Shown here: piece by piece, positions 1 through 64,000 of the stretch
How positions within the stretch are numbered: the first letter of the stretch is position 1
Layout: each line of letters opens with the position of its first letter
IMG/VR virus record: IMGVR_UViG_3300021405_000009
Span: 34,240 to 98,239 of that record
Strand: one strand, 5' to 3'
Source: a virus
DNA length: 64,000 nt
Position numbers and translations under genes: made by a program
The notes under the pieces: generated by a model
Told to the model about the DNA's origin: nothing
What the model saw: only the letters and a program-made list of their open reading frames with translations
The model's database searches: none

Positions 1-1775
1 ACGCTGGCAGAGGTTAGTACCACGCCATCGGTAAGGTTGCTTCCAGAGTCCGGTACGCCAGCCGTGAAGATCGAGGTCGAGTTCGATTCGCACTTCTCGA
101 TGTCGAGATAGCCCGCGTTCGGGTTGGTCGCGAAAGTGGTATTTAGAGCTACCCAGCCGCAATCGCTGATCTGTTTGATCGGTGCGGTCCAGGCCAACGC
201 CGAGGTCGAACCTTCATAACTCGCGGCGTATGGGTTGGTAACATTGTTGACCGGAAAGAGAAGCGCCAAGGGCGGCTGTGAATACGAGCTGCCACTCTGA
301 CCACTCCAGGTCCACTGATCGAAAAATGCAGTCGGAATGCTGACCGTGCCGCTGCCCGTGGCCGCCGCAAAGCCGCTGCCGAAGGCTACGCTCGAAGTGC
401 TCGAACAACCGAAGCTGATGGTGCTGTTGTTGTAGCTCAGCCCAGTCGCGCAGTTCGGAACCGTCGCAGCCTTAAAGACGCCCGACGAAGCTCCAATCAG
501 AAGTTGGCTGGCAGCGATCGCAGTGGCCGTACCCGCGCCCGCGCCCGGAACTGCGGCGATCTCGCCCCAGCCCGCGTTGGCCACGTCATCATAGAGATTG
601 CCGTCGCCTGAAACCGCCATGCCAGAGTTGCCCGTCCCGGCTGCCGCTGGTGTGCCGCTGGCCGCGATCGGAACCGTCGTCATGTAATACGGGCCGGTGA
701 GCGTGAACTTCGACGCCACGATCCCGCCAGACGGCGTGTAAGTCAGGGTCGAACTGTTGTCCGATAGGTTGGTATCAAACGCGCACAGGCCGGAAGAGTT
801 GGTGTAAAGAAAATTGCCGATGGAGGCCGTGACCCATGTAAGGTTGGTCGCTCCGGAGTTCACGCACGGTACCTGCCCGGCCGTTGGGGAGCCATCGTTC
901 ACCTGGCTCAAGCTGACTGGGTTCGCGCCCACGAAGGCGTCGGTGGCAACGTCGGCCGAGGTATCTCCAGGCGTCTGCGTTACCGCCTGCGTGCCGGTGG
1001 CCAGGGTCGAGCTGACTGACCATGTGCCGGTGCTAACCTGCGCTACGCCGTTGGACGCGGAAGTACTGATTCCCGTCCCGCCAATCGCAGTGCCGATCGT
1101 GACCAGGCCGCTGTTCGGAATCGAGCCGTTGGTAATGTGCGAGCCATTCACGACAGTAGGAGCCGTCGCGCTGCCGCCCAGGTCGGTGTTTAGCTCGATC
1201 AATCCGAGCGTGCCCACGGCCGCGCTGGCCACGTTGAACTGGACGTTTGAACCCGATGGGTTGGTGGCTGTAGTGTTCGTGCCACTCTGAAAGTTAATGG
1301 GCGACAGAAGCGACGAGCCGCCGTTCACAGTGATAGCCGTGCTGCTGCAAGGGATCGCGCCCAGGACGCCGCCCGAGGAGAAACCAAAACAAGGCGTCGT
1401 CAAGGTGGGGGCGGTGCCAAAGGTGAAGGGCGATCCGCTGATGGTAAGGCCAAGTACAGTCGCGGCGTTCGAGCCCGAAGTCGTAACCTGCCCGCTCAGC
1501 TCTGAGGCTGCAGGCGTGGTGCCGTCGCGCAAGATGCCGGTCCCGGCGCTGGTCGAGTTCAACCCGCCGTTGGCGCGCGTGACTGGCGAGGTTAGGTTCA
1601 CCGTGACCGTGCCGGTCGTACCACCGCCACTTAGCCCCGTGCCCGCCGTAACTCCAGTGATCGTGCCACTGCCGCCGCTGCCGCCACCCCGCCCGGTGTA
1701 ACTCGGGGCCTGGCCAAACAGCATTGCCGCAGATAGCAGCCATAAGGCTGCGAGGAAGCTTAGTTTCCTGACCAT
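1..1775 (-). CDS. Gly/Ser/Thr-rich putative virion fibre/adhesin-like protein with N-terminal signal-peptide-like sequence (runs off the window end)
   Basis: Hand translation from ATG 1775: MVRKLSFLAALWLLSAAMLFGQAPSYTGRGGGSGGSGTITGVTAGTGLSGGGTTGTVTVNL...; open to position 1; the GTITGVTAGTGLSGGG motif is typical of phage fibre proteins; absent from the ORF track because no stop lies in the window. Confidence 0.7.
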   Translation of the reverse strand, partial: MVRKLSFLAALWLLSAAMLFGQAPSYTGRGGGSGGSGTITGVTAGTGLSGGGTTGTVTVNLTSPVTRANGGLNSTSAGTGILRDGTTPAASELSGQVTTSGSNAATVLGLTISGSPFTFGTAPTLTTPCFGFSSGGVLGAIPCSSTAITVNGGSSLLSPINFQSGTNTTATNPSGSNVQFNVASAAVGTLGLIELNTDLGGSATAPTVVNGSHITNGSIPNSGLVTIGTAIGGTGISTSASNGVAQVSTGTWSVSSTLATGTQAVTQTPGDTSADVATDAFVGANPVSLSQVNDGSPTAGQVPCVNSGATNLTWVTASIGNFLYTNSSGLCAFDTNLSDNSSTLTYTPSGGIVASKFTLTGPYYMTTVPIAASGTPAAAGTGNSGMAVSGDGNLYDDVANAGWGEIAAVPGAGAGTATAIAASQLLIGASSGVFKAATVPNCATGLSYNNSTISFGCSSTSSVAFGSGFAAATGSGTVSIPTAFFDQWTWSGQSGSSYSQPPLALLFPVNNVTNPYAASYEGSTSALAWTAPIKQISDCGWVALNTTFATNPNAGYLDIEKCESNSTSIFTAGVPDSGSNLTDGVVLTSAS

Positions 1776-2533
1776 GTAACCGTAGCTCCCGTCGTCGAGG
1801 CGACGACAAAAATAGCGTTGGAATTACTTACGGCTGGACAGTAGCCCGCTCCAGGAGGTATCTCAATGCCGGTCGAGGTAGTAACTCCACTCGGTCCGAC
1901 AAACACGCTGATCGTGTTGGTACTCAGTCCTTCAATACACAAACCCTTGGCCAGTAAGTTCGAGGCCAGGGCCGCCGCCGTGCCAGTTACTGCCTGCTGA
2001 CCGGAAACAATCGTGGTCGGCACCGTCAGCACTACCACCTGCGGACTGGGAAAGTTACTCACCGTGACCGCACCGGCAGCCGCTGAGGCCGGGTTGTTCA
2101 CGAAGCCGAACAGGAAGACAGTCACCGAGCCTGAGCCGGTAACGGTTGGGGTGATCTTGCCCTGGGTCGCGAAGACCGCCGAGCCGATCGTGTTCGAACC
2201 GGCGCTGGTACAGGTCTGAGAAGTCATCAGACTGCCGGTGGTGTAAGCCGTGCCAGCCGCGTTCAGTCCATCGACCGTCAGCGTACATCCCGACACCGTG
2301 CCTTGCGGTACCCAGATCATCTGGTACCAGCCAATGCCCTTGGTGTTGAAGCTCGCAGTCTGCACTGAGCTGCTGGTGAAGGTGTAGGCCAGGCCAAGCT
2401 GGTAAGGCACCGCCACGGGATAGATGATCTGGCTGGGACCACCTGTCTGCGAGAGCGCCGGGGGCGCGACCACCAGACTCAGTAGACCGACCATGAAAAG
2501 GATTACTAATAGGTTGCGCACGAGCTTCTTCAT
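1760..2533 (-). CDS. Putative structural/secreted beta-rich protein with signal peptide
   Basis: MKKLVRNLLVILFMVGLLSLVVAPPALSQ... followed by Thr/Ser/Gly/Val-rich sequence; overlaps neighbours (translational coupling). Confidence 0.65.
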   Translation of the reverse strand: MKKLVRNLLVILFMVGLLSLVVAPPALSQTGGPSQIIYPVAVPYQLGLAYTFTSSSVQTASFNTKGIGWYQMIWVPQGTVSGCTLTVDGLNAAGTAYTTGSLMTSQTCTSAGSNTIGSAVFATQGKITPTVTGSGSVTVFLFGFVNNPASAAAGAVTVSNFPSPQVVVLTVPTTIVSGQQAVTGTAAALASNLLAKGLCIEGLSTNTISVFVGPSGVTTSTGIEIPPGAGYCPAVSNSNAIFVVASTTGATVTWSGN

Positions 2534-2850
2534 TACTCTTCGTCCTCGTCCTTGCGGCCGATCCGCCACACATACTCACAACAGCCCTCGGGATCAACCT
2601 TGACTTTCCCGTCAGGCAGGCGCGGCTGCTTCGACTTGGCTTTCATATCTTTTTGGTTACAGGCTCCCGGCTTCGAGAACCACTTACAGTTCTCGCACTC
2701 AAACTCGCCGAGATTCTTCGCCGCCTCATAGCCAGTGCCGGGCTCACCGCGAACGGCGGCCTGGTTGATGCTCACAAGTTTGCTGTGGCCGGAGCCGAGT
2801 TCGTCCTTAGCTGGCATAGGTGGGCAAAGTTGCGGGGCGTCCTCGGTCAA
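2533..2850 (-). CDS. Small Cys-rich protein, HiPIP-like Cys spacing
   Basis: CENCKWF-x5-C-x17-VDPEGCCEYVW resembles the HiPIP pattern CxxC..C..VxPxGWCxxW. Confidence 0.45.
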   Translation of the reverse strand: MTEDAPQLCPPMPAKDELGSGHSKLVSINQAAVRGEPGTGYEAAKNLGEFECENCKWFSKPGACNQKDMKAKSKQPRLPDGKVKVDPEGCCEYVWRIGRKDEDEE

Positions 2851-2868
2851 GAGAACGCCCCGCTGGGG

Positions 2869-3504
2869 TTACACGCGATCGATGGAGAACTCGGTCAACT
2901 GCACCGCGTTCGGGGAAGTCCCGGCCGAGAAGGTGAAGGTGAGTTCGAAGTTCAAGTCAGCGAACTTCAGCCCCGAGCCGATCGTGCCGCCAGAGAGCAC
3001 GGCGTTGATCGTGTAGGCGGGAGTGGTGGTGAAGTTCGTCCACGACGTGGAGCAGAAGCCGCCCAAGCTGCCAGCGGTCGAGTTGAAGAGCAACTGCCAC
3101 TCGTACATGAAATCGACGGTCGCCACGTTCGAGCTGGCGATGGTCGCGCAGGTGTGGAGCAAGGTGCAGCCGGTGCCTACAACGCCCGTCGAGGTCACGC
3201 TGCCCGCAGCCCCAATCACGCCCACGGCAACGCCGTTGACTTGGTAAAGGATGGGGATAATCGTGGCCGCGCCACCAGTCGTGGTCGCCTTACCGCAGGC
3301 GCGGATCTTCAGCGGGTGGACATCAGAGTAGCCGGAAGCGATATCCGGAGTGGGCGAAACCGTCAGGCCAGCGCCTGCAGGAAGCACAGGAGAGGGAAGG
3401 CCGGGATAGCCGGAAGCGGGAACAAGAAACACGTTGGCGGTGGTGCCACCGGCCAACTGGGCGGGCAGGTTGTAGAAGCCGTAAATGGTGTTGACGTTAC
3501 TCAT
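2869..3504 (-). CDS. Putative virion structural (decoration-type) protein
   Basis: 211 aa, small-residue and beta-rich; AAAGGA RBS upstream; lies in the minus-strand structural block. Confidence 0.5.
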   Translation of the reverse strand: MSNVNTIYGFYNLPAQLAGGTTANVFLVPASGYPGLPSPVLPAGAGLTVSPTPDIASGYSDVHPLKIRACGKATTTGGAATIIPILYQVNGVAVGVIGAAGSVTSTGVVGTGCTLLHTCATIASSNVATVDFMYEWQLLFNSTAGSLGGFCSTSWTNFTTTPAYTINAVLSGGTIGSGLKFADLNFELTFTFSAGTSPNAVQLTEFSIDRV

Positions 3505-3591
3505 GGAAAGTTTCCTTTAGAAAATTGAAGGTGGGGATGGACTGCGGGTGCCGGGAATACGTTCGCCTAGCGGCGCACTATCAATCCCGTT

Positions 3592-3891
3592 TCATGCGAA
3601 AAGCGTCTGGAGGGCCGCCCTGAGTTTGGCGCGGAAAGTGGGTGGAGGCGGAGGCGGCTCAACAATCTTAGCGGTGACGCGGTACACTTCGCGGCCTTCG
3701 CCGTTGCAATACAAGTCGGTGAAGTAGCGCTCCACTGCAGGGCCTGCCACGGTCTCGGTCGAGAAGTAGCGCGCGACCATGTACTGGCCGGTGGCCTCGA
3801 CTGAGAACAACTCCATGTCTTCGCCGTTCCTGGCCTTGGGGGCTGCGAAGTCCGGGTTTGTGCTCTTGATTCCGACGAGCTGGATGAGCAT
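3592..3891 (-). CDS. Hypothetical protein
   Basis: 99-aa ORF, same strand as the block, plausible composition. Confidence 0.5.
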   Translation of the reverse strand: MLIQLVGIKSTNPDFAAPKARNGEDMELFSVEATGQYMVARYFSTETVAGPAVERYFTDLYCNGEGREVYRVTAKIVEPPPPPPTFRAKLRAALQTLFA

Positions 3892-4280
3892 CTTTACTTA
3901 AAATCCTTCTGAAGGCCGCGTCTGTACGCTACCGCACAATTTCACTTGACACGGCAGAGTACAGTCAAAGTTATCCATGCCGTAGAACCAGCCTGACGGA
4001 GTGGATCTGGGCTCCCGCACTCGCTCGGTCATAGAGGTTGGCTCCTCTACAAAAACCCTGGGGGCGGGAGTCCTTAATTTCGATGAAAGAAAAAAGTGAA
4101 CGCTTAGATGCACTGCGCGAGATGGAGCGGCACGGGGCATCGAAGCTAGCGATCGCGGCCATGCGGGCCGAGATGGAACGCGGGCGAAAATCAGGCCGGG
4201 CGGTGGTGAAGAAAAAACCGAGGAAACGGTAGGAGCCCCGCGACTATTACGGGAGCTGTTCTGACTTTCACAGATTTACA

Positions 4281-4376
4281 TCGCGGACAAGGGATGCGGC
4301 TGGAATTTGCAGGAGTCGAACCTGCGACGCTTTTTGAGCGTTTCATCAGGATAACCAGCTCACTTCGGCCCGCGAA
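4281..4376 (-). ncRNA. Y-RNA-like (Yrl) RNA, remote copy carrying a T-arm
   Basis: Minus strand: TCGCG-GGCCGAA-GTGAGCTG-GTTATC-...-GCAGG TTCGACT CCTGC-...-CCAGCCGC-ATCC-CTTGTC-CGCGA; same scaffold as the 53.6-54.3 kb array. Confidence 0.8.
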
Positions 4377-4394
4377 CTTTTTAGGAGGACAGGA

Positions 4395-4643
4395 ATGCCA
4401 AACTTGGGAGACAAGGTACGCGATAAGATCACGGGCCACGAGGGTATCGTCATCGCCCGCACGGAGTGGCTCTATGGCTGCGTGCGCTATGTCGTTCAGG
4501 GCCAGACGCTGCATGAAGGCAAACCCACAGAGCCCCACACTTTCGACGAAGACCAACTCGTCGTCCTCAAGGCCGATGCTCTCAACGACAGCGAAGAGAA
4601 GCCTGCCGGTGGCGATCGCGATTATGTTGCCACGCGGCGCTGA
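4395..4643 (+). CDS. Conserved small phage protein (KOW/SH3-like)
   Basis: LGDKVRDKITGHEGIVIARTEWLYGCVRYVVQ; AGGAGG RBS. Confidence 0.7.
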   Translation: MPNLGDKVRDKITGHEGIVIARTEWLYGCVRYVVQGQTLHEGKPTEPHTFDEDQLVVLKADALNDSEEKPAGGDRDYVATRR

Positions 4644-4791
4644 CGACTTTATGGGCGCTACGACTGCATGTTCTTTACATCTAGCAGTGGGGAAGAAATC
4701 ACCAAAGAACCACTGCGGCGTGGAGGCGGCTAGCGCCCGCCAAAAAGCACTTGACACGGGCTACTAGAATAAAATCCAGGAGAGGATCACG

Positions 4792-5283
4792 ATGCGACAT
4801 TTTTACTTACGCGACCGAGATACATTGTTTCCTGTAGCCTGTATCGCCACCGAACGACAAACCAACGACACCAAAATTGCTTACGCCCTGTCCGTGTTCC
4901 ATGAGGGCGATGACATGGACATCCGAATAGCCCGGCGCATCGCGCGCGGAAGACTTGAGGAATACATCAAGGGTCGGTACGACCAGAAGAACGAGGGCTG
5001 GGCCAAGTTCGGCGTCGTGGTGCTGGAAGATCCAAAGTCCAACGCCAAGGTGAAACTGTTGGCCACCGTTGCGGCCGATCCCGAAGTCCCGAGCGTGGCA
5101 CGCAAGGCCGCCAAGGAGTGGCTGAAGAACATGACCGGCACACCTGAGCAACAGGCGGTGCAGCGCAAGCTCGACAAGGAATGCCGCATCATCAACGGCA
5201 CGCTCCAGGTGCAAGACTGGTGGCGCGCTAAGGCCGTCGCGCTGCAGATGGAGCTGGACGAACTAGTGAAGGCCGTGGCTTAA
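4792..5283 (+). CDS. Hypothetical phage protein
   Basis: 163 aa; AGGAGAGGA RBS. Confidence 0.65.
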   Translation: MRHFYLRDRDTLFPVACIATERQTNDTKIAYALSVFHEGDDMDIRIARRIARGRLEEYIKGRYDQKNEGWAKFGVVVLEDPKSNAKVKLLATVAADPEVPSVARKAAKEWLKNMTGTPEQQAVQRKLDKECRIINGTLQVQDWWRAKAVALQMELDELVKAVA

Positions 5284-5850
5284 CGGGTGTCGTCACTCGT
5301 CCGGGGTGGCGGCTCGAAGGGGGTCGCTACGCCCCGAGTGTGGCGGCCTCCGACGAAAGGGGACCCATGCTGGTCGTCGAAGTCCCGATGTCAAGTTGGC
5401 AACTGCTGCCACCGCGACCGGATGTTTGTCAGGAGTGTGCCACGAATCATCCTGCAGAGCATCCGCATAACCAGCAGAGTCTGCATTACCGGTACCATTT
5501 CTATCTCAGGACTGGGCGCTGGCCAACCTGGACTGACGCGATGCGGCACTGCAGTCTTGAGACGAGGAGCGCTTGGACGGCGGAGCTGGAGAAGCTTGGC
5601 GTCCAGGTGCGTGAGGTCTACAGAAATTGGGGGAACCCTGAGCGATGCTGACTGAAATCGAAGAAGGCGACAAGGTAGTCCGGATGATCGCTGGGACGAT
5701 CCCGCATCCGCTCACCGTCACCAAAGTGACTGCGCAGGTGATCGAGTGCGGCCCGTGGATGTTCGATCGCGCCACCGGTGCTGAGATCGATGAGGATCTC
5801 GACTGGGGTCCGCCACCGAGAAGGACTGGCAGCTTTATCAAGGAGCAGGA

Positions 5851-6300
5851 ATGAAATCGATGAAGGCCCGCGTGCTCGCTGCCTGCGACTGCTGCGGCGA
5901 TCTCGACGTGAGGCACCCGATCACCGGCAAGCGCGAACGGCTGGAGAGTCGTAGCCCTAAGCTCGCCGCCAACCTCATGGCCAGACTGGCTCGACGTGAG
6001 CCGGTCGAAATCAGCGTGACGATCGGCGAGACCGTCGAAGAGTGCGTGCAGGCTCACCTGAACTTTGTCGGCCAACTGGCCGCTCAGCTAGGGCAGCGCT
6101 TCGTGCCGGAGTACTCTGCGGCTAAGGAACTTGCTCAACAGACCGGGCTCGGATATGTCAACCTGAACGAAGGCTACGACCAGTGGCTGCTGAAGACGCT
6201 GCAGGCCAACCTGGGCGATATCGAGGGCAAGATTGCCGAAGCACTGGAGGCCGGGGTCATGCCGATCATCCACTGGGATGTGGATGAGGAGACGAACTGA
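5851..6300 (+). CDS. Hypothetical phage protein
   Basis: ATGA coupling with 5645-5854 and a 1-nt TGATG overlap with 6300-6557. Confidence 0.6.
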   Translation: MKSMKARVLAACDCCGDLDVRHPITGKRERLESRSPKLAANLMARLARREPVEISVTIGETVEECVQAHLNFVGQLAAQLGQRFVPEYSAAKELAQQTGLGYVNLNEGYDQWLLKTLQANLGDIEGKIAEALEAGVMPIIHWDVDEETN

Positions 6301-6557
6301 TGGCCGCGAGCATCCACGATCTCCGGCAGTGGTTCCTCGACGGCGTCGCCACCGGCGCTACCCACGTGATTGTCGTGTGCGATACCTACGACTACTCCGA
6401 CTATCCCGTCTACGTCTACGTCAACGATGACGTGCGCAAGGTGGCGGGAAAGTATCAGCTCCGCTCAGGCAATATGCAGAAGGTGATGGAGGTCTACAAT
6501 CTCAGTATGGACATGGAGCAGCAACTGGCGTCGGAAGAGCTGGTGTTCAATTACTGA
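6300..6557 (+). CDS. Conserved small phage protein
   Basis: GATHVIVVCDTYDYSDYPVYV...MEVYNL; GAGGAG RBS. Confidence 0.65.
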   Translation: MAASIHDLRQWFLDGVATGATHVIVVCDTYDYSDYPVYVYVNDDVRKVAGKYQLRSGNMQKVMEVYNLSMDMEQQLASEELVFNY

Positions 6558-7542
6558 CTACCACAAGTGGGCGGAGCGCGTGCGAACACTGAACGACGTG
6601 TGGGCTTTTGTGCTAGTGACGGCGCTGATCGGGCAATGCGCGGCGCTGATGTTCGGCCGACGAACCCTACTCTTTATCGCCTGGGTACCGACCGTGATCC
6701 AGACTGTAGGGACGATTTGCTTCCGGGGTTGCCCGCTTAGGAAGCTGGAGAAATGGTTGCGAAGGCGCGGGAACGGGAGGAGTGATCTATAAGCGTACCT
6801 GTTCGAGTGAGTTATGGATAGCTTCGCCTTCTATCGAGTGACCGGCCCCTTCGTGCAGTTCGAGGCCCTGCTGGGCGAGATCCAGATCGAGTTGCTCTTT
6901 TACAAGCACTACGTCCGAGGACGAATCGTCAACAGGGTGTACCAACCCGCAAACCAGGAACGCCGGAGAGTAGCTCATGGAAGTTAACCGCGCGATCGAC
7001 AGCATAGCCGACATGAAGCCGCGAGGAGTAATCGCACTCGCGAACGCTGTCGCCTGGACGCCATGCCAGCACTTCAAGCAGTGTGTTGGCCTCTGCCCAG
7101 TCTGCTGGGCGCTCTACCTATTCCGGCCCGAGCCGAGTAAGTGAATGCGGACCCTGAGCCGTAGCTTTATCGTGATGCACCTGGCCATCTCGCTGGCCTA
7201 CACCTACATCGTTACCCGCCTCGGATACATGACCCGGCCCTGGGTCCTCTTTATATTCGGCGCTTACTGGGCAGGCGTTATAGGTCGGTGGATACAAGAT
7301 CGCAGGTCCGGCCGGTGAAGGAGAAAGAAGAATGCGGACCCTGGGCCGCTTACAGGAAGCACTCCAAGTGCTGAGCACTAACTTCACCCAGAAGGCTGGA
7401 GTCTTCCGGCGCAACGACCCGACCTATATTCCGACTCCGCTCGAATCTGACGCCATCGACTACCTGTGCTACGAGTGGGACTATGGCTATGAGGGAGGTT
7501 TGGTAAGCGAAGAAAAGGGACCCGGTACCTGCTAGGTGACTC

Positions 7543-7579
7543 GGGGTACTTGGGGGTAGGCCAGGGGGTAAGGCCGGGG
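7543..7579 (+). repeat. Four GGGG(G)TA tracts (G-quadruplex-capable)
   Basis: GGGG TACTT GGGGG TAGGCCA GGGGG TAAGGCC GGGG. Confidence 0.6.
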
Positions 7580-8003
7580 TATAAGCCTCGACAAAAGCGT
7601 AAAGTAGTACTCCGCCAGACGCGAAAAGAACAACACGAGTTCCCACCGAACCCACCACAAACGAGCTAAGTGCATGAAAACAAGCGCAATCGGCAAATAG
7701 CGGCGAGCCGATTGCTAAGCTTTTGTCTAGGTCAGCGTTGCCGTTGCCGTTCGTTGCCGACCTGTGTCAGGATTGACACACTGCCAACATGGTGCAGCAT
7801 CGGCCGCGCCATGACGGCGAACAAACGGCGAACGAAAAACTGCTAGCGAACGAACGGCGAAAGCGAAGCAAAAGCGAAACAAACTTTTTTCGCTTTGTTT
7901 TCAAGTACTTGCCGACTATTTAAAAAATTGTGTTGACAAACTGCGGCAATTCGTGAAATACCGATCATGCAAGCCGGGGTTGCAAACGCACCCCGAGATA
8001 GCG

Positions 8004-8015
8004 GCTCTTTGACAA
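8004..8015 (+). promoter_or_regulatory. boxA-like antitermination element
   Basis: GCTCTTTGACAA versus rrn/lambdoid boxA GCTCTTTAACAA; about 65 nt downstream of a TTGACA at about 7934 and ahead of a long co-oriented gene array. Confidence 0.6.
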
Positions 8016-8024
8016 CCCAACAGT

Positions 8025-8445
8025 CCGACAGTTCGGCGTCGGCGCTTAGTTCAGCCCAGCCCAGATGTGGCACGGCGTGAGCGGAGGGATAGCTTCTAAG
8101 CGCGGGCAACGGTGATTCTGTCGGCACGATTACTGGGATACTCCGCGTCGTGAGACGTGAGCGAGTCCTGACACGGTAATCGTCTGACCCATGGCTCTGA
8201 GAAACCTAGCGCATGTGGTCAGTCTAAGCCGGGACCATGGTCAGCGTTCAGCCTAGCGAGGCAATGCGAGCACGGACACAGCAACGAATAGCTAGAGCGC
8301 AGCATGTTATGCCACCATGGCACAGCGAAACCCAATGCTAACTCTTGTGGGGCACGACTAATCACCGTGCCCTACTCTTTGAGCGCCTAGGTAGCTAGGC
8401 GTTGAAAGAGTAACCAAATAGGCTTGCGGATAGCCCTAAGCCGCA
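8025..8445 (+). ncRNA. Long structured leader / candidate ncRNA
   Basis: Nested and serial stems: CCGACAG/CTGTCGG (8025/8118), GCGCTTAG/CTAAGCGC (8042/8096), ACGATTAC/GTAATCGT (8126/8176), CTGACCCATGG/CCATGGTCAG (8184/8235), GGGCACG/CGTGCCC (8350/8366), GCGCCTAG/CTAGGCGT; no credible plus-strand ORF. Confidence 0.5.
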
Positions 8446-8459
8446 GATAGGAATACACC

Positions 8460-8798
8460 ATGAAAAACCCGAACAACAACGTCGTCACGTCCGCTGTCCC
8501 CACACCCGAGGAATACGCCGCTCTGTTGGCCAAGGTCACCGAACTCCAGTCCAAGGTGGACCGGAAGAAACGGCAGGACTCTGGCTCAGTCACCCACAAC
8601 GGATTAAAGCAAGTCGTGTCCGAGAAGGGCGGGGTCAGCGTGTATGGATTAGGGCGCTTCCCGGTCACGCTATACGCTGAACAGATGCTCAGACTGTTGG
8701 ATGCTGGCGCGGACATCCGCACGTTCATCGCCGAGAACATGGCCAGCCTGAAGTTCAAGCCCGCGAAGGATGAGCAAGCTGAAGCGGCTGCCGCCTAA
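8460..8798 (+). CDS. First early gene; conserved small hypothetical protein
   Basis: Short coiled coil followed by VSEKGGVSVYGLGRFPVTLYAEQ motif. Confidence 0.75.
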   Translation: MKNPNNNVVTSAVPTPEEYAALLAKVTELQSKVDRKKRQDSGSVTHNGLKQVVSEKGGVSVYGLGRFPVTLYAEQMLRLLDAGADIRTFIAENMASLKFKPAKDEQAEAAAA

Positions 8799-9701
8799 TC
8801 GTTGCCGAGGTCACTAGCAAGCCCATGAGCGTAAGGCTGGTGGGCTTGCCTAGCCATCTAGGCTATGGAGGACTGGTATGTCCAGAGCATTCGATCTATC
8901 GCAGGTAGTCCAGTTCGTGCCCACGTCTAATCTTTGCGGCGTGGACGCGATTGTTTGTCACCCAGACGATACCATGCGCGTTGCCACTGAGAGCATGTGC
9001 GTTAGCTTTGGCGGGAAGGAGAAGGTCGAGTTCATCCTTGCCGCCCTAGAGTACTACCGCAAGCACGTCATGATCCATGCTGAACCGGGGCAGGTGGGCG
9101 GATGGTTGCAGTTGCCAAAGCATTAAAGCGCATGGCCAACTAGGCTCCGGCCTAGCAATGGGCTCACCCGAGTCTGTTGCTAGTCCGGATCACGGGCTAA
9201 TCCGCCGCAGGGCGTTAACCTGGGAGTAGAGTTATGCAACGAATTGTCCGCAAACCAAAGTTCAACCCGCGCAACAGTGACGGTTCATTCAAGTCCATCG
9301 ACCAGATCATGCGCGCAACCATGACCGTATTAGAATATGGGCGTATGCTTGCCCAGACTCGGAGGCCAGGGTATTAATGCGCAAGCCCAAAGTGCCTGAC
9401 TATGTGCCCCAGCAGTCCATACGCTGGCTGATGGGGCGAGTGCATGTCGGTACGCCTGATGCTGAGGTTGAGGCCGATATGCGTAAACGGTGCAGTAAGG
9501 CCACCGAAGAACAGGCGGCAGCTTGCGTGGAGTTTGCGCTGGCTTGCCACCATGAGAACCAAGGGCTGTACAGGTCTGTGATGTCTGGGAGGCTGTGATG
9601 TTATCCCAATTCCACGCTGCGCATCCAGTGCTCTACGCCATTGCACTGTGCTGCGTCTACGTCGAGGCCATGCTTATTTCGATGGCCATGAGGAGGTGAC
9701 T

Positions 9702-10151
9702 GTGCCTAACTATGTGGTCAGCGAAGAACACGCCGCGAAGATAGCGGAATGGATTAAAGCGCGCGGCGGTATCGCCATCTGGGAGTCGATCAGCCTAAAC
9801 TGTCCGGGCGAGTCGATGACTACGCCTGTCCGCAAAGCGGACGGAACTCCAACCACCAAGCCAGACTGGAAGCTGGGGAACACTCCAGCGCGGATCATTA
9901 CCGACATGGCTGAGGTTACTGTGTCGCAGGATGTCGAGGTCAAGCGCTTTCATGTGGCCGTGCGTTTTGGAGCGCAGGGCCTAGCTCTCAAGGTCACCGA
10001 TGGCGGCACACGCCGTATTCAGCGTGAGGTTGCCAAGGCAGGCGAGGGAGCGTATTACGTGTTTGACTATGGCAGCGAGGAGAATGCTGTCATCATGAAG
10101 CCAGCGAAGCTGATCCCGCTGACTGAGTGGCTAACCGCCGTGGGGCGTTAA
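9702..10151 (+). CDS. Early hypothetical protein
   Basis: GAGGAGG RBS then GTG; 149 aa. Confidence 0.65.
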   Translation: MPNYVVSEEHAAKIAEWIKARGGIAIWESISLNCPGESMTTPVRKADGTPTTKPDWKLGNTPARIITDMAEVTVSQDVEVKRFHVAVRFGAQGLALKVTDGGTRRIQREVAKAGEGAYYVFDYGSEENAVIMKPAKLIPLTEWLTAVGR

Positions 10152-10234
10152 ACCTGGGGGATGTACAATGCAGAGCTTTATGGAATGGGTGCATGAATAC
10201 CTTGCATCCAAAGACCGCCGTGGGGCGTTAAACC
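10134..10234 (+). repeat. 21-bp direct repeat ACCGCCGTGGGGCGTTAAACC (two copies; member of a hairpin-TTAAAC-RBS motif family)
   Basis: Identical copies at 10134-10154 and 10214-10234; variants at 9202, 13392 and 16626. Confidence 0.8.
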
Positions 10235-10605
10235 ATGGGAGCACACCAGCCAATGCCAATGACGCTACAGCAAGCTGCCAAGGAAGCGATCGACTGTCAG
10301 AACGCAGCCAACCTGTCCGGAGTATTGGACAGCTTTCACCGGGTAGTGATGGAAGTGATCTGGCCCGAGGCCCGAAGGCAGGGTAAGGGCACAGACTTCG
10401 TGAATACCCACCCCGTTGTCTATCTGTTCCTCGACAAACTCACCAGCCTGAATCACAGGCAATGCCTGTGCCACGACAACATGGACAATTACCACGAGGC
10501 GTACACTCAGGCGCAAGAGATGGCGGCCGAGATCTACTGCGACGCCAGTTAGCCGCGAGCATGAGGCGTAGGGCACAGCCTATGCCGATTGCTGGAGGCT
10601 TAACT

Positions 10606-10974
10606 ATGCGATACGGCAAAACAGTACACGTGTCAAAACTACACGTTGGCGATGTGGTGCGCCCAGTTCGCGGGCCATCATTCCCAACGGCGTCCAAGGC
10701 TGGCGATGCGGATGACTTCCGCGAAGGCTACGATGCCATGGTTGTGGTCTTTGAGGACGATAAGTACCTCACGTTCCACAGACCGCACATCGAAGTCTAT
10801 CAGGACGGCATTCCCAGCGTGAATCACGTCACAGTCGGGGTTGAGATCGTGAACATGGTGCCCAGAGACCATACGGGGCTGTACTACGAAGTCCTTGCCT
10901 ACGGCCCGGCTCACGTGGACGACAAGGGCCACCAAGTCAGCCACTGGCAAGTCAGCCACTGGGAGAAGGTGTAA
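10606..10974 (+). CDS. Early hypothetical protein
   Basis: GGAGG RBS; MRYGKTVHVSKLHVGDVV. Confidence 0.6.
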   Translation: MRYGKTVHVSKLHVGDVVRPVRGPSFPTASKAGDADDFREGYDAMVVVFEDDKYLTFHRPHIEVYQDGIPSVNHVTVGVEIVNMVPRDHTGLYYEVLAYGPAHVDDKGHQVSHWQVSHWEKV

Positions 10975-11501
10975 GCTACCCTAGCCTTGACTGGCTAGGT
11001 GGATGCTGGGATAACGGAACTTATGGACCCGTGGGCTGTTATGAGCAGCCTGTCCCAGTGTCCACTTAGCTTGTCCGGTAAGCGGACAGGTGAGGAGGAG
11101 TTATGGCACAGTTCGAGTGTCGTATCATCGAACGCCTAGTTCGCGTCTATCGGGTTGAGGCCAAAGACGCGGATGAGGCGGATATGTTATTGCAGATCGG
11201 AGACAGTCGGTTGTATCAGGTCGATAGCTTTCCGATTGACTCCGAAGACGGCGAAGCATGGCACGAAGTGGCTGGGGAGTACGGGGAGGCGCAATGCCTG
11301 TAGTGATCGAGCGTGACCACATTGCAGGTGCGCGACTACTGACGCTGAGGTCTGCGTTTGGATTAGAGCTGAAAGGCATGTCCAGACGCGGGCGCTCGGT
11401 GTACAGCATCGTGAAGCGGGAGTTTGGGCTTCGCGGGAATCAACAGCGGGTATACGACCAGTTCGATACGCTCGTTACTGAGCGGACAGGAGTGGCGCGT
11501 C

Positions 11502-11903
11502 ATGGCGAACCAACTGGACCACGCCCAGCTCTACGCCCTTGAAGTGTATGCGCGTGAGCATGGGCGCAACTGGAAGTCTAAGCTCAACCTCGACTGGATG
11601 ACTGGCGGCACTACTGGAACACTCCAGCAGATACGCAATTCATTCGGCCCAACCTGGCTCACGCGATTCAATCTCAAGCGCGAGCTGGCGTCAGACTGGT
11701 ATCGGCGCGTATCCTGCGACCAATGCCAGATGCTGGCCATTAATGGGGTAGCCTGTCACGAGACAGGTTGCCCAAACATGGGCGCGCGATGGGATCGGGA
11801 GAATCAGGTCTGGGTGAAACAGCGCAAATGCTTCGACTGTGGCTATATGGTCGATCTGGATGACATGTGCTGCTCTGCGCCCATGGAGGGAGAGGACGAG
11901 TAG
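11502..11903 (+). CDS. Early hypothetical protein with Cys-rich C-terminus
   Basis: YAREHGRNWKSKL...CDQCQMLAINGVACHETGCP. Confidence 0.65.
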   Translation: MANQLDHAQLYALEVYAREHGRNWKSKLNLDWMTGGTTGTLQQIRNSFGPTWLTRFNLKRELASDWYRRVSCDQCQMLAINGVACHETGCPNMGARWDRENQVWVKQRKCFDCGYMVDLDDMCCSAPMEGEDE

Positions 11904-12395
11904 CAGAAGGGATTGCAGTATTCTTCGGGATGGCCCTTGTCCAGCAAGCACGCCAGTATCCCCTCGGGCGTAGGGCAAGGCTTCCCGCATTTAGTGGTCC
12001 AGATAATCATGAGAGGACGGGAGTTGAGATAACGCGCGGCATTAAAGCGCGTCGATGCCAAGGTACTACAGCCGGGCCGCAATGCCCCTAAACTAGGAGG
12101 AGAGAAATGAAGCGAGCAGGCAAGCCTGAGATCATCAACGCGGCTGCGAATGTTGTGGAAGCGCAGATCGCCGTTGACCATGCGGAGAAAGCTGGCGACG
12201 ATGCCAAGCGCTATCGCGATGCACTGGCAAGTTGCGTTTACAGCTTGCGGTGGCTGATAGAGCGCGACAGGCCGGAGATTACAGCACGCTTCCGCAGTGC
12301 CGAGGCCGTAACCAAGTAGCGCGGCAGTCCTGCCTTACTCGCTAATACAGGAGCTGGGCAGGGTCAGCCGTACTAATGGCTGGGAAGGAGTAATC

Positions 12396-12959
12396 ATGTC
12401 CGAGTACACGGAGCAAGCGGAGGAATTCATGCGCAAGCATGAGCTAACATTCCGCGTCGTTCACATCGGCAGCGATTGCCCGACGTTCTGTGAAGATAGG
12501 GTCAAGGGAATTGCGATGGACAAGCTCGACGAGTTCCCGCGCAAGTCCCACATTCATGGCCATCACTATCTTTGCACGATTAGCGGGAAGGAGCGGAGTG
12601 CATTCCAGATTGACTTCTGGAATAGCTATGCCGACGAGTTCCACAACTGGGCACTCAAGCATCGCATAGCAGCGATGCCGTGGGCTACAACCATCTCCAG
12701 CATGTCCTATAAGCTACAGGACATGATTAAGGCGGAGCTGAAGAAGGGCAAGCAGCGCTCCGAGCCCACTCCCTACGATGTCCTGGCTTGCATCACAAAA
12801 AGCGAGCCGGGTAGCTTTGAAGAGTTTTGCGGAGAGTTCGGCTACGATACCGATTCCCGCAAAGCCGAACAGGTCTATCTTGCCGTGCAGGCCGAGTGGT
12901 CGAAGGTCCGCAGGTTCTTCACGGCGGAAGAGATCACCGAGATGCAGGAGATCTCATGA
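12396..12959 (+). CDS. Conserved early phage protein
   Basis: PTPYDVLAC...SFEEFCGEFGYDTDSRKAEQVY motif; AAGGAG RBS. Confidence 0.7.
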   Translation: MSEYTEQAEEFMRKHELTFRVVHIGSDCPTFCEDRVKGIAMDKLDEFPRKSHIHGHHYLCTISGKERSAFQIDFWNSYADEFHNWALKHRIAAMPWATTISSMSYKLQDMIKAELKKGKQRSEPTPYDVLACITKSEPGSFEEFCGEFGYDTDSRKAEQVYLAVQAEWSKVRRFFTAEEITEMQEIS

Positions 12960-13424
12960 AGTTGAAGCTGGTCATCACGATGGACAACGCAGCCTTCGAG
13001 CCTAACAACGGCGTAGAGGTTGCTCGCATCTTACGCCAACTCGCCGACCAAGAGGAAGGTAACCAACTGTCGCCCGGCGATAAGTGGAAGTTGCGCGACA
13101 TCAACGGCAACACAGTCGGCGAAGCTGTTATTCGTCAAAGCCGCCGGAGGTAGCATTGAAAACAGTAACGATCAGCGAGCGGAGTAAGCACAAACTACTC
13201 CACATCGAAGCACCGGGCTGCATTGTCAACATCACAGTTGGGCTAACTGACAGTAGCCATCACGCTATAACTGCGGTCCACATCAAATGCGATGAGTCAG
13301 GCGAAGAATCGAGTCGCTTGCCTGACTTTGGCGACACAACCCATCTCGGCGTCCGCGTGAGAATGCTGAAGCCGCGACAGTAAACCCACTAACCGTGCAT
13401 GGCACGTTAAACAGGAGAGCGCCT

Positions 13425-14282
13425 ATGGAGAATGCGAAGCCAAGGTGCCCGTATCTCGCGATCAACATCCCCGGTGAGCGTCCCTTTGTGGTCGAACGAC
13501 GGTTGTACGAATCGGCCACGCGGGGCATTCACATCGTGGACACCACGCTCACCAAAGAGCTGGTGAAGGATCATGGCGAAATATGGGTGCTGACCGTGAA
13601 GCACGACAGCGGCAGGGTGCGCGGAACACTCAAGTTCTACAGCCTGCTGCAAACCAAGTTCAAGGGTACCTACTGGATATTCAAGCGCGACTTGGCCGAT
13701 TGGGCCGCGCGCGCGTTCAAAAAGAAGTGCGCCAGTGTGGCTGGTCCGCCAAGCAAACACGCGAAGCAGATTGCCCGGCTGGAACGTGAGCTGGCAAAGC
13801 TGTATGCTCATCAGCCAAAGAATCCACTGCTGCGGGAGCCCAGCGTGTACCACATGGGCCGCGAGTATACCGAGCGATGGTACGGTGATCGAAGCCAGCG
13901 AATGCAGTTGGCTCTAATCGGTGGCTGGGTTCTAAAGGGAGTGATTACGCCTGTTAAGGCGTATGAGCTTCTGGAAGAGGCTGGCTACAGCGTGCGGCGA
14001 TTCAGTAAAGTCACGCCCAACACGCGCAGGCACTACGATGTCCACTTCGACGTGGACTATTGGAAGAAGCTGTACTGTTTTGCGTCGGGGCTGGAGGACA
14101 GGCGCAGAACGTTTGTAGATACGCCGTTGCCGCAACAGCTCACCGAGCACCGTGAGCACCTGATCCAGTTCATCGAGAAGAGACGAGAGATTGTCTCCAT
14201 CGAGAACCAGATCGCATCGATCAAACTGTTGGCCGAAGCTGTTGTACCAGCGGCTAACGAGACTGGGGTGGTGTACGCATGA
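13425..14282 (+). CDS. Early hypothetical protein
   Basis: AGGAG RBS after a hairpin-TTAAAC motif; 285 aa. Confidence 0.65.
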   Translation: MENAKPRCPYLAINIPGERPFVVERRLYESATRGIHIVDTTLTKELVKDHGEIWVLTVKHDSGRVRGTLKFYSLLQTKFKGTYWIFKRDLADWAARAFKKKCASVAGPPSKHAKQIARLERELAKLYAHQPKNPLLREPSVYHMGREYTERWYGDRSQRMQLALIGGWVLKGVITPVKAYELLEEAGYSVRRFSKVTPNTRRHYDVHFDVDYWKKLYCFASGLEDRRRTFVDTPLPQQLTEHREHLIQFIEKRREIVSIENQIASIKLLAEAVVPAANETGVVYA

Positions 14283-15581
14283 AGCCGGACAAGGTCAAGA
14301 TCACAGTGCAGGTACTAAACGGTGCCACGGGCGAAGTACGCGAAGTGGTTGCCAATGTCACAGCCGTCAGCGAGCAGCACGCGGTTAACGTGTTGTTTGC
14401 TCGGGCGCGGCGTGACGATTACTACTACCGCTTTCTCGCATCGTCCGGCATCATCGGCCCACAACATGAGCACGCAAAGGCCGTGGAGCATGAGTCGATG
14501 ACGTATTGGGCGCTGGAAGGCTAGGGGGTTAAGTGGAGGATAAAGTCACCACGATCACCGTCACGCCAAACTACGAGGCGATCTTCGAGCAGTTCAGGCG
14601 AGATGCACAGCTTCACCTGAACTCCTTCACCTACAACCAGAAGAAAACTTTCACGCGCAGCGAGGTCTATGCATTCGTAGCCGCAATGCGTATTGCACTC
14701 GGAGCGGCTACCACCATCCCGAACATCGAAGCATTACGCACGGTGTTGGACGATGGCGGGGAGAAGATGTTCGCCGTGCTGCAGGAGGAGCAAGAGCCAG
14801 TCGAGACGGTCTGCGTTGTCTGCAACGAAACCAACCTGCTAGAGCATGGGGAAGACCTGAAGACTCGCGTCTGCGATGACTGCAAGCGCGTGGGTTCGGT
14901 CATGCTCATGTCCGAGTACAACCTGCTCCCTGTGGCAGAGCTGGAGCCATTGCGAAGGAGGACGATTGAGCAGAACAAGCGCTGACGTGTACTTAGGCGG
15001 TCGCCTAATCGACGGCTACGACTACGCGAATCAGGCATGGGTCGTAGACGGGAAGTATGTGCGCTGCGGGCATCCGGAGTCGATGGCTTGCGGATGCTAT
15101 GGGCGCGTTCATGCCGGAGAGGAGACTCGTGCCAGTGCGGGATAGAAAGTGGTATCTCGTTGGGTATGGCGGTATCGGATGCGGCCATTACCACAAATCA
15201 GCAAGCACAGCACGGCGGTGCTTGCTGCGCTTCCGCGCGTGCGTTAGCGACCGAATGCGGAGATATTGGGGCGTCTACGCGATGTCGCGCAAAGGCGGCA
15301 AGTTGCATCATGTTAGGCTGAAAACTGCATCACGCAAACCTTGAGCACTCATCCAGCGCACTGGCCAAGCAGTGCTCTGGAGTGGCTGCTCCACAGCCAG
15401 AAAGGAGGACCTAAATGAAGGCTAGCGATGTAGTCTACAAGCTACAGCGCATGATTAAAGCTCACGGTGACTTGGCGGTCGAGGTTGAGACCGATCAGGC
15501 CATTGTGCCCGCACAAGGGATTCGTCTGATGCGTTCCGATTCGGAGCGCGGGGATACCATCATCATCAGGGGAGGCCAACA

Positions 15582-16181
15582 GTGAAAAAGAAAACTAAGG
15601 CGCGTATTAAAGCGCAACCAAAACCTGCCACGGTCACCGTCACGCTGTCATCGAATGACTTCGGTCAGATGATGGACGGACTACGCGAGCGGCAGACCGC
15701 GTGGAGGATCACTGCCGAACACTGGCGCGGCGAGGAAGATCATGCCGAGGCCATGGAGTACGGGATACAAGAATGCTCAGGCGAAGACGAGGCCCAGAAG
15801 ATCGCGGATCATTACCAGAAGCTGATCGCCGATCTGGAAGGGCAGCAGAAATGGCGCGGCGACTTCGATCTGCTCGAAAACGTTGCCGCCATCTCCGCCG
15901 AACTATGGGGTGGAGATACCAAGCGCAACTTCTACGTCCGCTTCGGCGCGGAGCTGAGCGGATTCCCCGGCGTGTGGGCGTATTCCGTTCAAGCGGCGCG
16001 CGCTTTCACGAAGGCGGAGGAACGATTCGCGAAGGAGATCGGCAGGAAGCCGGAACACTCCTACGAATATCTCGACGCGATCCTTCACTTTGCCGAATGG
16101 CTGGCCACAGCGGAGACGCTGCCAACCACTGCCGAGCTTGAGGCGAAGGCATGGGGAGCATTACTGGCAGCGCGCAACTGA
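15582..16181 (+). CDS. Early hypothetical protein
   Basis: GGAGG RBS then GTG; 199 aa. Confidence 0.6.
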   Translation: MKKKTKARIKAQPKPATVTVTLSSNDFGQMMDGLRERQTAWRITAEHWRGEEDHAEAMEYGIQECSGEDEAQKIADHYQKLIADLEGQQKWRGDFDLLENVAAISAELWGGDTKRNFYVRFGAELSGFPGVWAYSVQAARAFTKAEERFAKEIGRKPEHSYEYLDAILHFAEWLATAETLPTTAELEAKAWGALLAARN

Positions 16182-16199
16182 AGCCAGAAGGGAGAAGAA

Positions 16200-16622
16200 A
16201 TGACGGAGAGCCAGGAACAAACCATTCAGATGCTCAAGTGGTTCCGCGACTGCCACGCCAACAACGGCGTACCGCAGAGCTGGTTCTATAAGGGGCCAGC
16301 GGACCTGTTGCTGCGCGAGGGCAAATGGTACGACGAGGGCCATGTGATTGACTGGAAGCGCAGCGTACCGCAAGCATGTTTCCGCAACGCGGCTCTGTAC
16401 GCCATGCTGCACCGCCTGCCTTACATCGAAGGCTACGCGACCGGCATTATTCCAGTGCATCATGCGTGGTGCCTCGACGCCGTGGGCCGCGTGTGCGAGG
16501 TCACATGGAAGGAGTTGGGCACCGATTACTTCGGCGTTGCGTTCAAGCCGAATCTGGTCACGCGCGGCGCTGTGCTGTTCAATGAACAGGATTGCTCGGT
16601 ATATACGCGAAAAGTGCGGTAA
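16200..16622 (+). CDS. Putative transglutaminase/papain-like fold protein
   Basis: QACFRNA...YIEGYA...PVHHAWC (Cys...His-Ala-Trp pattern). Confidence 0.5.
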   Translation: MTESQEQTIQMLKWFRDCHANNGVPQSWFYKGPADLLLREGKWYDEGHVIDWKRSVPQACFRNAALYAMLHRLPYIEGYATGIIPVHHAWCLDAVGRVCEVTWKELGTDYFGVAFKPNLVTRGAVLFNEQDCSVYTRKVR

Positions 16623-16968
16623 AATCCGTCCGTTAACCGGACGTTAAACTGGAGAACCGAATGCCCGTTGAAATCACGTGCGAGTCGCCGAAGGGTGGCG
16701 CTGCGAAGCTGGGGAAGGATGTGACTGTGAGCTACGCCGTAGCTTCGGTCGCCGAATACCCAGCCTCTGAGCTTTTCTACGCCTGGGTCAAACTGCCCAA
16801 CGGAAAGACTGTATCGCTGTTCGTCAACCGCGAGACTGGGCTGGTCGTGGTGGACGTTGTCCGCAAAGATGAGCGCGGGGGGAACGAGATCCTGCGCACA
16901 ACCGTGGACAGGGTAGTCATGCCAACCAAGCGCCAGCTCGACGCAGCGGAGGTTGTGGACCCTACCTC

Positions 16969-17361
16969 GTGACCCTCGCTGAATTCATCGCGGCGCACAC
17001 TCTGGGGTTCACCTGTGAAAGGGTGAGTCCCAGGCTGTGGCGTTGCCGCATCACGTGCGGGGTTACCAAAGAGGCGGAGCGCGGGATGAGTTTCTTTCAT
17101 CTCAGCTCCACCGAGCCCACCTTGGCCGATGCGCTCAGCCGTCTGGCGAAGGTGTCTCACCAGCACGTGGCCACGAAGCTGCCAACCGGACTGGCTGCCA
17201 GTCGGGATAAGGCGTCATTCCAACACTGGTGCGTGCTGTACGATCACGATCCCGAGTCGCGTAAAGATCGGGCGCACTATCTCACTATCCGGCGACGCGC
17301 CGAGCAGCTTAGGTATGTGCTCGGTACTGCCGCGTTCAAACAATTACTGGAGGTCGCGTGA
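16969..17361 (+). CDS. Early protein, probable paralog of 12396-12959
   Basis: EPTLADAL...SFQHWCVLYDHDPESRKDRAHY aligns by eye with EPTPYDVL...SFEEFCGEFGYDTDSRKAEQVY. Confidence 0.55.
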   Translation: MTLAEFIAAHTLGFTCERVSPRLWRCRITCGVTKEAERGMSFFHLSSTEPTLADALSRLAKVSHQHVATKLPTGLAASRDKASFQHWCVLYDHDPESRKDRAHYLTIRRRAEQLRYVLGTAAFKQLLEVA

Positions 17362-18572
17362 CGGCGCTAAAGCGAACCCGAACCTGTAAGCGTTGCAAGC
17401 GCGAGATGGATAAGCACCACTACTTCTACTCGCCGACTGACGACGTTTGCATCGAATGCGGTCCTGATGTCAACTTCCTTAAACAGTCAAAGAGGCTGGC
17501 CCGAGAGCACGGTACTGGTGCGCTCGAAGCCAAGTTCCTCGACTACATCCGCCGCGCACGATTAGTGCGCGAGGTCATGCGCGGCCTTAGAAGGGAGGCT
17601 AAAGACGGATCATCCACACCCAGACAAACGACACGTCGTCCGCCAAGTGCGTAGATACCTACTGGCGGCGAAGATGCGGTTTAGCTCTGACAAACTGCCA
17701 CAGCCGGGCGGGAAACGAATCCCAAGACGTGGGGCTAGAAGTCTCGTGCATTACAGGGATCTCATAGCCACATACCAGACGGCCAAGCGGCAGTTGCTGA
17801 CCGAGAAAGGGGGGAACAGTTGAGACTACTGAAGATGATCGGTCGCTGGGCGAAGTGGCTCTATGAGGAGACCTTCAACACTAGCGAAGCCAAGCGCCGC
17901 GACTTCGAGCGGCGAAGGAATCAAACCCCGCTGTAGAGTGCGATGCGCATCGCGTCCGGTCCATTTAGAAAAAGTAGTACACAATTTCTTAATGGCCTTG
18001 GCGCGGTGCGGAGTGCGCTTTATGCCCGTGGCGGCAAGTCGTAGTTCGGTCGCGGCTCGGTGCGCCCTTCGCGCCGATCGTCGGGCGGAATTACATTCAC
18101 GGGCTCCAGGTTGATTGAGTTGTGGGGCTCGGCGGGCGCGGTCAGCACCATGTCGAGCATCTCCGATAACTCTCGCGCGTAGCTGCGGACGGCCGGGTTG
18201 TTGTGGCCCATCATGCGCCACAGCACGATCTGATCCTGCCCCCGGTAAGCTTCTTCGATGGCTGCGCGCTGATCCTCGGGCATCCGGGGGCCGCCTACGG
18301 GCAGCGCAGCCGGATGAAGGAGCCGGTGAGCACAGGAGACGCTCTGTCGCGACTCGTCGAAGTAGTCTAAACACGCGGGGCATTTCATCGGGGTGGAATC
18401 TCCGCATTTTCTGCGGAGAATAGGGCCGATAATTCACGCATCACCGACCGTTCCGCTAGCAGCCCGGCCTGCTCTTCTTCTTCGGTCATGCGCCTGCAGC
18501 CTTCGCAAGCTTGATCGAACCAAGGATGAGACGCGGCGTGGTGCCGACCGGTATGGGATGGGCTATAGGCCA

Positions 18573-18938
18573 TTAGACGCCCAAGGCATTCGGACCCTCG
18601 GGCTTAGGCAAATCCCGTGGCGCTTTCGGCTTAGCTACGCCGAGCACGCGCTTGGTGATCTCAGCCTGGGCCTTGGCCATGCGGGCGGCGCGAATGCCGC
18701 GCTGCTCTTCGAGCTTGGTCTGCTGCTTAATTTCTTCGGCCTTGGTGTCGGCCCGCTCCAGCTCCATGAGCTGCTCTTTGGCCTTCAGGATTTCTAAGAG
18801 CGGAGTGCTGGGGCTTTCGGCGATCCGCAGCAGGACAGCGAATAGCCTGGCGCGTAGCCGGTTGCCAGGGTTGTTGAGAGTCTTCAAGTTTGTCGATCGG
18901 CCGGTGAGTGTGCCACGCGGAGTTAAAGGGGCTGCCAA
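18573..18938 (-). CDS. Hypothetical basic helical protein
   Basis: 121-aa ORF at the head of a coupled minus-strand trio (18020-18938). Confidence 0.5.
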   Translation of the reverse strand: MAAPLTPRGTLTGRSTNLKTLNNPGNRLRARLFAVLLRIAESPSTPLLEILKAKEQLMELERADTKAEEIKQQTKLEEQRGIRAARMAKAQAEITKRVLGVAKPKAPRDLPKPEGPNALGV

Positions 18939-19548
18939 AATGTGGGCGGGTTTTATATCGTGCCCGCCCGATCACGCTCAAGTCTAAGTAGCCTCGCCGG
19001 TGAGGGCCTACGGTCGGTTCGCCACAGTGTGGGCTGAAGTGTAGGGCATCAGAAGGAATGCGCGAGAGCGCGGGGCAGAGGCTAGGGCTTGGAGTCCTCG
19101 GTGTAGTTGTCTTCGGCTACACCATAATTGTCGGAGAGGGGTTTGCTTTGCGGACCAGTTTCGGGGCCATGTTCTTCGCCTAATGGACACTCGGGCGAGG
19201 CCCTGGCCAGCGGCTGTGGAACTACCGTGCTGGGCGTGTTGCTCTGGTCATTGCGCGGGTCGGTGTCGTGGTAGTCCCAACCATAGCTGTTGCGCTGCGG
19301 GTACAGGCCGCGCGTCATGGCCAGCCCTTCGCGTTTGAGTATCTCTTCCCAGTACTCTTGCGAGTTGGGGTCCAGCGTGCTTAAGTCTTTCTGTGGCTTA
19401 CGATACCGAGATCCGGCCAAGTACACCCTCTATAAGTATAAATTTCCCCGTAAGTCGTTGATAATGCGTAGAGGCGACGCTCGGCGGACTTGCAACGCTT
19501 GCAAAGATGCATAAGATATTATACCATAGACTGAGAGGAGGATACAAG

Positions 19549-19836
19549 TTGGCGACGTTTATCGATCAAAACAGCAACGCAGTGAACGTGACACCGGCAA
19601 ACCAGAAGCGAGGTTTCACTCTTCAGGAGCTTTACTCCATCATCGACTGCAATACCGTGCAGGCAGTTCAACTGGCTGACGGCCGGACGATGTGGATGGA
19701 TGAGGACGCCAAGCTTCGCGAAGGGCTCCAGTTCGTCAATCTCAAGGCCACCATACTGCTGGCTGAAGCTGGCGGCATCCCTGGGGACGAGGTTATCGGT
19801 CACGTCCTCATCACCCAACCTGGAGAAGTGAAATGA
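19549..19836 (+). CDS. DUF3846-like small phage protein
   Basis: GAGGAGG RBS then TTG; FTLQELYSII...MWMDEDAKL...VNLKAT...DEVIGHVLI. Confidence 0.6.
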   Translation: MATFIDQNSNAVNVTPANQKRGFTLQELYSIIDCNTVQAVQLADGRTMWMDEDAKLREGLQFVNLKATILLAEAGGIPGDEVIGHVLITQPGEVK

Positions 19837-20612
19837 AACCCACCAAGGCCGACATCGGCCAGCAAGTTCGCTACTGGGAGAATGGCTGGCACTTCGCCAA
19901 GCTCGTCGAGCTGGGCAGGCGCTGGGCCAAGGTCTCACACCCAACACGCGGGCGCAAGAGTCCCAAGACCGGACAGCGCCTGCCTTACCGCATCCCCGTA
20001 TCCAGCGTCCAGAGCCTGGGGACTACAGCCTCCGGCTCTGCGGCTTAAACCCTTTCACCCTTGACACCGTGCGGCTCCAAGCGCACGCTAATCTCAATGA
20101 AACGAGGCGACACATGGCAACACCCGAGACAAACTCACCCGAGGGAAAGCCAAAGCAAGCCAAGCAACTCACGGAACGCCAACTAGCTACCATCTTGCAC
20201 GCCCTGCGCATGTTGCAAGAAAGTGAAAGCCACACCACCAAGGCTTGCACCACAGGCCACTGTGAACATTTCGCGGACGTGAGCGAGATGGATAACGATG
20301 AAATCAACGAACTGTGCGAGTCGCTGAATGTTGACTTCGAGATCAAAGAAGGGGAAGAGGACCAAGGCCGTTACACCAATCACTATCTCTGCCCTAACGA
20401 CAACACGCGCTGGGATGATGACTGGTCCTCGACCTGCAATGACCGCTGCCCTGACTGCGACGCCGAGATCGAGCCTTACGCTTCGACCGACAACCGAGAC
20501 CAGAAGGTTACCATTTACGCTCAGGATGTTTACGACCGAGCTAACTCAGTTGATCCCGAACAACCAAAGGGGTAGAATCCCACTTATCCTTGAAAGGAGC
20601 ACCACTCCACTC

Positions 20613-20954
20613 ATGCAAGGTATGCAAAACGTAGTAGCCAGTATCCGCAAAGCAAGAGACGAACACCATCGCGAATGCCAGCGCCTCGACCAGGCGCTCG
20701 TCGCGTTAGGTGTAAACCATTCAATCCACCGGGGCGTTCGCAGGCTGTCCAAAGATGCTCGCGAACGGATCGCGGCGGCACAACGCGCGCGCTGGGCTAA
20801 AATTAAAGGCAAGTCAAAGCTGCCTTCCACGAGCACCGCCAGCAAGTCCAAGTCGGCCGGGATTGCGGGCTACTGGGCAAACATGACGCCAGAAGAGCGC
20901 AAGGCCGAAGTAAAGCGAAGGCAGAAGTTGGCGGCGAAGAAGAGAGCCGCGTAA
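20613..20954 (+). CDS. Small basic putative nucleoid-associated protein (acidobacterial type)
   Basis: N-terminal coiled coil QRLDQALVAL followed by RRLSKDARERIAAAQRARWAKIK. Confidence 0.6.
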   Translation: MQGMQNVVASIRKARDEHHRECQRLDQALVALGVNHSIHRGVRRLSKDARERIAAAQRARWAKIKGKSKLPSTSTASKSKSAGIAGYWANMTPEERKAEVKRRQKLAAKKRAA

Positions 20955-20957
20955 CCA

Positions 20958-21056
20958 GTTCCCCGGCTGGAGTTCCTCCCCGTCACTTTATCCAGCCGGG
21001 AACCCGCACAGGGAAGGGGGAAAGAAGCAGTCTCCCCTGTGCGGGCTTAATTTTTT
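20958..21056 (+). terminator. Tandem GC-rich hairpins followed by a T-tract
   Basis: GTTCCCCGGCTGGA/TCCAGCCGGGGAAC, then CCCGCACAGGG/CCCTGTGCGGG-CTTAATTTTTT. Confidence 0.6.
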
Positions 21057-23014
21057 GGAGGGGAAACAATGCAGACGCCAGTCCGAGTCTCCCTGCTTGA
21101 GTTCGCACTAAAGCGCAATGAGTGGATCAAGGCTCATTGCCTAACCGATGGCGAGCGCCAGCTATGCGTGGACTGCAAGACGCCAATCGAGATTACCGGC
21201 CCGTACATGTCGATCCACGATGCCCGCTTCGGCAATCATTGCGCCGGGCCAGGCGCAGTCATCCGGCTGGCAGTTCCGTTCTGTCCGAAGTGTGAGGCCA
21301 GCCCCCAGGAGCGGGGCTGCCTTCATGAGGATCTTAGCCAGTGGCTTAGCGCCAGGCTCGCGAAATCAACCGCAGACACTGGGATGCTCTGTTAGTCCTT
21401 GTTGGATTCCCACACCGCGTCGAACTTCGCTTCGGGGATGAAGTAAACTGCGCGCAATGCGCCGTCGAAGCGCCGCGCAAAGATCAGCATGGTGGAGCAA
21501 TCGCACTTGAACGCGAAGTTCTCCCCCTTGCCGCCGCCGATGGCGTAACTCTTCCCGTGGTAGTCGGTAGAGGTTAACTGCGCCCCGCATAGTGGGCAAT
21601 GGATGTTCATACTCCCTCCGGAACGTCATCCACCGGGCCGTCCGTGAATCCCACCACGCCGTAGCCTTCGAGGATTACGATGTAGGTGTCCCACCCAGTC
21701 CTGTCATCGTAGCCGTAGTAAGATTCGATCTTCAGTTTGTCCACGCGCACGCCCCACGGAGCCAGCAACCCCCGCACATGCGTGAGCAGCGCGGGGTAAC
21801 TGTAGAGCCGGACCGTGGTGGCCAGCGACTCGTCCAATCCCCCGCGATGCTCACGAAACCTTGAGAATGACATGCGCCTCCGCGATGTGCTTGCGCACGA
21901 CTTCAATGTCGGTCGGCAGGGCGTGAACGTCAGAGCCATGCAGGCCGGTCCTACTAAAGCAGAGGCGGCAAGCGTAATGTCGCTTGCCGCCAAACAGACT
22001 GACTCCGAGGGGCTCGCTCCACGGGAAGGCCGGGAACTCCCGCTGTATCCAGTCGTCAAACTCCGCCTGCGTCACAAAGCTAACTCGCCCTGGCAGAGTC
22101 AGAGTCGATCATCTCTGGCAGGTAATACTTATCGTCCACATAAAGCAGGTCAACGCCCTTTTTCCCGAGCCCCAGGACGGCCTGATAAATTGTGCCCTCG
22201 TTGCGGTCGGGATGCGCCTGGCAAAGGGCTGCGACCAGTTGCTTTCGGGTCATGGGGACTTTCATTATCGCACGGACTTCTCCCGCCCAATAACCGTTCG
22301 GCATCACGACCTTCTTGCCGTTCCCGTTAGCGTGTCCGTTGCCGTTCGGCCTGGCGACCGGGCCGGTGGTGAGTTTCATCACATCGCGCAAGCCGCTGGC
22401 CACCTGGTCCCAGCGCGCCTGTTCCTGCTGACAACGCAGAACCTCAGAGGCGTAGTGTTTCGCTTTAGCCTCGGCGTCTCGTAGAGCGTTTTCGAGAGTA
22501 CCCCCGACTTCGACAACAGACCTAGGTTCCGCTGCGCGCGTGAGGGTTTCAGCCATATCAGTGTGCATGGTCACTGTGTTGTTCTCCTTAAGTTGTTGCA
22601 GATAGTCGGAGACAGCTCGCTCTCCGCCGTTGGTTCGTAAGACGTTGATGGTGCGGATAACTTCGGGACTGTACTGGAAACAAATTCCAGCCTTGTGCTT
22701 TCGACGCTTAGGTAGGATGGGAACGACGAAGCGCATATTCAAACCCTCCACCGTCGATAACCGGGGCGCGCCTTCGATAAAATCGCGAGGCCGACTCAGG
22801 TGAAACATCTTTGGCTGGGGTCGATTTAAGGCAGGATCAAGTGCGGCTCGCGCACGGCCACTATGGGGCCGCGAGGTTCTCACTCTGGTGGGACATGGGC
22901 TCCCAATCACATCGCGAGCTTTTTCTCTCAACAGTTGGCTGGCGTTGAAAGTTTTCTTCTTACTCATTGAGACAATTGTAATAGGGCTTGTCAAGTGAAA
23001 ACCGACAAGCCCCC

Positions 23015-23653
23015 TCACCGGGACAACTTACGCCTAACCAAGCCCGCGATGGCCAGCAAACCGGTCCCCATCGTGACCAGGGTCCCCGGCTCTGGCGTCA
23101 CCGTCCCAAGGAAGCGCTCGCTATTCATGTTAATCTGGCCCACGCCCGTGGTACCGCATAGATCGCCACTGCCATAGAACCCTGAGTTCACGCCGCACAC
23201 CCCCAGGCTGTCCAGGTTCAAAGATTCACTAAAGCTTCCAGAGACGAGATAGACGGCGAACGCCTGCGTGTGACCAGGCAGCCGGACAAATTCCTCGCCG
23301 GTAAACGTGCCCGAGAAAATCCCGGTGCTCGGGTTGTATATCGTGCTGGTCATGGTGAACACCGGCTGGCCGAAGGCGGACTTGTAGCCCATGGAGTAAG
23401 CTTCAGGGCCGAACGGCGCGTTCAGGAAAATGTGGTTGGCGCTCAGGTTGGCGCTGCCGCCAGCGAATGCCGCCCCAATGCCAACGCCCTGACCGCCCGG
23501 CCCAATCGAGCCTTCCAGTTCGACAAAGGTGCCAGAGCTTAACGTGATGGAAGTGATGGGACTGGGCAGGTCGCGCATCGAAGAGCCGACCATCTTCTGT
23601 GGAGTTACCGCCAGCGTCAAGAAAAGCAAAGCCAGAACAGAGTAGGTTCTCAT
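23015..23653 (-). CDS. PEP-CTERM exosortase-target surface protein
   Basis: Signal peptide MRTYSVLALLFLTLAVT; C-terminal VTPEPGTLVTMGTGLLAIAGLVRRKLSR (PEP motif, TM helix, basic tail). Confidence 0.85.
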   Translation of the reverse strand: MRTYSVLALLFLTLAVTPQKMVGSSMRDLPSPITSITLSSGTFVELEGSIGPGGQGVGIGAAFAGGSANLSANHIFLNAPFGPEAYSMGYKSAFGQPVFTMTSTIYNPSTGIFSGTFTGEEFVRLPGHTQAFAVYLVSGSFSESLNLDSLGVCGVNSGFYGSGDLCGTTGVGQINMNSERFLGTVTPEPGTLVTMGTGLLAIAGLVRRKLSR

Positions 23654-26127
23654 GTTGAGTTTCCCCCGGCAGCTCTTATACCACAAAAACCAGGCCCGGA
23701 AGGGAGCTTCCGAGCCTGGAGCGAAGAAGTAAAGCCGCCAACTCTTCCCCTCTAGTTGCGGTTACGCCCCGCGTTAGAGTTCTCATTGTCCTCGCCTTCG
23801 AGGTCGATCTTGGTGCAGGTGTAGGGCAGGTTGGTTCCGGGGCTCAGCGTGACCGCTTCGATCGACCCCACCGGAGTCCAGGACTTGATCGAATGGCCCT
23901 CGGCAGCCACCACAATCGCGGACTGTCCGCCGCGCTGCACCAGGAAGGTTCCGTGCTCGCCCCGCAGGGTCAAAGCAACGTCGTAGGTTTGGACGGGCTG
24001 GTTGAACTTCATCATATTTCCTCTTTTCCGGCTCCCCTACATTCGCGATCTTCCCGCTTCACTGCCTGTGATGTCAAGTGATAATATTCCGTGCATGAAC
24101 GAAGAAAATCGTCCCAACTTAAATGCGGTCGGATTGCTCACTGACATCCTGCAGGCCATCGACAAGCGGCGGCGCGGCAAGGCTGGCGGCGCGCCCATGG
24201 CAGAGCTGATGGGCCTGGTGTCGGAGGACGTGAAGAAATTCGTGGAGCTGATCGACTCGCTGCTGGATGACCGCTTCGGCGACTCGCACGACATCGTCAT
24301 CCGCAATCCGGCCGACAGTGAGATGTTGTTTATGGTCGCAGCCACCAACAAATTCTTCGAGGATGCGATGAACAGCATAGTCGCTCCCGCTACGCGAGCC
24401 TGGACTGATTACAAAGTCCAGAAGGTGGAGCAGATCATCGTGAAGCCCGGCGACATCGAAGAGAATGAAGCGCGCTTCACCGTGGTGTTGCACGCCAAGC
24501 GGAGGAACACGTGAACAAAGAAGCAGTCGCGGCCTCCTGGTTGAAATTGCTTAAGTCTTGGCAGGCGCTGGCGTTGATGTCAGCCGAGCACATCGCAAAC
24601 TGCGATATCTGCATCGCGGCGGGATTGTTTCTAGGCAGCTATTGCAGCGTCGGCAACGCGGCATGGGCGGAACTAAAGGCGATGGAACTGCGCGTCACTG
24701 CCATCCTGCCAGAGTTGCGCGCGGCCGGGATTGACGTGGACCAGGCGATCCAACTCATCGCAGACGGAGCAGCGATAAAATGACGCCCACACGGAAGGAC
24801 GTGTTTAATCAGTTCTTGGAGCTGAACGAACTACAGCGCAACGCATTCTTCGCGCAGCTCATGATGTGGACCGATCTCAATCTGCCAGACGGCACATTCA
24901 TGGTCATCACGAAGGACCAGTACCGGCGCGCCACCCAGGGCGTCATGATCCCGGAAATTCCAGAGCTGTACGAAGTAGCGAAGCAGGTGATGCACTCCTT
25001 CGGTCTGACCTACACGCATCCTGTAACCGGCAAGAAATTCCCGCCGCCAAGGAAGAGGAAAAAATAATGAGACACGGTGTAGTAGCTGCAGCTCTCCTGT
25101 TAGCCCCCATCCTGCTGGGCGTGCCCCTGCAACCTGGCGATCTGGTGGACGGCAAGGTTGAACTGATCCCCGTCGAAGACGCGAAGACGTTCCAGCTCGC
25201 CATCCGTGTGGCCAAGGGCGTGGACGCGGATCAGGCCGTCGTCACCATCCACTACAAGGCCGACGTGCCACAGCTCGGCGAACTGTGGCTGACCAAGACT
25301 TCCGTCGTGGACGTTATTCCCGACGTGGCCGTCATGGCCGATGGCGTTCCGGTCCCGCGCGAGAGAGTGCAGCGCATCGAAGTGACGCTGGTGAAGAACG
25401 TGGAGTCGCACACCTTCCAGATGGCGGAGAAGAAGTGATGCTCGGCCCGCAGTTCTGGAAGGGCTTTTTCTTCGGCGCGATCTGGGGCCTGGTCGTTGGC
25501 GGATTCCTAACCTGGTTCTGGTTGATGCTGAAGCACGGCAGGCGGCTATGAAACCAGAAGGAGAAATAGGGCGCGAGCTGAAGGCGTCGGAACTCAAGCC
25601 GGGCACAGTCGTGATCGTCGCGCCTTCATGTCATCCACGCGCAATGCTGAGTGTGTGGGTGAAGGCCGTGGATTCGAAGCTGGTCGTGTTCTACGCTGGG
25701 GAACTGAATCTGCACATTATCAACTTCGTCCAACCGGATGGCTCGATTCAGGATGACCATGGAACGGTCGTCCGGGTGTACGAGTACCTGGGGCAAGCAT
25801 GACAGAGGAGATACACAAACTGCGCGACATGGCACCAGAAGATGCGCAACGCGAGTTCCGTGGACTGATCGTCCACCTCGGCATCGTAACCGAGCAGCAG
25901 GCGGCGGCCGTGACCTTCACGCGCGTCAATCCCGCCGATCATCCGGAGATCCCGCGTTGCACCTGTGAAAGCTGCAAGAATGACACGTCGTTCATGGCGT
26001 TCGGTATCGACCAGGAAAAGCTGTCGCCGATTCAATTTAAGCTCATCGTGGCGACCTACAACAAATACGCCGGACCATTTATTCCAGCATCCGCTGATCC
26101 TTCCGAGTGGACAAGGAAGAAGCCGCA

Positions 26128-26508
26128 ATGAAGAATGTATTCATCGAAGTAACCAACGGCCCGCAGAACTGGGGCAAGTTCATGGTCGCCCAGTTCGACG
26201 ACGAGTGGCGGCGTGGCTCGAAGATCAGCGAGTCCCGCTCACTGCTCCGCACCATCGGCTGGGGCGCTAACGACATCGTTGTCTTCGATCTGCAGACGCT
26301 CGAAGGCGCAGCATTCTCTCCACATGGCGGACACGGCAACGCGCACTGCGACCTGGAGAAGCATAAGGTCTGGGTATGTCCAATGTTCGAACCGTTCCTG
26401 GCCTGGCTGTACAAGCAAGACCTCAGCGACCTCGACAAACTGCCGAACCACGTCGATCTGCCGGACGCGCCGTTCGCGATGCACGGCTACCGCCGCGAGG
26501 GAAAATGA
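26128..26508 (+). CDS. Conserved hypothetical phage protein
   Basis: NWGKFMV...VFDLQTLEGAAF...DLEKHKVWVCPMFEPFLAWLY. Confidence 0.6.
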   Translation: MKNVFIEVTNGPQNWGKFMVAQFDDEWRRGSKISESRSLLRTIGWGANDIVVFDLQTLEGAAFSPHGGHGNAHCDLEKHKVWVCPMFEPFLAWLYKQDLSDLDKLPNHVDLPDAPFAMHGYRREGK

Positions 26509-26698
26509 CGATCAAGCTTACTCCAGAGCAGCGCGAGCGCGTGATCGCAGAACTGCAATCGCGGACGAAGCCTGTCGCGGAGATGACCGACGAAGAGATT
26601 ATGGGAATGATCCAGCGCGGCCAGGGCCTGATGATCGAGTGTGATCCAGAGTACGCGGCCAAGTACGCGCCAAAAGAGAGGAAAAAGAAGGGCGCAGC

Positions 26699-27274
26699 AT
26701 GAAAACCATGAACTGGCAAGACAAGTTCCGCATTTACACCCTCCTGCTGCTGATGGTGCTCGGAATCGTCCCCAGCCTCCAATGGCACCAGGTGATCAAG
26801 CAGCGCGCGAAGCTGAATGCCGACATCAAGGCGTTCAATGCCGACGTTAACGCGAAGCTGGCACAGATCAAAGAGCTGCAGAAACATACCGTCGAGCTGC
26901 AGAAACAGACCGGCCAACTCAGCGGATGTCTGGCGGGTCCGAAGCCAGAGATCGGCGGCCCACACTGTCACGCGGTCACCGTGAAGAAAACCAATGGAGG
27001 TTGCGCCCAGCACGACGGCGCGTTCTCCTGTCACTACGACTTCCTGCAGCCTCAGACCTGGGGTCGCTGCCTCATGGAGGTTGACAACAGTCTCGACTGC
27101 GAGAAGGGTGGCGTGTTGTCCCACTACGAAGACGGCGCGGCAATTCCAGCCTGGAACCTTGAAGCCAAGAGTTGCCCGTTGTTGAAGGACCAGATCGCCA
27201 AGTTCGGCCAGGACCCGACGATGACGATGCCAGTGACGATCGAGATGCCGCACAAGGAAGCGCCGAAGACATGA
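26699..27274 (+). CDS. Membrane-anchored coiled-coil/Cys-rich protein
   Basis: N-terminal TM helix, coiled coil, multiple Cys. Confidence 0.55.
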   Translation: MKTMNWQDKFRIYTLLLLMVLGIVPSLQWHQVIKQRAKLNADIKAFNADVNAKLAQIKELQKHTVELQKQTGQLSGCLAGPKPEIGGPHCHAVTVKKTNGGCAQHDGAFSCHYDFLQPQTWGRCLMEVDNSLDCEKGGVLSHYEDGAAIPAWNLEAKSCPLLKDQIAKFGQDPTMTMPVTIEMPHKEAPKT

Positions 27275-29211
27275 GCGAAGACGGTCTCGTAAAAGTATTC
27301 GGCGGCGAGCATCCCGACCTGGAGAGCATCCCGGTTCCGGTGGGGGAGTTGTGCTTCCATTGTGAGGAAGTGATTGCCGAAGGCGAGCGCGGGTTCAGCA
27401 GCATGTACATGGGCGAGCAAGGTTCACGCCGTATTTATTTCCATCGCGACTGTTTCCTGCGCGGCATCACCGGCAGCGTGGCCCACATTCAGCACAAGTG
27501 CTCCTGCTATGTGCCGGGCGCAGAAGAAGGCGATCCTCCGGGGATGACGAGGCGGGAAGCGGCGCAGGCAGCGGTGCTGGAGTGGGAGTTCTTCCAGAAG
27601 CGGGTACAGTGACTATGCTGCGAGCTGAGATCATGCTGCTGACCTTCGGGCGCGCGCGCATCGTCATCACCGATGACCACTCGGTCTATAACGCCTGGTG
27701 ATACGACACTCCCGAGGCGGCGGTCGCCGCTTTAGCGAAGTGGGACCGGAGCGTGCAGCCTGAGCCCGAAGGCTGGATGCGTAATCCCCAGACGGGACGG
27801 CGGCGGCCCGGTGGAGATCCCGCGAAGGAGTATGTGGACTGGTGAAATGATTAGCGGCCAGAAAGTTCGCTTCACCATGGGCAGTCAAACGCTGGACGCT
27901 GTGGTCGAGTTCGGTTCCGGCAATGGGCGGGCCTTATTCCTTCGCTTCAACGGAGCGGCACGCACGAACGACGGCGGGTTGTACATTGGGACGATGGCAG
28001 TCCTGCGCGACGAAAACGATCGGTGGATAGATTTACGCGGCGAGGAGATCGCGCTCGAATGGCTCTCGGAATAGAAACCTGGGTGATCTACTGGAGCCCG
28101 CGAGACGTTCCGGGCTACTGGGTAATGCGGCGCTGGGATGGGTTGGTGCCAGATCGCATCGGCTCCATCCATAACACGCTCGAAAGCGCGCGAGCAATGA
28201 TCCCGGAACATTGCGTCAAGCTGCACCGATCTCCCAATGACGATCCCGCGATCTACGAGGTATGGTTATAGCCATGGGGCGACCGAGGAAACGCTTCTGC
28301 CCTTACGGGCACGACAAAGATGCTCCGGGCGGGTCTGCCTGGAGCCGGGCCAAAACCTACAAAGGCGTTTACATTGCGAAGCGGGTCTGCGCGGAATGTA
28401 AGCGGCGGTGGGACCGGGAACACAAGAGAACGAGAAGTGCTGCCAAGATGTCGATTTACCAGAGCCGATATCGAGCCAAGAAACGGGCGCAGATGGTCAG
28501 CAATGTCCTCCATCTGGACTGTGCAAACCCTGATGAGTAGAGAGCAGTACAACGATTCCTGCCCCGGCTGCCGACCCGTCTTGATCGACACGACAACGGG
28601 ACAGGTTTTTGCCGACGATTCACCGACGATGCAGGCGGTGAAGCGCGCGTGGAACGGAACGACCGTGGAGGAGCGGCAGGCATGGCACCGCGTCACCTGT
28701 CTGAACTCGCGGCGCATCTACGACCTGAATGTCGTCGCACGGTTCAGTGAGAGGATCAAGGAAGAGCTGGAGAAACTACCCAGAGGAGGTATGGATGACG
28801 GAACAAGTAAAGACATGGGTTGAGGCGCTATTGGCAGAAGTGCAGGAGTTCGATTTCAAGATGTTCCCGCCGACCGGCAAGATCAAAAAAGGCGAGACCG
28901 TTCTGGGTAGCTGCCCGGAGAACGCCAAGCCGCTTTTCTCCCTGGCGCAGTATTACTTGCGCGAGTGCCAGCGCATAAAGCTGGAAGCGGAGTACCAGCC
29001 CGGTGGAATGTCTAAGGACGATCAGGTCCGGTTCAAGCAGATGGACCAGAAAAACGACGCGCTGATGGAGTTGTTCTGGGGCATGGTCTACGACGGGTTG
29101 GGTATCTGGGGCACCAGGGGTATTGGCGTAAGGGAGGAATGGAAGATCATCGAGACCAAGGCAGACAACCCACTCCAAATGCTCGCCGGTATCCTGGGGA
29201 CGGGGTAAACA

Positions 29212-29241
29212 TTGCAACCGATGCAAGCGATGTGGTAGAAT
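29212..29241 (+). promoter_or_regulatory. Phage promoter/operator, family TTGCAA-18-TA(T/G)AAT
   Basis: TTGCAA CCGATGCAAGCGATGTGG TAGAAT, just upstream of the excisionase. Confidence 0.7.
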
Positions 29242-29250
29242 GTTTACATC

Positions 29251-29466
29251 ATGGTTCCCGAAACCGAACGCCCCTACAGCATCCAGGACCTCTGCGTCCT
29301 GCACAATCTCAGCCCGGCGACGATCGTGAAGTTATACGAGAACGAGCCCGAAGTGGAGAACACGCAGGCGGCACTTCCGCCACGAGGGAAGTGCCGCCGT
29401 TACCGCACGCTCAACGTCCCCAGGCACGTGTACCTGCGAGTGCGGGCAAAAATGCGCAGCCGTTAA
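29251..29466 (+). CDS. Putative excisionase (winged-HTH)
   Basis: YSIQDLCVLHNLSPATIVKLYENEP...RYRTLNVPRHV; converges on the integrase. Confidence 0.65.
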   Translation: MVPETERPYSIQDLCVLHNLSPATIVKLYENEPEVENTQAALPPRGKCRRYRTLNVPRHVYLRVRAKMRSR

Positions 29467-30617
29467 TCCCAGCAGCGGACGGGGAGTTTACCGAAGCGCT
29501 CTTCCGCCCGCTTGCTGGCCGTCGTCTTATAATGCTTCTCGACCACAGCCACGGTGTCACCCAACGCATCGGCCACATCGGTCAGCGTCCAGCCCTGTCC
29601 CAGCCAGAAGTCCACGGCCGTATCGCGAAAGCGATGCGAGAGGTTGCCCTTGATGTAGAGCCCGGCGTCCTCCATGAGAGTTTGCAGGTCGCGCTGCCAC
29701 AACCCCGTCGCCGACTCGGCCAGGCTCGTGCCGTTCCAGAAGACATAGCGCGGGTTGCTGTTGGCCACGGCGATCAATTCCTTATGGAGCGATGGGGCCA
29801 GGCGCTGGCGCACGGGGCGATTGGTTTTCTTGCGCTTGATGCGCAACCAGCCATCCGCAATGCTGGCCCGTTCGAGCAGGGCAACATCGACGATGGCCAT
29901 TCCGGTCGCCACCTGGCAATGAATGAGCGCAGTCATGGGAGCGATCTTATGCGACGCGTGAGCGAACGTGATCGGCACCTGCAGAATGAGTTTCGCGATC
30001 TCCTCTTCGGTGTAAGGCTGCGGTTCCAGGCGTTCTTCGTCCTGGCGGCTGAGCTTAATGGCTTTGAGCGAATCGAGCAGCCGTTTGAGCTGGTTGGCGT
30101 CCGTGCAATAGGCGCGCAGGAAGCCGCGCAGATTCTGCTGCGCTTTCTGTCGCGTGGTGCCTGCTGGCCAGTTGGTCCAGGATGCGCGGAACTCGATCAG
30201 GTCCTCGCGGGTGAGTTGATGCGCGAAGAGTTTCCCTCGCGTCTCCAGAAAAGTTTGCAGACGGTCGAGATGGTAGGTGAGCTTGCGCAGCGTCGCCTTA
30301 CTGACCCCCTCGCCTTGCTTGCCCAGGAGATAGGTTTTGGCGGCAGCGTCGATCGACGTGGAGGGTTCGGCGGAGACGACGGTGGCCGAGTTTGGGTCGA
30401 GCAGGATTTCCCGCTCCCGCTTGGCGCGCTCGGCACCGGCCCAATCTCTGGCCCGAGCCGGAGCCTGGTGAACGAGACCCTTCACCGACCAGCGCAGATG
30501 CTTCCAGCATTTGCAGCGGCTGGAAAAGCTGTCGTCGCTGTAGGGGCAATCTTTCTTGTGGCGAACGAAGATGGTGACGGTGGGACCGAGGTAAATGTGC
30601 TGCTGAGCGGTTCTCAT
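29463..30617 (-). CDS. int: Tyrosine recombinase/integrase
   Basis: SAM-like domain, TGMAIVD (box I region), RKKT, SHRFRDT (HxxR), LGD, KHY (catalytic Tyr). Confidence 0.85.
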   Translation of the reverse strand: MRTAQQHIYLGPTVTIFVRHKKDCPYSDDSFSSRCKCWKHLRWSVKGLVHQAPARARDWAGAERAKREREILLDPNSATVVSAEPSTSIDAAAKTYLLGKQGEGVSKATLRKLTYHLDRLQTFLETRGKLFAHQLTREDLIEFRASWTNWPAGTTRQKAQQNLRGFLRAYCTDANQLKRLLDSLKAIKLSRQDEERLEPQPYTEEEIAKLILQVPITFAHASHKIAPMTALIHCQVATGMAIVDVALLERASIADGWLRIKRKKTNRPVRQRLAPSLHKELIAVANSNPRYVFWNGTSLAESATGLWQRDLQTLMEDAGLYIKGNLSHRFRDTAVDFWLGQGWTLTDVADALGDTVAVVEKHYKTTASKRAEERFGKLPVRCWD

Positions 30618-30681
30618 GTGACAAATACTCGACAATTTTTATCATTTTGTCAAGTTTTATTGATTCTAAACGACTTAAGTA

Positions 30682-30700
30682 TGGCGGAGAGGGTGGGATT
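30682..30700 (-). mobile_element. attP core matching the 3' end of a tRNA (Ser-type)
   Basis: Minus strand AATCCCACCCTCTCCGCCA is the 3' half of a T-arm, the acceptor strand and CCA; 65 bp from the integrase start; no 5' half of a tRNA present. Confidence 0.8.
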
Positions 30701-30728
30701 TGGAGTCTTGCAGCGTTTTTAGCGTTCC

Positions 30729-30743
30729 TTGCAACCGTTGCAA
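30729..30743. promoter_or_regulatory. Perfect palindromic operator TTGCAAC-C-GTTGCAA
   Basis: Idealised version of the motif overlapping the -35 of the phage promoter family. Confidence 0.6.
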
Positions 30744-30958
30744 ACGCAGGACATCCGCGTATTCATTGGCGATCAACAATGTGACCGAACATCCCAGAAC
30801 TAGCAAAACTGACACAACAGCAAATCGGCTCGACAAAAATGTGACAAAAATCACGCCCTTGACGTGAGCATTTTACCGCCCTCGAAAAGATCACCGCTTG
30901 ACCGCGATGGTAGACTGTCCTTACCGTCAGGCGACGAAACCAAAACAGGAGGACGATC

Positions 30959-31543
30959 ATGACACTGCTCAATCTATTGCAAAGAGTTCGCGGAACCGAA
31001 CGCTCAGCGCCCCTGGCCAGACTGCTCGCCGAGCTTGACATCCAACCGTTCGACACGAAGAGTGTCGAACACTACAAAGCGGAAAAGAAGGAGAAGACGT
31101 TCCTCTCCATCCTGACCACGATGCCTGGGTCCGGGTCCTGGCAAGAGATACACACTTCCACTTCCAGAAGGTTCGTAAGCCCATCGATTACCGATCCTGC
31201 TGGGCTTCTCCTCACAGAGGAAGTTGAAATGGACGCGCAGGCGCGCCAACAGGGTTGGGATCTTCGATTTTTCCACGACCGCTGTCGATTGACAGTTCCC
31301 CATGCCATATTCCTGCGCTGGCGGCGTATGAGCATCGCTGAAGCCGTGGCCACGATTGGCGTGCCTGAATACATCGCCAACAAGGCCGCACAGATTCTTG
31401 ACAAATCACCCGAGGCCGTCCTGGAAGTGGACGCTCTCGAATCGAAGGTCCGGCCTTACGATCCGTTCCTGATCGTGAAGCAGGGCGAGGAAGAGTATTA
31501 CGTCGAAGTGTGGGGCGACGACGAACGCGAATTCAGCCACTGA
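30959..31543 (+). CDS. Hypothetical protein
   Basis: AGGAGG RBS; C-terminal DPFLIV...YYVEVW. Confidence 0.65.
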   Translation: MTLLNLLQRVRGTERSAPLARLLAELDIQPFDTKSVEHYKAEKKEKTFLSILTTMPGSGSWQEIHTSTSRRFVSPSITDPAGLLLTEEVEMDAQARQQGWDLRFFHDRCRLTVPHAIFLRWRRMSIAEAVATIGVPEYIANKAAQILDKSPEAVLEVDALESKVRPYDPFLIVKQGEEEYYVEVWGDDEREFSH

Positions 31544-31567
31544 GTGTCCAGCAAAGAGGAGCCAACC

Positions 31568-31604
31568 AAGCCACAGGGATTTCACATCTTGTGGCTTTGT
31601 TTTT
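31568..31604 (+). terminator. Intrinsic terminator between convergent genes
   Basis: AAGCCACAGGGAT-ttcac-ATCTTGTGGCTT-TGTTTTT. Confidence 0.6.
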
Positions 31605-32401
31605 CACAGTCGATACCTCATCTCCCAGTGGCGGCGATACGCGTCGGCAATCACGCGCGAGACGAAGTTGCGATCGATCTCCGGCTGCAGCGGCGAGCTG
31701 GCTTCGGCCGCACGGCAAATCTCCGAGCGCTCGGTCGCATTGCGGATGACCCAATCCTCCGTGTACTCGCCGTTGCGAATAGCGATCAACAGATCTTTCT
31801 GCGGAGAGGGTAGCGTGATGATCCCGCTGCGCATCAGTTCTTCGCACTCGATCAGCAGCCGGATGATGTGCATGGCGAACTTGGTGTCGTAGCCGTACTT
31901 CGCGACCAGGTCGGGCCGATTCACGTTGCGGCTACGCTCGCCCGTCATGCGCATCAACTGCGCGGTCGCGAAGCCCAGGAATTGTTTGTAGTGCTTCCGG
32001 CACAGGAACTGCAGACGATATTTCTCGACGGCATGGAACCAGGTGTCGAACGCACCGGCTGGCACCGGCAGCGCATTCTTCGCGAAGATGGCGTGCAGGA
32101 TGCTGGGGTTCCCCTTGCAGGCCAGGTGCGCCCATTTCTGCAGCCCGTAGAGCGTGATGTCGATGTCGCTGGAATCGTTCTTGCGTTCATTCGTGCTGGT
32201 GGACCAGACGAAGTGTTCATAGCTATCGACGCCGATGATTTTTTCTGGCGGCTCGACGTAGACGCCATAGATGTCGAGATCGTCATAGCCGGAGACTTTC
32301 GCCCCGTGCAGGGCGGAGCCACCCACGAACAGGTGGATGATCTCCGTCCAGTACGGGAACTTCGCTGCCTTCACGTGGTCGAGCAGTGCGCTATCGACCA
32401 T
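31604..32401 (-). CDS. RlaP-like DNA polymerase beta superfamily nucleotidyltransferase
   Basis: GGSALHG...DDLDIYGVY, DITLY, KGNPS, GYDTKFAMHIIRL motifs of the YcgL/RlaP family. Confidence 0.8.
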   Translation of the reverse strand: MVDSALLDHVKAAKFPYWTEIIHLFVGGSALHGAKVSGYDDLDIYGVYVEPPEKIIGVDSYEHFVWSTSTNERKNDSSDIDITLYGLQKWAHLACKGNPSILHAIFAKNALPVPAGAFDTWFHAVEKYRLQFLCRKHYKQFLGFATAQLMRMTGERSRNVNRPDLVAKYGYDTKFAMHIIRLLIECEELMRSGIITLPSPQKDLLIAIRNGEYTEDWVIRNATERSEICRAAEASSPLQPEIDRNFVSRVIADAYRRHWEMRYRL

Positions 32402-33047
32402 TGCCGTTCCCGTTCTCCAGCAGCAGCATCACGCGCTCTACGCCGATGGCGAAGCCGAAGCCCCGATCGTAGGGACCTCCGGCGCACACCTGCTTCTGGG
32501 CTCCCAGTTGGTCGCAGTTAATTTCAAAACCGTCGCCGGTGTAGTAGGCGTAGCGGGGTTTGACGGCGGTGTTGAGGTTGAATTTTTTAGTGAAGACGGT
32601 CATCATCCGCGTGGCTAACTCGATGAAGAGTTCGCGCTGAGCGTCGGGATTGGTCGGGTTTAGAATCTCGACGCCGAACTGCGTGAACTCATGATACCTG
32701 CCCATCTGGGGCCGTTCATTACGCCAGCATTTCGTGATATAGAACACTCTCACGTCGCGGCGAGCCTTCCAGAGCGTGCTGGCAATCAGTCTGCATGTGA
32801 TGGTTCCTTCCGGCCGCAGACAGATACTTCTGGCAGTGGACGGCTCCGGGAATGAATACATGTGACGAAGCGCTTCTTCCTCGCCCTGGTACAGCTCGGT
32901 CAGATCGAGGATGGGGAGTTGGATTTCGCGCGCCCCGAAAACTTCGGCGATGGGGGTGAGTGTATTGCATATTCTGCGGTACCTCTCGGCGTGTTCGTAT
33001 ACCAAAACGCGCGTGCCGCGCGGCGCAAGCTTCAGATGTAAGTCCAC
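32391..33047 (-). CDS. Minimal histidyl-tRNA-synthetase-like protein (class II catalytic core only)
   Basis: PRGT, motif 1 (EIQLPIL), LRPEGT, motif 2 WRNERPQMGRYHEFTQFGVE, YYTG, GGPYD, motif 3 GFAIGVER; only 218 aa, no anticodon-binding domain. Confidence 0.85.
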   Translation of the reverse strand: MDLHLKLAPRGTRVLVYEHAERYRRICNTLTPIAEVFGAREIQLPILDLTELYQGEEEALRHMYSFPEPSTARSICLRPEGTITCRLIASTLWKARRDVRVFYITKCWRNERPQMGRYHEFTQFGVEILNPTNPDAQRELFIELATRMMTVFTKKFNLNTAVKPRYAYYTGDGFEINCDQLGAQKQVCAGGPYDRGFGFAIGVERVMLLLENGNGNGR

Positions 33048-33162
33048 GTTCTACGTCCCCTTCCAGGATTTTTTGCGGTGAAGAGAAAAGCACTTGACAT
33101 GCCTCTCTATACTGACAGGTAAGATTATATTTAGCACTGTCAAGTGCTCCGGAATTTACCCG

Positions 33163-33612
33163 ATGGAACGCCATTACAAGCTCGACGACAATCACGAACT
33201 GGTGCCGTGCGATCTACTCACCTGGGCTGAATGGCTAGAGACTGCCGGAGAGAAGCGGGTGGTTGGGCAACAGGTCGTGGGCCGCTTCTGGGTCTCAACC
33301 GCCTGCCTTGGCCTCGATCACGACTTCTCGGCGATGCACCTGATCCGCGAATACGGCGGCGGCATTCCGGTTGATTTCTACCGCCCGCTGGTATTCGAGA
33401 CCATGGTCTTCATGGCCGCCATCTCAGAGATTGAAATGTCCAGCTCGAAAAAGAAGATGAAGTATCACGAGCCGCAAGGGTACCAGACCCGGTACCGCTC
33501 CTGGGATGACGCCAAAGCGGGGCACGAGCACGCCGTGAAGCTTATGACGCGGTACGACCGGATGCTAACGCACCACCAGAATGTGCTGGCCAGACTTGAA
33601 GGTGATTTGTGA
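33163..33612 (+). CDS. Conserved hypothetical phage protein
   Basis: DLLTWAEW...VSTACLGLDH...PLVFETMVF...RYRSWDDAKAGH. Confidence 0.65.
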   Translation: MERHYKLDDNHELVPCDLLTWAEWLETAGEKRVVGQQVVGRFWVSTACLGLDHDFSAMHLIREYGGGIPVDFYRPLVFETMVFMAAISEIEMSSSKKKMKYHEPQGYQTRYRSWDDAKAGHEHAVKLMTRYDRMLTHHQNVLARLEGDL

Positions 33613-34036
33613 CCAACCTCGCAGTACAAATATTTGCCGACGTTATTTTGTTCAGCGTGATCGGATTCAACATCGCCATTACGCGGAAACTCAGGCGCAG
33701 TGCGCGCGAGATGAAAGCCGAGTGCGCCGAACTGGCGCAGTTTAATCGCGACAAGTTCCCCATGATGGTTTCCGCGCTGGAGCGGCTGGCGGTGGCCGTG
33801 TGCCCACTGTGCGCGTTGGCGGCCGGAGAAGGTCGCGGAGAATGCGAGGGCGAGGCCATGGCCGCCGACGCCGAGATCGATGGCCACCACGCGGTCTATG
33901 TGCGGGGCGGGTGCGGCACGACGCCCTGCCGGGCAGCAAGCATTCGCGCCGACGCCCGTAGGCTCTTCGCGGAAGCGTTTGGGGAAGGCGAGGACTTCAC
34001 TATCGTGGGCGCGCCCGTGAAAGAGGGTGAACCGTC

Positions 34037-34468
34037 ATGAAGCAGATTCACGGCAATCTTTGGAGCTGGTACGGGAAGCCCTCCATCATCGTGCTCATCA
34101 CCACCAATGGGATCGTGACTGCGGGCGGGCGGGCCATCATGGGGCGAGGCTGCGCGGAAGAGGCCAAGCTGCGGTTCAAGGACATCGACCTTGAGCTGGG
34201 CCGCAACATCCGCATCCACGGCAACCAGATGTACTCGCTGGGCGGCGGCCTGATCTGGAGTTTTCCGGTGAAGCGTGACTGGCGCGACCAGGCTGACCTC
34301 GGGCTGATCGGCGAGTCGGCCAGCCAGCTCGAAGCCATGGCGCTGAAGCGCGCCGAGGAACATTTCATCCTGCCCCGGCCAGGCTGCGGCAATGGCGGAC
34401 GAACCTGGGATGAAGTTGAGCCGGTGATCGACTTCCTGCCTGACAACGTGCTGGTCATTTCCAAGTGA
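34037..34468 (+). CDS. Macro-domain (ADP-ribose-binding/hydrolase-like) protein
   Basis: ITTNG...MGRGCA...FPVKRDW...LPRPGCGNGGRTWDEV. Confidence 0.75.
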   Translation: MKQIHGNLWSWYGKPSIIVLITTNGIVTAGGRAIMGRGCAEEAKLRFKDIDLELGRNIRIHGNQMYSLGGGLIWSFPVKRDWRDQADLGLIGESASQLEAMALKRAEEHFILPRPGCGNGGRTWDEVEPVIDFLPDNVLVISK

Positions 34469-34746
34469 GGCCGGAGATTAGCAGCGGCTTCGCGCGTGCC
34501 CGGCGAGCCGCGAAACGCTTCCACATCTGCACCCGCTGCCTCACCAAGAAAGCCGAGAGAAAAGGGAAGCGATGGTTGACCAAGTGCAGCGATTGTAATC
34601 AGCACGAGCGAGACACCGCGCCCGCGCGCCTGCGAAAAAAATATAAGGAATCCGATGCAGCCGGGCTGTGCGTGCGCTGCAATAAAAACGCGCAGCAGGA
34701 CACTAATAAGCGGTGCGAGCCCTGCGAAGCGAACCACCAGAAAATA

Positions 34747-34771
34747 AAAAAGGCGTCCCGAAAGGACGCCT
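34747..34771. terminator. Hairpin between convergent genes (likely minus-strand or bidirectional terminator)
   Basis: AAAA-AGGCGTCC-cgaaa-GGACGCCT. Confidence 0.55.
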
Positions 34772-34792
34772 GAAAAGCAACAGGGGTAAGAG

Positions 34793-35473
34793 TTAAAACT
34801 CGGCCGTACCGCGCCGCGTTCTGGGGGCGCGAGGGATCTCCACGGGGACGAACTTCTCCGGCTTCAAATCGAAGTACTGCATGGTGACGCCAATCAAGCG
34901 ACGCGCGAACTTGGTCCGCGTACCCGGATGCGGAGGCAAGCGCTTGTCGATGGCCTTAAGCAGGCGGCAGCATTCCAGAAGCGCCTCCTCCGGGCTTTTC
35001 GGCAAGCTGTGGGCCAGCGTCCCGGTCATGCGCTTGGGCCTGCGGGCCACGATCTGTTCCACCCACGTGGCATAGGTTTCCGGCGTGCCACTCTTGGGGG
35101 GCGGGAACTCCGCAATGGGCCTGGTCCATTCTCCCAGGTTGCCCTGTTTGGGGCTGGGGGTGATGGTCAGCCGACGATTCATCATGGCCACAACCGCAGC
35201 CGCAGGCAGTTCCTTGGTGGCATTCCGGTACCCGTACATATACCCGTAGGCGGTCCGCAGCACCAGACCCAGAGCGGTGAGGGCTTTAAGGAAATAGCCA
35301 TACGGGTGCAGGATGGTGTGCAACTCGGCGACGCGCTTGCCGATGTACAGCGGGTTCGGCGGGTTGACGGAGGCAATTTCCTTTAGATTGCGCTGCACCA
35401 TCCGGTAATTGTCGTCATTCAGAAAGTCCAAACTGCTGCGGTCAAATCCTTCAAATCCTTCGCGTTCGATCAA
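34793..35473 (-). CDS. Hypothetical protein divergent from the RHH gene
   Basis: GAGGAG RBS then TTG; 226 aa. Confidence 0.55.
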   Translation of the reverse strand: MIEREGFEGFDRSSLDFLNDDNYRMVQRNLKEIASVNPPNPLYIGKRVAELHTILHPYGYFLKALTALGLVLRTAYGYMYGYRNATKELPAAAVVAMMNRRLTITPSPKQGNLGEWTRPIAEFPPPKSGTPETYATWVEQIVARRPKRMTGTLAHSLPKSPEEALLECCRLLKAIDKRLPPHPGTRTKFARRLIGVTMQYFDLKPEKFVPVEIPRAPRTRRGTAEF

Positions 35474-35674
35474 GGTTGGCTCCTCTTGGTTTCGCTGGCT
35501 GCGTGCGTTACTACCGAGAGATTAGCAAACGTTGCCAGTTGGCGTCAAGCGGAAATACTCGCTGCATCCTGCTACAGGTTGCATCGCTATTTCTGGAATT
35601 TCAATGTTTTCACTTGCAACGGATGCCAATAAAAGCCTAGTCTCTGTCTTGTTGGCGAGAGGCAGGCAGTAACC

Positions 35675-35872
35675 TTGGCAACACAGAAAGACACGCGAGC
35701 GTTAATCCGCGTCGATCGCGGGCAGGCCGACGAGATCGACAGCTACTGCAAAATCACCGGAGTCACCAGGGCCAACGCAATTCGTCAAGCCATCGCCCTG
35801 TGGCTCACCGAGGCAAAACCACAACGCCTGGCCGCCTTCGCAGGCAAACGCAAACCAAAGGCTGAGGAATGA
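35675..35872 (+). CDS. Ribbon-helix-helix (CopG/Arc-like) regulator
   Basis: ALIRVDRGQADEIDSYCKITGVTRANAIRQAI; preceded by a TTGCAACGGATGCCAA operator at 35614. Confidence 0.65.
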   Translation: MATQKDTRALIRVDRGQADEIDSYCKITGVTRANAIRQAIALWLTEAKPQRLAAFAGKRKPKAEE

Positions 35873-36241
35873 AAACCAAGAAGCGCACGGCACCGACGCA
35901 AGGCGTGAACGGCCGGATGCACGCCGTGCTGCATCGCAAGACCAAACGCCAGCACTGGCTGGCCAACCTGATCCGGAAGATCAAGAGATAAAACGACACC
36001 GTCCGCCCACCCGGCAAGCGTTTGGGTAGACAGTCTCCGGGGGGATCGTCGCTGCCCCCAGTCAGCGCCCCCCGGAGCCCTCCAATTTCGAGGACGCAAA
36101 TGAAGATCGAAGAACTCGCAAACGACATCGACCGCCGTCACGCCACTCGCGCCGAGAGCGCGCCCAGCGTATCCGCCAGCCGACCAACCTTCAACGCGAT
36201 CAGGATTGAGCGCAAGATGTGGACCTACAGAGAGGCACGCG

Positions 36242-36526
36242 ATGAATTCTATGATACCGACCGGCGCAGTCCAATTGCGCAGCCAGCTTCGTAGCCTGGC
36301 GCGTCACTGCATCCGGAATTCGGTCGGCTTCCATCTAGCGAGGCAGTGGTTCAGGCGGGCTTTGCTGGAGGAGCTGCTAGAGGTCCACGGCAACAACCAA
36401 GTGGTCATCGCCGAGATGATTGGGATGCACCGCAACACCGTGGGCCGCTTTATGCGCGATCACCACCTGGAACCGGGCAAAGCGCGGCGAAGGGGCCAGG
36501 AACCGAGAGAAAGGAGGACCCATTGA
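36242..36526 (+). CDS. Fis-family HTH protein
   Basis: LEELLEVHGNNQVVIAEMIGMHRNTV. Confidence 0.65.
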   Translation: MNSMIPTGAVQLRSQLRSLARHCIRNSVGFHLARQWFRRALLEELLEVHGNNQVVIAEMIGMHRNTVGRFMRDHHLEPGKARRRGQEPRERRTH

Positions 36527-36673
36527 CAAACCTCATCTGTGCGTTGGCGATTGTATGCTCTATCACGATTCCCCACCCGCATTTGATTGGCCGCGCCTCG
36601 TAGGCACCGTAGCGAGGGCGGAGCGGTAACCACGGTGCGGCAAGGTCGCGCGGAACAAAAGGAGGTCACTCGG

Positions 36674-36994
36674 ATGAAAACGTTTTTCGCCGCGCTCGCA
36701 ATCGTCAGCGCAGCGCTTGCCATGCCAGCCGGGCAGCAAGATCATCCATGCGGAGACGGATATGTCCGCGCCTGGGAAGATGGCAGGTATGTGTGCGATC
36801 CAGAGGAAAAGACCGTGGCCGTCTTCGAGGCCGACTGTATCGATAAAGTTGAGGTGACGAAGGGCTCTCGGATATATATGACCATCGGCTGGGACGGGAA
36901 ACCAGACAAGAACGATTGGCGCAGCGAGCACCTTCAACTCACGATCAAAGACAACTGCCAGCCGCATTACGAGAAAGTGAAGGTACACCAATGA
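36674..36994 (+). CDS. Secreted hypothetical protein
   Basis: GGAGG RBS; signal peptide MKTFFAALAIVSAALA. Confidence 0.6.
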   Translation: MKTFFAALAIVSAALAMPAGQQDHPCGDGYVRAWEDGRYVCDPEEKTVAVFEADCIDKVEVTKGSRIYMTIGWDGKPDKNDWRSEHLQLTIKDNCQPHYEKVKVHQ

Positions 36995-39702
36995 AACGCC
37001 TGCATAAACTCGCGATGGTCGTGGTGGCGCGGGTGCTAGAGCTGCTGCGGGATTACGATCGGCAATGCTATATCTGCTGGGTGCCGATCACTGACCTGGC
37101 TGGGAGGGCCTACGATCACCATCTCTGCAGTGAGTGCCACGCCTCGACTCGTAAGCTAGCGAAGCGCCGCCGCAAGGAGTGGCGGCAGCGCGCAAAAAGA
37201 TTGGCAAGGGTGTCCGGCACAGCTCCGGCCCCGGTAGACAGCGGAGTTGGGCCGTAGCCAAGCACCCAACCTGAGCCTTCGGCGAGCAGAAGCCATAGCT
37301 ATACGCCGACGTGGCGGGCAACGGTCCCGCCGTTTCACTTGACATCATTGGTTACAATATACTGATGCCAAGGCGTAATCCATTCGACAATCCAGACGCT
37401 AAGAAGTGGCTCGCTGATGTCGAACAAGACATGCTGCCAAAACTGGAAGGCTCAGCGTTTATGATGGCCGTGTTTGATGGCAAAGTGACAGCCGAGTTCG
37501 CAGTGCAGATCGGCGCGGCGATCATGCTCGACAAGCCAATCGTGTTGCTGGCGCTGGAAGGCGCGAGCATTTCGCCAAAACTCGAACAGGTAGCGGATGC
37601 GATTGTGCGCGGCGATCCTAAGCTCGACCCAGTCAAGAAGCGCCTCACCGAGGCAATTCAGCTCGCGCTCTTGAAGCGCGGAATTTCCACATGACCGCAG
37701 CGCACGCACTTCCACCAGCGCCCCAGGCGTTCCCACTTATGCTTGAGTAGCAGACAGACCAGGAAGCGCACTCACTTGGGCCAATAGCAGACGCCAGACT
37801 TATCGCAGTCGGTCGGGCAGGGCGGGGTGCCGTCGTAGTAGACGCCGTTGATGTAATGCGAACAACTGTGCCCATGAAGAGCCAGGCCCACGCTCACTCC
37901 TACCACCGAGCCGACGATGAGCGCGGTGGCCTTCGGATGCCGGTGGATGGTGGCACAGCCGCCGAGCGGCGCGATGAGCAAGAGGGCGACGAGCTTTCGC
38001 AATAGAGAGTTCATTTGCCCCCACACGTGCCGCAAACGCTGGAAAGGGGAACGGGGATGTTGGCCTCAATCCACTCGGCAGCGGCTTCGGCCGCGCCATC
38101 GCGCGTAGGCGCGCAAACGACATGGCCCTTCGCGGTCAGGCAGGTATCACCAGTGTGTTCCAAGTTCTCGCACGCGTTCATCGAACGCGACTTAAGCGCG
38201 TCCATCAGGTGCCGGTAGCCTTGCTCGGAAGCGGGCGTCATTATTGTCCAGTTGCCCGGCACCGGCGAGCCTGTGGATGGTTTATGAACTGGCCCCCGCG
38301 CAAGTGAGATCGCCATGCACGCTACAAGGCATAGTACGACCACGATAGCAATAACTTTCATTGGTTATTCCTTGTCACAAAACTCCCCGATTCAGGGGGT
38401 TTTGATGAAATGTTTGAGGCGGACTTTCCTCCGCCCAATTTCCTTCTGGGCACGCACAAACTCCGAGCGAAAATTGGTCATGATCTCGATCACCTTGTCG
38501 ATCTTTTTCAAGCCATCGGCATCAGACGAGAAATACCAGTTGATCTTCCGGTTGCAGTCTGACAGGTCCATATTGGCCGAGAAACGGCGGCGGCGAGAGT
38601 TTAAGCGCGAGACAATGGCGTAGGCCACGATCGATTCGCACCCGCCAGGATCGATATAGTCGGCCCGAGAGGTGTGGACCTTAAGGGTGCGTTTCATTGG
38701 TCACCTCCTACTGGCCCGAGCGGGATCGCCGTGGTATGGCTTCCCAGCATAATCACGCGGCGCGCGATCCGCGCCGCAGCCTGTACGCGTTCTTCGTAGA
38801 TGTCAACCTTGATCTCGGCCGGGTAGTAACTCCCGACCGGGCCGCCTAGCAGGTGCGAGATTTCAATCAAAGCTTCGACGGCGATGTTCATGACACCGCC
38901 TGGTCGGCAGAGATATAACGCACCCTTACCCCCCTAAAGACGCCAGGATGGCCAGGGTGATTATTCTCAGCCCACTTCAATCCCAGCGCACTGAATGCGT
39001 TCTTGGCGTGCCAGATGAAATGCGTCGGAGCCAGCTCCTCCACCATCTTCCGAACCTCAACAGCTCGGTCTTCATCAGGGCCAATCACCAGGCTGTCGGT
39101 CTTTAAGCCAATGGCGTGACGGATCACGGCGGTAGTCGAGCACTTCAGCGCTTCCATGCGGTCGTCCTCATCAGGACCACGCAGGGCCGAGAGCACGTTC
39201 CATAAAGCGCTAGTGGCAACGTCGTCGCCATACCCGTAGTTCAGGAACTCAACGATGCGATCCAGTTCGGCTTTCCAGTCGCGGGGAGGTTTCGCCTCTT
39301 TATACATATCGCTAAACGTTGCGGACATGGGTCTGTCTCCTATCGGGGATCTCCCGAATCATTAGTCCGGTGTCGGTGCGGCCCTGCCAGTGTCCCTTGG
39401 GGCAGCGCCAGAATTCCCCGTCGCTGACCAGCATCAGGTCGCAGTCCTCGCCGAGGTTCATCGCTTGCACGTTACAGATCAACTCTTTCGGGATGGGTAC
39501 TTCTTCAACGGACATAGTTAGTCACTGAACTTCGAATGCGCCGCTTGCCATGCCAAGGCATCGCAGTAATACGACTGCCGCCCATCGGCAACGCATTGCT
39601 GATAAATCTTGTCGTGATACGCCTGCTCTTGTTTGACCGAGTAACTTGCGAACAGGCCGATGGTCCACAGAATCAGCGCAATCCAAACTACGAAGCGAAA
39701 CA

Positions 39703-39921
39703 TTACGCGTTGTCCTTTTCGAGGAACGAATTCGACACGATCTTCAACTGCACGCGGCCGAGGCCACGCTCGTGGCGCTCAATCAGCGGCTCGATCACTA
39801 CACCCTCGCGGATGTTGGTTGCGCCCGCCACCATCGACTTACCTTCCGCCAGAGCCTTCACCATGGCCGAATCGAACGGGCCGATATGTAGAACGGGAAC
39901 TACTTCGATGCCGTCAGACAT
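39703..39921 (-). CDS. C-terminal part of the RNA ligase (motifs IV and V), in a different frame
   Basis: GIEVVPVLHIGPF...IREGVVIEP...GRVQLKIVS; has its own GGAGGA and ATG at 39921. Confidence 0.7.
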   Translation of the reverse strand: MSDGIEVVPVLHIGPFDSAMVKALAEGKSMVAGATNIREGVVIEPLIERHERGLGRVQLKIVSNSFLEKDNA

Positions 39922-40997
39922 TCGAGCTTCTCCTCCAGAGGGGCGGAGCGAATGCGGCCCACTAACATCGGGTCCACTTCTTCCTGCCACAGATTGTTAA
40001 TGTTGACGGTGGTCATCTTCGGCGCCCAGCCGTGCGGGCCGAGAATATCGAAGAGGAAGAACCGCACCTTGCCCGGCTCAGCGCCGTAGCGGAACTTGTC
40101 GCCCTGGGTTGGCACCACTTCGCCATAGAGCGTGTAGCCAGGATGTTCGCGGCACCACTGCTCGATGGCGGGATTCTGTTCGAGCGCATCGCGCCACACA
40201 CACTTCGCGCCGGGGCTCTTCCACATGGTGCGCGAGCCCACATACATCACGCCGTCTTCGAAGGTGTAGCGGGCGTTCGAGCCGTGGATCTTCTCGGTCA
40301 CGATTACCTGCTCGCCTTCGTGCAGCGCGTGTGGATAATTCTTGAAGCCTTCCACGTCATAGACGCGGCGGTCTTCCTTGGGACCGCGCTGGCTATGGCC
40401 GCCAGTGTTCCCGTTCGGGCGAAAGCCCAGCAACTCCAGCAGCCAGTACCACCAGCCCATCAGCGAACGAGGCCAGCCGGTGCGCTGCTGGCGCGCCTGC
40501 CGAGTGTCGAGACTCTGGGGCTCGGGCGGCTGATAGTGCGAGATGCCCATGGCGGTAGAAAGGTCATCGCCTTCCTTGGGGCTGCGAACGGTCGAAGCAT
40601 CATAGATGCGCACCCAGTTCGGGATCTGAACCAGCAAACCTTCCGACCATTCCTTGCGAAACTTGCGCGGGATCACACGCCGGTGCTTGACGGGGATGTC
40701 GTCGTTCTCGGTAAAACCCTTACCAGCCCACATGAAGGCGAATTGCTCGGAGTTCGGCACCACGCTGTCGGGCTGTACATAAACAGCCAGGTCGCCGACT
40801 TCGAACTCACCCAGCTTCACAACGATCTGGTAGCCGTCCACCTGCACAATGCCCAGGGTGTCGGCGTTGGGGTGTTTCAGAATCTCCGCAATGCGGACAA
40901 CGGGGGCCTGGTGACTTTTTTTCTTCGTCTCTTTGTCCTGGTCGCGATCCAGCTCTGGGATCTTGCCGTAAAGGCCGTCAATGGCAACGCTGCTCAT
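39900..40997 (-). CDS. ATP-dependent RNA ligase, DRB0094/Rnl2-like (N-terminal and central part)
   Basis: N-terminal OB domain (HPNADTL...GDLAVY..PDSVVP), motif I TEKIHGSN, GSR, YGEV, FFLFDI; motifs IV and V are missing from this frame. Confidence 0.85.
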   Translation of the reverse strand: MSSVAIDGLYGKIPELDRDQDKETKKKSHQAPVVRIAEILKHPNADTLGIVQVDGYQIVVKLGEFEVGDLAVYVQPDSVVPNSEQFAFMWAGKGFTENDDIPVKHRRVIPRKFRKEWSEGLLVQIPNWVRIYDASTVRSPKEGDDLSTAMGISHYQPPEPQSLDTRQARQQRTGWPRSLMGWWYWLLELLGFRPNGNTGGHSQRGPKEDRRVYDVEGFKNYPHALHEGEQVIVTEKIHGSNARYTFEDGVMYVGSRTMWKSPGAKCVWRDALEQNPAIEQWCREHPGYTLYGEVVPTQGDKFRYGAEPGKVRFFLFDILGPHGWAPKMTTVNINNLWQEEVDPMLVGRIRSAPLEEKLECLTASK

Positions 40998-41164
40998 GCC
41001 TTACTCTCCAAACTCGATCGCGGCGTCGATGCCCTCTTCAAAAGCGTCGCTGAACGTGCCCAGCACAAATCCGACCACAAAGCAGAGGGTCACTGGAACG
41101 ATCAGAAGAACCATGACCGGAATGCGGTAAACGTCGCGCCAGGGAAGCGCCTCATCGTTTAAGT

Positions 41165-41572
41165 TCATTTCTTTCTTCCTCTCAGTTGCCGGTCGAGTCC
41201 AACCAGCAGTTCGGAGTTCACGTTGATGACTTGCTCCTCGACCGTGTCTCCGGCTGGGTCCGGGCCTTTGATGGCGTCGCGCATCCCGCACATCTGAACG
41301 TGCAACAGCTCATGCACGATGGTGGACTCAATCTCGTCGCGACCGTCTTCGTCGGCGTAGTCGTCGGGATGAAGGATCAGGATGGTGGCCCGCAGGTGGT
41401 TGTCGTTCAACATGCAGCGCCCCCAGGAGATGGTCCCATCGTCCGGGATCAGCATCTCGCGCGAGCGGGCGTAGCGAATCTTGATGTGCCATTGCTGCAG
41501 GCGAAGCAACTTCTGCCAGCGCTCCAACAGGCGGCGCAGGTCCGCTTCGCTCGGGGGTGACGTTTTCTGCAT
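41165..41572 (-). CDS. Zincin-type metallopeptidase-like protein
   Basis: ESTIVHELLHV (HExxH) with a downstream EE. Confidence 0.65.
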   Translation of the reverse strand: MQKTSPPSEADLRRLLERWQKLLRLQQWHIKIRYARSREMLIPDDGTISWGRCMLNDNHLRATILILHPDDYADEDGRDEIESTIVHELLHVQMCGMRDAIKGPDPAGDTVEEQVINVNSELLVGLDRQLRGRKK

Positions 41573-41578
41573 GTAAAG

Positions 41579-41640
41579 ATTATACCAGATACCGTGGACA
41601 GAATGCAAGCTTGCAACAGATGCCAATGATCTGGTATAAT
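41579..41640. promoter_or_regulatory. Back-to-back divergent promoters
   Basis: Plus: TTGCAA-18-TATAAT (41611-41640); minus: TTGCAT-18-TATAAT (41608-41579); centred on the palindrome TGCAAGCTTGCA. Confidence 0.75.
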
Positions 41641-41647
41641 ATTTGCA

Positions 41648-42403
41648 GTGGAGAACTCGATGCACGAAGCAGGAACCCCCGAACAGATCACCGCACTATA
41701 CGCAGCTCTCAGCCTGGCCCAGGCGGAATTCCCCAAGATCGAAAAGACCAAGAGCGCCTACAACTACAAGTACGCCCCCATGGACGAGATCGAACTCAAG
41801 ATCCGTCCCGTCCTCATCAAGCACGGCCTGGCCGTCTTCCACCCCATCAACCACGTCGGCGAGAGTGGCAAGCAAGCCGTGGGAGCGCTCATCGTCCATG
41901 CGCTGGGCGGCCGGTTCTGGTGCGATGGGCTCATCATCCAGGAAAGCGCCAAGCCGCAGGACCAGGGCGGGCATATCACTTACGGCCGACGCTATGTCTA
42001 TTGCTCCATGCTCGGCATCACCTCGCAGGACGACGACGAGTCAGTCCTTGCGAAAAGCCCTCGTCGCAGCACCGTGACGAGGCGGGACGGCGTAGCTCAA
42101 GATGGTCGAGCGCCGATCGCTGGACGTAGTTCGGTGCCCCCAGCGCCAGTCGGAGATTCCGGTTCGATTCCGGACCCGTCCCTACCCACTAAACAAGAGC
42201 GCATTGAGTATGTCGCGCGCCTGGGCAACTACCGCAAACAGGTCACCGACGATGCGCTGCGGGCATTCCTTCTGCGCGAGTCGGGCGCATCCGAGACGCG
42301 GCTGATCGCGAAGAAAGACTGGCTCAAGCTACTCACGCAACTCGACGACGCCCTGGCGAAGGGCAAGCTTCTGGAGGCCGTCAGTGAAAATTTCAACCGC
42401 TAG
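41648..42403 (+). CDS. ERF-family single-strand annealing protein
   Basis: ALSLAQAEF...YKYAPMDEI...KHGL...PQDQGGHITYGRRYVYCSMLGI..DDDE. Confidence 0.85.
   Translation: MENSMHEAGTPEQITALYAALSLAQAEFPKIEKTKSAYNYKYAPMDEIELKIRPVLIKHGLAVFHPINHVGESGKQAVGALIVHALGGRFWCDGLIIQESAKPQDQGGHITYGRRYVYCSMLGITSQDDDESVLAKSPRRSTVTRRDGVAQDGRAPIAGRSSVPPAPVGDSGSIPDPSLPTKQERIEYVARLGNYRKQVTDDALRAFLLRESGASETRLIAKKDWLKLLTQLDDALAKGKLLEAVSENFNR
42084..42182 (+). other. tRNA-like cloverleaf embedded in-frame in the ERF gene
   Basis: GGGACGG(C)G-TA-GCTC AAGATGGTC GAGC-G-CCGAT[31-nt insert with CGCTGG/CCAGCG stem]GTCGG-AGAT-TCCGG TTCGATT CCGGA-CCCGTCCC. Confidence 0.7.
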
Positions 42404-43154
42404 CAAGATGGGCCGTCGCACCTACCAGGAAGATCGCTATGTCGTCCATCACACCGGCGCTGGCGTTCTCCTGGCCGTCATGGACGGGCACGGCGGTGAA
42501 GATGTCGCCGATGTATGCAAGGACTACGTCGGCCACTTCTTCGATTTAACACTCGTCCCTTTAGACAATGGCGACCCGCGCGCATTTGACAAGGCGCTGG
42601 CACTGACCATCTGGGAACTCAACTGCATCACGAACGAGTATCACTCCGGCTGCACCATCTCGCTAGCCTTTATACCGAAGAGTGAGGACAAGGTCTTCAT
42701 CGCCACCCTGGGTGACTCGCCGGTCATTGTCCGATCGCCAAGTGGAGTTACCTGGATATCTGAAAGCCACAACGCGCGCACCAACCTCGAAGAGCGCGAA
42801 GCGGCCGAGAAGCGTGGCGGCATCTACCACGGCGGTTATATCTGGTGCGCGCCACACGGGCTCTATCCCATGGGCGACAGCGGCCGTGGCCTGCAGATGA
42901 CCCGCAGCCTCGGCGACACCGAGATGGGGCCGGTAATCTCCCGCGATCCCCAGATCGAGATTCACGCGCTGGGAAAGTTTGTCCTCGTGGCCACCGATGG
43001 ATGCTTCGATCCCGGCCATGAGAATGAATCGCAGGCCGTAGCCGACGTGATCGCCCTCATCGACCAAGGCGGAGACGCCAAAGCCATCGTCGATCGCGCC
43101 GTCCAACTTCCCACCGAAGACAACGCAACCGCAGTCTTACTAACCAAGGAGTAA
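42384..43154 (+). CDS. PP2C-family protein phosphatase
   Basis: GRRTYQEDR, VMDGHGG, SGCT, LGDS, GLQMTRSLGD, LVATDG, EDNAT. Confidence 0.85.
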   Translation: MKISTASKMGRRTYQEDRYVVHHTGAGVLLAVMDGHGGEDVADVCKDYVGHFFDLTLVPLDNGDPRAFDKALALTIWELNCITNEYHSGCTISLAFIPKSEDKVFIATLGDSPVIVRSPSGVTWISESHNARTNLEEREAAEKRGGIYHGGYIWCAPHGLYPMGDSGRGLQMTRSLGDTEMGPVISRDPQIEIHALGKFVLVATDGCFDPGHENESQAVADVIALIDQGGDAKAIVDRAVQLPTEDNATAVLLTKE

Positions 43155-43159
43155 CACCC

Positions 43160-43564
43160 ATGTCCATGTCAGTCAATAAGCACACCATCCTCGGCCACGT
43201 CGGCAAAGACCCGGAGTTCAAGGTCACACCGGGTGGCACCGCTGTCGCCAAGTTCTCCATCGCCACCAACCACCGCCAGAAGGACGACTCCGGCAACTAT
43301 CAGGACAACGTCGAGTGGCACAACGCCGTAGCCTTCAGCCGCACGGCCGAGATCGTCCGCGACTACATCAAGAAGGGCGACCCGATCTACATCGAAGGCC
43401 GCAGCCAGACCCGGTCCTGGGAAGACAAAACGTCGGGCAAGAAACAGTACATGACCGAAGTCATCGTCAACGACCTCCAGCTCCTCGGCACCAAAGGCGG
43501 CAACCGCACGGATAACTCCAGCGCCGCACATAAGCCGATCGGGGACGAAGACATCCCCTTCTAA
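43160..43564 (+). CDS. ssb: Single-stranded DNA-binding protein
   Basis: VNKHTILGHVGKDPE...EWHNAVAF...KGDPIYIEGR..TRSW; acidic C-terminus DEDIPF. Confidence 0.95.
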   Translation: MSMSVNKHTILGHVGKDPEFKVTPGGTAVAKFSIATNHRQKDDSGNYQDNVEWHNAVAFSRTAEIVRDYIKKGDPIYIEGRSQTRSWEDKTSGKKQYMTEVIVNDLQLLGTKGGNRTDNSSAAHKPIGDEDIPF

Positions 43565-44449
43565 GTGGCGGAGAGGAAGCCCACAGTGGACACGCCCGCC
43601 TACCAAGGGCGGGCGACCATCCACTTTCATCCGGGCAAGCACTACTACACCGTAAGTGTGCCATCGCTCAACCGTGAGCGTGTGTACCAACCCGGTGTCA
43701 CGTCCATCATCAAACTCAAGGATAAGTCCGGGCCTTTGATGTGGTGGGCGGTCGAACAGTGCGAAGCCTATGCGCGGCAAAAGATCTCCGAGCAAGAGGA
43801 GGATGGCGAGGTATCGCTCAAGCTCATCTACGACACGCTGCACGAGATGCGCTTCCATTACCGCGATGTGGCGCGCCGGGCAGCCGACATCGGCACTGCC
43901 GTGCATGACTACCTGCACCGGTACCTGGTATGGAAGGCGTTCGGCGGCGATGAGCCTGAGCGGCCAGAAGAGATCGAAGCCAACGTTCAGACCAACAACG
44001 CGATCGACGCCGGGCTGCAGTTTTTCGGCGAGCACGACATGAAACCGCTGACGATCGAGCAGCCGGTGTGGTCGGCAACTCACGGCTATGTCGGCACCGA
44101 TGACTTCATTGGCTATGTCGATGACGAGCTGTGCGTGTGTGATTACAAGACTTCCAAGAACTTATACCCCGAGGTCTGGCTGCAGACGGCCGCGTACCAG
44201 CACGCTTACCAGGAAGAGCACCCGCGAGCTGAGGTCAAGGCCCGGTGGGGAATCAACGTCGGCAAGGATGGCGTGCTGCGAGCCGAGCGGCGCGGACCAG
44301 AGTGGTTCGCGGATGATTTTAAGGCGTTCCTGGGCCTGGTGGAGATTTACCGCTGGGACCGAATCCATGGCGGTGGTGAAAGCAAAACCGCCACGGAAGT
44401 AATAGGCCCACTGCCTGACGTTGGCTGGGTCGAGGAGTTGGCGGCGTGA
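43565..44449 (+). CDS. PD-(D/E)XK exonuclease (recombination partner of ERF)
   Basis: PGVTSII, GTAVH, IEQPV, GTDD, DYKTS, QTAAY. Confidence 0.8.
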   Translation: MAERKPTVDTPAYQGRATIHFHPGKHYYTVSVPSLNRERVYQPGVTSIIKLKDKSGPLMWWAVEQCEAYARQKISEQEEDGEVSLKLIYDTLHEMRFHYRDVARRAADIGTAVHDYLHRYLVWKAFGGDEPERPEEIEANVQTNNAIDAGLQFFGEHDMKPLTIEQPVWSATHGYVGTDDFIGYVDDELCVCDYKTSKNLYPEVWLQTAAYQHAYQEEHPRAEVKARWGINVGKDGVLRAERRGPEWFADDFKAFLGLVEIYRWDRIHGGGESKTATEVIGPLPDVGWVEELAA

Positions 44450-45129
44450 CGGAGGAAGAGTTGGGTCAAAACAACGTGTGGACGGCATTCTACTGGAAGG
44501 ACTATCTGGCTGACACCGGTGGCCTGAGTGCCCTAGAACATGGCATGTACTTCCAGCTCATGGCGAACTACTACGCCAGTGGCCAGCCACTCCCGTCTGA
44601 CCGGAAGGTTCTGCGGAGGATGTGTAAGGCTATCAATAACGCAGAAAAACACGCTTTAGAAATTATTTTAGAAAAATTCTTCACTATCGACAGCCTCGTT
44701 TTTCGTCACAAGCGAATCGACGAGGAAATAGCTAAGCGCATTGAAATCAGCAGGAAGCGCAGCGAGGCGGTGTCCACCAGATATACAAGTGAACCTACAA
44801 ATGTACCTACAAATGTAGAACAAGTGAACACACATACACATACACATACACAAAGAGCTAGGCGCGCACCCAAAATCGCCACCACTTATCCTGAAGATTT
44901 CCAGCCCAGCGACGCCAACCGCGCTCTTGCCAGCAAGATGGGCGTCAACCTTGAGAACGCACTAGCCGCGTTCAAGGCAAACCATCTCAGCAAAGGTTCC
45001 GCCTTCAAAGACTGGCACCAGGCGCTTACCACCTGGCTACTGCGAGAGCCATCGTTCAACCGGGCTCCGGCGAAGAAACAACCCCTACCCACCTTTGATG
45101 CCGTCAAGGCGTTTCGGGAGTCCAAGTGA
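44446..45129 (+). CDS. DUF1376/YdaU-like replication initiator
   Basis: WTAFYWKDYLADTGGLSALEHGMYFQLMANYY...HKRIDEEI; C-terminal DWHQALTTWL. Confidence 0.8.
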   Translation: MTEEELGQNNVWTAFYWKDYLADTGGLSALEHGMYFQLMANYYASGQPLPSDRKVLRRMCKAINNAEKHALEIILEKFFTIDSLVFRHKRIDEEIAKRIEISRKRSEAVSTRYTSEPTNVPTNVEQVNTHTHTHTQRARRAPKIATTYPEDFQPSDANRALASKMGVNLENALAAFKANHLSKGSAFKDWHQALTTWLLREPSFNRAPAKKQPLPTFDAVKAFRESK

Positions 45130-46439
45130 CCGACTTAGTTGAGATCAACGCACCCTTCGGCCAGATCGCCAGCCTCGAAGCTGAGCGCGCCGTACTTGGC
45201 GGCATCCTGCTGGAGAACACTGCCTATCCAGAAGCTGCGGGCTCTTTGAAGCCGCAGGACTTCTCGCTCGACTCACACCGCATTCTCTATCGGCGCATGG
45301 CTGACCTGGCCGAGGCTGATCGCTCGATCGACCTAATCACCATGATCGACGAGCTGTCGCGCCATAACGAGCTGGAGAAGATTGGCGATGTGGGCTATGT
45401 GTCGAGCCTGGTCGATGGCGTGCCCGACCGCCCGAGCATTGCCAACTATGTCCGCATCGTGAAGGAGAAGGCACAGCTCCGCTCCCTGATCGTTGCTTCC
45501 AAGAACAGCATCGAGCGCGTCTTCGCAGGCGAGGCCCCGGTCGATGTGGCCGGTGCCATGGTCGATGCCGCCCTCGACATCCAGGCGTATTCCACCCGCG
45601 CGCAGGCCGTGCGCCCAAAGGACTTCATGTTCGAAGTGAAGGAAGAGTTGGAACGCCAATCGAAGATCCAGGGGTTAGTCGGCCTGCCCACCGGCCTCGA
45701 CAACCTCGACGAGGTTACGGGCGGCCTCCGGCGCGGCGAGCTGGTCTGCATCGGTGCGCGGCCAGGAGCAGGGAAGAGCGCTCTAGCCTGTCAGATGGTT
45801 GCGGCCAACTCCGAAGCCAATACCGACTCAATTTTCTTCTCCCTGGAAATGGGGCGCACCGACATTGGCCGCCGCTTCATTGCCATGACCACCGACGTTA
45901 CCTCAAAGCAACTCCGGCATCCGCACCTGATTCAAGACGCGGGCTGGAAGACGATCGGCCGGGCGCTCGGCGACATTGCTTCCTGGCCAATGGTGATCGA
46001 CGACAACGGCAGCCTCTCGATCAACGAACTGCTGGCGCGGGCCAAGCTGGCGATTAACCGGGGCGCGCTTTTGGTGGTGGTCGATTACCTGCAGCTTGTG
46101 CGCGCCGATGGCCGCGAACTGCGTGAGCGCGTCGGCAAGGTAGCAAACGCGCTGCGCCTGCTGGCTAAGCACGAGAAGGTCGCCGTGGTCATGCTGTCAC
46201 AGTTGCGCCGTCCGCACGATGTGAATGACGAGCCTACGCTGATCGACCTGAAAGAGTCGGGCGACATCGAGGCACACTCCCATGTGGTGCTGCTGATCCA
46301 TTCCCCGATCGCCGATGACGGCAGCCCGAGTGGTGAAGACCGGATCATCATCGCCAAGAATCGCAACGGCGTGCGCGGGTCGATCCCGGTGAAGTTCGTA
46401 GGCGACAAGATGAAATTTTATTCGAGGTACTTGGGTTAA
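45126..46439 (+). CDS. dnaB: DnaB-like replicative helicase
   Basis: EAERAVLGGIL, Walker A GARPGAGKS, FSLEM, VVDYLQL, LSQLRR, DLKESGDIE, IIAKNRNG. Confidence 0.95.
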   Translation: MTDLVEINAPFGQIASLEAERAVLGGILLENTAYPEAAGSLKPQDFSLDSHRILYRRMADLAEADRSIDLITMIDELSRHNELEKIGDVGYVSSLVDGVPDRPSIANYVRIVKEKAQLRSLIVASKNSIERVFAGEAPVDVAGAMVDAALDIQAYSTRAQAVRPKDFMFEVKEELERQSKIQGLVGLPTGLDNLDEVTGGLRRGELVCIGARPGAGKSALACQMVAANSEANTDSIFFSLEMGRTDIGRRFIAMTTDVTSKQLRHPHLIQDAGWKTIGRALGDIASWPMVIDDNGSLSINELLARAKLAINRGALLVVVDYLQLVRADGRELRERVGKVANALRLLAKHEKVAVVMLSQLRRPHDVNDEPTLIDLKESGDIEAHSHVVLLIHSPIADDGSPSGEDRIIIAKNRNGVRGSIPVKFVGDKMKFYSRYLG

Positions 46440-46442
46440 CTT

Positions 46443-46946
46443 ATGCAAATCGGAAGACCCAGGACGAAGAACCTGCTCGTGGCAGCCCCGTGCCGCGCGT
46501 GTGGTTCTACTGAGCGTTATCTGAACGGTAAGTGTCCAGAGTGTTCGCGGCGCGCCACTGCCGAGTCCTACGATGTCGGTTCCGACTTTGCACTTAGCTA
46601 TTACGGCCCCGGTTGTAGGTGTTGCGGCGAATCTGATCGCAGAATGCTGGCCATCCACCACATGAATGATGACGGTCAGCGTGAATCTCAGCTCGGCAGG
46701 CCGTTCTACGCACAACTCTACCGCATTTACCAGAGGGATGGAGCGGCTGGGATGCCGACCGATCTAGAAGTACTCTGCTACAACTGCCACGCGGCGCACC
46801 ATAAGAATGGCGGGATCTGTCCGCATCGATCTCGTGGCTCGCGCGTTCTGGCCTGGATGCGGAGGTTCTCCTGGTTCGGCGCGCGCCCTCATCAGGCATA
46901 TTATCCGTTTCCGGTACTTGCAACCGTTGCCAATGTTGTGGTATAA
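46443..46946 (+). CDS. HNH-like endonuclease
   Basis: CRCCGE..LAIHHMNDDG...LEVLCYNCH. Confidence 0.7.
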   Translation: MQIGRPRTKNLLVAAPCRACGSTERYLNGKCPECSRRATAESYDVGSDFALSYYGPGCRCCGESDRRMLAIHHMNDDGQRESQLGRPFYAQLYRIYQRDGAAGMPTDLEVLCYNCHAAHHKNGGICPHRSRGSRVLAWMRRFSWFGARPHQAYYPFPVLATVANVVV

Positions 46947-46947
46947 T
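46918..46947 (+). promoter_or_regulatory. Phage promoter/operator
   Basis: TTGCAA CCGTTGCCAATGTTGTGG TATAAT. Confidence 0.75.
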
Positions 46948-46958
46948 ATTTACAGAGG

Positions 46959-47681
46959 TTGAGATTGGTAGACGCATTCACCCCCGAGCAAACCCAGGAA
47001 GCCGAAGTCGTCCGTTCCCAGATCCAGTCCTACATCGCGGCTAACCGCGACCACCAGGCTGATCTTGAAAGCAACTATGTCGAGATCGGCGACCGGTTGG
47101 TCGCGGTCAAGACGGCGCGTTACTGGCGGCTGTGGCAGTTCAAGAACTTCTCAGCCTTCATGGAATCGCTCGACTCGCGCACTAAAAACTATCACAGCAT
47201 GGGCGTAGCCCGCGACTTGTTGCCAGTCGTTACCAAGGCTGACTTAGTTGTCATGGGTATTAGTAAAGCCGCCCTGCTGCGCAAGATGATTAAGGGCGGC
47301 AAGCCGATCTCGGCCGAGCTGGTCGAGATGGCGAAGTCGAAGACCAAAGAAGAGCTGGAAGGCGCTGTGGCGGTTGAGCTTGGGCTAGTCGCCAACGAAG
47401 AGAAGGGCGACTGGTTCAGCTTCGGCGGCGCGCGCCTCGATACGGCTGAGCGCGAAGAGTTTCTCCGGACCATGAACACAGTCATCCGGTCCGCCGAGAT
47501 TGAAGGCGAGGAGATTACCAACTGGCAAGACACGCCATCCTCGCGCAAGAAAGAATTGCTATTCCTGCTGTTTGCGGAGTTTTTGAGTACCTATGCCGTA
47601 TACGCGCAAGAACAAACGCCGAGTCCACCGAGTGCTGGTGGAGATGAAGAACGGCCAGCCTTTCCGGATCTTTCGCAGTGA
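46959..47681 (+). CDS. Hypothetical helical protein
   Basis: YVEIGDRLVAVK...YW....FKNFSAF; 240 aa. Confidence 0.6.
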   Translation: MRLVDAFTPEQTQEAEVVRSQIQSYIAANRDHQADLESNYVEIGDRLVAVKTARYWRLWQFKNFSAFMESLDSRTKNYHSMGVARDLLPVVTKADLVVMGISKAALLRKMIKGGKPISAELVEMAKSKTKEELEGAVAVELGLVANEEKGDWFSFGGARLDTAEREEFLRTMNTVIRSAEIEGEEITNWQDTPSSRKKELLFLLFAEFLSTYAVYAQEQTPSPPSAGGDEERPAFPDLSQ

Positions 47682-48003
47682 CAAGGCGGCGGTGCTGGCA
47701 TCCCTGGCCGGATGCCGGGTGCAGGAAATGCAGCGCTGGCTCGCCATCGGCTCCATACGCGAGCAAGTCAGGATGCGGGCGGGTGACGCCTGTGAGCGCT
47801 GCGGAACGATGTTGACCAGCGCCACCGGCGAGATGCACGAGACCAACCCGCGCGGCAAAGGTGGAGAGATCAGTCTCGTAAATTGTGAATGGCTGTGTCA
47901 CGACTGCCACCAAGGCAAGGCGGACTCGGCGCATGGCGATCGTAGATTGCACTTCGGAGAAGTGACCAATGTCGATACCCCGGTGTACTCATGGCGTCTA
48001 TAG
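47593..48003 (+). CDS. HNH-like zinc-binding nuclease
   Basis: CERCG...EMHE...GG...NCEWLCHDCH. Confidence 0.6.
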   Translation: MPYTRKNKRRVHRVLVEMKNGQPFRIFRSDKAAVLASLAGCRVQEMQRWLAIGSIREQVRMRAGDACERCGTMLTSATGEMHETNPRGKGGEISLVNCEWLCHDCHQGKADSAHGDRRLHFGEVTNVDTPVYSWRL

Positions 48004-48613
48004 CCCTTATGGCGATGGTCAACCCTCCGAGTACTGTACCGGCTGTACGGTGCCGGTCATGCGCATTACCTTCATCCTGACGCCCGCCGAGGAAGACGAA
48101 CCGGAGCCGGTGTCGTGCCCCGCTTGCGGCGAGCTGATGGACGTTACCGACGAATACGACCTGGAGTGTTTTAGCTGCGGGTTTAACGATTTGAATTGAA
48201 CACATTATGACGAGTGTACTTACCAAATCAGCCATCATCACCTGTGAGAACGGGGATGAGATTGAATTCACCGAGGCGGAGCTAGAGACTCTCCGCTCCA
48301 ATAACACGGCAGTCATTACCTGCGACGGCCCGCGCTGCGCAACGCATCACGGAGATAAGGCCGCCTCGTTCAGCCTCAACGATGAGGCGATGCGCAAAGC
48401 TCCAGACTCCGTGCCCGACGCGACCTTCAAGTGGTTCCGGGTCGGCCAGTCCCAGGGCCAGGGCGAGATGGTGCTTGAGTTCTGCAGCCCGCAATGCAAC
48501 AAGGATTGGCTTAGCTACAGCTATGTTGAGCCATTATCACCGCGCGAGAGAGCGGCGCAGATGAAGAACAATTCAAGCCTAGGTGCGGTCAGCCAGGCAG
48601 ACGGAGAAGCATT

Positions 48614-49684
48614 ATGAAACAGTACATCGGCATCAGTCGCGACCACTCAGGTTCCATGGCCACTCTGGCCAGCCTCGCCAAGGCGGACTACAACGAAAAC
48701 ATTGACGCCATCCGCAACGCCGCCACCAAGGAAGGCATCGACACCATTGTCACCACGGTGAAGTGCGGTGTGGGCTCGGGCCTGGTCGAGCGCGAGTCGG
48801 TGAACTCCAGCGTCGCGGCCTTGAAACCGCTGACCAGATATGAAGCGTCCGGCCAGACCCCGCTGTTCGACAGTGTCGGCGAGCTGGTCGAGTTGCTGCA
48901 GAAGTCCCCCGACGCCGAAGATCCCACGGTCTCCTTCCTGGTCATGACTATCACTGACGGCCAAGAGAACGCGTCGCGGCGCTACACCGGCGCAGCTCTG
49001 GGCAAGCTCATCCGCGAGAAGCAAGCCACCGACCGGTGGACGTTCGTCTTCCGCGTCCCACATGGCTACAAGCGTGAACTCGCGAGCCTCGGCATTCCCG
49101 AGGGTAACATCCAGGAGTGGGAGCAGACCGAGCGCGGCTTCAAAGAGAGCACGGCGGTTCTGCCACAGGCGATGGCCGTCTACTACAGTGCCCGTAGCGC
49201 TGGCGTGCGCGCGACTGACAGCTTCTACGCCAACCTTACCAATGTCAGCAAGTCGCAGATCAAAGGTGCTATGACTGACATCTCGGGCCAGGTTAAGTTC
49301 TGGCCGGTAAGTCAGGTCGATCAGATCCGTCCCTTCGTCGAGACCAAGCTCAAAGGCAAGGGCATGATCCTGGGCGCGGCCTTCTACCAACTCTCGAAGA
49401 TGGAGAAGAAAGTCCAGAGCTACAAACAGATCGTGATCCGCGACAAGAAGTCCGGCGAAGTGTACGCCGGGGATTCCGCGCGCGACTTGCTCGGGCTGCC
49501 GACTGCGGGCTCGATCACGCTCTCGCCGGGCAACCACGGTAACTATGACATCTTCGTGCAGTCGGCCAGCGTCAACCGCAAGCTGGTGCCGGGCACGAAT
49601 GTCATGTACTGGGATCAGTATGCGGCCACGCTCGGCGCGCACTGTCCCGCGACCTATGCCGGGCCGGTACGGGGCATGAAGTGA
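48614..49684 (+). CDS. vWA-domain protein
   Basis: MIDAS DHSGSM, TPLFD, ITDGQENAS. Confidence 0.85.
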   Translation: MKQYIGISRDHSGSMATLASLAKADYNENIDAIRNAATKEGIDTIVTTVKCGVGSGLVERESVNSSVAALKPLTRYEASGQTPLFDSVGELVELLQKSPDAEDPTVSFLVMTITDGQENASRRYTGAALGKLIREKQATDRWTFVFRVPHGYKRELASLGIPEGNIQEWEQTERGFKESTAVLPQAMAVYYSARSAGVRATDSFYANLTNVSKSQIKGAMTDISGQVKFWPVSQVDQIRPFVETKLKGKGMILGAAFYQLSKMEKKVQSYKQIVIRDKKSGEVYAGDSARDLLGLPTAGSITLSPGNHGNYDIFVQSASVNRKLVPGTNVMYWDQYAATLGAHCPATYAGPVRGMK

Positions 49685-50112
49685 CAGTAGCGGACTACGA
49701 GAAAGCCCTCGCGTCGTTGCTGGCGTGGCGTGAAGAACGCAGTAACGGCACCAATGGAATGCTGGGCGTCTTGTTTGTCGTGCGCAACCGGTCGAAGGCC
49801 ATGTGGAGTAGCGGTGACTGGTCCAAGATCATCGAAGGCCATAATCAGTTCTCTTCGATCAGCGTACTCGGCGACAGCCAGACCGTAACTTTCCCCGACG
49901 TGCGCGATCCGTCGTTCCTGGCCATTCTGCAGGCGGTTGACTCGGTCTACGACGACGAGCGCGTGGATGTGTTAACCAATGGCGCGCTGTACTACGCGGA
50001 CCTGGGGTCGAAGGGATACACGGTGGGCGGGTGGTTTGACCGGAACATCGTACAAGACCCGGCCACTCACCCGCGCATTGCGCAGATCGGCACCACAACT
50101 TACTTCAAGTAG
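49681..50112 (+). CDS. SleB-like cell wall hydrolase (putative endolysin)
   Basis: AWREER...GMLGVLFVVRNR...NQFS...TNGALYY. Confidence 0.75.
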   Translation: MTVADYEKALASLLAWREERSNGTNGMLGVLFVVRNRSKAMWSSGDWSKIIEGHNQFSSISVLGDSQTVTFPDVRDPSFLAILQAVDSVYDDERVDVLTNGALYYADLGSKGYTVGGWFDRNIVQDPATHPRIAQIGTTTYFK

Positions 50113-50319
50113 GAGCCAGCAGATGAACCCGGTCGATCAGAAGTGGCTCGACGCACTCACCGCGAAGTATCCCGTCGAGGGAATCACGTTGCCGTTCTGG
50201 CGGAACACTGACGGCTCAGTCAACGCCGTCGTAACCATTACCCACTATCTCACCTTGATCGGCGTCAAGCTCCAACCAGGTGGACGCATCGCCGATCCTG
50301 GGGAGCATGGAGAGTAGTT

Positions 50320-50616
50320 ATGGCCGACAAGCGCTGGAAGCAGTTCGAGCGGTTCGCGGCCGACCTGATTGGCGGCAAGCGCTACTGGGCCAACTCGGGC
50401 GAAGCCATCGACTGCGAGTCGGAAGACTTCGTAGCCCAGTGTAAGTTAGTGGCATCGCTCTCTCTGGCCGCGCTGTCGAAGCTGTGCCAGGTCGCGGCCG
50501 ATCAGGCTAAGGCGAAGGGCAAGGTCGGCGTAGTCGTCACCAAGGTCTCGAAGCGCCAGCTCCCGGCCATCATCAGCATGACGGCGGAACAGTTCCAGAG
50601 CCTGGTCGAAAAATAA
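50320..50616 (+). CDS. Putative Holliday-junction resolvase-like PD-(D/E)XK protein
   Basis: WKQFERFAA...D...AQCK. Confidence 0.5.
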   Translation: MADKRWKQFERFAADLIGGKRYWANSGEAIDCESEDFVAQCKLVASLSLAALSKLCQVAADQAKAKGKVGVVVTKVSKRQLPAIISMTAEQFQSLVEK

Positions 50617-50619
50617 CAC

Positions 50620-50649
50620 TTGCAACGGTTGCCAGTGTTCTGGTAGAAT
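50620..50649 (+). promoter_or_regulatory. Phage promoter/operator heading the Ro60-Y RNA operon
   Basis: TTGCAA CGGTTGCCAGTGTTCTGG TAGAAT. Confidence 0.7.
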
Positions 50650-50700
50650 ATTTATAGATCAAACGAGCAACGAGTATCAGCACACGGAGAAATAAAGTTC

Positions 50701-51363
50701 ATGGATTTGAAACGCGGTTTCACTGCAATCGTTCTGTGCATCACCCTGGTCCTCGCAGGCTGCACCACGGCCTGGATCACCGAAGTCGAGAACATCATCA
50801 CGGCCGTCATTCCGGCCGTCGTGAATATCATCACCCTGGTGGGCGAGTTGGATGGCAGCGGAGTTTCAGCCACGGACCTCAACCTGGTCCGGAACGTGGG
50901 CACGCAGGCCACGGGCGATCTGCAGCTTCTGCAGTCCTTGATTGCGCAGTACCAGAAGGCCGACGCCACGGCGCAGCCTGGCCTGTTGCGCGAGATCTCC
51001 ATACTCGCAGTCACCATCCAGACCAACCTTACGGCGCTGCTTCCGGCTTTACATATCAGCGACGCTGCGACCGAGGCCAAAGTTGTGGCAGTGGTCGGCC
51101 TGGTGGTCTCTGAAATCGATTCACTCGTCGCCGTGCTGCCTATCGTCAATACAGGCAACACCGGGGTCATCGGCGGGGATATTCGGCTTCCGGCGTATCA
51201 ACTGAAGTCTCCGCCGCTTTCCGCCAGCGCCTTTGTCAGTAGCTACAACTCCACCATGACAGCGAAGACGGGCAACGCAGCGCTCGACAAGGCCACGTCC
51301 GGCTTGAAGATCCACCTGCATGGCCGGTTCATGCGGTTCGTTACGGTCGGAATTCTGAAGTAG
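50701..51363 (+). CDS. Lipoprotein with amphipathic helices
   Basis: Lipobox LVLAGC after a hydrophobic stretch. Confidence 0.7.
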   Translation: MDLKRGFTAIVLCITLVLAGCTTAWITEVENIITAVIPAVVNIITLVGELDGSGVSATDLNLVRNVGTQATGDLQLLQSLIAQYQKADATAQPGLLREISILAVTIQTNLTALLPALHISDAATEAKVVAVVGLVVSEIDSLVAVLPIVNTGNTGVIGGDIRLPAYQLKSPPLSASAFVSSYNSTMTAKTGNAALDKATSGLKIHLHGRFMRFVTVGILK

Positions 51364-51378
51364 TCCAAGGAGACATAC

Positions 51379-51705
51379 ATGCCAGTCGAGAACGTGAAGC
51401 TCGTAACCGCTGCCAAGAAATTGCTGAAACTGTTCGGCCCCAAGGGCGAGCACTGGACGCTCCGTAGTAACGCGCGTGATGCCAATGGCGACGAAGTCCC
51501 GGTCATGTCGCGCAAGGCTATCCAGTGGTGCCTCAGCGGGGCTACGCAAAAGCTTAACCTGCCGTCGTTAGTGCGGGGTGAACTTCGGCAGGCCGTTCCC
51601 ACGGCATCCTTCGTGGGTTTCAATGATTCACACCGCACCTACACCCATGTGCGCAAGTTCCTTGAAAAGATCGTCAACCGGAAAGAGCTGAAGACTAAGA
51701 GCTAA
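51379..51705 (+). CDS. Small conserved phage protein (DUF6197-like)
   Basis: HWT...ARD..G...WCLSGA...FND. Confidence 0.55.
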   Translation: MPVENVKLVTAAKKLLKLFGPKGEHWTLRSNARDANGDEVPVMSRKAIQWCLSGATQKLNLPSLVRGELRQAVPTASFVGFNDSHRTYTHVRKFLEKIVNRKELKTKS

Positions 51706-51720
51706 GGAGCTGCAACCCCC

Positions 51721-53313
51721 ATGCGATATCTCATTCACCGCGCAGTAGCGATCGGTAACCCGCCCCAGAGTCAGCCGCTGAACGACCGTCAGTCGAAAAA
51801 CAGCGCTGGCGGTTACAGTTTCACTCTGGATAAGTGGGGCAAGCTCGACCGTTTTCTCATCCTAGGCAGCGAAGGTGGCAGTTACTATGCCAGCGAGCAG
51901 AAGCTTACCGAGGAGAATGCCACCAATCTGGCAGCGTGTGTGAAGGAAGATGGCATTAAGGTGGTCAAGCGCATCGTCGAGATCAGCGATGCGGGCCGGG
52001 CTCCGAAGAACGACCCGGCGCTGTTCGCTCTGGCTTACGCCTCGGCGAAGGGCGACGACGACACGCGTAGTGCGGCTCTGGCTGCACTGCCCAAGGTCGC
52101 ACGCATCGGCACGCATCTGTTCCACTTCACCGCCTTCGTCAACACCATGCGAGGCTGGGGCCGTGGACTGCGGAAGGCCGTAGGTAACTGGTATGCCCAA
52201 GCTGGCGAAGAAGATTGGGATCGCCTGGCCGAGCAGGTCACAAAGTACCAACAGCGTGAGGGCTGGAGCCACCGCGATCTACTGCGCCTGGCGCACCCCA
52301 AGCCGACCTGCCGTCCGCACCAGGCAATCGCTAAGTGGGTAGTCAAGGGCGGAGAGTTGAACCAGACCGCGCCCGAGAAGTTGGTGGGCCACGTTGAACT
52401 GCAAGAGGCCACGACGCCGAAGCAGGCCGTGAAGCTCATCACCAAGTACGGGCTCGTGCGCGAGTCCGTGCCCACTGAACTGCTGAAGTCTCCTGAGGTA
52501 TGGGAGGCCCTGCTCGCGCGGATGCCCATGACGGCGATGATTCGCAACCTGGGCAACCTGTCGAAGTGCGGGTTGCTGACTCCATTGAGCGAAGCCTCGA
52601 AGATGGTAGTCGAGCGGCTGAGCGAGGAAGCGCTGCTGAAGAAGGCGCGCGTACATCCGATTCAACTCTTGATCGCGCAAAAGACTTACGGCTCCGGCCA
52701 TGGCAACAAAGGCAAAGGCGAATGGACGCCCGTGCCCCAGGTAGTTGACGCATTAGACGGCGCTTTCTACTCAGCCTTCCAGAACATTATCCCGTCAGGC
52801 AAGCGCTTCTACCTGGGGCTCGATGTGTCGGGCTCGATGTCCTGCGGCGAAGTAGCCGGAGTCAACGACTTCACGCCTCGCGAGGCATCGTCCGCCATGG
52901 CCATGGTCACGGCGCGCAGCGAGCAGAACTACTACGTCGCTGGCTTCCAGGAGCGCATGATCCAGCTCATGATTACGCCGAAGTCGCGGCTCGATCAGAT
53001 CTGCTCTGCTACGGCGAAGCTGCCGTTCGGCTCTACCGATTGCGCCCAGCCCATGCTGGACGCGCTGGCAAAGAAGTTGCCGGTGGACGTGTTCGCGATC
53101 TACACCGACTCCGAGACCTGGAGTGGAACAACGCACCCAACCGTGGCCCTGGAGCGCTACCGCCAGCAGACTGGCATCCCGGCGAAGTTGATTGTCGTCG
53201 GCATGGTGGCCAATCCGTTCACGATCGCCGATCCGAACGATGCTGGCATGTTGGACGTGGTCGGATTCGATTCAGCGACGCCGCAGATCATCTCACAGTT
53301 CGCGGAGGCGTAG
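51721..53313 (+). CDS. rsr: Ro60/Rsr TROVE-domain RNA-binding protein
   Basis: NSAGGY, RFLILGSEGGSYY, GRAPKNDPALFAL, GWGRGLRKAV, KYQQREGWSHRDLLRLAHP, MPMTAMIRNL, RVHP, vWA DVSGSM, TDSETW, DAGMLDVVGFD. Confidence 0.95.
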   Translation: MRYLIHRAVAIGNPPQSQPLNDRQSKNSAGGYSFTLDKWGKLDRFLILGSEGGSYYASEQKLTEENATNLAACVKEDGIKVVKRIVEISDAGRAPKNDPALFALAYASAKGDDDTRSAALAALPKVARIGTHLFHFTAFVNTMRGWGRGLRKAVGNWYAQAGEEDWDRLAEQVTKYQQREGWSHRDLLRLAHPKPTCRPHQAIAKWVVKGGELNQTAPEKLVGHVELQEATTPKQAVKLITKYGLVRESVPTELLKSPEVWEALLARMPMTAMIRNLGNLSKCGLLTPLSEASKMVVERLSEEALLKKARVHPIQLLIAQKTYGSGHGNKGKGEWTPVPQVVDALDGAFYSAFQNIIPSGKRFYLGLDVSGSMSCGEVAGVNDFTPREASSAMAMVTARSEQNYYVAGFQERMIQLMITPKSRLDQICSATAKLPFGSTDCAQPMLDALAKKLPVDVFAIYTDSETWSGTTHPTVALERYRQQTGIPAKLIVVGMVANPFTIADPNDAGMLDVVGFDSATPQIISQFAEA

Positions 53314-53523
53314 ATGCAGGTGCAGATCCCGCAGGTCACGCTCGAAGACACCAAGGGGTTCGCCGAGGCGTGGAATAAGTCGAGGCCCATCGTGGTGATC
53401 TTCGATCCGCACGACCTGGCGTTCGCCCAAGCATTCGCGAACTTCGCAGTGCAACGAGTTTTCGCTGGCCTCATCGCGCAACAGGAAGCAGAAGCGAAGA
53501 GGCTGACGGTTGTGGAACCATAG
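53314..53523 (+). CDS. Small hypothetical protein between Ro60 and the RNA array
   Basis: ATG abuts the Ro60 stop; 69 aa. Confidence 0.55.
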   Translation: MQVQIPQVTLEDTKGFAEAWNKSRPIVVIFDPHDLAFAQAFANFAVQRVFAGLIAQQEAEAKRLTVVEP

Positions 53524-53578
53524 CTCCAGTACGAGAGGAGAACAACTATAGGAATACGCACAGGCTAACACACGCAAC

Positions 53579-53648
53579 TGACGGGCCGATAGCAGATCGT
53601 TATCATATGCTTGAAAAACAATTACGGTCTGCGACAACTTGTCCGTCA
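53579..53648 (+). ncRNA. Y-RNA-like unit A (short)
   Basis: TGACG-GGCCGAT-A-GCAGATC-GTTATC-loop-CGGTCTGC-GACAA-CTTGTC-CGTCA. Confidence 0.75.
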
Positions 53649-53657
53649 CCTACTTAC

Positions 53658-53729
53658 ACCGTTGGGCCGCAGTTGGTTCGTTACCTACATTGATTGGAAT
53701 ATACGGACCGACACATTTTGTCTAACGGT
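53658..53729 (+). ncRNA. Y-RNA-like unit B (short)
   Basis: ACCGTTG-GGCCGCA-GTTGGTTC-GTTACC-loop-CGGACCGAC-ACAT-TTTGTC-TAACGGT. Confidence 0.7.
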
Positions 53730-53737
53730 AAATATAT

Positions 53738-53878
53738 GCGAGGGCCGAAGAGAATTGGTTATCCTCCACCTAAGCCGTACCGGGGGAGTAGCTCAATGGT
53801 AGAGCGCCGGACCTGATCAATCCGGAGGTTGCTGGTTCAAGTCCAGTCTCCATACCGATTCTCGTACCTTGTCTTCGC
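53738..53878 (+). ncRNA. Y-RNA-like unit C enclosing a non-permuted tRNA-like fold
   Basis: GCGAG-GGCCGAA-GAGAATTG-GTTATC...[D arm GCTC/GAGC, anticodon arm CCGGA/TCCGG, T arm GCTGG TTCAAGT CCAGT]...CCGATTCTC-GTAC-CTTGTC-TTCGC. Confidence 0.85.
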
Positions 53879-53887
53879 TTCATTTCT

Positions 53888-53952
53888 GCGAGGGTCGAAG
53901 TCGGTCTGTTATCACAATGCAAACAGAGACGGACCGCGTAACTTATCTTCGC
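53888..53952 (+). ncRNA. Y-RNA-like unit D (short)
   Basis: GCGAG-GGTCGAA-GTCGGTCT-GTTATC-loop-CGGACCGC-GTAA-CTTATC-TTCGC. Confidence 0.8.
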
Positions 53953-53971
53953 TTCATGTTTCACTTGTAAG

Positions 53972-54110
53972 TGCGAGGGCCGAAGCTAGCTGGTTATCTT
54001 GGAACTCTATGTCGTTGGTTCGATTCCAACCGTCCTGGTTCTCCAGGCGTAGTTCAGTGGTAGAACAAGAGTGGCGAAAGCCATTTCCGGCTACATCACT
54101 TGTCTTCGCA
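53972..54110 (+). ncRNA. YrlA-type Y RNA unit E (circularly permuted tRNA mimic)
   Basis: Scaffold plus ACTCT..T arm GTTGG TTCGATT CCAAC, closed acceptor CCTGG-ttct-CCAGG, D arm GTTC AGTGGTA GAAC, AGAGT, and an extra TGGC-GAAA-GCCA hairpin. Confidence 0.9.
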
Positions 54111-54158
54111 TGAAATCCCTGGCCGGGTACTATCTGAGGCATCCGGCCAGTAAAACAG

Positions 54159-54303
54159 AAAGAGAGCGGGCCGAAAGCTGGTTGGTTATCTACTGCTAAT
54201 AGAGAGGTCGCGGGTTCGAGTCCCGCTGGCACCTTCGGGTGCTATAGCTCAGTTGGCTAGAGCGCTAAAACACCGATTGGCATAGAACTTGTCCGCTCTC
54301 TTT
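54159..54303 (+). ncRNA. YrlA-type Y RNA unit F (permuted tRNA mimic retaining an anticodon hairpin)
   Basis: AAAGAGAGCG-GGCCGAA..GTTATC; TCTA CTGCTAA TAGA; T arm GCGGG TTCGAGT CCCGC; acceptor TGGCACC TTCG GGTGCTA; D arm GCTC AGTTGGCTA GAGC; CTTGTC-CGCTCTCTTT followed by a T-tract. Confidence 0.9.
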
Positions 54304-54342
54304 TTATTTTACCTCTAACGGTCAGCGTCAGGTGTTTCTCTT

Positions 54343-55158
54343 ATGCCAACTCTCTGCTTTGTCGGCGACGTGCATGGAAACTTAACGCAGATGTACGCCG
54401 CTCTGATGGCGTGGATGGAGCGTAGTTACACTAAGATCGATGCCGTCGTTCAGGTTGGCGATCTCGGCGTATACCGCCGTGGTACCACCTGGTCTTCCAT
54501 GTTCTTCAAGGGCGTGCCCTCGCCGATCCCGACCTGGGCCTGCATGGGCAACCATGAAGATCCGCTCGCGATCCGCGACTGGCAGAACGAGCCCGACCGA
54601 ATTCCTAACATGCACCTGATGCCGGATGGCGAGATCACCAGCGTTCTCGGCGTCCAGATCGGCGTTGTGTGGGGCAACTACAGCCCGATTAGTTGGCTTG
54701 ATCCTGGCCGTGTACACAAGGCGCGCGCTGTGGGCGGCGAGTCCGCGCGGATCGCTATGCACATCGACCACGCTGCTGTTACCCGCCTGATGGATTTATA
54801 CCAGCGCTGCGGCGATCACATGGATGTGCTAGTCACGCATGACTCTGCGGCGTCCACACTGCCGGTACAGTTTCGCGGCAAGGGCATGGACTCCTTCATC
54901 AAAGGGCAGCTCGGCCTTACTGATAACGAAGAGTCTGGCGGCTGCCACGGCTTCAACTCGCTGCTCAAGGCATTTCAGCCCGATGAATATTTCTTTGGCC
55001 ACCTGCACTGTTATGACGAAGGCATGATTGGCCGCACGCATTACACCTGCCTGAACGCGATCGGCTACGAAGGTGGCCCGTGGTTCAAGGTGATGGAGTT
55101 CCCAGACGTGGCGGGGCCGCTGTCTGGGGGTATCAACATTCTCGGGGGAGGTTCTTAA
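54343..55158 (+). CDS. Calcineurin-like metallophosphoesterase
   Basis: GDVHG, VGDLG, GNHE, THD, GHLH motifs. Confidence 0.9.
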   Translation: MPTLCFVGDVHGNLTQMYAALMAWMERSYTKIDAVVQVGDLGVYRRGTTWSSMFFKGVPSPIPTWACMGNHEDPLAIRDWQNEPDRIPNMHLMPDGEITSVLGVQIGVVWGNYSPISWLDPGRVHKARAVGGESARIAMHIDHAAVTRLMDLYQRCGDHMDVLVTHDSAASTLPVQFRGKGMDSFIKGQLGLTDNEESGGCHGFNSLLKAFQPDEYFFGHLHCYDEGMIGRTHYTCLNAIGYEGGPWFKVMEFPDVAGPLSGGINILGGGS

Positions 55159-55390
55159 TGTTCAACGAAGTGCAGAGAATCATTGAACTCGATTACGAAG
55201 ATGCCAAGGTCGCAGACCGGCTGCACAGTAAACAGGAAACGTGCTGGGAGGAGTACAGTCGCGCGACTAAAGAGTACGGCGCGCAACTCGAACTATTCTA
55301 CAGGAAGCACTGCCCGTTCAAGCCTGGCGACCGAGTCGATCCGGAACTCAGCTTCAAAGATGGCTATCTCGTAGTTCTTCGGAGCTAACC

Positions 55391-55783
55391 ATGACCCAAG
55401 TCTTTATCAGTGCAGCGTGGAGCAGGCGCGAGGAAGCTCGCAAGTTGGCCGAAGAGATAGAGCATGATGGCGGAGCTTTCGTCAGGGCCGACTGGCTCTA
55501 CTGCGATAAACCGCCGATAGACTCGATCTATCAGGACCTCCGCGACCTCAAGAGTTGCGACGTATTTGTCCGCTTGGCGGACGATCTATCCGAGCCTACT
55601 GTGCCGTCGCATCTGGCCACCGGCGCTCGCATGTTCGAGCAGGGCATCGCGTGGGGCATGGGCGCAGAGATCATCGTAGTTGGTGGTAAGCAAATGTTGT
55701 ACGACCACATGCGGAGCGTGCAGCACGTGAAGAACACTTTGGAACTCAGGAGCGTGTTATGCCCGATCCCCACGCTGCAGTAG
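55391..55783 (+). CDS. Nucleoside 2-deoxyribosyltransferase-like / nucleotide N-glycosidase
   Basis: VFISA...DLRDLKSCDVFV...GARMFEQGIAWGMGAEIIVVG. Confidence 0.7.
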   Translation: MTQVFISAAWSRREEARKLAEEIEHDGGAFVRADWLYCDKPPIDSIYQDLRDLKSCDVFVRLADDLSEPTVPSHLATGARMFEQGIAWGMGAEIIVVGGKQMLYDHMRSVQHVKNTLELRSVLCPIPTLQ

Positions 55784-56217
55784 CGCCAGTCCTTAAGGAC
55801 TCCGGACAGCGCGAAGAGTTTGCCACGGGCTCGGTGCGCGATAAGCAGAAGGGCAAGGGCGCACTTGACCTGGTGCCAGACTGGGTGATCTGGGTTGTGT
55901 CCCGCGTGTACGAGGAAGGCGCGCACAAGTACGCCGCCCGTAACTGGGAAATGGGACAGCCGCTTTCGCAGTACATCAAGAGCGCCGGGAATCATTTGGC
56001 GAAGTTGAAGGCCGGAATGCGTGACGAGCCGCACGCCTCACAGGTGATCTGGAACATGATCGGCTACATCTTCACCGCGTGGCTGGTAAAGACTGGCAAG
56101 CGCCCGAAGGAGTTGAGCGACATGCCTGACCAGTTCAACGCGAAGCCGGGCACGATCGCCGAGCCGCTGTCGCCGTTCGAGTACGAGAGCCTGGAAGTGT
56201 TCACCAAGGGGGCGTGA
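55759..56217 (+). CDS. DUF5664-like dATP/dGTP diphosphohydrolase domain protein
   Basis: KDSGQREEFATGSVRD...KGALDLVP...GAHKYAARNWEMG...HL...DEPH...WN. Confidence 0.75.
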   Translation: MPDPHAAVAPVLKDSGQREEFATGSVRDKQKGKGALDLVPDWVIWVVSRVYEEGAHKYAARNWEMGQPLSQYIKSAGNHLAKLKAGMRDEPHASQVIWNMIGYIFTAWLVKTGKRPKELSDMPDQFNAKPGTIAEPLSPFEYESLEVFTKGA

Positions 56218-56429
56218 TGGATGAAGCCGTAACCTGTGAGCGACTGACCAACGCCAAGCGCGAAGGCGTGAAACATTACCCGCACAAGTGCGGTCTGCCA
56301 GCCGTCCGGTACCGGGTAACAGGTACCGCGTTCCTGGCCTACGCCGTGCTCTGCAACCGGTGCAGGGGGTTGGCGGCAAAGGAAGGTTACATCCTGGAGG
56401 TTGCGCCCCTGCTGTGAGGAGGCCGCGAC

Positions 56430-56915
56430 ATGGCTGGCCAAAGATCACCGCAGCGCGCAAGGCTGATTGCGCCCGGTTGCTGCGATTGTTGGGACTGTGG
56501 CCCGGCACCATGGTCATACGCGTATCCAGACGACGGAGACGAAGACGGAGACGAAGAGATGAAAGACATCGACCAGTACGCGGAGTTCACCGAAAAGATG
56601 TGGTTCTCGGGCGCGCTGCCGGAAGGCGCTGAGAATTGCATCATCCCTGTCGGCCCTGGTCGCGACCTTGCGATCATGTGCTTCGGCCTGGCCGGTGAGA
56701 CCGGCGAAGTGATGGAGCACATCAAGAAGCTGGTACGCGACTGCCATCTCGATAGAGCCGCGCTGAAGAAAGAGTTGGGGGACGCCGCGTTCTACTGGGC
56801 GCGCATCTGCAAGTTCTTCGGGATGCTCCCATCGGACGTGTTGGCCACCAATGTAGAGAAGCTGGAATCACGCCATGCTCGCGGCAAGATGAGAGGCGAC
56901 GGCGATGATCGTTGA
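56430..56915 (+). CDS. MazG-like nucleotide pyrophosphohydrolase (possible start at 56559)
   Basis: GLAGETGEVMEHIKK...KKELGD...NVEKLESR..RG...GDGDDR. Confidence 0.8.
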   Translation: MAGQRSPQRARLIAPGCCDCWDCGPAPWSYAYPDDGDEDGDEEMKDIDQYAEFTEKMWFSGALPEGAENCIIPVGPGRDLAIMCFGLAGETGEVMEHIKKLVRDCHLDRAALKKELGDAAFYWARICKFFGMLPSDVLATNVEKLESRHARGKMRGDGDDR

Positions 56916-58319
56916 GATCACGGTCCGCAGTAAAGACGGCACAGTAATCTCGCAGCACATACAAGACGCGCTGCAGCCCTGTGAGTGGAAGACACATCCC
57001 GATCACCCGGAGCGCGAGGGCGATTACCAGTACTTCGGTTTCACTTACCAGCCGCGTGTCCGGCTCAACTCAAAGGCGGGCGGATTTTGAATTTCAGTGA
57101 TGCGGAGCTTGAGAAGCTAGCGAAGATAATGCGGGAGTGGCTGCAGCTTTACTATGTCCGCAGGATGCAGTTCACTGCCGCTGCTGCGAAGAAAAAAACG
57201 CAGGACGACTGCCCGCACCTACAGGGCTGCCTGGGACCGGGACCCTGGGGTCCACGCACCTGCATCATCTGGCACACGTTTGAAGATGACATTAAACATC
57301 CGGTCGGGATCTGTAATAGCTGCCAGCGTATCTGGCGATACACCGACTCCGACTACGCCGAGTGGTTCAGGAAGCCGAGTTGCAACACGCCATCTACTGG
57401 CGGGCTGCCCGTGGCACCGAGCACTTATCCGGTGGGCACCACTGGAGCTTCCTCGATGGTGCGTGAGGTCGTCATCACCAATGGCGAGCTGGCCATGAAC
57501 CCGCCGGTCGAGCCGCCGATCGCTGGTTCACTGAAGGATTTCGTCAAACACCATGAGCGGTCGTATCTGGAATTGAAGGAGGAGCGCTATGAAGACAACT
57601 GTGGAGACGCAGTCCGGATCGATCTATGAGTTAGACAACGTGAAGATGACCTGGCGGCGCTCGTTCGAGAACACGGGGCTGTCCGGCGTGCTGCGCAGTG
57701 ATGGCGGTGAGATGTCAAGTTTTCCTGCAATAAAACTTGACAAGCCGATGGTCATCCAGTGTCCGCCGATCGTGAGCCATGCCATCGGCCGCGCCATCGT
57801 CACGACACCAGTAGTCCAGATTTCACATGAGGCCACGGGCTTCGCGAACGGCGCGCCGAACTCCAGCGGCCGAACGACCTATGGCTTCATGGCAGGATTG
57901 GCGGCGGGTGGGAAGCGAGCGGTTGACCAGGCGGGAAGAGGATGCGCTGCCAGAAACGCCCGCATCCGGGCGTCATGCAATGGCGAACCCGCAACAACGG
58001 ACGAGGCTAAGGCCGCCGCCAATGTAGTTAAAGACTGCACCCGGCCTCTGCCTCATGTCTGTAAACAGAACGGGCCATGCAATGGATGGCCGAGACCTGA
58101 CCGCTTCAATGTCGATGCCATCATGAGGAATGGTGAAGAGTACTGCCCAGACAGCCATGGCGGCAAGTATGACGGCTGTTCGACTTCAGCTATCGGGTCC
58201 AACCGGACACCGCGCGTCACAAGTGAACAAGCGGATGGCTGCGACCACCCCAAGAGCGTTGGATGTGATGGCTGGATTTGCGTCCGTTTCTACCGTCCTT
58301 AAAACACGGCCGCAAACAA

Positions 58320-58363
58320 GAACGCCCCACTCGACAGAGATGTCAGGTGGGGCGTTCGCTTTT
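58320..58363. terminator. Terminator at the convergence of the plus- and minus-strand modules
   Basis: GAACGCCCCAC...GTGGGGCGTTC-GCTTTT. Confidence 0.7.
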
Positions 58364-58377
58364 ACTGGTGTTGTTTG

Positions 58378-58923
58378 TTACGGCGTAAGGCTGATGACGC
58401 TGACGATGTTCTGCGTCTGCGGGTACGAGGCCACGGTCATCGTGTGCTGGCTGGCCCAGGCCATGGTGCCATCGTGCGCGTGCAGGGTGAGTTCGTAATA
58501 CGAACCTGCCAGCACGCCGCCGTCGTTCGGCGAGACCGTGGTCCCGCCAATCACGCTGCCGTCCTCGTCGAGATAGATCTTCGACGTGCCTGCGATCGCG
58601 CCATTCATAATAAGGTTGGCGGTAAGATACCCGTAGGCGATACGGTTGCCCTCGAAGTCCTGGAAGTCTCCGCCCGTCAGGGTTACCGGCAGACCCAGGA
58701 TCTTGCCGGTCTCCAGGATCAGGTAACACTGGTTGGCTTGCAGCAGATGATGGGGAACGATCCCAGGGCTGATCTCGGTGAGCAGGTTGGCCTGCTCGAC
58801 GCGTAAATGTCCTGCGCCGGGTGGCACGTGGACTTCAATGACCAGCGCCGCCTGGTGGGCTCGTACCCCAACACTGAGTTGGGTTTCGGCCAGCAGTGGA
58901 GCTTGCTCGACCCGCAACGCCAT
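58378..58923 (-). CDS. Putative virion/tail-associated protein
   Basis: Beta-rich 181 aa; last gene of the minus-strand structural block. Confidence 0.5.
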   Translation of the reverse strand: MALRVEQAPLLAETQLSVGVRAHQAALVIEVHVPPGAGHLRVEQANLLTEISPGIVPHHLLQANQCYLILETGKILGLPVTLTGGDFQDFEGNRIAYGYLTANLIMNGAIAGTSKIYLDEDGSVIGGTTVSPNDGGVLAGSYYELTLHAHDGTMAWASQHTMTVASYPQTQNIVSVISLTP

Positions 58924-58926
58924 GGT

Positions 58927-59976
58927 TTAGGTAACTTCCTCGTGGTAAAAGTGCGCCGCATCCGCGCCTGCCGCTGTCCAGGCAATGCCGGTGGCAGGGT
59001 CGTTGGGGATACAGTTCTGCACCCAGGTTAATCCCGAGTTCGCGGTAAAGGTTGTGCCCGTGGCGGCCGAGCCGCTGCTGAGCACTCCGTTCGTATAGGT
59101 GCGCGTGGCGGCGTCATCCTTCTGGTAGTAAGACACGGCCACAACCTGCGAGGGCGCAGTAGTCAGGCTGGCGCTGGGCATGGCGTAATCGTCAATCACA
59201 GCCGAGCCGTTGGCGCTCACATAGTCCGAGGAGTTCGGCGGCACGACGGCAACGCAGGCGTGGTTGGTGCCAAGACCGTTCGGAGTCCAGTTGGTGTTCG
59301 TGCCCGCGCCGCTGGGTAACTTGGTTACGGGCTGGCGGTCGGTGCCGATGGGCGCGTTCTGGGTCGAGCCGGTTGCGTCCCACACGCGCAGGTAGTCGGT
59401 GTACATCGACTGGTTAGTGTTGCCGATCGCGCCGATCTCCACCTGGTTGGCGTAGGCGTTGCCGGTCTGACTGGTGTTCAGACTGGCGGCGCTGTTGATG
59501 ACCTGCACGCCATCGAGCCAACACTTCACCTGGCCTACAGTGGTCGAGAATGTGACCTGCACTTCAATACCATGAACGGGCAGAGTCGCGGTGGTAATCA
59601 ATCCATTCGATGACGCGGGGCCAACGGCCGTGCCGCCCGATCCACCACGATAGAACTGCAGTGAGCCCGTAGCGGTGAGCCCCAGGTAGCACTGGATGGT
59701 ACCAGCATCGCGGAAGCCGAAGACTCCGGAGTTTGAGCTGGGCGGCAGTGAGCCCGCGCCGAAGCTGCAGAAGCCGATCAGCGTGGCCTGGTTGCTGGTC
59801 AGGTTTTTGCGCAGGGCCGCGTTGGTGGCAATGAGCACACCGCCGCCCTGGCAGCCACTGGGCGGGGTAAAGCGCGCAAAGGCTGAAGAGTAGGTGATGG
59901 TGCCAGTCACCAGGTCGTAGGGCGACTGAGCCGAAGTGGTGATGGTGCAGTAAGTGTCGGTGAACTGAAAGGCCAT
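58927..59976 (-). CDS. Putative virion (tail/lectin-like beta-sandwich) protein
   Basis: 349 aa, Thr/Ser/Gly-rich, C-terminal NDPATGIAWT motif. Confidence 0.6.
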   Translation of the reverse strand: MAFQFTDTYCTITTSAQSPYDLVTGTITYSSAFARFTPPSGCQGGGVLIATNAALRKNLTSNQATLIGFCSFGAGSLPPSSNSGVFGFRDAGTIQCYLGLTATGSLQFYRGGSGGTAVGPASSNGLITTATLPVHGIEVQVTFSTTVGQVKCWLDGVQVINSAASLNTSQTGNAYANQVEIGAIGNTNQSMYTDYLRVWDATGSTQNAPIGTDRQPVTKLPSGAGTNTNWTPNGLGTNHACVAVVPPNSSDYVSANGSAVIDDYAMPSASLTTAPSQVVAVSYYQKDDAATRTYTNGVLSSGSAATGTTFTANSGLTWVQNCIPNDPATGIAWTAAGADAAHFYHEEVT

Positions 59977-60009
59977 AGGGTGTATACTCAGCGATCAAAG
60001 GAGATCGCA

Positions 60010-60300
60010 ATGCCAAAAGGTATGGGGTTGATTCTGTCCGCTGCCGGGCTATTCATAGGCTTCACGTTTGGCTACTTCTTCGACCTGGCCAAGTGCGACC
60101 ACGACTATCACCCGTTCGGTACTACGCCGTATCTCTACGACACGCACACGGGAAGGGTGTGTGCCCCGCTTCGGGAGTCAGAAGACGCGTACAAAAAAGC
60201 TACCGTGAATCCAACCCCCGGCAGCCCACTCGGAGACGTGTTCGACCAGGCAGCCAAGTTGCCCCATGGGGCGGCCGACATGATCCCGGCCTGTGAGTAG
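60010..60300 (+). CDS. Small membrane protein inserted antisense within the structural module
   Basis: AAAGGAG RBS; N-terminal TM helix; fills the gap between two minus-strand genes. Confidence 0.6.
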   Translation: MPKGMGLILSAAGLFIGFTFGYFFDLAKCDHDYHPFGTTPYLYDTHTGRVCAPLRESEDAYKKATVNPTPGSPLGDVFDQAAKLPHGAADMIPACE

Positions 60301-63300
60301 CTACCATAGCGGCATGTGCGGCGAGAGATCGCGCAGCAGCCGGTTGTAAGTGGGGTCGGCCTCGCGGTCTTTCTTAATCATCGAGGTTAGCGCCTTCTTG
60401 ACGTATGCCTTGCCCTTCTCTTGAAGGATCGGCAGCAACAGCTTCTTCTCCTGCGGCGTGGCCACGTCGTAGACCTGCAGCAGCTCTTTCACCGGCAGCC
60501 GATTCGAGCGCGTGTAGAGGCGCGCGTCCCAGTCGCTCATCGGCTTACCTTCAGCGCCACCTTTCGAGGTAGCCTTGAAGTTGTCGTAGATCTGTTTGGC
60601 CTCGTCCTGGGTAAGCTCTTCGTCGTGAACTTTCTGGTTGATGTCCGGGCCTTTCAGTTTCCCGCTTCTCAGGTCGTCTTCCAGTTGCATCACATACTGG
60701 TGGCGGTTCAACTTCGCGGTATCCACCGGCCCAGACTCCGAGTTAGAACTCGCCAGCTTCGAGGCCGTCTTGTAAGCCGTGGTTGTGTCAGGCTCGACGT
60801 TAACGCCTAATGAGCGCGCCACGCCGGTGCCAATGCCTTCACCCTCGCGCCGGAAGGTTGGCACAAAGTTCTGTGAAGAGATGGGCAAGACGTTGCGCAA
60901 CAGGTCGTGAACTTGTTTCTCGGCCGTGACCTGCTTGCCTTGCTCGTCGCGGCCTTGCAGGTACTCTGCGCCCGTGCGCATGGTAAGCGGGTTCAGACGG
61001 TTATAGATAAATCCGCGCGGGTCGGTCATGGCGTGGAAGATGTCCTGCGGCATGGTGCGCACCGACATCACATTTTTGCCATCCGGCGAGACCACCGCAA
61101 AAGGGTGCTCGGGATGGATCTTGCCGTTGACTAACAGATTCAAGGCTTGCGCGGCGGCGAAGTTATACAGCGCAATGCGTCCCAGGCTCTGGGCAATGAC
61201 CGATCCGCCAGGCTGGAATCCATACTTAGCGAAGGCGACCTGACTTCCGGTGAAGTCGGGGGCTAGCAGGAACAGCCGCAGGGCGTCGCGCGTGTTCATA
61301 CTGGTGCCCAGCATCTTCCAGTTGAGACCGCCGAAAGCTGCATCCACAATTTTAGACGCGGCGAAGTCTACCTGGTCTGGGCTCCAGTTCTTATTGCGCT
61401 CGCCGAGCTGCTTCGATACCTTCTCGAAGGCTGCACCTTTGAGGCGATCGATGTAGCCATTCGCGCCGAACAGCTTCTGCTCGATGTTCTCCATCGCCTT
61501 GCCGAAGACTGGCACCTTACTAAGCAGTCCGCCGCCGCCGCCCAGGCCCTCAGAAAATTCAAGTCCAGCCTTGGTCGATCCGCCAAGGATGGTGGGGCCG
61601 AATTTCTTCGTCACGGCCGCCGAGTCTGCGGCCAGTCGTGGCGGCCGGAAAGCTTCCATCGGCCCCAGGCCCATCTGGAGTCCGCGCAGATATTCCGTGG
61701 TCCAATGGAAGGGGCTGAGGAGTGGGTTGAGTAAGCTGGTCTTCGCCGTTGAAGATAACTTGAGCAGCGGACCGAGGATTGAGTTCTTGCGCAGCCATGA
61801 GCTGTCTTCGCCGAAGGCGGTCTTCACCGGCTCGACATACTTCGGGTGAATCAGCAGCGGCTTTGCCTCGGTGATCGGAATGCTTTTGGTTGAATCGTTC
61901 GGATCGCGCGCGTCGGCGAGCCAGCGCCTGCGGGTAAAGGTATCCGGCCCATCCTTGTAGTCATGCACGTCGAGATAGAGCTTGCCATCCTGGCCCTGGA
62001 ATAGGCGCTCTGGTGGAACCTTATTCAGATCAACACCTGCCGCGTCGGCAGAAACGGCCGTGCGCGTCTTGCCCGGCATCAATCCAGTGCCGCCATTAGG
62101 ATCTGGGATCACTTCCTTTACGCCGCGAATGGTAGCCGGGCTTACGGCCATCGGCATCCCGTCTTGAACGCGCTCCGCCAGTAGCGCTTTTTCGGCTTCG
62201 AAGTGGGCCATTTTCTGGCCAACCTGACGGATATATTCTGCGTGCGCCGCTGCGAGCCCGCGCGTTGGTTCCAGTCCTGCCTTCAGGGCATCGACGGCGG
62301 TCGGGAACTCGCGCGCCTTCAGGTGCTGTGGTGTGCCCACCATTCGCCGCGAGCGATCAAGCAAGCCGGAGTTCATGCCGTCTTGCGGATCGTAGATGTG
62401 CGGCCCGGCGTAGTTCTCACGGCCTTCGTTCGAAGCGCCGCCAGGCAACGCCTCGCGGACGATCTTCCTGTCTTTGTAGTCTTCCCAGAACTCGCGATAC
62501 CGATCCGCCAAGCCAGACGACAGGTTCTTCACTTCGTCGGGCAGCTTCTGGGCCTTGTCGAGCAGGTCGGCCCAGCGCTGGCGAATCTGGGGTTGAATGT
62601 TCTTGTCGGCCAGCACATCATCGTGCCAGGCTTTGAGTTGGTCGGTGGTAGTCAGTCTGGGCGGAGCGTTGGGGCCGAACGGGCCAACGGGCGCGGCTTC
62701 CCCCAGCTTCCCGCCAGCTTCGTGATACAGCATGGCAGCCATGTCGGTGGGCTTGTCTTTGATAAGGTCGAGATGGTCGTGCTCGAACTGCTCGGCGCGC
62801 TGGTTGAACGAGCGCTCCTGCTGCTGCGCGATGCCGATGATTTCCTTGTCGTGCTCAACCACCGGCGAGTCTGGAGTGCCGCGCAGTAAATGCGCCGCGC
62901 TCAGCCCGGCCGCGACCGTTCCCAACGCAGCCGAAGTAATCATCTCTGCGGCCGTGTCGGTGTCCCCGGCCTTGATGGCGTCGCCAATGCGCGGCACGGC
63001 TTTGGTAACGTCGATGATCTGGTTCGCGGTGAAACCGAAGTTAGCCAGCTTCTCAATCGTACCTGAAGCCGTGGCTACCTTGGCCGCAACGTCTGGGCTA
63101 AGTCGAGATAGCAGTGAGGCTCCGGCCCGCCCAGCCACACTCAGTCCGCCTTCAGTCACAGCTTCGCCAGCCTCGGCGGCAGCCGTAGATGCACCGGCTT
63201 CGGCGATCCCACCCAGGCCGCCAGTTACTAACATCAATCCGATGTTCAGCGGGCTAGTTAGGCCAGAAGCAAACTTCTCTGCGGCGCGCTCGATACCACC

Positions 63301-63600
63301 GGCACCTTGCCTGTATTCGGGAATACCGAAGTAGGTAGAGAGCGGGCGCGTGAGTGCCGACTCACCTTCGCCCATGTTGCCGGGTCCGCCGCCAGAGTCC
63401 TGGCCAGAGCTTCGGGCGGCTGCTGCCAGGGGGCTCAGCGATTCTCCGCCAGGCGCGGCGGATGGCGACGCAGTATCCTGCGTGGACATTGCCTGCTGTA
63501 GCGGGCTACTGGAGGCAATGGGCGTGTCGGGTGTTTGTGCCTGAGTACGACTGGCGGCTAGAGCTTGTGCCAGCGGACTGCCCTGCGTGTCGTCTGCCAT
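60301..63600 (-). CDS. Large putative internal virion (DNA ejection-type) protein
   Basis: 1099 aa, Ala/Gly-rich helical, with hydrophobic patches, like podovirus ejection proteins; function inferred. Confidence 0.55.
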   Translation of the reverse strand: MADDTQGSPLAQALAASRTQAQTPDTPIASSSPLQQAMSTQDTASPSAAPGGESLSPLAAAARSSGQDSGGGPGNMGEGESALTRPLSTYFGIPEYRQGAGGIERAAEKFASGLTSPLNIGLMLVTGGLGGIAEAGASTAAAEAGEAVTEGGLSVAGRAGASLLSRLSPDVAAKVATASGTIEKLANFGFTANQIIDVTKAVPRIGDAIKAGDTDTAAEMITSAALGTVAAGLSAAHLLRGTPDSPVVEHDKEIIGIAQQQERSFNQRAEQFEHDHLDLIKDKPTDMAAMLYHEAGGKLGEAAPVGPFGPNAPPRLTTTDQLKAWHDDVLADKNIQPQIRQRWADLLDKAQKLPDEVKNLSSGLADRYREFWEDYKDRKIVREALPGGASNEGRENYAGPHIYDPQDGMNSGLLDRSRRMVGTPQHLKAREFPTAVDALKAGLEPTRGLAAAHAEYIRQVGQKMAHFEAEKALLAERVQDGMPMAVSPATIRGVKEVIPDPNGGTGLMPGKTRTAVSADAAGVDLNKVPPERLFQGQDGKLYLDVHDYKDGPDTFTRRRWLADARDPNDSTKSIPITEAKPLLIHPKYVEPVKTAFGEDSSWLRKNSILGPLLKLSSTAKTSLLNPLLSPFHWTTEYLRGLQMGLGPMEAFRPPRLAADSAAVTKKFGPTILGGSTKAGLEFSEGLGGGGGLLSKVPVFGKAMENIEQKLFGANGYIDRLKGAAFEKVSKQLGERNKNWSPDQVDFAASKIVDAAFGGLNWKMLGTSMNTRDALRLFLLAPDFTGSQVAFAKYGFQPGGSVIAQSLGRIALYNFAAAQALNLLVNGKIHPEHPFAVVSPDGKNVMSVRTMPQDIFHAMTDPRGFIYNRLNPLTMRTGAEYLQGRDEQGKQVTAEKQVHDLLRNVLPISSQNFVPTFRREGEGIGTGVARSLGVNVEPDTTTAYKTASKLASSNSESGPVDTAKLNRHQYVMQLEDDLRSGKLKGPDINQKVHDEELTQDEAKQIYDNFKATSKGGAEGKPMSDWDARLYTRSNRLPVKELLQVYDVATPQEKKLLLPILQEKGKAYVKKALTSMIKKDREADPTYNRLLRDLSPHMPLW

Positions 63601-64000
63601 TTATTGGAGAGCTTGCCGAACCGCGCCAACCGCTTTCTTCCCGGCTTGGTATATGTTCTTGGCCCCTGATTCAAGGATCGGCGTAACGTCGCCCCTTGAC
63701 GGAGCGGCCGGATGCGCAGCAGGATCGTCTGCGTAGCCTTGGTCAACCAACAACTTGTTAGCTTTCACCATATCGCCGCCGCTTTGAGAGAGCGCTCTCT
63801 TAGCCACATCCACGGGAGCTGTCATCCCCTGCGTCGTAGCCTTGGGGATCGCCGTGGTCGCATTGATCCCGAGCGCCTGGGTTTGCAAGCCGCGCAGAGT
63901 TTCCTGCTGCTGCTTCAGTTCATCGGCGCGCGCCTGGTCGTTCTGGTTCTTGGCTTCGATGATGCTTTTCTCCAGGGAGTCAATCTCTTTGGTCAGAGTC
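63601..64000 (-). CDS. C-terminal part of an upstream virion protein (partial)
   Basis: Reading frame open to the window end; stop abuts the start of the 1099-aa gene. Confidence 0.55.
   Translation of the reverse strand, partial: TLTKEIDSLEKSIIEAKNQNDQARADELKQQQETLRGLQTQALGINATTAIPKATTQGMTAPVDVAKRALSQSGGDMVKANKLLVDQGYADDPAAHPAAPSRGDVTPILESGAKNIYQAGKKAVGAVRQALQ

Follow-up and report, generated by a model that had tools for sequence, protein, structure and literature searches.

The locus described here raises the question of whether two overlapping phage genes, one encoding a shortened HisRS-like protein (termed mini-HisRS) and the other a nucleotidyltransferase of the RlaP family, act as a single unit on tRNA ends. 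An earlier note on this DNA had read them as a coupled module that edits and charges tRNA ends (or charges a protein or small molecule), perhaps restoring tRNAs damaged by host defences. The reading favored here, to which a probability of roughly 0.55 is given, is that two widespread phage genes are joined only in this lineage: a core that, at the level of its family, would charge tRNA-His, and an RlaP repair enzyme.

The window, i.e. the whole stretch of DNA that was analyzed, is 64,000 nt long and comprises bases 34240–98239 of the 98,239-bp IMG/VR record IMGVR_UViG_3300021405_000009 (CheckV completeness 77%). Positions refer to the window, except where a locus number is attached.

Layout of the mini-HisRS and RlaP open reading frames

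The mini-HisRS open reading frame (positions 32391–33047, minus strand) starts with GTG and encodes 218 amino acids that make up a class II HisRS catalytic core. A purine-rich Shine-Dalgarno sequence, GGAAGGGGA, is found 8 nt 5′ of the GTG. The RlaP-family Pol-beta nucleotidyltransferase (positions 31604–32401, minus strand, 265 aa) starts with an ATG that lies within the last mini-HisRS codons; the overlap is exactly 11 nt (positions 32391–32401, minus strand). GGAG/GGGA sequences precede this ATG inside the end of mini-HisRS, and together with the overlap they are consistent with translational coupling of the two genes, as far as can be read from the sequence.

On the 5′ side, a divergent intergenic gap of 46 nt (positions 33048–33093) separates mini-HisRS from a tightly packed plus-strand operon starting at 33094. 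No sigma-70 consensus promoter for the mini-HisRS/RlaP operon was found in this gap. On the 3′ side, a hairpin of 11 bp with a T-run (positions 31568–31597) is situated between the RlaP stop codon and a converging 194-aa open reading frame, and is likely to mark the end of the operon. A tyrosine recombinase/integrase is encoded nearby (positions 29463–30635, minus strand). The layout of the pair, its bounds and the nearby recombinase thus point to a small two-gene operon in an integrase-proximal accessory region of a temperate phage. A tRNA-His gene is absent from the whole 98-kb phage record, and neither hisG, Thg1 nor a CCA-adding enzyme was found in it.

The operon divergent from mini-HisRS/RlaP also contains a stand-alone macrodomain of 143 aa (positions 34037–34468, plus strand). 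This matches the PADLOC DarG model (4.9e-10), phrog_335, and the macro/Appr-1-p structures 5M31 and 5M3I in the PDB (1e-4). By these similarities the phage could use it against ADP-ribosylating defences, e.g. DarTG.

The 218 amino acid protein is a HisRS catalytic core

The 218-aa protein matches PF13393 (tRNA-synt_His, 6.6e-21) and TIGR00442 (hisS, 5.9e-39). The hisS match is confined to model positions 2–147 and 258–315 of 406, and its score, 134.2 bits, is below the curated cut-off of 286.75. Thus the insertion and anticodon-binding domains are absent, as had been described in the earlier note. In a profile alignment (33 homologues), the matched parts of E. coli HisRS are residues 22–146 and 243–316. 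The note had also proposed a comparison by AlphaFold; an AF2 model with a pLDDT of 90.5 matches E. coli HisRS 1KMM in Foldseek (TM 0.81, E 2.5e-16). No family matching mini-HisRS is present in PHROGs.

The class II motif residues L44/P45, R109, E111 and R205 are conserved, with motif-2 Arg109 and Gln114 and motif-3 Arg205 all kept. The His-pocket residues E80, T82, Q123, E127, Y168/169 and Y193 are present and correspond to E. coli E83, T85, Q127, E131, Y263/264 and Y288; these positions are invariant or nearly so across the family. LRPEGT, the YY motif and GG-x-Y are all found. The initial description of a HisRS-like protein with class II motifs 1–3 and His-type signatures is therefore confirmed by these motifs and by PF13393.

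In comparison with bacterial HisS (class IIa; E. coli 1KMM, 1KMN and 2EL9, and T. thermophilus 4RDX with tRNA-His), mini-HisRS shares the catalytic fold, motifs 1–3, the His-pocket residues, the motif-2 loop and the predicted motif-1 dimer interface. It is half the size of HisS, however, and leaves HisS model positions 148–257 (including the insertion domain) and 316–406 (the anticodon-binding domain) unmatched.

Structure prediction gives a homodimer formed through motif 1 (ipSAE 0.86, with 0.01 for the best control), and at least 97% of the contacts are the same between runs, with a partner pLDDT of at least 88. Of proteins with solved structures, 20 of 30 pairs of one chain and 1 of 23 single chains reach this ipSAE mark, and the pass may come from the memory of the model because of the likeness to solved HisRS dimers. 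According to these models mini-HisRS is probably homodimeric.

A search of BFVD with the AF2 model as query shows that a bare class II core fold is shared by other phage proteins of 185–222 aa with 7%–17% identity, e.g. A0A6J5M2P2 and K7QJG2 of Escherichia phage phAPEC8. Thus further minimal class II synthetase-like phage families may exist.

The mini-HisRS family

The window mini-HisRS has 440 near-length homologues. At 50% identity there are about 70 clusters of mini forms that score above canonical HisRS, and in the tree the mini forms are separate from canonical HisRS (SH-aLRT 98). The diversity of the family is mostly viral, much of it from records of 250–675 kb, and its members are mostly from jumbo phages.

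A clade of 16 chromosomal copies from Pseudomonadota is nested inside the viral sequences. These are found in non-phage contexts with pyruvate kinase, M9 collagenase and glycerate kinase; the Undibacterium copy, for example, has pyruvate kinase and collagenase as its neighbors. A Pfam tally of 84 bacterial neighbors of mini-HisRS displays no shared family. The presence of the chromosomal copies shows that the family is not phage-only. The hosts in this clade (loci L058–L082, e.g. L061, L066 and L072) are Undibacterium, Hahella, Massilia, Cellvibrionaceae and Arenicella.

Every E. coli HisRS active-site position that is mappable through the 33-homologue profile alignment was compared. Across the 97 main-family sequences there is no variation at the positions equivalent to E. 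coli E83, T85, R113, Q118, R121, R123, Q127, E131, R259, Y263/264, Y288 and R311. Among these are Gln118 and Arg123 of the motif-2 loop, whose Gln and Arg residues read G-1:C73 in HisRS.

Main-family proteins are also depleted in histidine itself: 61 of the 97 have no histidine at all, and the overall content is 0.29%. This near-absence suggests that the enzyme must be made while His-tRNA-His is scarce, and the depletion points to a phage answer to a shortage of tRNA-His or of HisRS.

The extra sequence of longer family members is either unannotated or consists of an intein or a RhuM fragment, and no fusion to an informative domain was seen. In P0143 (564 aa), an intein with a LAGLIDADG domain interrupts the mini-HisRS homologue near LRPEGT.

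A full-text literature search found no description of a phage HisRS of ~210 aa, and a 2022 review names only HisZ as a HisRS paralogue (PMC9437257).

Association of mini-HisRS with tRNA-His genes

Phage mini-HisRS genes are located within tRNA arrays: tRNA genes are present within 6 kb of mini-HisRS in 36 of 49 non-redundant viral loci, and 16 of the 49 have a tRNA-His gene within 1 kb. The nearest tRNA is tRNA-His in 9 of the 36 loci (3.55 expected, P = 0.004) and a flanking tRNA is tRNA-His in 13 (5.6 expected, P = 0.0003); these statistics count related phages as independent, and the significance of the linkage is thus inflated. Sinorhizobium phage Phosso, the only cultured example, has a tRNA-His gene 276 nt upstream of mini-HisRS. 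The tRNA-His genes near mini-HisRS encode G-1 and C73.

The commonest Pfam families among 103 neighboring phage open reading frames are RNA ligase (6, and RtcB 1), class I Trp/Tyr synthetases (4), PheRS-type (3) and Asp/Lys/Asn-type (2) proteins, and PTH2. Several of the neighboring synthetases retain anticodon-binding domains. RNA ligases and other aminoacyl-tRNA synthetase genes thus recur beside phage mini-HisRS, which represents a looser shared theme.

A fusion of Clp_N with HD_4 (a RelA/SpoT-type HD domain) is found directly downstream of mini-HisRS in three related phages, at L011:6611–7660 and also in L013 and L026.

The linkage to tRNA-His, the motif-2 loop and the histidine depletion together argue for a tRNA-related role of the HisRS core. 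Judged by these sequence features, histidine activation and the charging of tRNA-His through its acceptor end alone are the most likely activities of the main family. Two class II cores are known to charge tRNA via acceptor-stem contacts alone, the engineered N-terminal catalytic fragment of E. coli HisRS and the natural mini-AlaRS of giant viruses. The HisRS fragment was made in the laboratory and retains the insertion domain, and mini-AlaRS is a form of another synthetase; mini-HisRS, by contrast, is a conserved family that occurs naturally in phages. If tRNA-His is charged by the 210-residue core, this would be among the smallest natural aminoacyl-tRNA synthetases, and would provide a clean natural test of acceptor-stem-only tRNA identity as well as a compact part for orthogonal translation systems.

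A divergent subclade that includes the window copy

The window mini-HisRS is part of a small, well-supported subclade of the tree (P0001–P0005 and L141). All 97 main-family sequences have R at the column of E. coli Arg259, but the window protein has Pro164 there, with Arg165 adjacent. P0001–P0005 read P, L, H, R and R in this column, and four of the five have a basic residue in the next one. In place of Arg123, the window protein has His119 and the subclade His or Tyr. The earlier note had overlooked these two positions, at which the window copy departs from HisS.

Members of the subclade hold 3–7 His residues, i.e. histidine is not avoided. The known contexts, those of the window and of L141, are integrase-proximal and without tRNA genes. 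The window copy shows that the mini-HisRS family is also found in temperate phages that have no tRNA genes.

The altered Arg259 and Arg123 positions, the histidine content and the lack of a tRNA-His gene make the activity of the window copy itself less certain than that of the family, and it may be a weaker or altered enzyme. In this regard, it should be noted that the catalytic fragment engineered from E. coli HisRS works poorly. The dN/dS value between the window and L141 copies is 0.11, which indicates that the gene is still under purifying selection.

The subclade could have taken on a new function, in which His and ATP are still bound and are put to a use other than the bulk charging of tRNA-His, e.g. 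histidylation of another acceptor, the making or binding of a histidine-nucleotide compound, or the sensing of histidine. The correlated change of the Arg259 and Arg123 equivalents is in keeping with this, as are the loss of histidine avoidance, the move out of tRNA arrays and into an accessory island that is close to the integrase and has a DarG-like macrodomain next to it, the persistence of purifying selection, and the fact that truncated synthetase paralogues often act on non-tRNA targets (review PMC9437257). On the other hand, the complete His pocket and the retained motif-2 Arg109/Gln114 and motif-3 Arg205 are those of a HisRS, two subclade members keep Arg at the canonical column, and L141 has neither a carrier protein nor another conserved partner gene. 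A new function is therefore a possible but doubtful explanation. The subclade with its altered catalytic arginines constitutes a natural experiment on the HisRS mechanism.

The RlaP open reading frame

The overlapping 265-aa protein matches PF10127 (RlaP) at 1.7e-20, with 74.2 bits against a cut-off of 23, and phrog_388 at 1.1e-45. Its assignment in the earlier note as an RlaP-like Pol-beta nucleotidyltransferase that overlaps mini-HisRS by 11 nt was correct. The GGS/DxD/D residues are intact, and G27-G28-S29, D41-x-D43, D79 and D81 are invariant in an alignment of 22 homologues. No sequence relative was found in the PDB at E ≤ 0.01.

RNA ligase is the usual functional partner of RlaP. An RNA ligase is encoded in the same phage (positions 39900–40997, minus strand; PF09414 and a PHA02142 OB domain), 7.5 kb from RlaP and thus non-adjacent, and the closest RlaP relative, at locus L144, is in a replication module. 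Also present in the phage record are Ro60/TROVE (positions 51721–53313) and a metallophosphoesterase. With RNA ligase, Ro60 and a metallophosphoesterase in the same phage, RlaP fits the usual RNA-repair equipment of phages.

RlaP enzymes extend the 3′-OH of damaged RNAs by one or two nucleotides (December 2025 preprint, PMC12776372). It is proposed there that RlaP restores nucleotides lost from cleaved tRNA, with ligation as the following step; the repair concerns breaks in the anticodon loop and not the CCA end (PMC12776372). The window gene is of the same family, above the cut-off, as the RlaPs of Pseudomonas fluorescens and P. aeruginosa and T4 NrdC.11 (PMC12776372), and it likewise has the Pol-beta catalytic residues and an RNA ligase in its genome. 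Unlike those genes, it is not beside a ligase and overlaps mini-HisRS, an arrangement seen only in this phage. Within this family, which by now has been characterized in part, the window RlaP is unremarkable.

Conservation of the gene pair

The earlier note had suggested a gene-neighborhood survey and had named a lack of conservation of the pair in other genomes as evidence against the module. Such a survey was carried out with 88 mini-HisRS loci (57 viral, 31 bacterial), using tblastn for RlaP within 6 kb. RlaP is found in one of the 88 loci, L002, a jumbo phage where it is 4 kb away. Genome-wide, PF10127 is present in 15 of 50 mini-HisRS viral records and in 9 of the 18 near-complete ones, usually tens to hundreds of kb from mini-HisRS.

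The nearest relatives of the two genes each lack the other. In L141, which of the loci with available DNA has the mini-HisRS closest to that of the window (75% identity), the upstream genes are the same, but mini-HisRS is directly followed by a converging integrase homologue, without RlaP. The closest RlaP relative, L144 (80% identity), is located between a primase-helicase and a sliding clamp, and there is no mini-HisRS in its 62-kb record. All-against-all clustering of the neighboring open reading frames across loci gave no conserved partner gene of mini-HisRS. A scan of metagenomes with alignment A2 yielded only L141 and L142, and a scan with the single protein yielded nothing.

Because the pair is not conserved, the coupled-module reading is unsupported. 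Both protein identities and the tRNA-related role of the HisRS core stand, while the coupling itself does not find support in other genomes. The RlaP pairing looks like a local accident of gene order. The 11-nt overlap could still reflect a real functional link that is invisible to a survey of distant relatives.

For both RlaP P0274 (82% identical to that of the window) and mini-HisRS P0006 (52%), the longest contig listed has 98,548 bp; a single related phage is their probable source.

The survey bears most directly on the idea that the two enzymes are obligate partners, RlaP restoring damaged tRNA ends for subsequent charging by mini-HisRS. This is suggested by the overlap within one operon, by the extension of RNA 3′-OH ends by RlaP together with the need of repaired tRNAs for re-aminoacylation, by the further RNA-repair genes of the phage, by the recurrence of RNA ligases near mini-HisRS in other phages, and by L002, which has both genes. 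An obligate partner would not be expected, however, to be close by in only 1 of 88 loci, to be encoded in only half of the near-complete records and usually far away, to be replaced by an integrase in L141, or to occur without mini-HisRS in the L144 record. In addition, RlaP in the preprint mends anticodon-loop breaks before ligation and not the CCA end (PMC12776372). An obligate module is thus unlikely.

A related proposal, that a re-tooled mini-HisRS is translationally coupled to RlaP as a new two-enzyme unit on tRNA 3′ ends, is more improbable still. In such a unit histidylation would protect or mark RNA ends that have been extended by RlaP, or the pair would rescue tRNA-His once it has been attacked by an anticodon or acceptor-end nuclease.

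Proposed function

The favored reading, two widespread genes joined in one lineage, can be outlined as follows. mini-HisRS and RlaP are each widespread in phages, and would form one overlapping operon only in this phage lineage, in the accessory region beside the integrase. mini-HisRS is a divergent member of a family of class II cores of ~210 aa, which derive from HisRS and are without its insertion and anticodon-binding domains. Most members of this family would most likely bind His and ATP, make His-AMP, and pass the histidine on to tRNA-His, which would be recognized only through the acceptor end (G-1:C73). The phage would gain a HisRS activity that is blind to the anticodon. RlaP would extend a broken RNA 3′-OH by one or two nucleotides, and an RNA ligase such as the phage's own would seal it. 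The common theme would be that tRNA is kept usable under attack by host defences, rather than an obligate two-part machine. Histidine activation, the charging of tRNA-His and any cooperation of mini-HisRS with RlaP are inferred.

Some Pol-beta nucleotidyltransferase toxins block tRNA acceptor ends. By analogy with these, the two genes could be a prophage toxin-antitoxin or defence pair, with a nucleotidyltransferase that modifies tRNA 3′ ends and a HisRS-like protein that opposes or guides it, and a position on the integrase side is typical of prophage accessory and defence genes. Neither mini-HisRS nor RlaP has a match among the PADLOC models at E ≤ 0.01, however, hundreds of close homologues of this typical RlaP/phrog_388 nucleotidyltransferase occur without a HisRS partner, and the pair is not conserved. 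Such a pair is very improbable.

A HisZ-like regulatory subunit acting on the host ATP phosphoribosyltransferase is hardly credible: HisZ is likewise a HisRS paralogue without the anticodon-binding domain, and there are weaker matches to TIGR00443 (5.4e-23) and to the HisZ structures 3OD1 and 1Z7M, but hisS scores better (TIGR00443 gives 81.6 bits against a cut-off of 271.65), HisZ has 300–390 aa, is without adenylation activity and works with HisG, whereas in the mini-HisRS family the ATP and catalytic residues, which HisZ can do without, are all retained and invariant, and the family adjoins tRNA-His and has no hisG link (no hisG in the phage record or among the most frequent families listed for 187 neighboring open reading frames).

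Other features of the tRNA arrays

In loci L001–L057, the bases 'AT' are found directly before position +1 in 211 of 427 non-His array tRNAs, and the bases upstream of tRNA-His genes are 'ATG' (AT, then G-1) in 28 of 38. The 'AT' leader is thus shifted by one base in tRNA-His, which implies that G-1 is retained. From the sequences, 'AT' looks like a shared RNase P leader signal that is shifted one base for tRNA-His.

Several phages with mini-HisRS have a second kind of tRNA-His(GUG), without an encoded G-1 and with A73, beside the canonical G-1/C73 copy. The A73 copies are at L039:5252–5327, L049:6692–6764, L050:4979–5054, L051:5275–5348, L054:5309–5384 and L088:3702–3776.

Among 465 array tRNAs in L001–L057, 45 of normally short isotypes are 82–93 nt long (e.g. 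L005:5898–5984 and L028:5814–5903). Fifteen of these are Lys, and the others include Asn, Gln, Trp, Arg, His and Cys. Their length suggests that they carry introns or extra arms.

Lastly, tRNAs with a CUA anticodon (labeled Pyl by ARAGORN) are found near mini-HisRS in two jumbo phages, at L050:10367–10523 (minus strand) and L051:11783–11870 (minus strand). These may be amber suppressors.

Follow-up and report, generated by a model that had tools for sequence, protein, structure and literature searches.

A tRNA-like element in frame within the hinge of a phage ERF gene: probably a protein linker and a tRNA mimic in one stretch

Introduction

Mimics of tRNA are known as stand-alone RNAs, e.g., the Y RNAs and tmRNA, at the 3' termini of plant viral genomes, and in non-coding transcripts, where they act as processing signals. 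A phage gene for an ERF single-strand annealing protein raises the question whether such a mimic can also be maintained in frame within a translated gene, where the same nucleotides have to specify a peptide and, if so, which enzymes would read its shape. In the literature, no report was found of a tRNA mimic kept in frame inside a translated phage gene. The window analysed here, a DNA stretch of 64,000 nucleotides, corresponds to bases 34240-98239 of a 98-kb virus record of IMG/VR, about 77% complete. As far as the comparison of homologous sequences allows us to judge, positions 42084-42183 of this window probably represent a protein linker and a tRNA mimic in one and the same stretch.

The ERF Gene and Its Surroundings

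The open reading frame located at 41648..42403 on the plus strand encodes an ERF single-strand annealing protein consisting of an N-terminal ERF core, a disordered hinge and a helical C-terminal domain. It matches PF04404 over residues 18-131 with 62.9 bits, against a cut-off of 25 (4.3e-17), and the Erf-like family PHROG 2324 (8.7e-30), which identifies the ERF core. The start codon used by ERF homologs corresponds to the ATG at 41660, and the linker peptide quoted in the first-pass annotation is indeed the translation of this reading frame. Just 5' of the gene, a sigma-70-like promoter match (41611..41640, +) shows 10 of the 12 hexamer positions together with a TG, as a match to the consensus only; from this match, the tRNA-like element would begin about 440 nt into the transcript. 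Downstream of ERF, the gene order comprises a PP2C phosphatase, an SSB, a PD-(D/E)XK nuclease, a DUF1376 protein and a DnaB helicase. The PP2C-family phosphatase (42384-43154, +) is located between ERF and SSB, its start sharing 20 nt with the end of ERF, and represents an unusual member for a phage recombination module. Elsewhere in the window, a 222-aa reading frame (23015-23686, -) shows at its C-terminus a weak PEP-CTERM sorting motif (E=1.4e-4), which may hint at the host group.

In the AlphaFold2 model, the pLDDT falls below 50 at residues 128-174 and the element covers residues 145-178. The element is thus predicted to lie almost wholly within a disordered hinge, which separates the ERF core from a C-domain specific to the family. 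Fifteen full-length relatives sharing 46-91% identity keep a single frame across the segment, followed by the conserved helical C-domain. No split forms of the family occur among shorter proteins and, among 1.84 billion representative proteins, the C-domain is found nowhere else. The idea that two genes fused on either side of a tRNA gene was discarded on these two grounds, i.e., the lack of split forms and a C-domain confined to this ERF family.

Anatomy of the tRNA-Like Element

The element (42084..42183, +), delineated by ARAGORN and by a covariance model, R1, comprises 100 nt (p1-p100) read in frame in the ERF hinge. The 5' strand of the acceptor stem (42084..42092, +) consists of G1-G7, a bulged C8 and G9, and pairs with 42175-42182. 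The resulting stem of 8 bp with one bulge associates G1-G7 with C93-C99 and G9 with C92, C8 being unpaired. The same 5' strand occurs in L084, the homologous locus from which DNA is available. The two following nucleotides, U10 and A11, fill the canonical positions U8 and A9 and lead to a D arm (42095..42111, +) made of a 4-bp stem (p12-15 with p25-28) and a 9-nt loop which contains GG, A14 and R15. The anticodon arm is replaced by a long variable arm (42113..42153, +) built up from a 5-bp base, a 3-nt bulge, a 6-bp stem and an apical hairpin, devoid of any conserved 7-nt loop: the 5-bp stem (p30-34 with p66-70) encloses 31 nt (p35-65), including the 6-bp stem (p35-40 with p57-62). A variable loop of 4 nt is followed by a T arm (42158..42174, +) with a 5-bp stem, the loop UUCGAUU and the G53-C61 pair, and the element ends with the 3' strand of the acceptor stem (42175..42183, +), composed of the 8 nt C92-C99 plus the next base, U100. 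Every part of the cloverleaf listed in the first-pass annotation was recovered at its place.

All of the tertiary nucleotides universal in tRNA are readable in the element, namely U8, A14, R15, G18, G19, Y48, G53, T54, Psi55, C56, R57, A58 and C61. The acceptor stem, the D arm with its GG and the T-Psi-C loop thus make up the body of a tRNA, but the acceptor contains 8 bp and a bulge instead of the usual 7 bp.

With respect to folding, the cloverleaf with the long arm, calculated with the tRNA body enforced (-42.3 kcal/mol), comes within 0.6 of the minimum free energy calculated for the element of the window (-42.9 kcal/mol). The z-scores of the folding energy are weak (-1.46 for the element of the window and for that of L084; -2.25 and +0.33 in a 220-nt context), and the minimum free energy fold of the wider context does not retain the cloverleaf. 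RNAalifold prefers a type-II-like interior pairing (30-51 and neighbours), accompanied by two compensatory changes. In the window and in L084 alike, this pairing is less stable than the long arm by 5-6 kcal/mol, and the long-arm model is favoured because of its better energy in both sequences and of the changes found at pairs 30-70 and 34-66.

Detection, Chance and Known RNA Families

ARAGORN identifies the stretch 42084-42183 as a 100-nt tRNA-Ser(GGA). No call was obtained in 2000 shuffles of the element nor in the reversed window, and shuffling of synonymous codons in the ERF gene kept the call in 2 of 2000 cases. When 106 ERF loci (545 kb) were scanned, the single call fell on the homologous site of L084, at the same codon position, with none in the other 105. 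Chance is ruled out as the source of the tRNA-like element, since the element shuffles, the synonymous-codon shuffles and the scan of the ERF loci yield no or almost no calls. The covariance model R1 scores 124.6 bits in the window and 117.1 bits in L084, and matches none of the 98 other ERF loci scanned. The element is therefore absent from the distant ERF loci examined with either tool (0 calls in 105, 0 matches in 98). It is also single-copy in the 98-kb genome, which rules out a repeated or mobile element.

The Rfam tRNA family (RF00005, gathering threshold 29 bits) gives no match at E<=1, nor at E<=10 when the search is restricted to the small region. The best Rfam match is tRNA-Sec (RF01852), with 20.5 bits and E=0.06 against a gathering score of 47. 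Apart from the 8+5 geometry of acceptor and T stems, nothing in the element fits a tRNA-Sec: UCA is missing, and the D arm has 4 bp and a 9-nt loop instead of 6 bp and 4 nt. A Y RNA of the YrlA type was similarly rejected, taking into account the lack of a RF02553 match at the element, its normal tRNA order, its distance of 9.5 kb from the Ro60 gene, and the absence of a Ro-binding motif.

A decoding tRNA possesses an anticodon arm with a 5-bp stem, a 7-nt loop and a conserved anticodon, a combination which the element does not offer. The anticodon stem proposed by ARAGORN consists mostly of G.U pairs and mismatches: in the window, a single pair is of the Watson-Crick type, and the stem of L084 contains two mismatches. 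The label, Ser-GGA in the window, becomes Ala-GGC in L084. With such a poor stem and a label that differs between homologs, tRNA-Ser and tRNA-Ala were both discarded: the element cannot decode.

The first-pass annotation had also considered an intron-like pre-tRNA on which a ligase could act. This proposal does not hold, as no 7-nt anticodon loop can be derived and the middle of the element, which varies from 5 to 16 codons, is unconserved; moreover, ARAGORN run with introns allowed (-i) returns the same call. Excision followed by religation would remove 100 or 97 nt, both of which are 1 mod 3, and would shift ERF into a non-conserved tail. Religation is therefore unlikely, since the window and L084 would each lose a length of 1 mod 3 and the new frame is unconserved.

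Taken as a whole, it appears extremely improbable that the element truly functions in decoding, be it as tRNA-Ser(GGA), as tRNA-Sec or as a pre-tRNA with an intron, or that it is an attachment site which the phage copied from a tRNA of its host. Such readings would account for the ARAGORN label, the weak tRNA-Sec match and the 8+5 acceptor/T geometry. Against them stand the unconserved middle, the failure of label and stem in L084, the lack of UCA and of a Sec-like D arm, and an excision that breaks the frame, whereas an attachment site is at odds with the conservation of both halves rather than of the 3' half alone. No integrase was found among the reading frames scanned.

Selection on the RNA Shape

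The comparison relies on the DNA of L084 (75% protein identity) and, for the other relatives, on nucleotides deduced by partial back-translation, i.e., codon positions 1 and 2. Further DNA from close homologs was sought in viral contigs (with protein patterns and with a 22-nt pattern covering the T arm and the acceptor strand), in metagenome and genome contigs, and in GenBank phages (tblastn); these searches yielded, besides L084, only distant ERFs of at most 39% identity.

Two peptide blocks of the hinge, RRDGVAQDGRAP and GDSGSIPDPSLP, are as conserved as the ERF core. The former extends over the 5' strand of the acceptor and the D arm and the latter over the T arm and the 3' strand of the acceptor, while the residues between them vary freely and differ by whole codons. 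At the nucleotide level, the two longest identical runs between the window and L084, over 2424 aligned nucleotides of 72% identity, are 42160-42189 (30 nt) and 42078-42106 (29 nt), the next one measuring 21 nt. The 36 nt that separate these two runs are scrambled and contain a 3-nt indel. Only two changes distinguish the body of the element in the two sequences: a CGA to AGA replacement, which restores the canonical A21 in L084, and a C76 to U transition, by which a G.U pair is kept in the T arm despite a Ser to Phe substitution.

Synonymous differences between the window and L084 affect 1 of the 21 body codons versus 45 of 162 elsewhere (Fisher P=0.029). The suppression of synonymous variation that the first-pass annotation proposed to look for in ERF homologs is thus borne out, on the DNA of L084 only. 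In addition, the body codons have a GC3 of 50%, compared with 78% for the remaining codons of ERF (P=0.007). They also include codons which the phage avoids, such as GTA, CGA, CTA and GGA (Mann-Whitney P=0.0003).

Base pairing points in the same direction. In 12 back-translated homologs, forced double changes that still pair number 6 versus 1.0 expected, and forced stem breaks number 8 versus 15.8 expected (P~0.0004 in both cases, under a permutation null in which the 5' and 3' blocks are re-paired among homologs, a test that relatedness inflates). Half of the double changes (3/6) come from a single divergent protein, P0013, in which the back-translated pairs 4-96, 7-93 and 75-91 are altered on both sides with pairing kept. 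Depending on the homolog, the pair 12-28 reads G-C, G.U (P0005) or A-U (P0006) in back-translation, and the pair 34-66 changes from U.G to U-A in P0050. The pair 30-70, usually C-G, becomes A-U in P0007 and P0008 through a coupled Pro-to-Thr and Gly-to-Val replacement involving residues 13 positions apart. Close variants, taken within 90% clusters, differ in the flanks, in the middle, or by U.G to U-A and G-C to G.U replacements. The 5' end is less uniform, G1 being back-translated as A in three homologs and as C in one.

Could these hinge blocks instead be short linear protein motifs, e.g., docking sites for SSB or for the exonuclease, the tRNA shape being incidental? Their conservation, equal to that of the ERF core, and the AlphaFold2 pLDDT, which climbs at the end of the second block, would agree with such a role. 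However, codon choice matters, as illustrated by the 2 of 2000 synonymous shuffles in which the call survives, and radical substitutions are tolerated where the RNA allows them: amino-acid changes cluster in the D loop, where Asp is replaced by Val, Thr or Pro, Ile by Ser or Thr on position 59 of the T loop, which is variable in tRNAs generally, and Ser by Phe in the T arm. The coupled replacement that turns a C-G into an A-U pair is equally difficult to attribute to the peptide. We consider this explanation improbable.

Another explanation, to which we attach very little probability, would be a stable mRNA fold of a generic kind that makes ribosomes pause between the two domains and so helps the N-terminal ring domain to fold or assemble. 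The position of the element, exactly at the boundary between the domains, and its folding energy of -42.9 kcal/mol in the window speak for it. Pausing has no need of a T loop, of the GG of the D loop, of U8/A14 or of G53-C61, yet all of them are conserved, and the most stable part of the structure, the long arm, is the least conserved one.

It is well supported by these comparisons that the nucleotide sequence and the base pairs of the element are selected beyond the needs of the protein. The dual-coding element proposed by the first-pass annotation stands in this respect, with a stretch translated in frame in all members of the family, a conserved C-domain downstream and a tRNA-body shape that is constrained at the nucleotide level; "another tRNA mimic", one of the terms used there, is a fair description.

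Age, Erosion and Origin

Back-translation indicates that the element is eroded in P0006 and P0013 and mostly lost in P0012 and P0014, and that individual stem pairs no longer form in P0004, P0007, P0009 and P0017. In a neighbor-joining tree without support values, P0012 is nested among members with an intact element. Judging from these sequences, the element is old in the ERF family, has been repeatedly lost and is dispensable for ERF: its age follows from its presence in relatives whose protein identity is as low as about 47-55%, and its dispensability from the erosion or loss in these four proteins together with the broken pairs. The suggestion that a tRNA gene was "recently" exapted as linker is accordingly not supported with regard to its date. 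An origin from a known phage tRNA was not retained either, since blastn matches the T arm only. In P0004, known from its protein sequence, about 13 codons that cover the 3' strand of the acceptor and the beginning of the C-domain are duplicated in tandem; two alternative 3' acceptor strands would result in the RNA.

Such erosion leads to consider that a tRNA gene was captured long ago in the hinge and persists as a linker peptide only, its shape fading and its RNA function gone. The loss or erosion in 4 of the 15 relatives and the scattered broken pairs in others, the missing anticodon loop, the lack of a match to the Rfam tRNA family, and the rare codons, which could reflect a foreign origin, are all in line with a relic. 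A fading relic is less easily reconciled with synonymous change suppressed exactly in the two halves around a scrambled middle, with compensatory changes above the permutations, with a pair kept through a nonsynonymous Ser-to-Phe substitution, and with the maintenance of the element down to about 55% protein identity. We regard it as unlikely, without being negligible.

Possible Recognition by tRNA Enzymes

It is an even bet, in our opinion, that the structure in the ERF hinge acts via anticodon-independent tRNA enzymes, foremost RNase P. Recognition by such enzymes is the most likely because only the parts that they read are conserved: the acceptor/T stack and the D/T elbow would serve as their recognition surface, the anticodon arm being replaced by a hairpin whose sequence and length vary freely within the limits of the reading frame. 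RNase P would cut at the 5' end of the element, at 42083/42084, and processing of the tRNA type would generate a 3' end near 42182/42183. These cuts would set free a stable RNA, tRNA-shaped and about 100 nt long, and would sever the ERF message about 440 nt into the transcript of the recombination/replication operon. Ribosomes translating the hinge would unfold the element, so that cutting would compete with translation.

The tRNA-like module of YrlA from M. smegmatis, with a 7-bp acceptor stem, offers an analogy, as it is a substrate of RNase P both in vitro and in vivo, to which CCA is added after cleavage (PMC4201824). The geometry of RNase P substrates set out in the same work, i.e., acceptor and T stems stacked coaxially, 7 bp or more in the acceptor and an intact D/T elbow, is present in the element. 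By its sequence and by this analogy, the ERF message would most likely be processed by RNase P and 3'-end enzymes. Against such processing, there is no obvious benefit in cutting the phage's own recombinase mRNA, and the bulged C8 and the bases past the acceptor stem, where no CCA is encoded, are not ideal for a bacterial RNase P.

The tRNA-Directed Proteins of the Phage

According to its gene content, the phage invests heavily in tRNA-shaped RNAs and in RNA repair. A mini-HisRS of 217 aa (32391-33047, -) retains the catalytic core of HisRS, with motif 2, the R..YY motif of the histidine site and motif 3, without the insertion and anticodon-binding domains. Its relatives of about 210 aa form several mostly viral clusters with hundreds of members in the ESM Atlas, where they are automatically named HisZ or HisRS family; a search of viral contigs with exact peptide patterns gave no match. 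Directly 3' of this gene and overlapping it by 11 nt, RlaP (PF10127; 31604-32401, -) is a nucleotidyltransferase of RNA repair, and this arrangement suggests that both genes belong to one operon. RlaP extends the 3' ends of RNA by one or two nucleotides (bioRxiv 10.64898/2025.12.29.696909). An RNA ligase of the DRB0094 type, which associates a PHA02142 OB fold with PF09414 (39900-40997, -), is located 650 bp upstream of ERF in the divergent orientation, and a 166-aa reading frame without family match (41165-41665, -) occupies the interval.

Further downstream, the Rsr/Ro60 gene (51721-53313, +; TROVE and vWA domains, 576 bits for NCBIfam Rsr) opens a locus at 51721-55158 (+) that also contains, 3' of Rsr/Ro60, a tRNA-Ile(GAT) at 53782-53856 (+) and two below-threshold matches to YrlA (RF02553) at 53987-54096 and 54182-54299. 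A metallophosphoesterase follows the YrlA-like RNAs in the same locus. The window contains five T-arm motifs, for 0.34 expected; the fifth of them, GGTTCGACTCC, lies at 4312-4322 (-), far from the Ro60 locus.

In this context, the element could be a ligand of the mini-HisRS, RlaP, the RNA ligase or Ro60, to be bound, charged or repaired, e.g., as a histidine-type acceptor or as a decoy against host tRNA-targeting nucleases, nucleolytic processing not being the point. In tRNA-His, the G-1:C73 arrangement is what HisRS mainly reads, with little help from the anticodon. The 3' strand of the element, in the window and in L084, consists of 8 nt ending in a C opposite G1, as in the arrangement of tRNA-His, yet its 5' strand carries the bulged C8. 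A partnership with the mini-HisRS is conceivable on account of this 3' strand, and the occurrence in the same phage of a mini-HisRS deprived of an anticodon-binding domain, of RlaP, an RNA ligase, Ro60 with YrlA-like RNAs and a phosphoesterase, as well as the excess of T-arm motifs, argue in the same sense. Conversely, the hundreds of mostly viral mini-HisRS far outnumber an ERF family of about 15 members, the first G is replaced in four homologs and the 5' strand has one base in excess, and neither a Ro-binding motif nor a YrlA match occurs at the element. We regard a function as ligand as unlikely, although not negligible.

A scenario combining processing and binding, in which we place little confidence, would have RNase P free the element, RlaP or a CCA-adding enzyme make its 3' end, and the mini-HisRS charge or bind it via the histidine-type 8-bp acceptor, the product being a decoy, a sensor or a cofactor against host defences that cleave tRNAs. 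If true, a DNA phage would possess a protein-coding segment from which an aminoacylatable tRNA mimic is also made.

Significance and Comparison with Known Systems

Should RNase P and 3'-end enzymes process the RNA, as the preferred reading would have it, the ERF hinge would provide a clean natural case of one stretch selected both as a peptide and as a structured RNA, for which a disordered hinge would be a permissive host. The element adds to the picture of the use of tRNA-shaped RNAs by phages equipped with Ro60, Y RNAs and RNA-repair genes, and may be linked to the unexplained and widespread family of phage mini-HisRS. From a practical standpoint, the tRNA-Ser label given by ARAGORN at this site would mislead phage annotation.

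The closest parallel within the same phage is provided by YrlA (RF02553), of which two likely relatives accompany its Ro60. Both YrlA and the ERF element are non-decoding mimics of the tRNA body, with an acceptor-like stem, a D arm and a T arm. However, YrlA is a stand-alone RNA, circularly permuted, with a capped "acceptor" and a terminal Ro-binding helix, whereas the ERF element displays the normal tRNA order, an open acceptor and a capped long arm, inside a translated reading frame.

Several tRNA-like substrates of RNase P are released from longer transcripts, such as the mascRNA of MALAT1, the C4 RNAs of P1 and P7, the CI RNA of P4, and the mitochondrial transcripts punctuated by tRNAs. 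In these systems, as in the ERF message, a tRNA-shaped fold is embedded in a longer RNA, and theirs recruits the end-processing enzymes and defines the RNA ends. They differ by their location in non-coding or intergenic RNA, whereas the ERF element is read in frame by ribosomes and its processing is inferred only.

With regard to type II tRNAs and tRNA-Sec, the resemblance lies in the length of about 100 nt, the long extra arm and the 8+5 acceptor/T stems of bacterial tRNA-Sec; in contrast, the ERF element is devoid of a conserved anticodon stem-loop and of UCA, its D stem does not reach 6 bp, and its scores stay below the Rfam thresholds.

Finally, the tRNA-like structures located at the 3' ends of plant RNA viruses accept valine, histidine or tyrosine. 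Like the ERF element, which would be recognised in a similar way, they are viral tRNA mimics read through the acceptor/T half, and one class among them accepts histidine. These structures are 3'-terminal, possess a pseudoknotted acceptor and belong to RNA viruses of eukaryotes, whereas the element of the ERF hinge is internal, adopts the layout of a true cloverleaf and belongs to a DNA phage.

What the first reader, a model, noticed from the sequence alone, without database searches (positions are those of the whole stretch)
51721..55158. Phage Ro60 with a tandem array of six modular Y-RNA-like genes and a metallophosphoesterase: a candidate multi-RNA RNP system
Seen: after the TROVE/Ro60 gene are six closely spaced units (53579-648, 53658-729, 53738-878, 53888-952, 53972-54110, 54159-303). 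Each has the architecture outer stem / GG(C/T)CG(A/C)(A/T) / inner stem / GTTA(T/C)C / variable cargo / inner stem' / 4-6 nt / (C/T)TT(G/A)TC / outer stem'. Stem sequences differ but stay paired (TGACG:CGTCA, ACCGTTG:TAACGGT, GCGAG:TTCGC, GAGAGCG:CGCTCTC), which is covariation within one genome. A phosphoesterase starts 40 nt after the last unit. Known: bacterial Ro60 (Rsr) binds Y RNAs through a GNCGAA-containing helix, and YrlA RNAs are tRNA mimics encoded next to rsr, usually as one or a few copies, including in some phages. Inference: one constant Ro60 handle displays a panel of interchangeable cargoes (three short loops, one linear tRNA fold, two differently permuted tRNA mimics). These could act as decoys or tethers against host tRNA-targeting defences, with the phosphoesterase healing 2',3'-cyclic-phosphate ends. 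I cannot confirm novelty without searches.
Basis: partly seen in the sequence, partly recalled or inferred. Interest (0 to 1): 0.95.

Follow-up and report, generated by a model that had tools for sequence, protein, structure and literature searches.

The report
Phage Ro60 gene with seven Y RNAs
This phage carries a gene for the ring-shaped RNA-binding protein Ro60, followed by six small "Y RNA" genes in a row and a seventh elsewhere; all seven share one protein-binding handle but carry different inserts, a larger version of a known protein-RNA pairing that is common in phages and bacteria but barely described in print.

Summary
Ro60 (51721-53313) is a canonical TROVE+vWA protein. All six units lie at the stated coordinates. 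A seventh sits at 4281-4375 on the minus strand, and the 98-kb record holds exactly seven.

A covariance model of the shared handle finds 120 more units beside Ro60 in 36 of 42 related viral contigs, 209 in 80 bacterial loci and 13 in five cultured phages. All of these are on the Ro60 strand. Arrays reach 10 units, and covariation is strong (91% paired against 61% shuffled).

The units are genuine Y RNAs:
- A, B and D are minimal.
- E and F are YrlA-type tRNA mimics, both with the same permutation.
- G carries a T arm only.
- C is a rarer tRNA mimic in D-anticodon-T order with a sealed acceptor hairpin.

The metallophosphoesterase is not a conserved partner: it is absent from all 42 Ro60 loci, and its own homologues lack Ro60. 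It is Dbr1-like, not a 2',3'-end-healing enzyme. The decoy idea has no support.

This is a new variant (a large, mixed-cargo array) of a known kind. This scan has already noted similar arrays on other DNA many times. I found no published catalogue of them.

The parts
51721..53313 (+). Ro60/Rsr gene (530 aa; TROVE ring plus vWA domain with MIDAS motif DVSGS)
   Evidence: Pfam TROVE 1.4e-43 and vWA_Ro60 3.8e-63; PHROG 850 RNA-binding protein 6e-83; translation
53314..53523 (+). 69-aa ORF overlapping the Ro60 stop codon (TAGATG); no family, not conserved beside Ro60 elsewhere; may or may not be a real gene
   Evidence: ORF list; no Pfam or PHROG match; no tblastn match in 42 Ro60 loci
53579..53648 (+). 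Y RNA unit A: minimal, handle plus a 23-nt A/U-rich loop
   Evidence: Fold z -3.85; R2 61.8 bits; best Rfam match is nematode sbRNA family RF01656, 23 bits, E 0.0076, aligned on UUAUC and AACUUG-CCGU
53658..53729 (+). Y RNA unit B: minimal, 7-bp variable outer stem ACCGTTG/TAACGGT
   Evidence: Fold z -3.62; R2 58.1 bits
53738..53878 (+). Y RNA unit C: handle plus a tRNA mimic in the order closed acceptor hairpin (UCCUCC-ACCU...GGGGGA), D arm, anticodon-like arm with a 9-nt loop, T arm. ARAGORN calls it tRNA-Ile(gat)
   Evidence: ARAGORN; Rfam tRNA 46.9 bits covering model positions 4-67 only; R2 49.8 bits; same architecture with compensatory changes in L005:2356-2492 and L028:2538-2673
53888..53952 (+). 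Y RNA unit D: minimal; shares the outer stem GCGAG/TTCGC with C and E but has a different inner stem
   Evidence: Fold z -3.58; R2 56.9 bits
53972..54110 (+). Y RNA unit E: YrlA-type tRNA mimic (T arm, closed acceptor-like hairpin, D arm) plus an extra GAAA-loop hairpin
   Evidence: Rfam YrlA RF02553 35.4 bits, E 7.8e-6, below the gathering score of 69; R2 39.9 bits
54119..54150 (+). 10-bp hairpin in the 48-nt spacer between E and F; no U tract follows; role unknown
   Evidence: Fold -19.8 kcal/mol, z -2.7
54159..54303 (+). Y RNA unit F: YrlA-type tRNA mimic with a 7-bp acceptor-like stem closed by UUCG. Its long closing helix is followed by TTTTTATTTT, a likely operon terminator
   Evidence: Rfam YrlA 41.2 bits, E 1.6e-7; R2 48.3 bits; sequence
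4281..4375 (-). Y RNA unit G: the same handle with a small hairpin and a T arm only; 47 kb from Ro60, on the other strand, in a divergent intergenic region
   Evidence: Regex scan and sequence; R2 42.9 bits; fold z -2.9
54343..55158 (+). Dbr1-like metallophosphoesterase. It is adjacent to the array but is not a conserved partner of the Ro60/Y RNA module
   Evidence: Pfam Metallophos; family profile against PDB gives Dbr1 5.6e-24; AF2 model pLDDT 93 with Dbr1 as top fold match, E 2e-15; no synteny with Ro60

Best explanation
This is a phage copy of the Ro60 (Rsr)/Y RNA ribonucleoprotein system with an enlarged RNA set.

Shown:
- The protein is a canonical Ro60.
- Seven RNA genes share a two-helix handle: 5' variable stem, GGGC, CGAAG, inner stem, GGUUAYC, cargo, inner stem', 4-6 nt, CUUGUC, variable stem'.
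- The handle carries the known Ro60-binding motif GNCGAA.
- The stems covary within and between genomes.
- The handle occurs beside Ro60, on its strand, in phages and bacteria.

Inferred:
- The six adjacent units are transcribed together with Ro60 and terminate at the U tract after unit F. They are cut apart in the short A/U-rich spacers, as happens for the polycistronic Y RNAs of Mycobacterium, Deinococcus and Salmonella.
- Each unit binds the outer surface of the Ro60 ring through the handle.
- The cargo is the effector end. tRNA-elbow mimics (C, E, F, and G in part) and simple loops (A, B, D) recruit or gate different host partners. PNPase is the documented one, and tRNA-recognising enzymes are further candidates. 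A single phage Ro60 would thereby be put to several uses in host or phage RNA turnover, or in counter-defence.

The confidence given applies to the identity (a Ro60 gene with a set of Ro60-binding Y RNAs). The multi-partner step on its own I put at about 0.45.
For: Ro60 identity.

Unit anatomy and folds.

Handle model R2:
- All 7 window units score E <= 1.2e-5, and there are no other hits in the 98-kb record.
- It finds 120 further units in 36 of 42 IMG/VR Ro60 loci, all on the Ro60 strand and mostly within 1-2 kb.
- It finds 209 in 80 bacterial Ro60 loci, all on the Ro60 strand.
- It finds 13 in five cultured actinophages.

Covariation on 122 distinct units: 91.4% of cells paired against 60.6% in shuffles and 35-42% when slid; 15 of 17 pairs show compensatory changes.

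Conservation within a locus: motifs stay 0.80-0.90 identical while stems are only 0.37-0.42 identical, and the 3' motif has locus-specific variants. This fits selection by a cognate protein rather than recent copying.

Rfam: YrlA matches on E and F; an sbRNA (metazoan Y RNA homologue) match on A through UUAUC and CUUG.

Literature:
- GNCGAA is the proposed Rsr-binding motif; Y RNAs are encoded near rsr on the same strand and processed from polycistronic precursors; M. smegmatis YrlB carries a T arm only (PMC4201824).
- Thermus phage phiLo Ro60 binds two phage Y-like RNAs and host PNPase (PMC12135203).
- A UUAUC loop motif is conserved in vertebrate Y RNAs and sbRNAs (PMC4726728).
Against: - There are no expression, processing or binding data for this phage.
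- No sigma-70-like promoter or classical terminator was called in the array, so the transcription unit is inferred.
- E and F score below Rfam's gathering threshold for YrlA (35-41 bits against 69).
- Unit G is far from Ro60 and on the other strand, unlike every unit in the relatives.
- The partners of any cargo are unknown. For Deinococcus Yrn1, deleting the T arm did not change PNPase complex assembly (PMC4201824).
- The alignments used for the covariation counts were fitted to the model's structure, which inflates pairing somewhat.
Confidence: 0.8

Rival explanations
1. Ro60, the RNA array and the metallophosphoesterase form one three-part system. The tRNA-like cargoes act as decoys or tethers against host tRNA-cleaving defences, and the phosphoesterase heals 2',3'-cyclic-phosphate ends.
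For: - The phosphoesterase starts 39 nt after the last unit, on the same strand.
- In cells, Ro60 sits in RNA-repair operons (rsr-yrlBA-rtcBA). TROVE proteins in jumbo phages have been grouped with RNA repair (PMC7824862).
- The phage also encodes an RlaP-like RNA-repair nucleotidyltransferase elsewhere.
- A Ro60-like protein of phage Bas63 counters the Ppl defence system (PMC11482910).
Against: - No homologue of the phosphoesterase lies within 4 kb of Ro60 in any of 42 viral loci.
- None of six viral loci encoding its homologues has Ro60 or a handle nearby.
- No recurrent Pfam family appears among 114 Ro60 neighbours; Metallophos is not in the top 25.
- The enzyme is Dbr1-like, not lambda-Pase/CthPnkp-like. 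Downstream genes are nucleotide-metabolism genes.
- The record has no RtcB.
- YrlA-type cargoes have no anticodon loop to offer as bait. The anticodon-like arm of C-type units is not conserved in loop size.
Confidence: 0.07
2. The cargoes have no distinct targets. The tRNA-like folds and tight hairpins only stabilise Ro60-bound RNAs against host exonucleases. The array then simply provides dosage or redundancy of one function, gating the Ro60 cavity.
For: - Chen et al. 2014 offer nuclease protection as one explanation for the tRNA module (PMC4201824).
- Three of the seven units carry only short loops.
- Array size varies from 1 to 10 between related loci, as expected for a dosage trait.
Against: - Most arrays keep a mixture of cargo classes, typically one or more YrlA-type units plus several minimal ones, rather than copies of one unit.
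- Units within a locus are old, with stem identity about 0.4, yet are retained.
Confidence: 0.2
3. Unit C is a working tRNA gene, tRNA-Ile(GAU) as ARAGORN calls it. It either happens to lie in the array or is delivered from a Y-like precursor.
For: - ARAGORN calls a tRNA, and Rfam tRNA scores 46.9 bits, above its threshold of 29.
- D and T arms are canonical.
- In 10 of 42 relatives, Ro60/Y arrays sit inside tRNA gene clusters.
Against: - The Rfam match covers model positions 4-67 only.
- The 5'/3' acceptor pairing is 4 bp plus mismatches.
- The anticodon loop has 9 nt, with C where a purine (position 37) is expected.
- The 5' acceptor strand instead pairs with an upstream strand. That hairpin covaries in L005 and L028.
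- The whole element is enclosed by a full Y handle (R2 49.8 bits).
Confidence: 0.04
4. The units are not Ro60 ligands at all. They are repeated structured elements, such as transcript punctuation or stability elements or decayed tRNA genes, that merely co-occur with Ro60.
For: There are no binding data. Unit G sits far from Ro60.
Against: - 342 of 342 units in other genomes lie on the Ro60 strand beside the gene, across phages and several bacterial phyla.
- The handle carries the published Rsr-binding motif.
- The protein neighbours are otherwise unrelated, so Ro60 is the only constant partner.
Confidence: 0.03

Closest known systems
Bacterial and mycobacteriophage Rsr (Ro60) with YrlA/YrlB Y RNAs (Rfam RF02553; Chen et al. 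2014, PMC4201824)
   Same: - TROVE+vWA protein.
- RNAs encoded beside it on the same strand.
- GNCGAA(N)G motif near the 5' end.
- A closing stem formed by the two ends.
- YUAY at the start of the variable region.
- tRNA-like module in T / acceptor-like hairpin / D order (units E, F).
- A second, smaller Y RNA that may carry only a T arm (unit G; M. smegmatis YrlB).
- Polycistronic organisation.
   Different: - Seven RNAs, against the two documented per species; the paper reports 355 YrlA hits in 276 genomes.
- Three minimal units with no tRNA feature.
- One unit with a different tRNA topology.
- Both strands of the Ro-binding helix are recognisable, whereas in Salmonella and M. smegmatis only the 5' strand is.
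- E and F fall below the Rfam gathering score.
- No rtcBA genes.
Deinococcus radiodurans Rsr with Yrn1/Yrn2 and the RYPER complex (Ro60-Y RNA-PNPase)
   Same: - Several small RNAs encoded next to rsr, co-transcribed with a tRNA.
- A Ro-binding helix with both strands conserved, as in metazoan Y RNAs.
- Yrn1 has its tRNA-like arms in D-like, anticodon-like, T order, as unit C does.
   Different: - Yrn1 has no closed acceptor hairpin and only a partial D arm.
- Whether this phage's RNAs bind PNPase is unknown.
Thermus phage phiLo Ro60 with Yrl1 and Yrl2 (PMC12135203; PDB 9KOP, 9L5Y)
   Same: A phage-encoded Ro60 with adjacent phage-encoded Y-like RNAs that carry the CGAA motif. This is experimental precedent that a phage Ro60 binds its own RNAs and can engage host PNPase.
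   Different: Two RNAs upstream of the gene, against six downstream plus one remote. No tRNA-like module is reported for Yrl1 or Yrl2.
Metazoan Y RNAs and nematode stem-bulge RNAs (Rfam RF00019, RF01656)
   Same: Lower stem with the Ro60 site, an internal loop, an upper stem, then a UUAUC motif opening the loop domain and CUUG(A/U)C on the 3' strand. Unit A's only Rfam match is an sbRNA family, through these motifs. UUAUC conservation is documented in PMC4726728.
   Different: The match is weak (23 bits against a threshold of 38). There is no Pol III or La context. The tRNA-like cargoes are absent from metazoan Y RNAs. Whether the shared motifs mean homology or convergence is unresolved.
Circularly permuted tRNA genes (for example in Cyanidioschyzon merolae; recalled from memory, not checked here)
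   Same: In unit C and its two viral relatives, the strand equivalent to the acceptor 3' strand plus A-CC(A/U) lies upstream of the acceptor 5' strand, D, anticodon-like and T arms.
   Different: Here the two ends are held by a Y RNA handle, not a bulge-helix-bulge splice site. The break lies at the T/acceptor junction. The anticodon arm is degenerate.

Membership tests
Ro60/Rsr (TROVE) protein | TROVE (HEAT-repeat ring) domain | tested here: met
   Pfam PF05731, 1.4e-43, residues 26-321
Ro60/Rsr (TROVE) protein | C-terminal vWA domain with MIDAS motif DxSxS | tested here: met
   Pfam PF25045 vWA_Ro60, 3.8e-63; LGLDVSGSM in the translation
Ro60/Rsr (TROVE) protein | Binds Y RNA on the outer ring surface and single-stranded RNA in the central hole | not testable with these tools
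   Needs pull-down, EMSA or a structure
Bacterial/phage Y RNA (YrlA/YrlB class) | Encoded within about 4 kb of the Ro60 gene on the same strand | tested here: met
   Units A-F lie 266-990 nt downstream of the Ro60 stop on the + strand. Unit G does not meet this: 47 kb away, minus strand.
Bacterial/phage Y RNA (YrlA/YrlB class) | GNCGAA(N0-1)G motif near the 5' end | tested here: met
   C, E and G have GGCCGAAG; D has GGTCGAAG; F has GGCCGAAAG. A (GGCCGATAG) and B (GGCCGCAG) are one-base variants.
Bacterial/phage Y RNA (YrlA/YrlB class) | [quoted passage not shown] | tested here: met
   Outer helix 96% paired, with 7 of 8 pairs showing compensatory change across 122 units
Bacterial/phage Y RNA (YrlA/YrlB class) | Bound and stabilised by Ro60 in vivo | not testable with these tools
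   No expression or binding data
YrlA (Rfam RF02553) | Score at or above Rfam's gathering threshold (69 bits) | tested here: not met
   F 41.2, E 35.4 and C 17.7 bits; A, B and D give no match. E and F have YrlA architecture but are divergent from the Rfam seed.
YrlA (Rfam RF02553) | tRNA-like module in the order T arm, acceptor-like stem-loop, D arm | tested here: met
   The alignments of E and F to the model show all three arms. This is not so for A, B, C, D or G.
tRNA (unit C) | Cloverleaf with a 7-bp acceptor stem formed by the 5' and 3' ends and a 7-nt anticodon loop | tested here: not met
   The Rfam match covers positions 4-67 only. Acceptor is 4 bp plus mismatches; loop is 9 nt. The alternative closed acceptor hairpin is supported in relatives.
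Dbr1-type metallophosphoesterase (gene 54343-55158) | Metallophosphoesterase core closest to Dbr1 in both sequence and fold | tested here: met
   Profile against PDB: Dbr1 5.6e-24, next CWF19L1 1.6e-5, no other family. Foldseek: Dbr1 E 2e-15, TM 0.74.
Dbr1-type metallophosphoesterase (gene 54343-55158) | Dbr1-specific Cys in motif I and the Dbr1 C-terminal domain | tested here: not met
   Motif I is an invariant GDxHG. The protein is 271 aa with no Pfam DBR1 C-terminal domain. It is therefore Dbr1-like, not a proven debranching enzyme.

The most novel reading that the evidence does not exclude
The array is an adaptor set that lets one phage Ro60 ring be aimed at several host machines.

Unit C represents an undescribed class: a tRNA circularly permuted at the T/acceptor junction and mounted on a Y handle. 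The loop closing its acceptor hairpin begins with discriminator A plus CC(A/U). RNase P cleavage and 3' trimming or CCA repair, as documented for M. smegmatis YrlA, would open that loop. The result would be a Ro60-tethered, two-piece tRNA with a free acceptor end.

In this phage that end reads G1-C72, G2-C71, G3.U70, G4-C69, A73. I recall this as the alanine/tmRNA identity set, so it could be charged.
Probability: 0.07. Interest if true: 0.85.

Novelty: new variant of a known kind. Interest (0 to 1): 0.55.

Why it matters
What the tRNA-like and other effector modules of bacterial Y RNAs do has been open since 2014.

This locus and its relatives show that one Ro60 commonly comes with many Y RNAs. 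They share a strictly conserved handle and carry a few recurring cargo classes: minimal loop, T arm only, YrlA-type, and a second tRNA permutation.

That gives three things:
- A ready-made comparative and experimental panel: the same protein and the same handle with different cargo.
- A covariance model that finds the short Y RNAs that homology searches have missed.
- Evidence that tRNA callers and ORF callers mis-annotate these genes in deposited phage genomes.

It also shows that the UUAUC box of metazoan Y RNAs is the most conserved element of the phage and bacterial handle. This bears on whether the animal and prokaryotic RNAs are related.

Tried and rejected
- **Sigma-70 promoter and terminator scan of 51300-54500:** nothing convincing, so the transcription unit stays inferred.
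- **Rfam at gathering thresholds:** sees only a 'tRNA' in unit C.
- **Metazoan Y_RNA family:** did not appear even at E<=10.
- **Pfam on nine ORFs around unit G:** no matches.
- **Model R3 for C-type units:** it mostly re-found ordinary tRNAs and other handle units. Only the three training sequences scored high (120-154 bits). Partial relatives are L019:3797, L057:4566 and L096:5834.
- **My own D-arm regex:** too strict. I used T-arm position to assign topology instead.
- **The look-up of encoding contigs:** I tested the phosphoesterase's contexts through the search for related loci instead.
- **The 2020 Annual Review on bacterial Ro60/Y RNAs (PMC10870794):** not held, so I could not check what it says about the number of Y RNAs.
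- **Rejected: the G3.U70/A73 acceptor of unit C as a conserved feature.** It is absent from L005 and L028.
- **Rejected: the phosphoesterase as an RNA end-healing enzyme of the CthPnkp/lambda type**.

Full report
**What is there.** The window is the right-hand 64 kb of a 98-kb IMG/VR virus record.

- The ORF at 51721-53313 is a canonical Ro60: Pfam TROVE 1.4e-43 and vWA_Ro60 3.8e-63, PHROG 850, MIDAS motif DVSGS.
- A 69-aa ORF of no known family overlaps its stop codon.
Spacers are 8-19 nt and A/U-rich. The exception is a 48-nt spacer with a 10-bp hairpin before unit F.
- Every unit folds as outer stem / asymmetric internal loop / inner stem / cargo, with z-scores of -2.3 to -3.9 against shuffles.
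- Unit F's closing helix is 13 bp and runs into TTTTTATTTT. This is the only terminator-like feature; the consensus scan found no promoter or terminator.

**A seventh unit, and chance.** A regex for the complete signature finds only these six places in the window plus one more. That one is at 4281-4375 on the minus strand, in a divergent intergenic region. It has the same handle, a small hairpin and a T arm. With covariance model R2, all seven score 39.9-61.8 bits, and nothing else in the 98-kb record scores at E<0.1.

**Evidence from other genomes.**

| Source | Loci searched | Handle units found |
|---|---|---|
| IMG/VR viral contigs, Ro60 41-64% identical | 42 (36 with hits) | 120 |
| Bacterial (mostly metagenome-assembled) genomes, Ro60 51-57% identical | 80 | 209 |
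| Cultured actinophages (BearBQ, Farewell, ET08, Sixama, FuzzBuster) | 5 | 13 (2-3 each) |

- I built a handle model from A, B and D and rebuilt it from 34 hits.
- Every one of these units is on the Ro60 strand, usually within 1-2 kb of the gene.
- Viral arrays hold 1-10 units: L005 has ten, L019 and L022 have six, and five others have five. Bacterial arrays reach about ten (L070).
- In the cultured phages the units are unannotated or lie under a 'hypothetical protein' CDS.
- On 122 distinct units, 91.4% of cells pair, against 60.6% in shuffles and 35-42% when the partner is slid. Fifteen of 17 pairs show compensatory changes. The alignment was fitted to the model, which flatters these numbers, but the margin is large.
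- Within a locus the stems are almost as different as between loci (identity 0.37-0.42 against 0.32). The motifs stay 0.80-0.90 identical, and the 3' motif has locus-specific variants. This is what selection by a cognate protein predicts and what recent duplication does not.
- The most conserved element of all is GGUUAYC (U 100%, U 99%, A 96%, C 99%).

**What the units are.** The handle carries the GNCGAA(N)G motif proposed as the Rsr-binding site. It also carries the YUAY that opens the variable region of YrlA RNAs (PMC4201824).

- **E and F:** Rfam's YrlA model matches both over its full length, at 35.4 and 41.2 bits. That is below the gathering score of 69. Both have T arm, closed acceptor-like hairpin and D arm in that order, so they share one permutation.
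- **A, B and D:** minimal Y RNAs. A's only Rfam match is a nematode stem-bulge RNA family, through UUAUC and AACUUG-CCGU. sbRNAs are Y RNA homologues, and UUAUC is conserved in them and in vertebrate Y RNAs (PMC4726728).
- **G:** resembles M. smegmatis YrlB, which also carries a T arm.
- **C:** ARAGORN calls it tRNA-Ile(gat) and Rfam calls it tRNA. However, the match lacks the acceptor ends, the anticodon loop has 9 nt, and the 5'/3' acceptor pairing is only 4 bp.

**Unit C in detail.**
- Two distant viral loci (L005:2356-2492 and L028:2538-2673) have the same architecture. The strand before the D arm pairs with a strand directly after GGUUA, giving a 6-bp closed hairpin with compensatory changes.
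- The loop of that hairpin begins A-CCA in both relatives and A-CCU here. It is followed by a D arm, a short anticodon-like arm and a T arm.
- Topologically this is a tRNA permuted at the T/acceptor junction. Its D, anticodon-like, T order is the one described for Deinococcus Yrn1.
- It is rare: 3 of 47 viral or phage loci, plus one or two partial bacterial examples.
- Most long units elsewhere have the YrlA order, with the T arm at nt 39-53.

**How it most likely works.**

Shown: a canonical Ro60 gene, and a family of structured RNAs whose only constant neighbour is that gene.

Inferred from established Ro60 biology:
- The RNAs are cut from a polycistronic transcript, as in Mycobacterium, Deinococcus and Salmonella.
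- They bind Ro60 through the handle.
- They use the cargo to gate the ring or to tether it to partners. PNPase is the documented partner, including for a phage Ro60 (PMC12135203).
- The feature common to the tRNA-like cargoes is the T/D 'elbow', not the anticodon. Elbow-recognising proteins are therefore the obvious candidates.
- A counter-defence role is possible, because a Ro60-like protein of phage Bas63 counters Ppl (PMC11482910). Nothing here tests it.

**The phosphoesterase.**
- It is adjacent and co-oriented, but the link is not conserved. tblastn finds no homologue within 4 kb of Ro60 in any of 42 viral loci.
- Six viral loci encoding its homologues have no Ro60 and no handle.
- Pfam profiling of 114 Ro60 neighbours shows no recurrent family; the best is YqaJ with 4 members, and RlaP has 2.
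- A profile of 30 homologues matches only Dbr1 lariat-debranching enzymes in the PDB (5.6e-24) and CWF19L1.
- A confident model (pLDDT 93) has Dbr1 as its top fold match (E 2e-15; generic phosphoesterases follow at about 1e-7).
- It keeps Asp, not Dbr1's Cys, in motif I and lacks the Dbr1 C-terminal domain.
- The known RNA-end-healing phosphoesterase is the CthPnkp/lambda-phosphatase type (PMC3675462), and it was not matched.
- The genes downstream are nucleotide-metabolism genes. The record has an RlaP-like gene 20 kb away and no RtcB.

**Novelty.**
- Phage Ro60 genes with one or two Y RNAs are published (PMC4201824; PMC12135203).
- Full-text searches found no description of arrays of five to ten Y RNAs, of the minimal units as a family, or of the C-type topology. 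The main 2020 review was not available to me.
- This scan has noted Ro60-linked RNA arrays on other DNA many times: 809 notes in at least 665 genomes. Units A, B, D and G of this genome were noted separately.
- I therefore class the locus as a new variant of a known kind. It sits in the upper part of, but not at the top of, the array-size range of its relatives.

Noticed in passing
window 54343-55158 (+): The metallophosphoesterase is specifically Dbr1-like. Profile against PDB: Dbr1 5.6e-24, then CWF19L1. Fold search: Dbr1 E 2e-15. It has GDxHG in motif I and no Dbr1 C-terminal domain. About 45 homologues, many on long (phage-sized) contigs, form a small family of unknown substrate. A 2'-5' phosphodiesterase acting on retron msDNA branches or 2'-5'-linked signalling nucleotides is an untested idea.
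   Followed up: partly
window 42084-42183 (+): ARAGORN calls a 100-nt 'tRNA-Ser(gga)' here. It has a 7-bp acceptor, D arm and T arm, but the anticodon region is replaced by a stem-loop of about 40 nt. It has no Y handle (no R2 hit).
   Followed up: partly
window 31775-32350 (-): An RlaP-family (RNA-repair-associated) nucleotidyltransferase, Pfam PF10127, 7.4e-22. RlaP also occurs next to Ro60 in 2 of 114 profiled neighbours. The record has no RtcB.
   Followed up: partly
L046 (Mycobacterium phage ET08, NC_013650) 2560-2905; also L044, L045, L047, L048: Deposited genomes of cultured actinophages hold 2-3 handle units beside the Ro-like gene, and none is annotated. In ET08 one unit (2836-2905) lies inside the annotated CDS gp219 (2758-2931), which is therefore probably not a protein gene.
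   Followed up: partly
L002, L003, L004, L005, L012, L017, L024, L028, L034, L042: In 10 of 42 related viral contigs the Ro60/Y RNA module sits inside or beside a cluster of 5-21 tRNA genes. L003 and L029 also have a tmRNA. This window has no such cluster.
   Followed up: no
L028 and L038 (all units): Two viral loci use a handle variant, GAGCCCCAG, that lacks the CGAA of the published Rsr-binding motif. It keeps GGUUAYC and the paired helix. This may be a Ro60 lineage with altered RNA specificity.
   Followed up: no
window 54119-54150 (+): A 10-bp hairpin (CUGGCCGG...CCGGCCAG) lies in the only long spacer of the array, between units E and F. No U tract follows it. It could be a processing or stability element.
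   Followed up: no
window 53762-53788 (+): Read as a closed acceptor hairpin, unit C has G1-C72, G2-C71, G3.U70, G4-C69 and A73 followed by CCU. I recall this as the alanine/tmRNA acceptor identity set. The two C-type relatives do not share it, so it may be coincidence.
   Followed up: partly

What the first reader, a model, noticed from the sequence alone, without database searches (positions are those of the whole stretch)
53738..53878. Y-RNA scaffold enclosing a complete, non-permuted tRNA-like gene with a 9-nt anticodon loop
Seen: 53782-53854 reads GGGGGAG-TA-GCTC AATGGTA GAGC-G-CCGGA CCTGATCAA TCCGG-AGGTT-GCTGG TTCAAGT CCAGT-CTCCATA. This is normal D-anticodon-T order with only about 4 clean acceptor pairs, no CCA and an enlarged loop (CU-GAU(C)-AA-like), all inserted into the scaffold loop. 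An upstream CTCC (about 53764) could compete for the GGAG strand. Inference: a snapshot of how tRNA genes are captured as Y-RNA cargo, and a different topology from YrlA.
Basis: seen in the sequence. Interest (0 to 1): 0.7.

Follow-up and report, generated by a model that had tools for sequence, protein, structure and literature searches.

The report
Phage Y RNA with re-wired tRNA mimic
The tRNA look-alike is real and sits inside a Ro60-binding "Y RNA" of an uncultured phage, but it is not a captured normal tRNA. It belongs to a recurring, apparently undescribed subclass of Y RNAs in which the tRNA shape is closed at its acceptor end and opened in the acceptor 3' strand.

Summary
Window 53738-53878 is one RNA unit. 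A Ro60-type terminal stem and a perfect 10-bp inner stem enclose D, "anticodon" and T arms in normal order. ARAGORN calls 53782-53856 tRNA-Ile(GAT), and Rfam tRNA scores 46.9 bits over model positions 4-67 only.

- I found 14 further units of this architecture, about 12 lineages with the window's, in viral and metagenomic contigs. Rsr (Ro60) lies in the fetched DNA of every distinct unit with enough flank.
All 5 of these pairs show compensatory changes, and 97% of cells are paired.
- The normal acceptor pairing holds for only 2-3 proximal pairs. Hairpin plus proximal pairs sum to 7 bp.
- The capping loop starts with N-CCA in six units; the window has ACCU.
- The Levitt pair 15:48 covaries in 15 of 15 units. 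The "anticodon" loop is 4-10 nt and is not conserved.

The module is therefore a circularly permuted, non-decoding tRNA mimic opened in the acceptor 3' strand. This differs from YrlA, which opens at the anticodon loop, and from Yrn1.

I rate it a new variant of a known kind. The function (a tether or decoy for tRNA-binding factors, possibly cut by RNase P) is inferred. Earlier notes of this scan report other Y-RNA topologies on other DNA, but none describes this one.

The parts
51721..53313 (+). Rsr / Ro60 orthologue gene (530 aa)
   Evidence: Pfam TROVE E=1.4e-43 and vWA_Ro60 E=3.8e-63. TROVE is the only such match in the 98-kb virus record.
53579..54303 (+). Array of six Y-RNA-like units: about 53579-53648, 53658-53729, 53738-53878, 53888-53952, 53972-54110 and 54159-54303. 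Each has terminal stem / GG(C/T)CG(A/C)A / inner stem / G(G)TTAYC ... YTT(G/A)TC / terminal stem.
   Evidence: Motif and stem scan, folds, and sub-threshold YrlA matches for units 5 and 6 at 35.4 and 41.2 bits.
53738..53878 (+). Unit Y3, the whole RNA of this finding (141 nt)
   Evidence: R1 covariance model 116.2 bits and R2 117.3 bits over the full model length. This unit was a training sequence. Structure checked pair by pair.
53738..53750 (+). 5' strand of terminal stem (GCGAG) plus Ro60-binding motif GGCCGAAG (GNCGAAN0-1G; C at 53746 bulged)
   Evidence: Pairs with 53868-53878. Motif as defined in PMC4201824. Helix 1 has 8 of 10 pairs with compensatory changes in the family.
53750..53759 (+). 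Inner stem 5' strand GAGAATTGGT. It overlaps the GGTTATC box (53757-53763) that all Y units share.
   Evidence: 10 of 10 pairs with 53854-53863. Helix 2 has 7 of 10 pairs with compensatory changes.
53763..53767 (+). CCTCC, equivalent to acceptor 3'-strand positions 68-72. It is the upstream partner of tRNA-like positions 1-5.
   Evidence: Helix 3 on alignment A4 has 5 of 5 pairs with compensatory changes and 97.3% of cells paired.
53768..53781 (+). Capping loop ACCTAAGCCGTACC. It starts with ACC-U where six relatives have N-CCA.
   Evidence: Loop list; parses.
53782..53788 (+). GGGGG-AG, tRNA-like positions 1-7. Positions 1-5 close the hairpin; positions 6-7 pair with CT at 53848-53849.
   Evidence: Hairpin plus proximal pairs total 7 bp.
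53789..53806 (+). U8 A9, D arm GCTC-AATGGTA-GAGC, G26
   Evidence: Rfam tRNA alignment. A15 pairs with U48, and this Levitt pair covaries in 15 of 15 units.
53807..53825 (+). 'Anticodon' arm CCGGA-CCTGATCAA-TCCGG (5-bp stem, 9-nt loop)
   Evidence: The stem has 5 of 5 pairs with compensatory changes. The loop is 4-10 nt and unconserved in relatives.
53826..53849 (+). Variable region AGGTT, T arm GCTGG-TTCAAGT-CCAGT, and CT (positions 66-67)
53850..53878 (+). Linker CCAT, inner stem 3' strand ACCGATTCTC, GTAC, CTTGTC (3' strand of the Ro helix), and terminal stem TTCGC

Best explanation
Y3 is one of six Y RNAs that this phage encodes directly after its Ro60 (Rsr) gene. Its terminal stem carries the Ro60-binding motif. 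Its far end is a four-arm tRNA mimic built as a circular permutation.

The chain runs as follows:
- It enters from the Y stem as the distal acceptor 3' strand (CCUCC).
- It turns in a capping loop that begins ACC-U (N-CCA in relatives).
- It returns as positions 1-7 and runs through the D arm, a 5-bp 'anticodon' stem-loop, the variable region and the T arm.
- It leaves for the Y stem after positions 66-67.

The 5-bp hairpin stacks on the 2 proximal pairs. Together they give a 7-bp acceptor-like helix with a nick-like three-way junction in its 3' strand.

What is shown (comparatively):
- the fold;
- the 7-bp rule;
- the 15:48 tertiary pair;
- linkage to Rsr.

What is inferred:
- the RNA binds Rsr through the stem;
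- it presents an L-shaped tRNA decoy or handle to tRNA-recognising proteins, as YrlA does for TruB, DusA and RNase P;
- it thereby tethers Rsr to a partner such as PNPase, or titrates a tRNA-directed factor during infection;
- it does not decode.

A further inferred step, less likely for this copy than for the N-CCA relatives, is cleavage by RNase P in the capping loop, as shown for M. smegmatis YrlA.
For: - Adjacent Rsr gene on the same strand.
- GGCCGAAG / CTTGTC bulged helix and a perfect 10-bp inner stem.
- tRNA signals from ARAGORN and Rfam.
- 14 further units of the same architecture in IMG/VR and JGI contigs, 45-66% identical to each other apart from two close groups.
- Covariation on alignment A4: 28 of 41 pairs have double changes, 86% of cells are paired against 36-50% for slid controls, and 0 of 500 shuffles reach the observed values. 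The upstream hairpin and the AC stem each have 5 of 5 compensatory pairs.
- The alternative normal acceptor fails beyond 2-3 pairs.
- Hairpin plus proximal pairs equal 7 as 5+2, 4+3 or 7+0 in 13 of the 15 aligned units: 10 by the automatic parse, L068 by identity with L064/L083 there, and L051 and L073 on my manual re-read (the parse mis-anchored L051 and gave 8 for L073). L052 parses as 8, or 7 if its GCCA loop is kept, and L075 as 5.
- N-CCA opens the capping loop in L052, L028, L005, L073, L074 and L077, on stems of different sequence. Chance is 1/64 per unit.
- The 15:48 pair is A:U in three lineages and G:C in the rest, 15 of 15.
- Rsr lies within the fetched DNA for the window, L005, L028, L046, L051, L052, L063 and L077.
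- Literature: YrlA is a permuted tRNA mimic modified by TruB and DusA; M. smegmatis YrlA is cut by RNase P and receives CCA (PMC4201824; 10.1101/312249). A phage Ro60 with Y-like RNAs binds host PNPase (PMC12135203).
Against: - No transcript, Rsr-binding or processing data exist for any member.
- In the window copy alone, hairpin and normal acceptor pairings have equal computed energy. A 4-bp normal acceptor is possible, so this copy could flip between them.
- D-arm and Y-motif invariance in the family is partly imposed by my search patterns.
- A4 is fitted to the model's structure, which favours that structure in the counts.
- Seven units (L064, L068, L083, L072, L073, L074, L075) lie on short contigs with no Rsr in the fetched part.
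- Y-stem helices are only 73-78% paired in A4.
Confidence: 0.72

Rival explanations
1. A normal-topology tRNA or pseudo-tRNA (a former tRNA-Ile GAU) was inserted into the loop of a Y RNA. Its own 5' and 3' acceptor strands pair with each other, and the upstream CCUCC is an incidental competitor.
For: - ARAGORN calls tRNA-Ile(GAT), and Rfam tRNA scores 46.9 bits, above its gathering score.
- Four Watson-Crick pairs plus one G-U are possible in the normal acceptor.
- The computed energy equals that of the hairpin form.
- The loop contains CU-GAU..AA.
- True tRNAs do occur inside Y arrays, for example tRNA-Asn between units in L013, and tRNA-Asp between Yrn2 and Yrn1 in D. radiodurans (PMC4201824).
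Against: - In relatives, normal pairing of positions 1-4 fails (0-5 of 12 paired), while the upstream hairpin covaries at all 5 pairs.
- The Rfam match is local, positions 4-67.
- There is no discriminator-CCA after the 3' strand.
- The anticodon loop is 9 nt here and 4-10 nt in relatives.
- No relative has an intact tRNA-Ile at this place.
Confidence: 0.1
2. A processing variant of the main reading. RNase P cuts the capping loop 5' of position 1, and the loop is trimmed back to N-CCA. The result is a two-piece Y RNA, held together by the Y stems, that exposes a genuine tRNA-type acceptor end. That end could be repaired by the CCA-adding enzyme or even charged.
For: - A 7-bp acceptor-like stack on a T arm is the main RNase P determinant. 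M. smegmatis YrlA, with a 7-bp capped acceptor, is cleaved by RNase P and receives CCA in vivo (PMC4201824).
- N-CCA directly follows the acceptor 3' strand in 6 units with different stems.
I did not check this.
Against: - The window copy has ACCU, not ACCA. Five other lineages lack CCA altogether.
- The acceptor helix is interrupted by a three-way junction, and its effect on RNase P is unknown.
- S. Typhimurium YrlA and Yrn1 are not cleaved (PMC4201824).
- There are no experimental data.
Confidence: 0.2
3. The resemblance is incidental. The stretch is two unrelated elements, a degenerate tRNA gene flanked by halves of neighbouring Y repeats, with no joint function.
For: - In repeat arrays, neighbouring units can cross-pair in silico, as seen around tRNA-Asn in L013.
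- The z-score of the Y3 fold is modest, -2.18.
Against: - The 10-bp inner stem is unique to Y3 and perfect.
- The same enclosure recurs in about 12 diverged lineages, with covarying inner and outer stems.
Confidence: 0.03

Closest known systems
YrlA RNAs (Rfam RF02553; Chen et al. 2014, PMC4201824; crystal structure in Wang et al. 2018, bioRxiv 10.1101/312249)
   Same: - Encoded next to rsr on the same strand.
- Terminal stem with the GNCGAAN0-1G motif.
- Effector module is a circularly permuted tRNA mimic with a loop-capped acceptor stem.
- tRNA-like D and T arms and a covarying 15:48 pair.
- Units 5 and 6 of the same array are of this general kind.
   Different: - YrlA order is T arm, then capped acceptor, then D arm. 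The Y stem takes the place of the anticodon stem and there is no anticodon loop.
- Here the order is capped acceptor, D, complete 'anticodon' stem-loop, T. The Y stem leaves from the acceptor 3' strand, between positions 67 and 68.
- The Rfam YrlA model scores 17.7 bits against a gathering score of 69, and is misaligned.
Deinococcus radiodurans Yrn1 (Chen et al. 2000, 2013, 2014)
   Same: - A Y RNA whose effector end is read as D-like, then an 'anticodon' arm with a 5-bp stem, then a T arm. This is the opposite order to YrlA (PMC4201824).
- It is co-transcribed with other Y RNAs.
   Different: - Yrn1 has no full D arm, no variable region, a 6-nt loop and no dihydrouridine, and no capped 7-bp acceptor hairpin is described (PMC4201824; 10.1101/312249).
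- I could not obtain the Yrn1 sequence, so I made no direct alignment.
Mycobacterium smegmatis YrlA
   Same: It has a 7-bp capped acceptor stem. It is cleaved by RNase P in the cap and the upstream fragment acquires CCA (PMC4201824). This is a precedent for the N-CCA-lined caps seen here.
   Different: It has YrlA connectivity. The CCA is added after cleavage rather than encoded in the loop.
Circularly permuted tRNA genes of Cyanidioschyzon merolae and some archaea (Soma et al. 2007, as cited in 10.1101/312249)
   Same: The acceptor 3' strand and CCA region lie upstream of position 1 and are joined to it by a linker.
   Different: Those are precursors of decoding tRNAs, processed through a circular intermediate by the splicing endonuclease. 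Here there is a Ro60-binding stem, no usable anticodon loop across the family, and no such enzyme known in bacteria.
Canonical phage tRNA genes
   Same: D arm, T arm, variable region and U8/A14/G18G19/T54-C56 signature. ARAGORN and Rfam both report a tRNA.
   Different: There is no 7-bp acceptor formed by the two ends and no 3' discriminator-CCA. The loop is 9 nt. The element is enclosed in about 20 bp of Y stem.

Membership tests
Y RNA (Ro60/Rsr-associated ncRNA) | Encoded close to, and on the same strand as, the Ro60 orthologue | tested here: met
   Rsr is at 51721-53313 (+). Y3 starts 425 nt downstream on the same strand. Rsr is also found beside 7 distinct relatives of Y3.
Y RNA (Ro60/Rsr-associated ncRNA) | Long stem formed by the 5' and 3' ends that carries the Ro60 site (GNCGAAN0-1G, a bulged helix like GGUCCGA / UUGAC) | tested here: met
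   GCGAG-GGC(C)GA-AG pairs with C-TT-GTC-TTCGC. Helix 1 covaries in the family at 8 of 10 pairs.
Y RNA (Ro60/Rsr-associated ncRNA) | Bound and stabilised by Ro60/Rsr | not testable with these tools
   This needs co-immunoprecipitation or EMSA.
YrlA (RF02553) | Module order T arm, capped acceptor, D arm, with the Y stem continuing the anticodon stem and no anticodon loop | tested here: not met
   The order here is capped acceptor, D, AC stem-loop, T. cmscan gives 17.7 bits against a gathering score of 69, with a wrong alignment.
YrlA (RF02553) | tRNA-like D and T arms with tertiary pairs, including a covarying Levitt pair 15:48 | tested here: met
   A15:U48 or G15:C48 in 15 of 15 units. The D and T arms match the Rfam tRNA consensus.
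Canonical tRNA | 7-bp acceptor stem formed by the 5' end and the 3' end, followed by discriminator and CCA | tested here: not met
   The window has 4 Watson-Crick pairs plus 1 G-U. In the family, positions 1-4 are mostly unpaired with the downstream strand. The sequence after the 3' strand is CCATACC, with no CCA at position 74-76.
Canonical tRNA | 7-nt anticodon loop with U33 and a purine at 37 | tested here: not met
   The loop here is 9 nt, CCTGATCAA. Relatives have 4-10 nt, including the GCAA tetraloop.
Yrn1-type Y RNA (D. radiodurans) | Effector domain with D-like, AC and T stem-loops in that order | tested here: inconclusive
   The order agrees with the published description (PMC4201824). 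No Yrn1 sequence was available to align, and Yrn1 lacks the full D arm, variable region and capped acceptor described here.
Permuted tRNA gene (precursor of a functional tRNA) | Processed to a mature decoding tRNA with a proper anticodon | tested here: inconclusive
   The permutation geometry fits, with the 3' strand plus N-CCA lying upstream. Loop length and sequence are not conserved. Processing cannot be tested here.

The most novel reading that the evidence does not exclude
These RNAs are cut by RNase P in the N-CCA-lined cap. They then become two-piece Ro60-bound particles that display a genuine tRNA acceptor end. That end could be recognised by the CCA-adding enzyme or by an anticodon-independent synthetase, or used as bait for host tRNA-directed defence nucleases. 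One phage would then deploy a set of differently oriented tRNA decoys (Y3, Y5, Y6) on Ro60.
Probability: 0.15. Interest if true: 0.8.

Novelty: new variant of a known kind. Interest (0 to 1): 0.52.

Why it matters
Bacterial and phage Y RNAs are known to mimic tRNA, but the function of the mimic is an open question.

This subclass shows that the same tRNA 'ring' (capped acceptor, D, anticodon arm, T) can be attached to the Ro60-binding stem at more than one point. In this single phage array it is attached in the acceptor 3' strand (Y3), at the anticodon loop (Y5), and between the D and anticodon arms (Y6).

This suggests that selection acts on the L-shaped body and its acceptor/CCA end, not on any one connectivity. 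It also gives natural variants that hold the tRNA mimic in different orientations relative to Ro60, which helps in finding the partner.

The N-CCA-lined caps make the RNase P and CCA-processing idea, raised for M. smegmatis YrlA, directly testable in phages. The covariance models built here would also let annotators stop calling these elements tRNA genes; ARAGORN reports this one as tRNA-Ile.

Tried and rejected
- Rfam at gathering and at E-value thresholds gave only tRNA, plus a spurious YrlA alignment for Y3.
- blastn against GenBank phages found only generic tRNA similarity: tRNA-Ile and tRNA-Asn, 83-86% over about 60 nt, and no homologous unit.
- The two closest Rsr relatives (L002 and L003, 64% identical) have Y arrays but no Y3-type unit.
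- The pattern with a 3-nt D-loop spacer returned only ordinary tRNAs.
- In the genome-contig scan, bacterial hits were of two kinds, neither a Y3-type unit. One kind was true tRNAs with 7-bp acceptors preceded by the Y 5' motif and with no Rsr within 8 kb; I do not count these as Y RNAs. The other was a different bipartite arrangement beside Polyangium rsr.
- Intermediate covariance-model hits at 45-65 bits were tRNA dimers or tRNAs with forced flanks, for example L017 2457-2572.
- Thermodynamics cannot separate the two acceptor pairings in the window copy.
- The sigma-70 promoter and terminator scan gave nothing above shuffles.
- The reviews PMC10870794 and PMC6047535 were not held. Burroughs and Aravind 2016 did not turn up in the library search. 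I could not check whether any of these mentions this topology.
- I could not fetch the D. radiodurans Yrn1 sequence for a direct comparison.

Full report
**Setting.** The window is the last 64 kb of a 98-kb linear IMG/VR virus record, about 77% complete. The ORF at 51721-53313 (+) is an Rsr/Ro60 orthologue: TROVE E=1.4e-43 and vWA_Ro60 E=3.8e-63. Six closely spaced units follow it, from about 53579 to 54303. Each has a terminal stem, a GG(C/T)CG(A/C)A motif, an inner stem, a G(G)TTAYC box and, on the 3' side, YTT(G/A)TC plus the terminal stem. This is the Y-RNA signature: the GNCGAAN0-1G motif of Chen et al. 2014 (PMC4201824), which resembles the metazoan GGUCCGA site that pairs with conserved 3' residues as a bulged helix. 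Units 5 and 6 give sub-threshold YrlA matches of 35.4 and 41.2 bits against a gathering score of 69. A metallophosphoesterase gene follows at 54343-55158.

**Observation.**
- ARAGORN calls 53782-53856 tRNA-Ile(GAT).
- Rfam tRNA scores 46.9 bits, but only for model positions 4-67 and with two extra bases in the anticodon loop.
- The scaffold is solid. GCGAG/TTCGC continues into GGC(C)GA/TTGTC with a bulged C, followed by a perfect 10-bp inner stem GAGAATTGGT/ACCGATTCTC that no other unit of the array shares.
- The tRNA-like part therefore lies inside one Y unit, not between two.

**Relatives.** The phage database gave only generic tRNA similarity. I then scanned IMG/VR for the Y 5' motif, the GTTAYC box and a D arm within 8-38 nt. 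That spacing excludes YrlA, whose D arm comes about 50 nt later. By my estimate, about 1-2 random hits were expected. The scan returned L046/L049, L051 and L052, all with closing stems and further features that were not in the pattern. A descriptor scan of 42 phage Rsr loci added L005, L028 and a hairpin-less variant, L019. A refined pattern added L063, L064/65/66/68/83, L072, L073, L074, L075 and L077 from viral and metagenome contigs.
- The 15 aligned units are 127-141 nt long and 45-66% identical to each other, apart from L046/L063 (81%) and the L064 group (98-99%). That makes about 12 lineages.
- Rsr lies in the fetched DNA for the window, L005, L028, L046, L051, L052, L063 and L077, and also for L019. 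The other units sit on 1.3-4.8-kb contigs.
- Among the 43 phage Rsr loci, model R2 finds three clear members and the L019 variant.

**Structure.** In every relative, a short hairpin lies between the GTTAYC box and the D arm. Its 3' strand is tRNA positions 1-5, or 1-4, or 1-7. Only 2, 3 or 0 proximal pairs are then made with the bases after the T arm.
- The sum is 7 bp in 13 of the 15 aligned units: 10 by the automatic parse, L068 by identity with L064/L083, and L051 and L073 on my manual re-read (the parse mis-anchored L051 and gave 8 for L073). L052 parses as 8, or 7 if its GCCA loop is kept, and L075 as 5. The hairpin-less L019 was left out.
- On the Infernal alignment A4 (models R1/R2), the upstream hairpin has compensatory changes at 5 of 5 pairs and 97% of cells are paired.
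- The 'anticodon' stem has compensatory changes at 5 of 5 pairs and 95% paired.
- The whole structure has 28 of 41 pairs with double changes and 86% of cells paired, against 36-50% when partners are slid. No shuffle in 500 reaches the observed values.
- The alternative, in which positions 1-7 pair with the seven bases after the T arm, holds only for pairs 7:66 and 6:67 and often 5:68. Pair 3:70 is paired in 0 of 12 units, and 4:69 and 2:71 in 5 of 12 each.
- The Levitt pair covaries perfectly: A15:U48 in the window, the L064 group and L077, and G15:C48 elsewhere, 15 of 15. This argues for a real L-shaped fold.
- In the window copy alone, the two acceptor options have equal computed energy, -39.6 versus -39.5 kcal/mol. 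Because CUCC is present on both sides, 5+2, 4+3 and 3+4 are all possible.

**Caveats.** D-arm and Y-motif invariance is partly imposed by my patterns, and A4 is fitted to the model's structure.

**What it is.** The module is a circular permutation of a tRNA: acceptor 3' strand, cap, positions 1-67, exit. It is not a normal-topology tRNA.
- The cap begins with N-CCA directly after the acceptor 3' strand in L052 (GCCA) and in L028, L005, L073, L074 and L077 (ACCA). These sit on stems of different sequence. The window has ACCU and the L064 group GCCU. Chance is 1/64 per unit.
- The 'anticodon' loop is GCAA, UAACC, CGUAG, GAUACC, several unrelated 7-mers, an 8-mer, the window's 9-mer, or, in the nearest relative L073, three more pairs and a GAUU tetraloop.
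- A decoding function, and descent from an intact tRNA-Ile(GAU), are therefore unsupported.

**Comparison with the literature.**
[quoted passage not shown] They lack the anticodon loop, and the Y stem continues the anticodon stem (10.1101/312249; PMC4201824).
- D. radiodurans Yrn1 has the opposite arm order, with an 'anticodon arm', but no full D arm, no variable region and no described capped acceptor (PMC4201824).
- M. smegmatis YrlA, with a 7-bp cap, is cut by RNase P and receives CCA (PMC4201824).
- The class found here keeps all four arms and opens in the acceptor 3' strand. I found no description of it in the papers I could search, but two reviews were not held and one genomic survey did not turn up in the library search.
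- Within the window's own array, Y5 is opened at the anticodon loop and Y6 between the D and anticodon arms. One phage therefore carries three attachment points.

**Mechanism (inferred).**
- Rsr binds the terminal helix.
- The tRNA mimic serves as a handle or decoy for tRNA-recognising proteins. It tethers Rsr to a partner, such as PNPase in the Thermus phage phiLo complex (PMC12135203), or titrates a host factor.
- A Ro60-like protein of phage Bas63 counters the ppl defence system (PMC11482910).
- Processing by RNase P at the cap is plausible for the N-CCA members and less so for this copy.

**Verdict.** This is a new variant of a known kind, of moderate interest.

Noticed in passing
window 4279-4375 (- strand): A seventh Y-RNA-like unit lies about 47 kb from rsr on the opposite strand: TCGCGGGCCGAAG..GGTTAT ... 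CTTGTCCGCGA. It has no tRNA-like cargo. It scores 35-39 bits with R1/R2.
   Followed up: partly
window 53972-54110 and 54159-54303: Units 5 and 6 of the same array are tRNA mimics opened at two other points. Unit 5 is opened at the anticodon loop (classical YrlA). Unit 6 is opened between the D arm and a retained anticodon hairpin with loop CUGCUAA. One array therefore holds three different permutations.
   Followed up: partly
window 53812-53820: The 9-nt loop is CC-UGAUCA-A: a 6-nt self-complementary core flanked by 2+1 bases, the layout of kissing-loop dimerisation sites. It is not conserved in relatives, and I estimate about a 6% chance of such a palindrome, so it is probably coincidental.
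   Followed up: partly
L084 5871-6059 (Polyangium sp.), also L085, L087, L090, L067: Beside bacterial rsr there is a Y 5' motif, a hairpin and a D arm. A second GGGCCGGCA..GGTTATC module then sits where the anticodon arm would be, followed by a T arm and a strand complementary to the bases before the D arm. This may be a tRNA-shaped RNA with a second Ro60 site in the anticodon position.
   Followed up: no
L082 8129-8268 (-), L089 1902-2038 (-), L093 4425-4557 (+), L086 7001-7130 (+): True-looking tRNAs (7-bp acceptors; ACCA after the acceptor in L089 and L093 only) are preceded by GCCGRA..GGTTAYC and closed by a complementary 3' strand in MFE folds. No Rsr lies within the fetched 8 kb. It is unclear whether these are Y-like enclosures of real tRNAs or leader-trailer pairing.
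   Followed up: partly
L013 5640-6140: A canonical tRNA-Asn (5985-6058) sits between Y-like units downstream of a phage rsr. This resembles the Yrn2-tRNAAsp-Yrn1 transcript of D. radiodurans.
   Followed up: partly
L046, about 500 nt upstream of its Y3-type unit (minus strand of the locus): A unit-6-type Y RNA here has a retained anticodon hairpin with the canonical tRNA-Ile loop CUGAUAA (TCTC-CTGATAA-GAGA).
   Followed up: no
L019 3796-3922: This variant of the class lacks the capping hairpin, leaving only GG/CC of the acceptor. It shares the CGUAG loop and the TTGAC variable region with L005. ARAGORN calls it tRNA-Tyr.
   Followed up: partly
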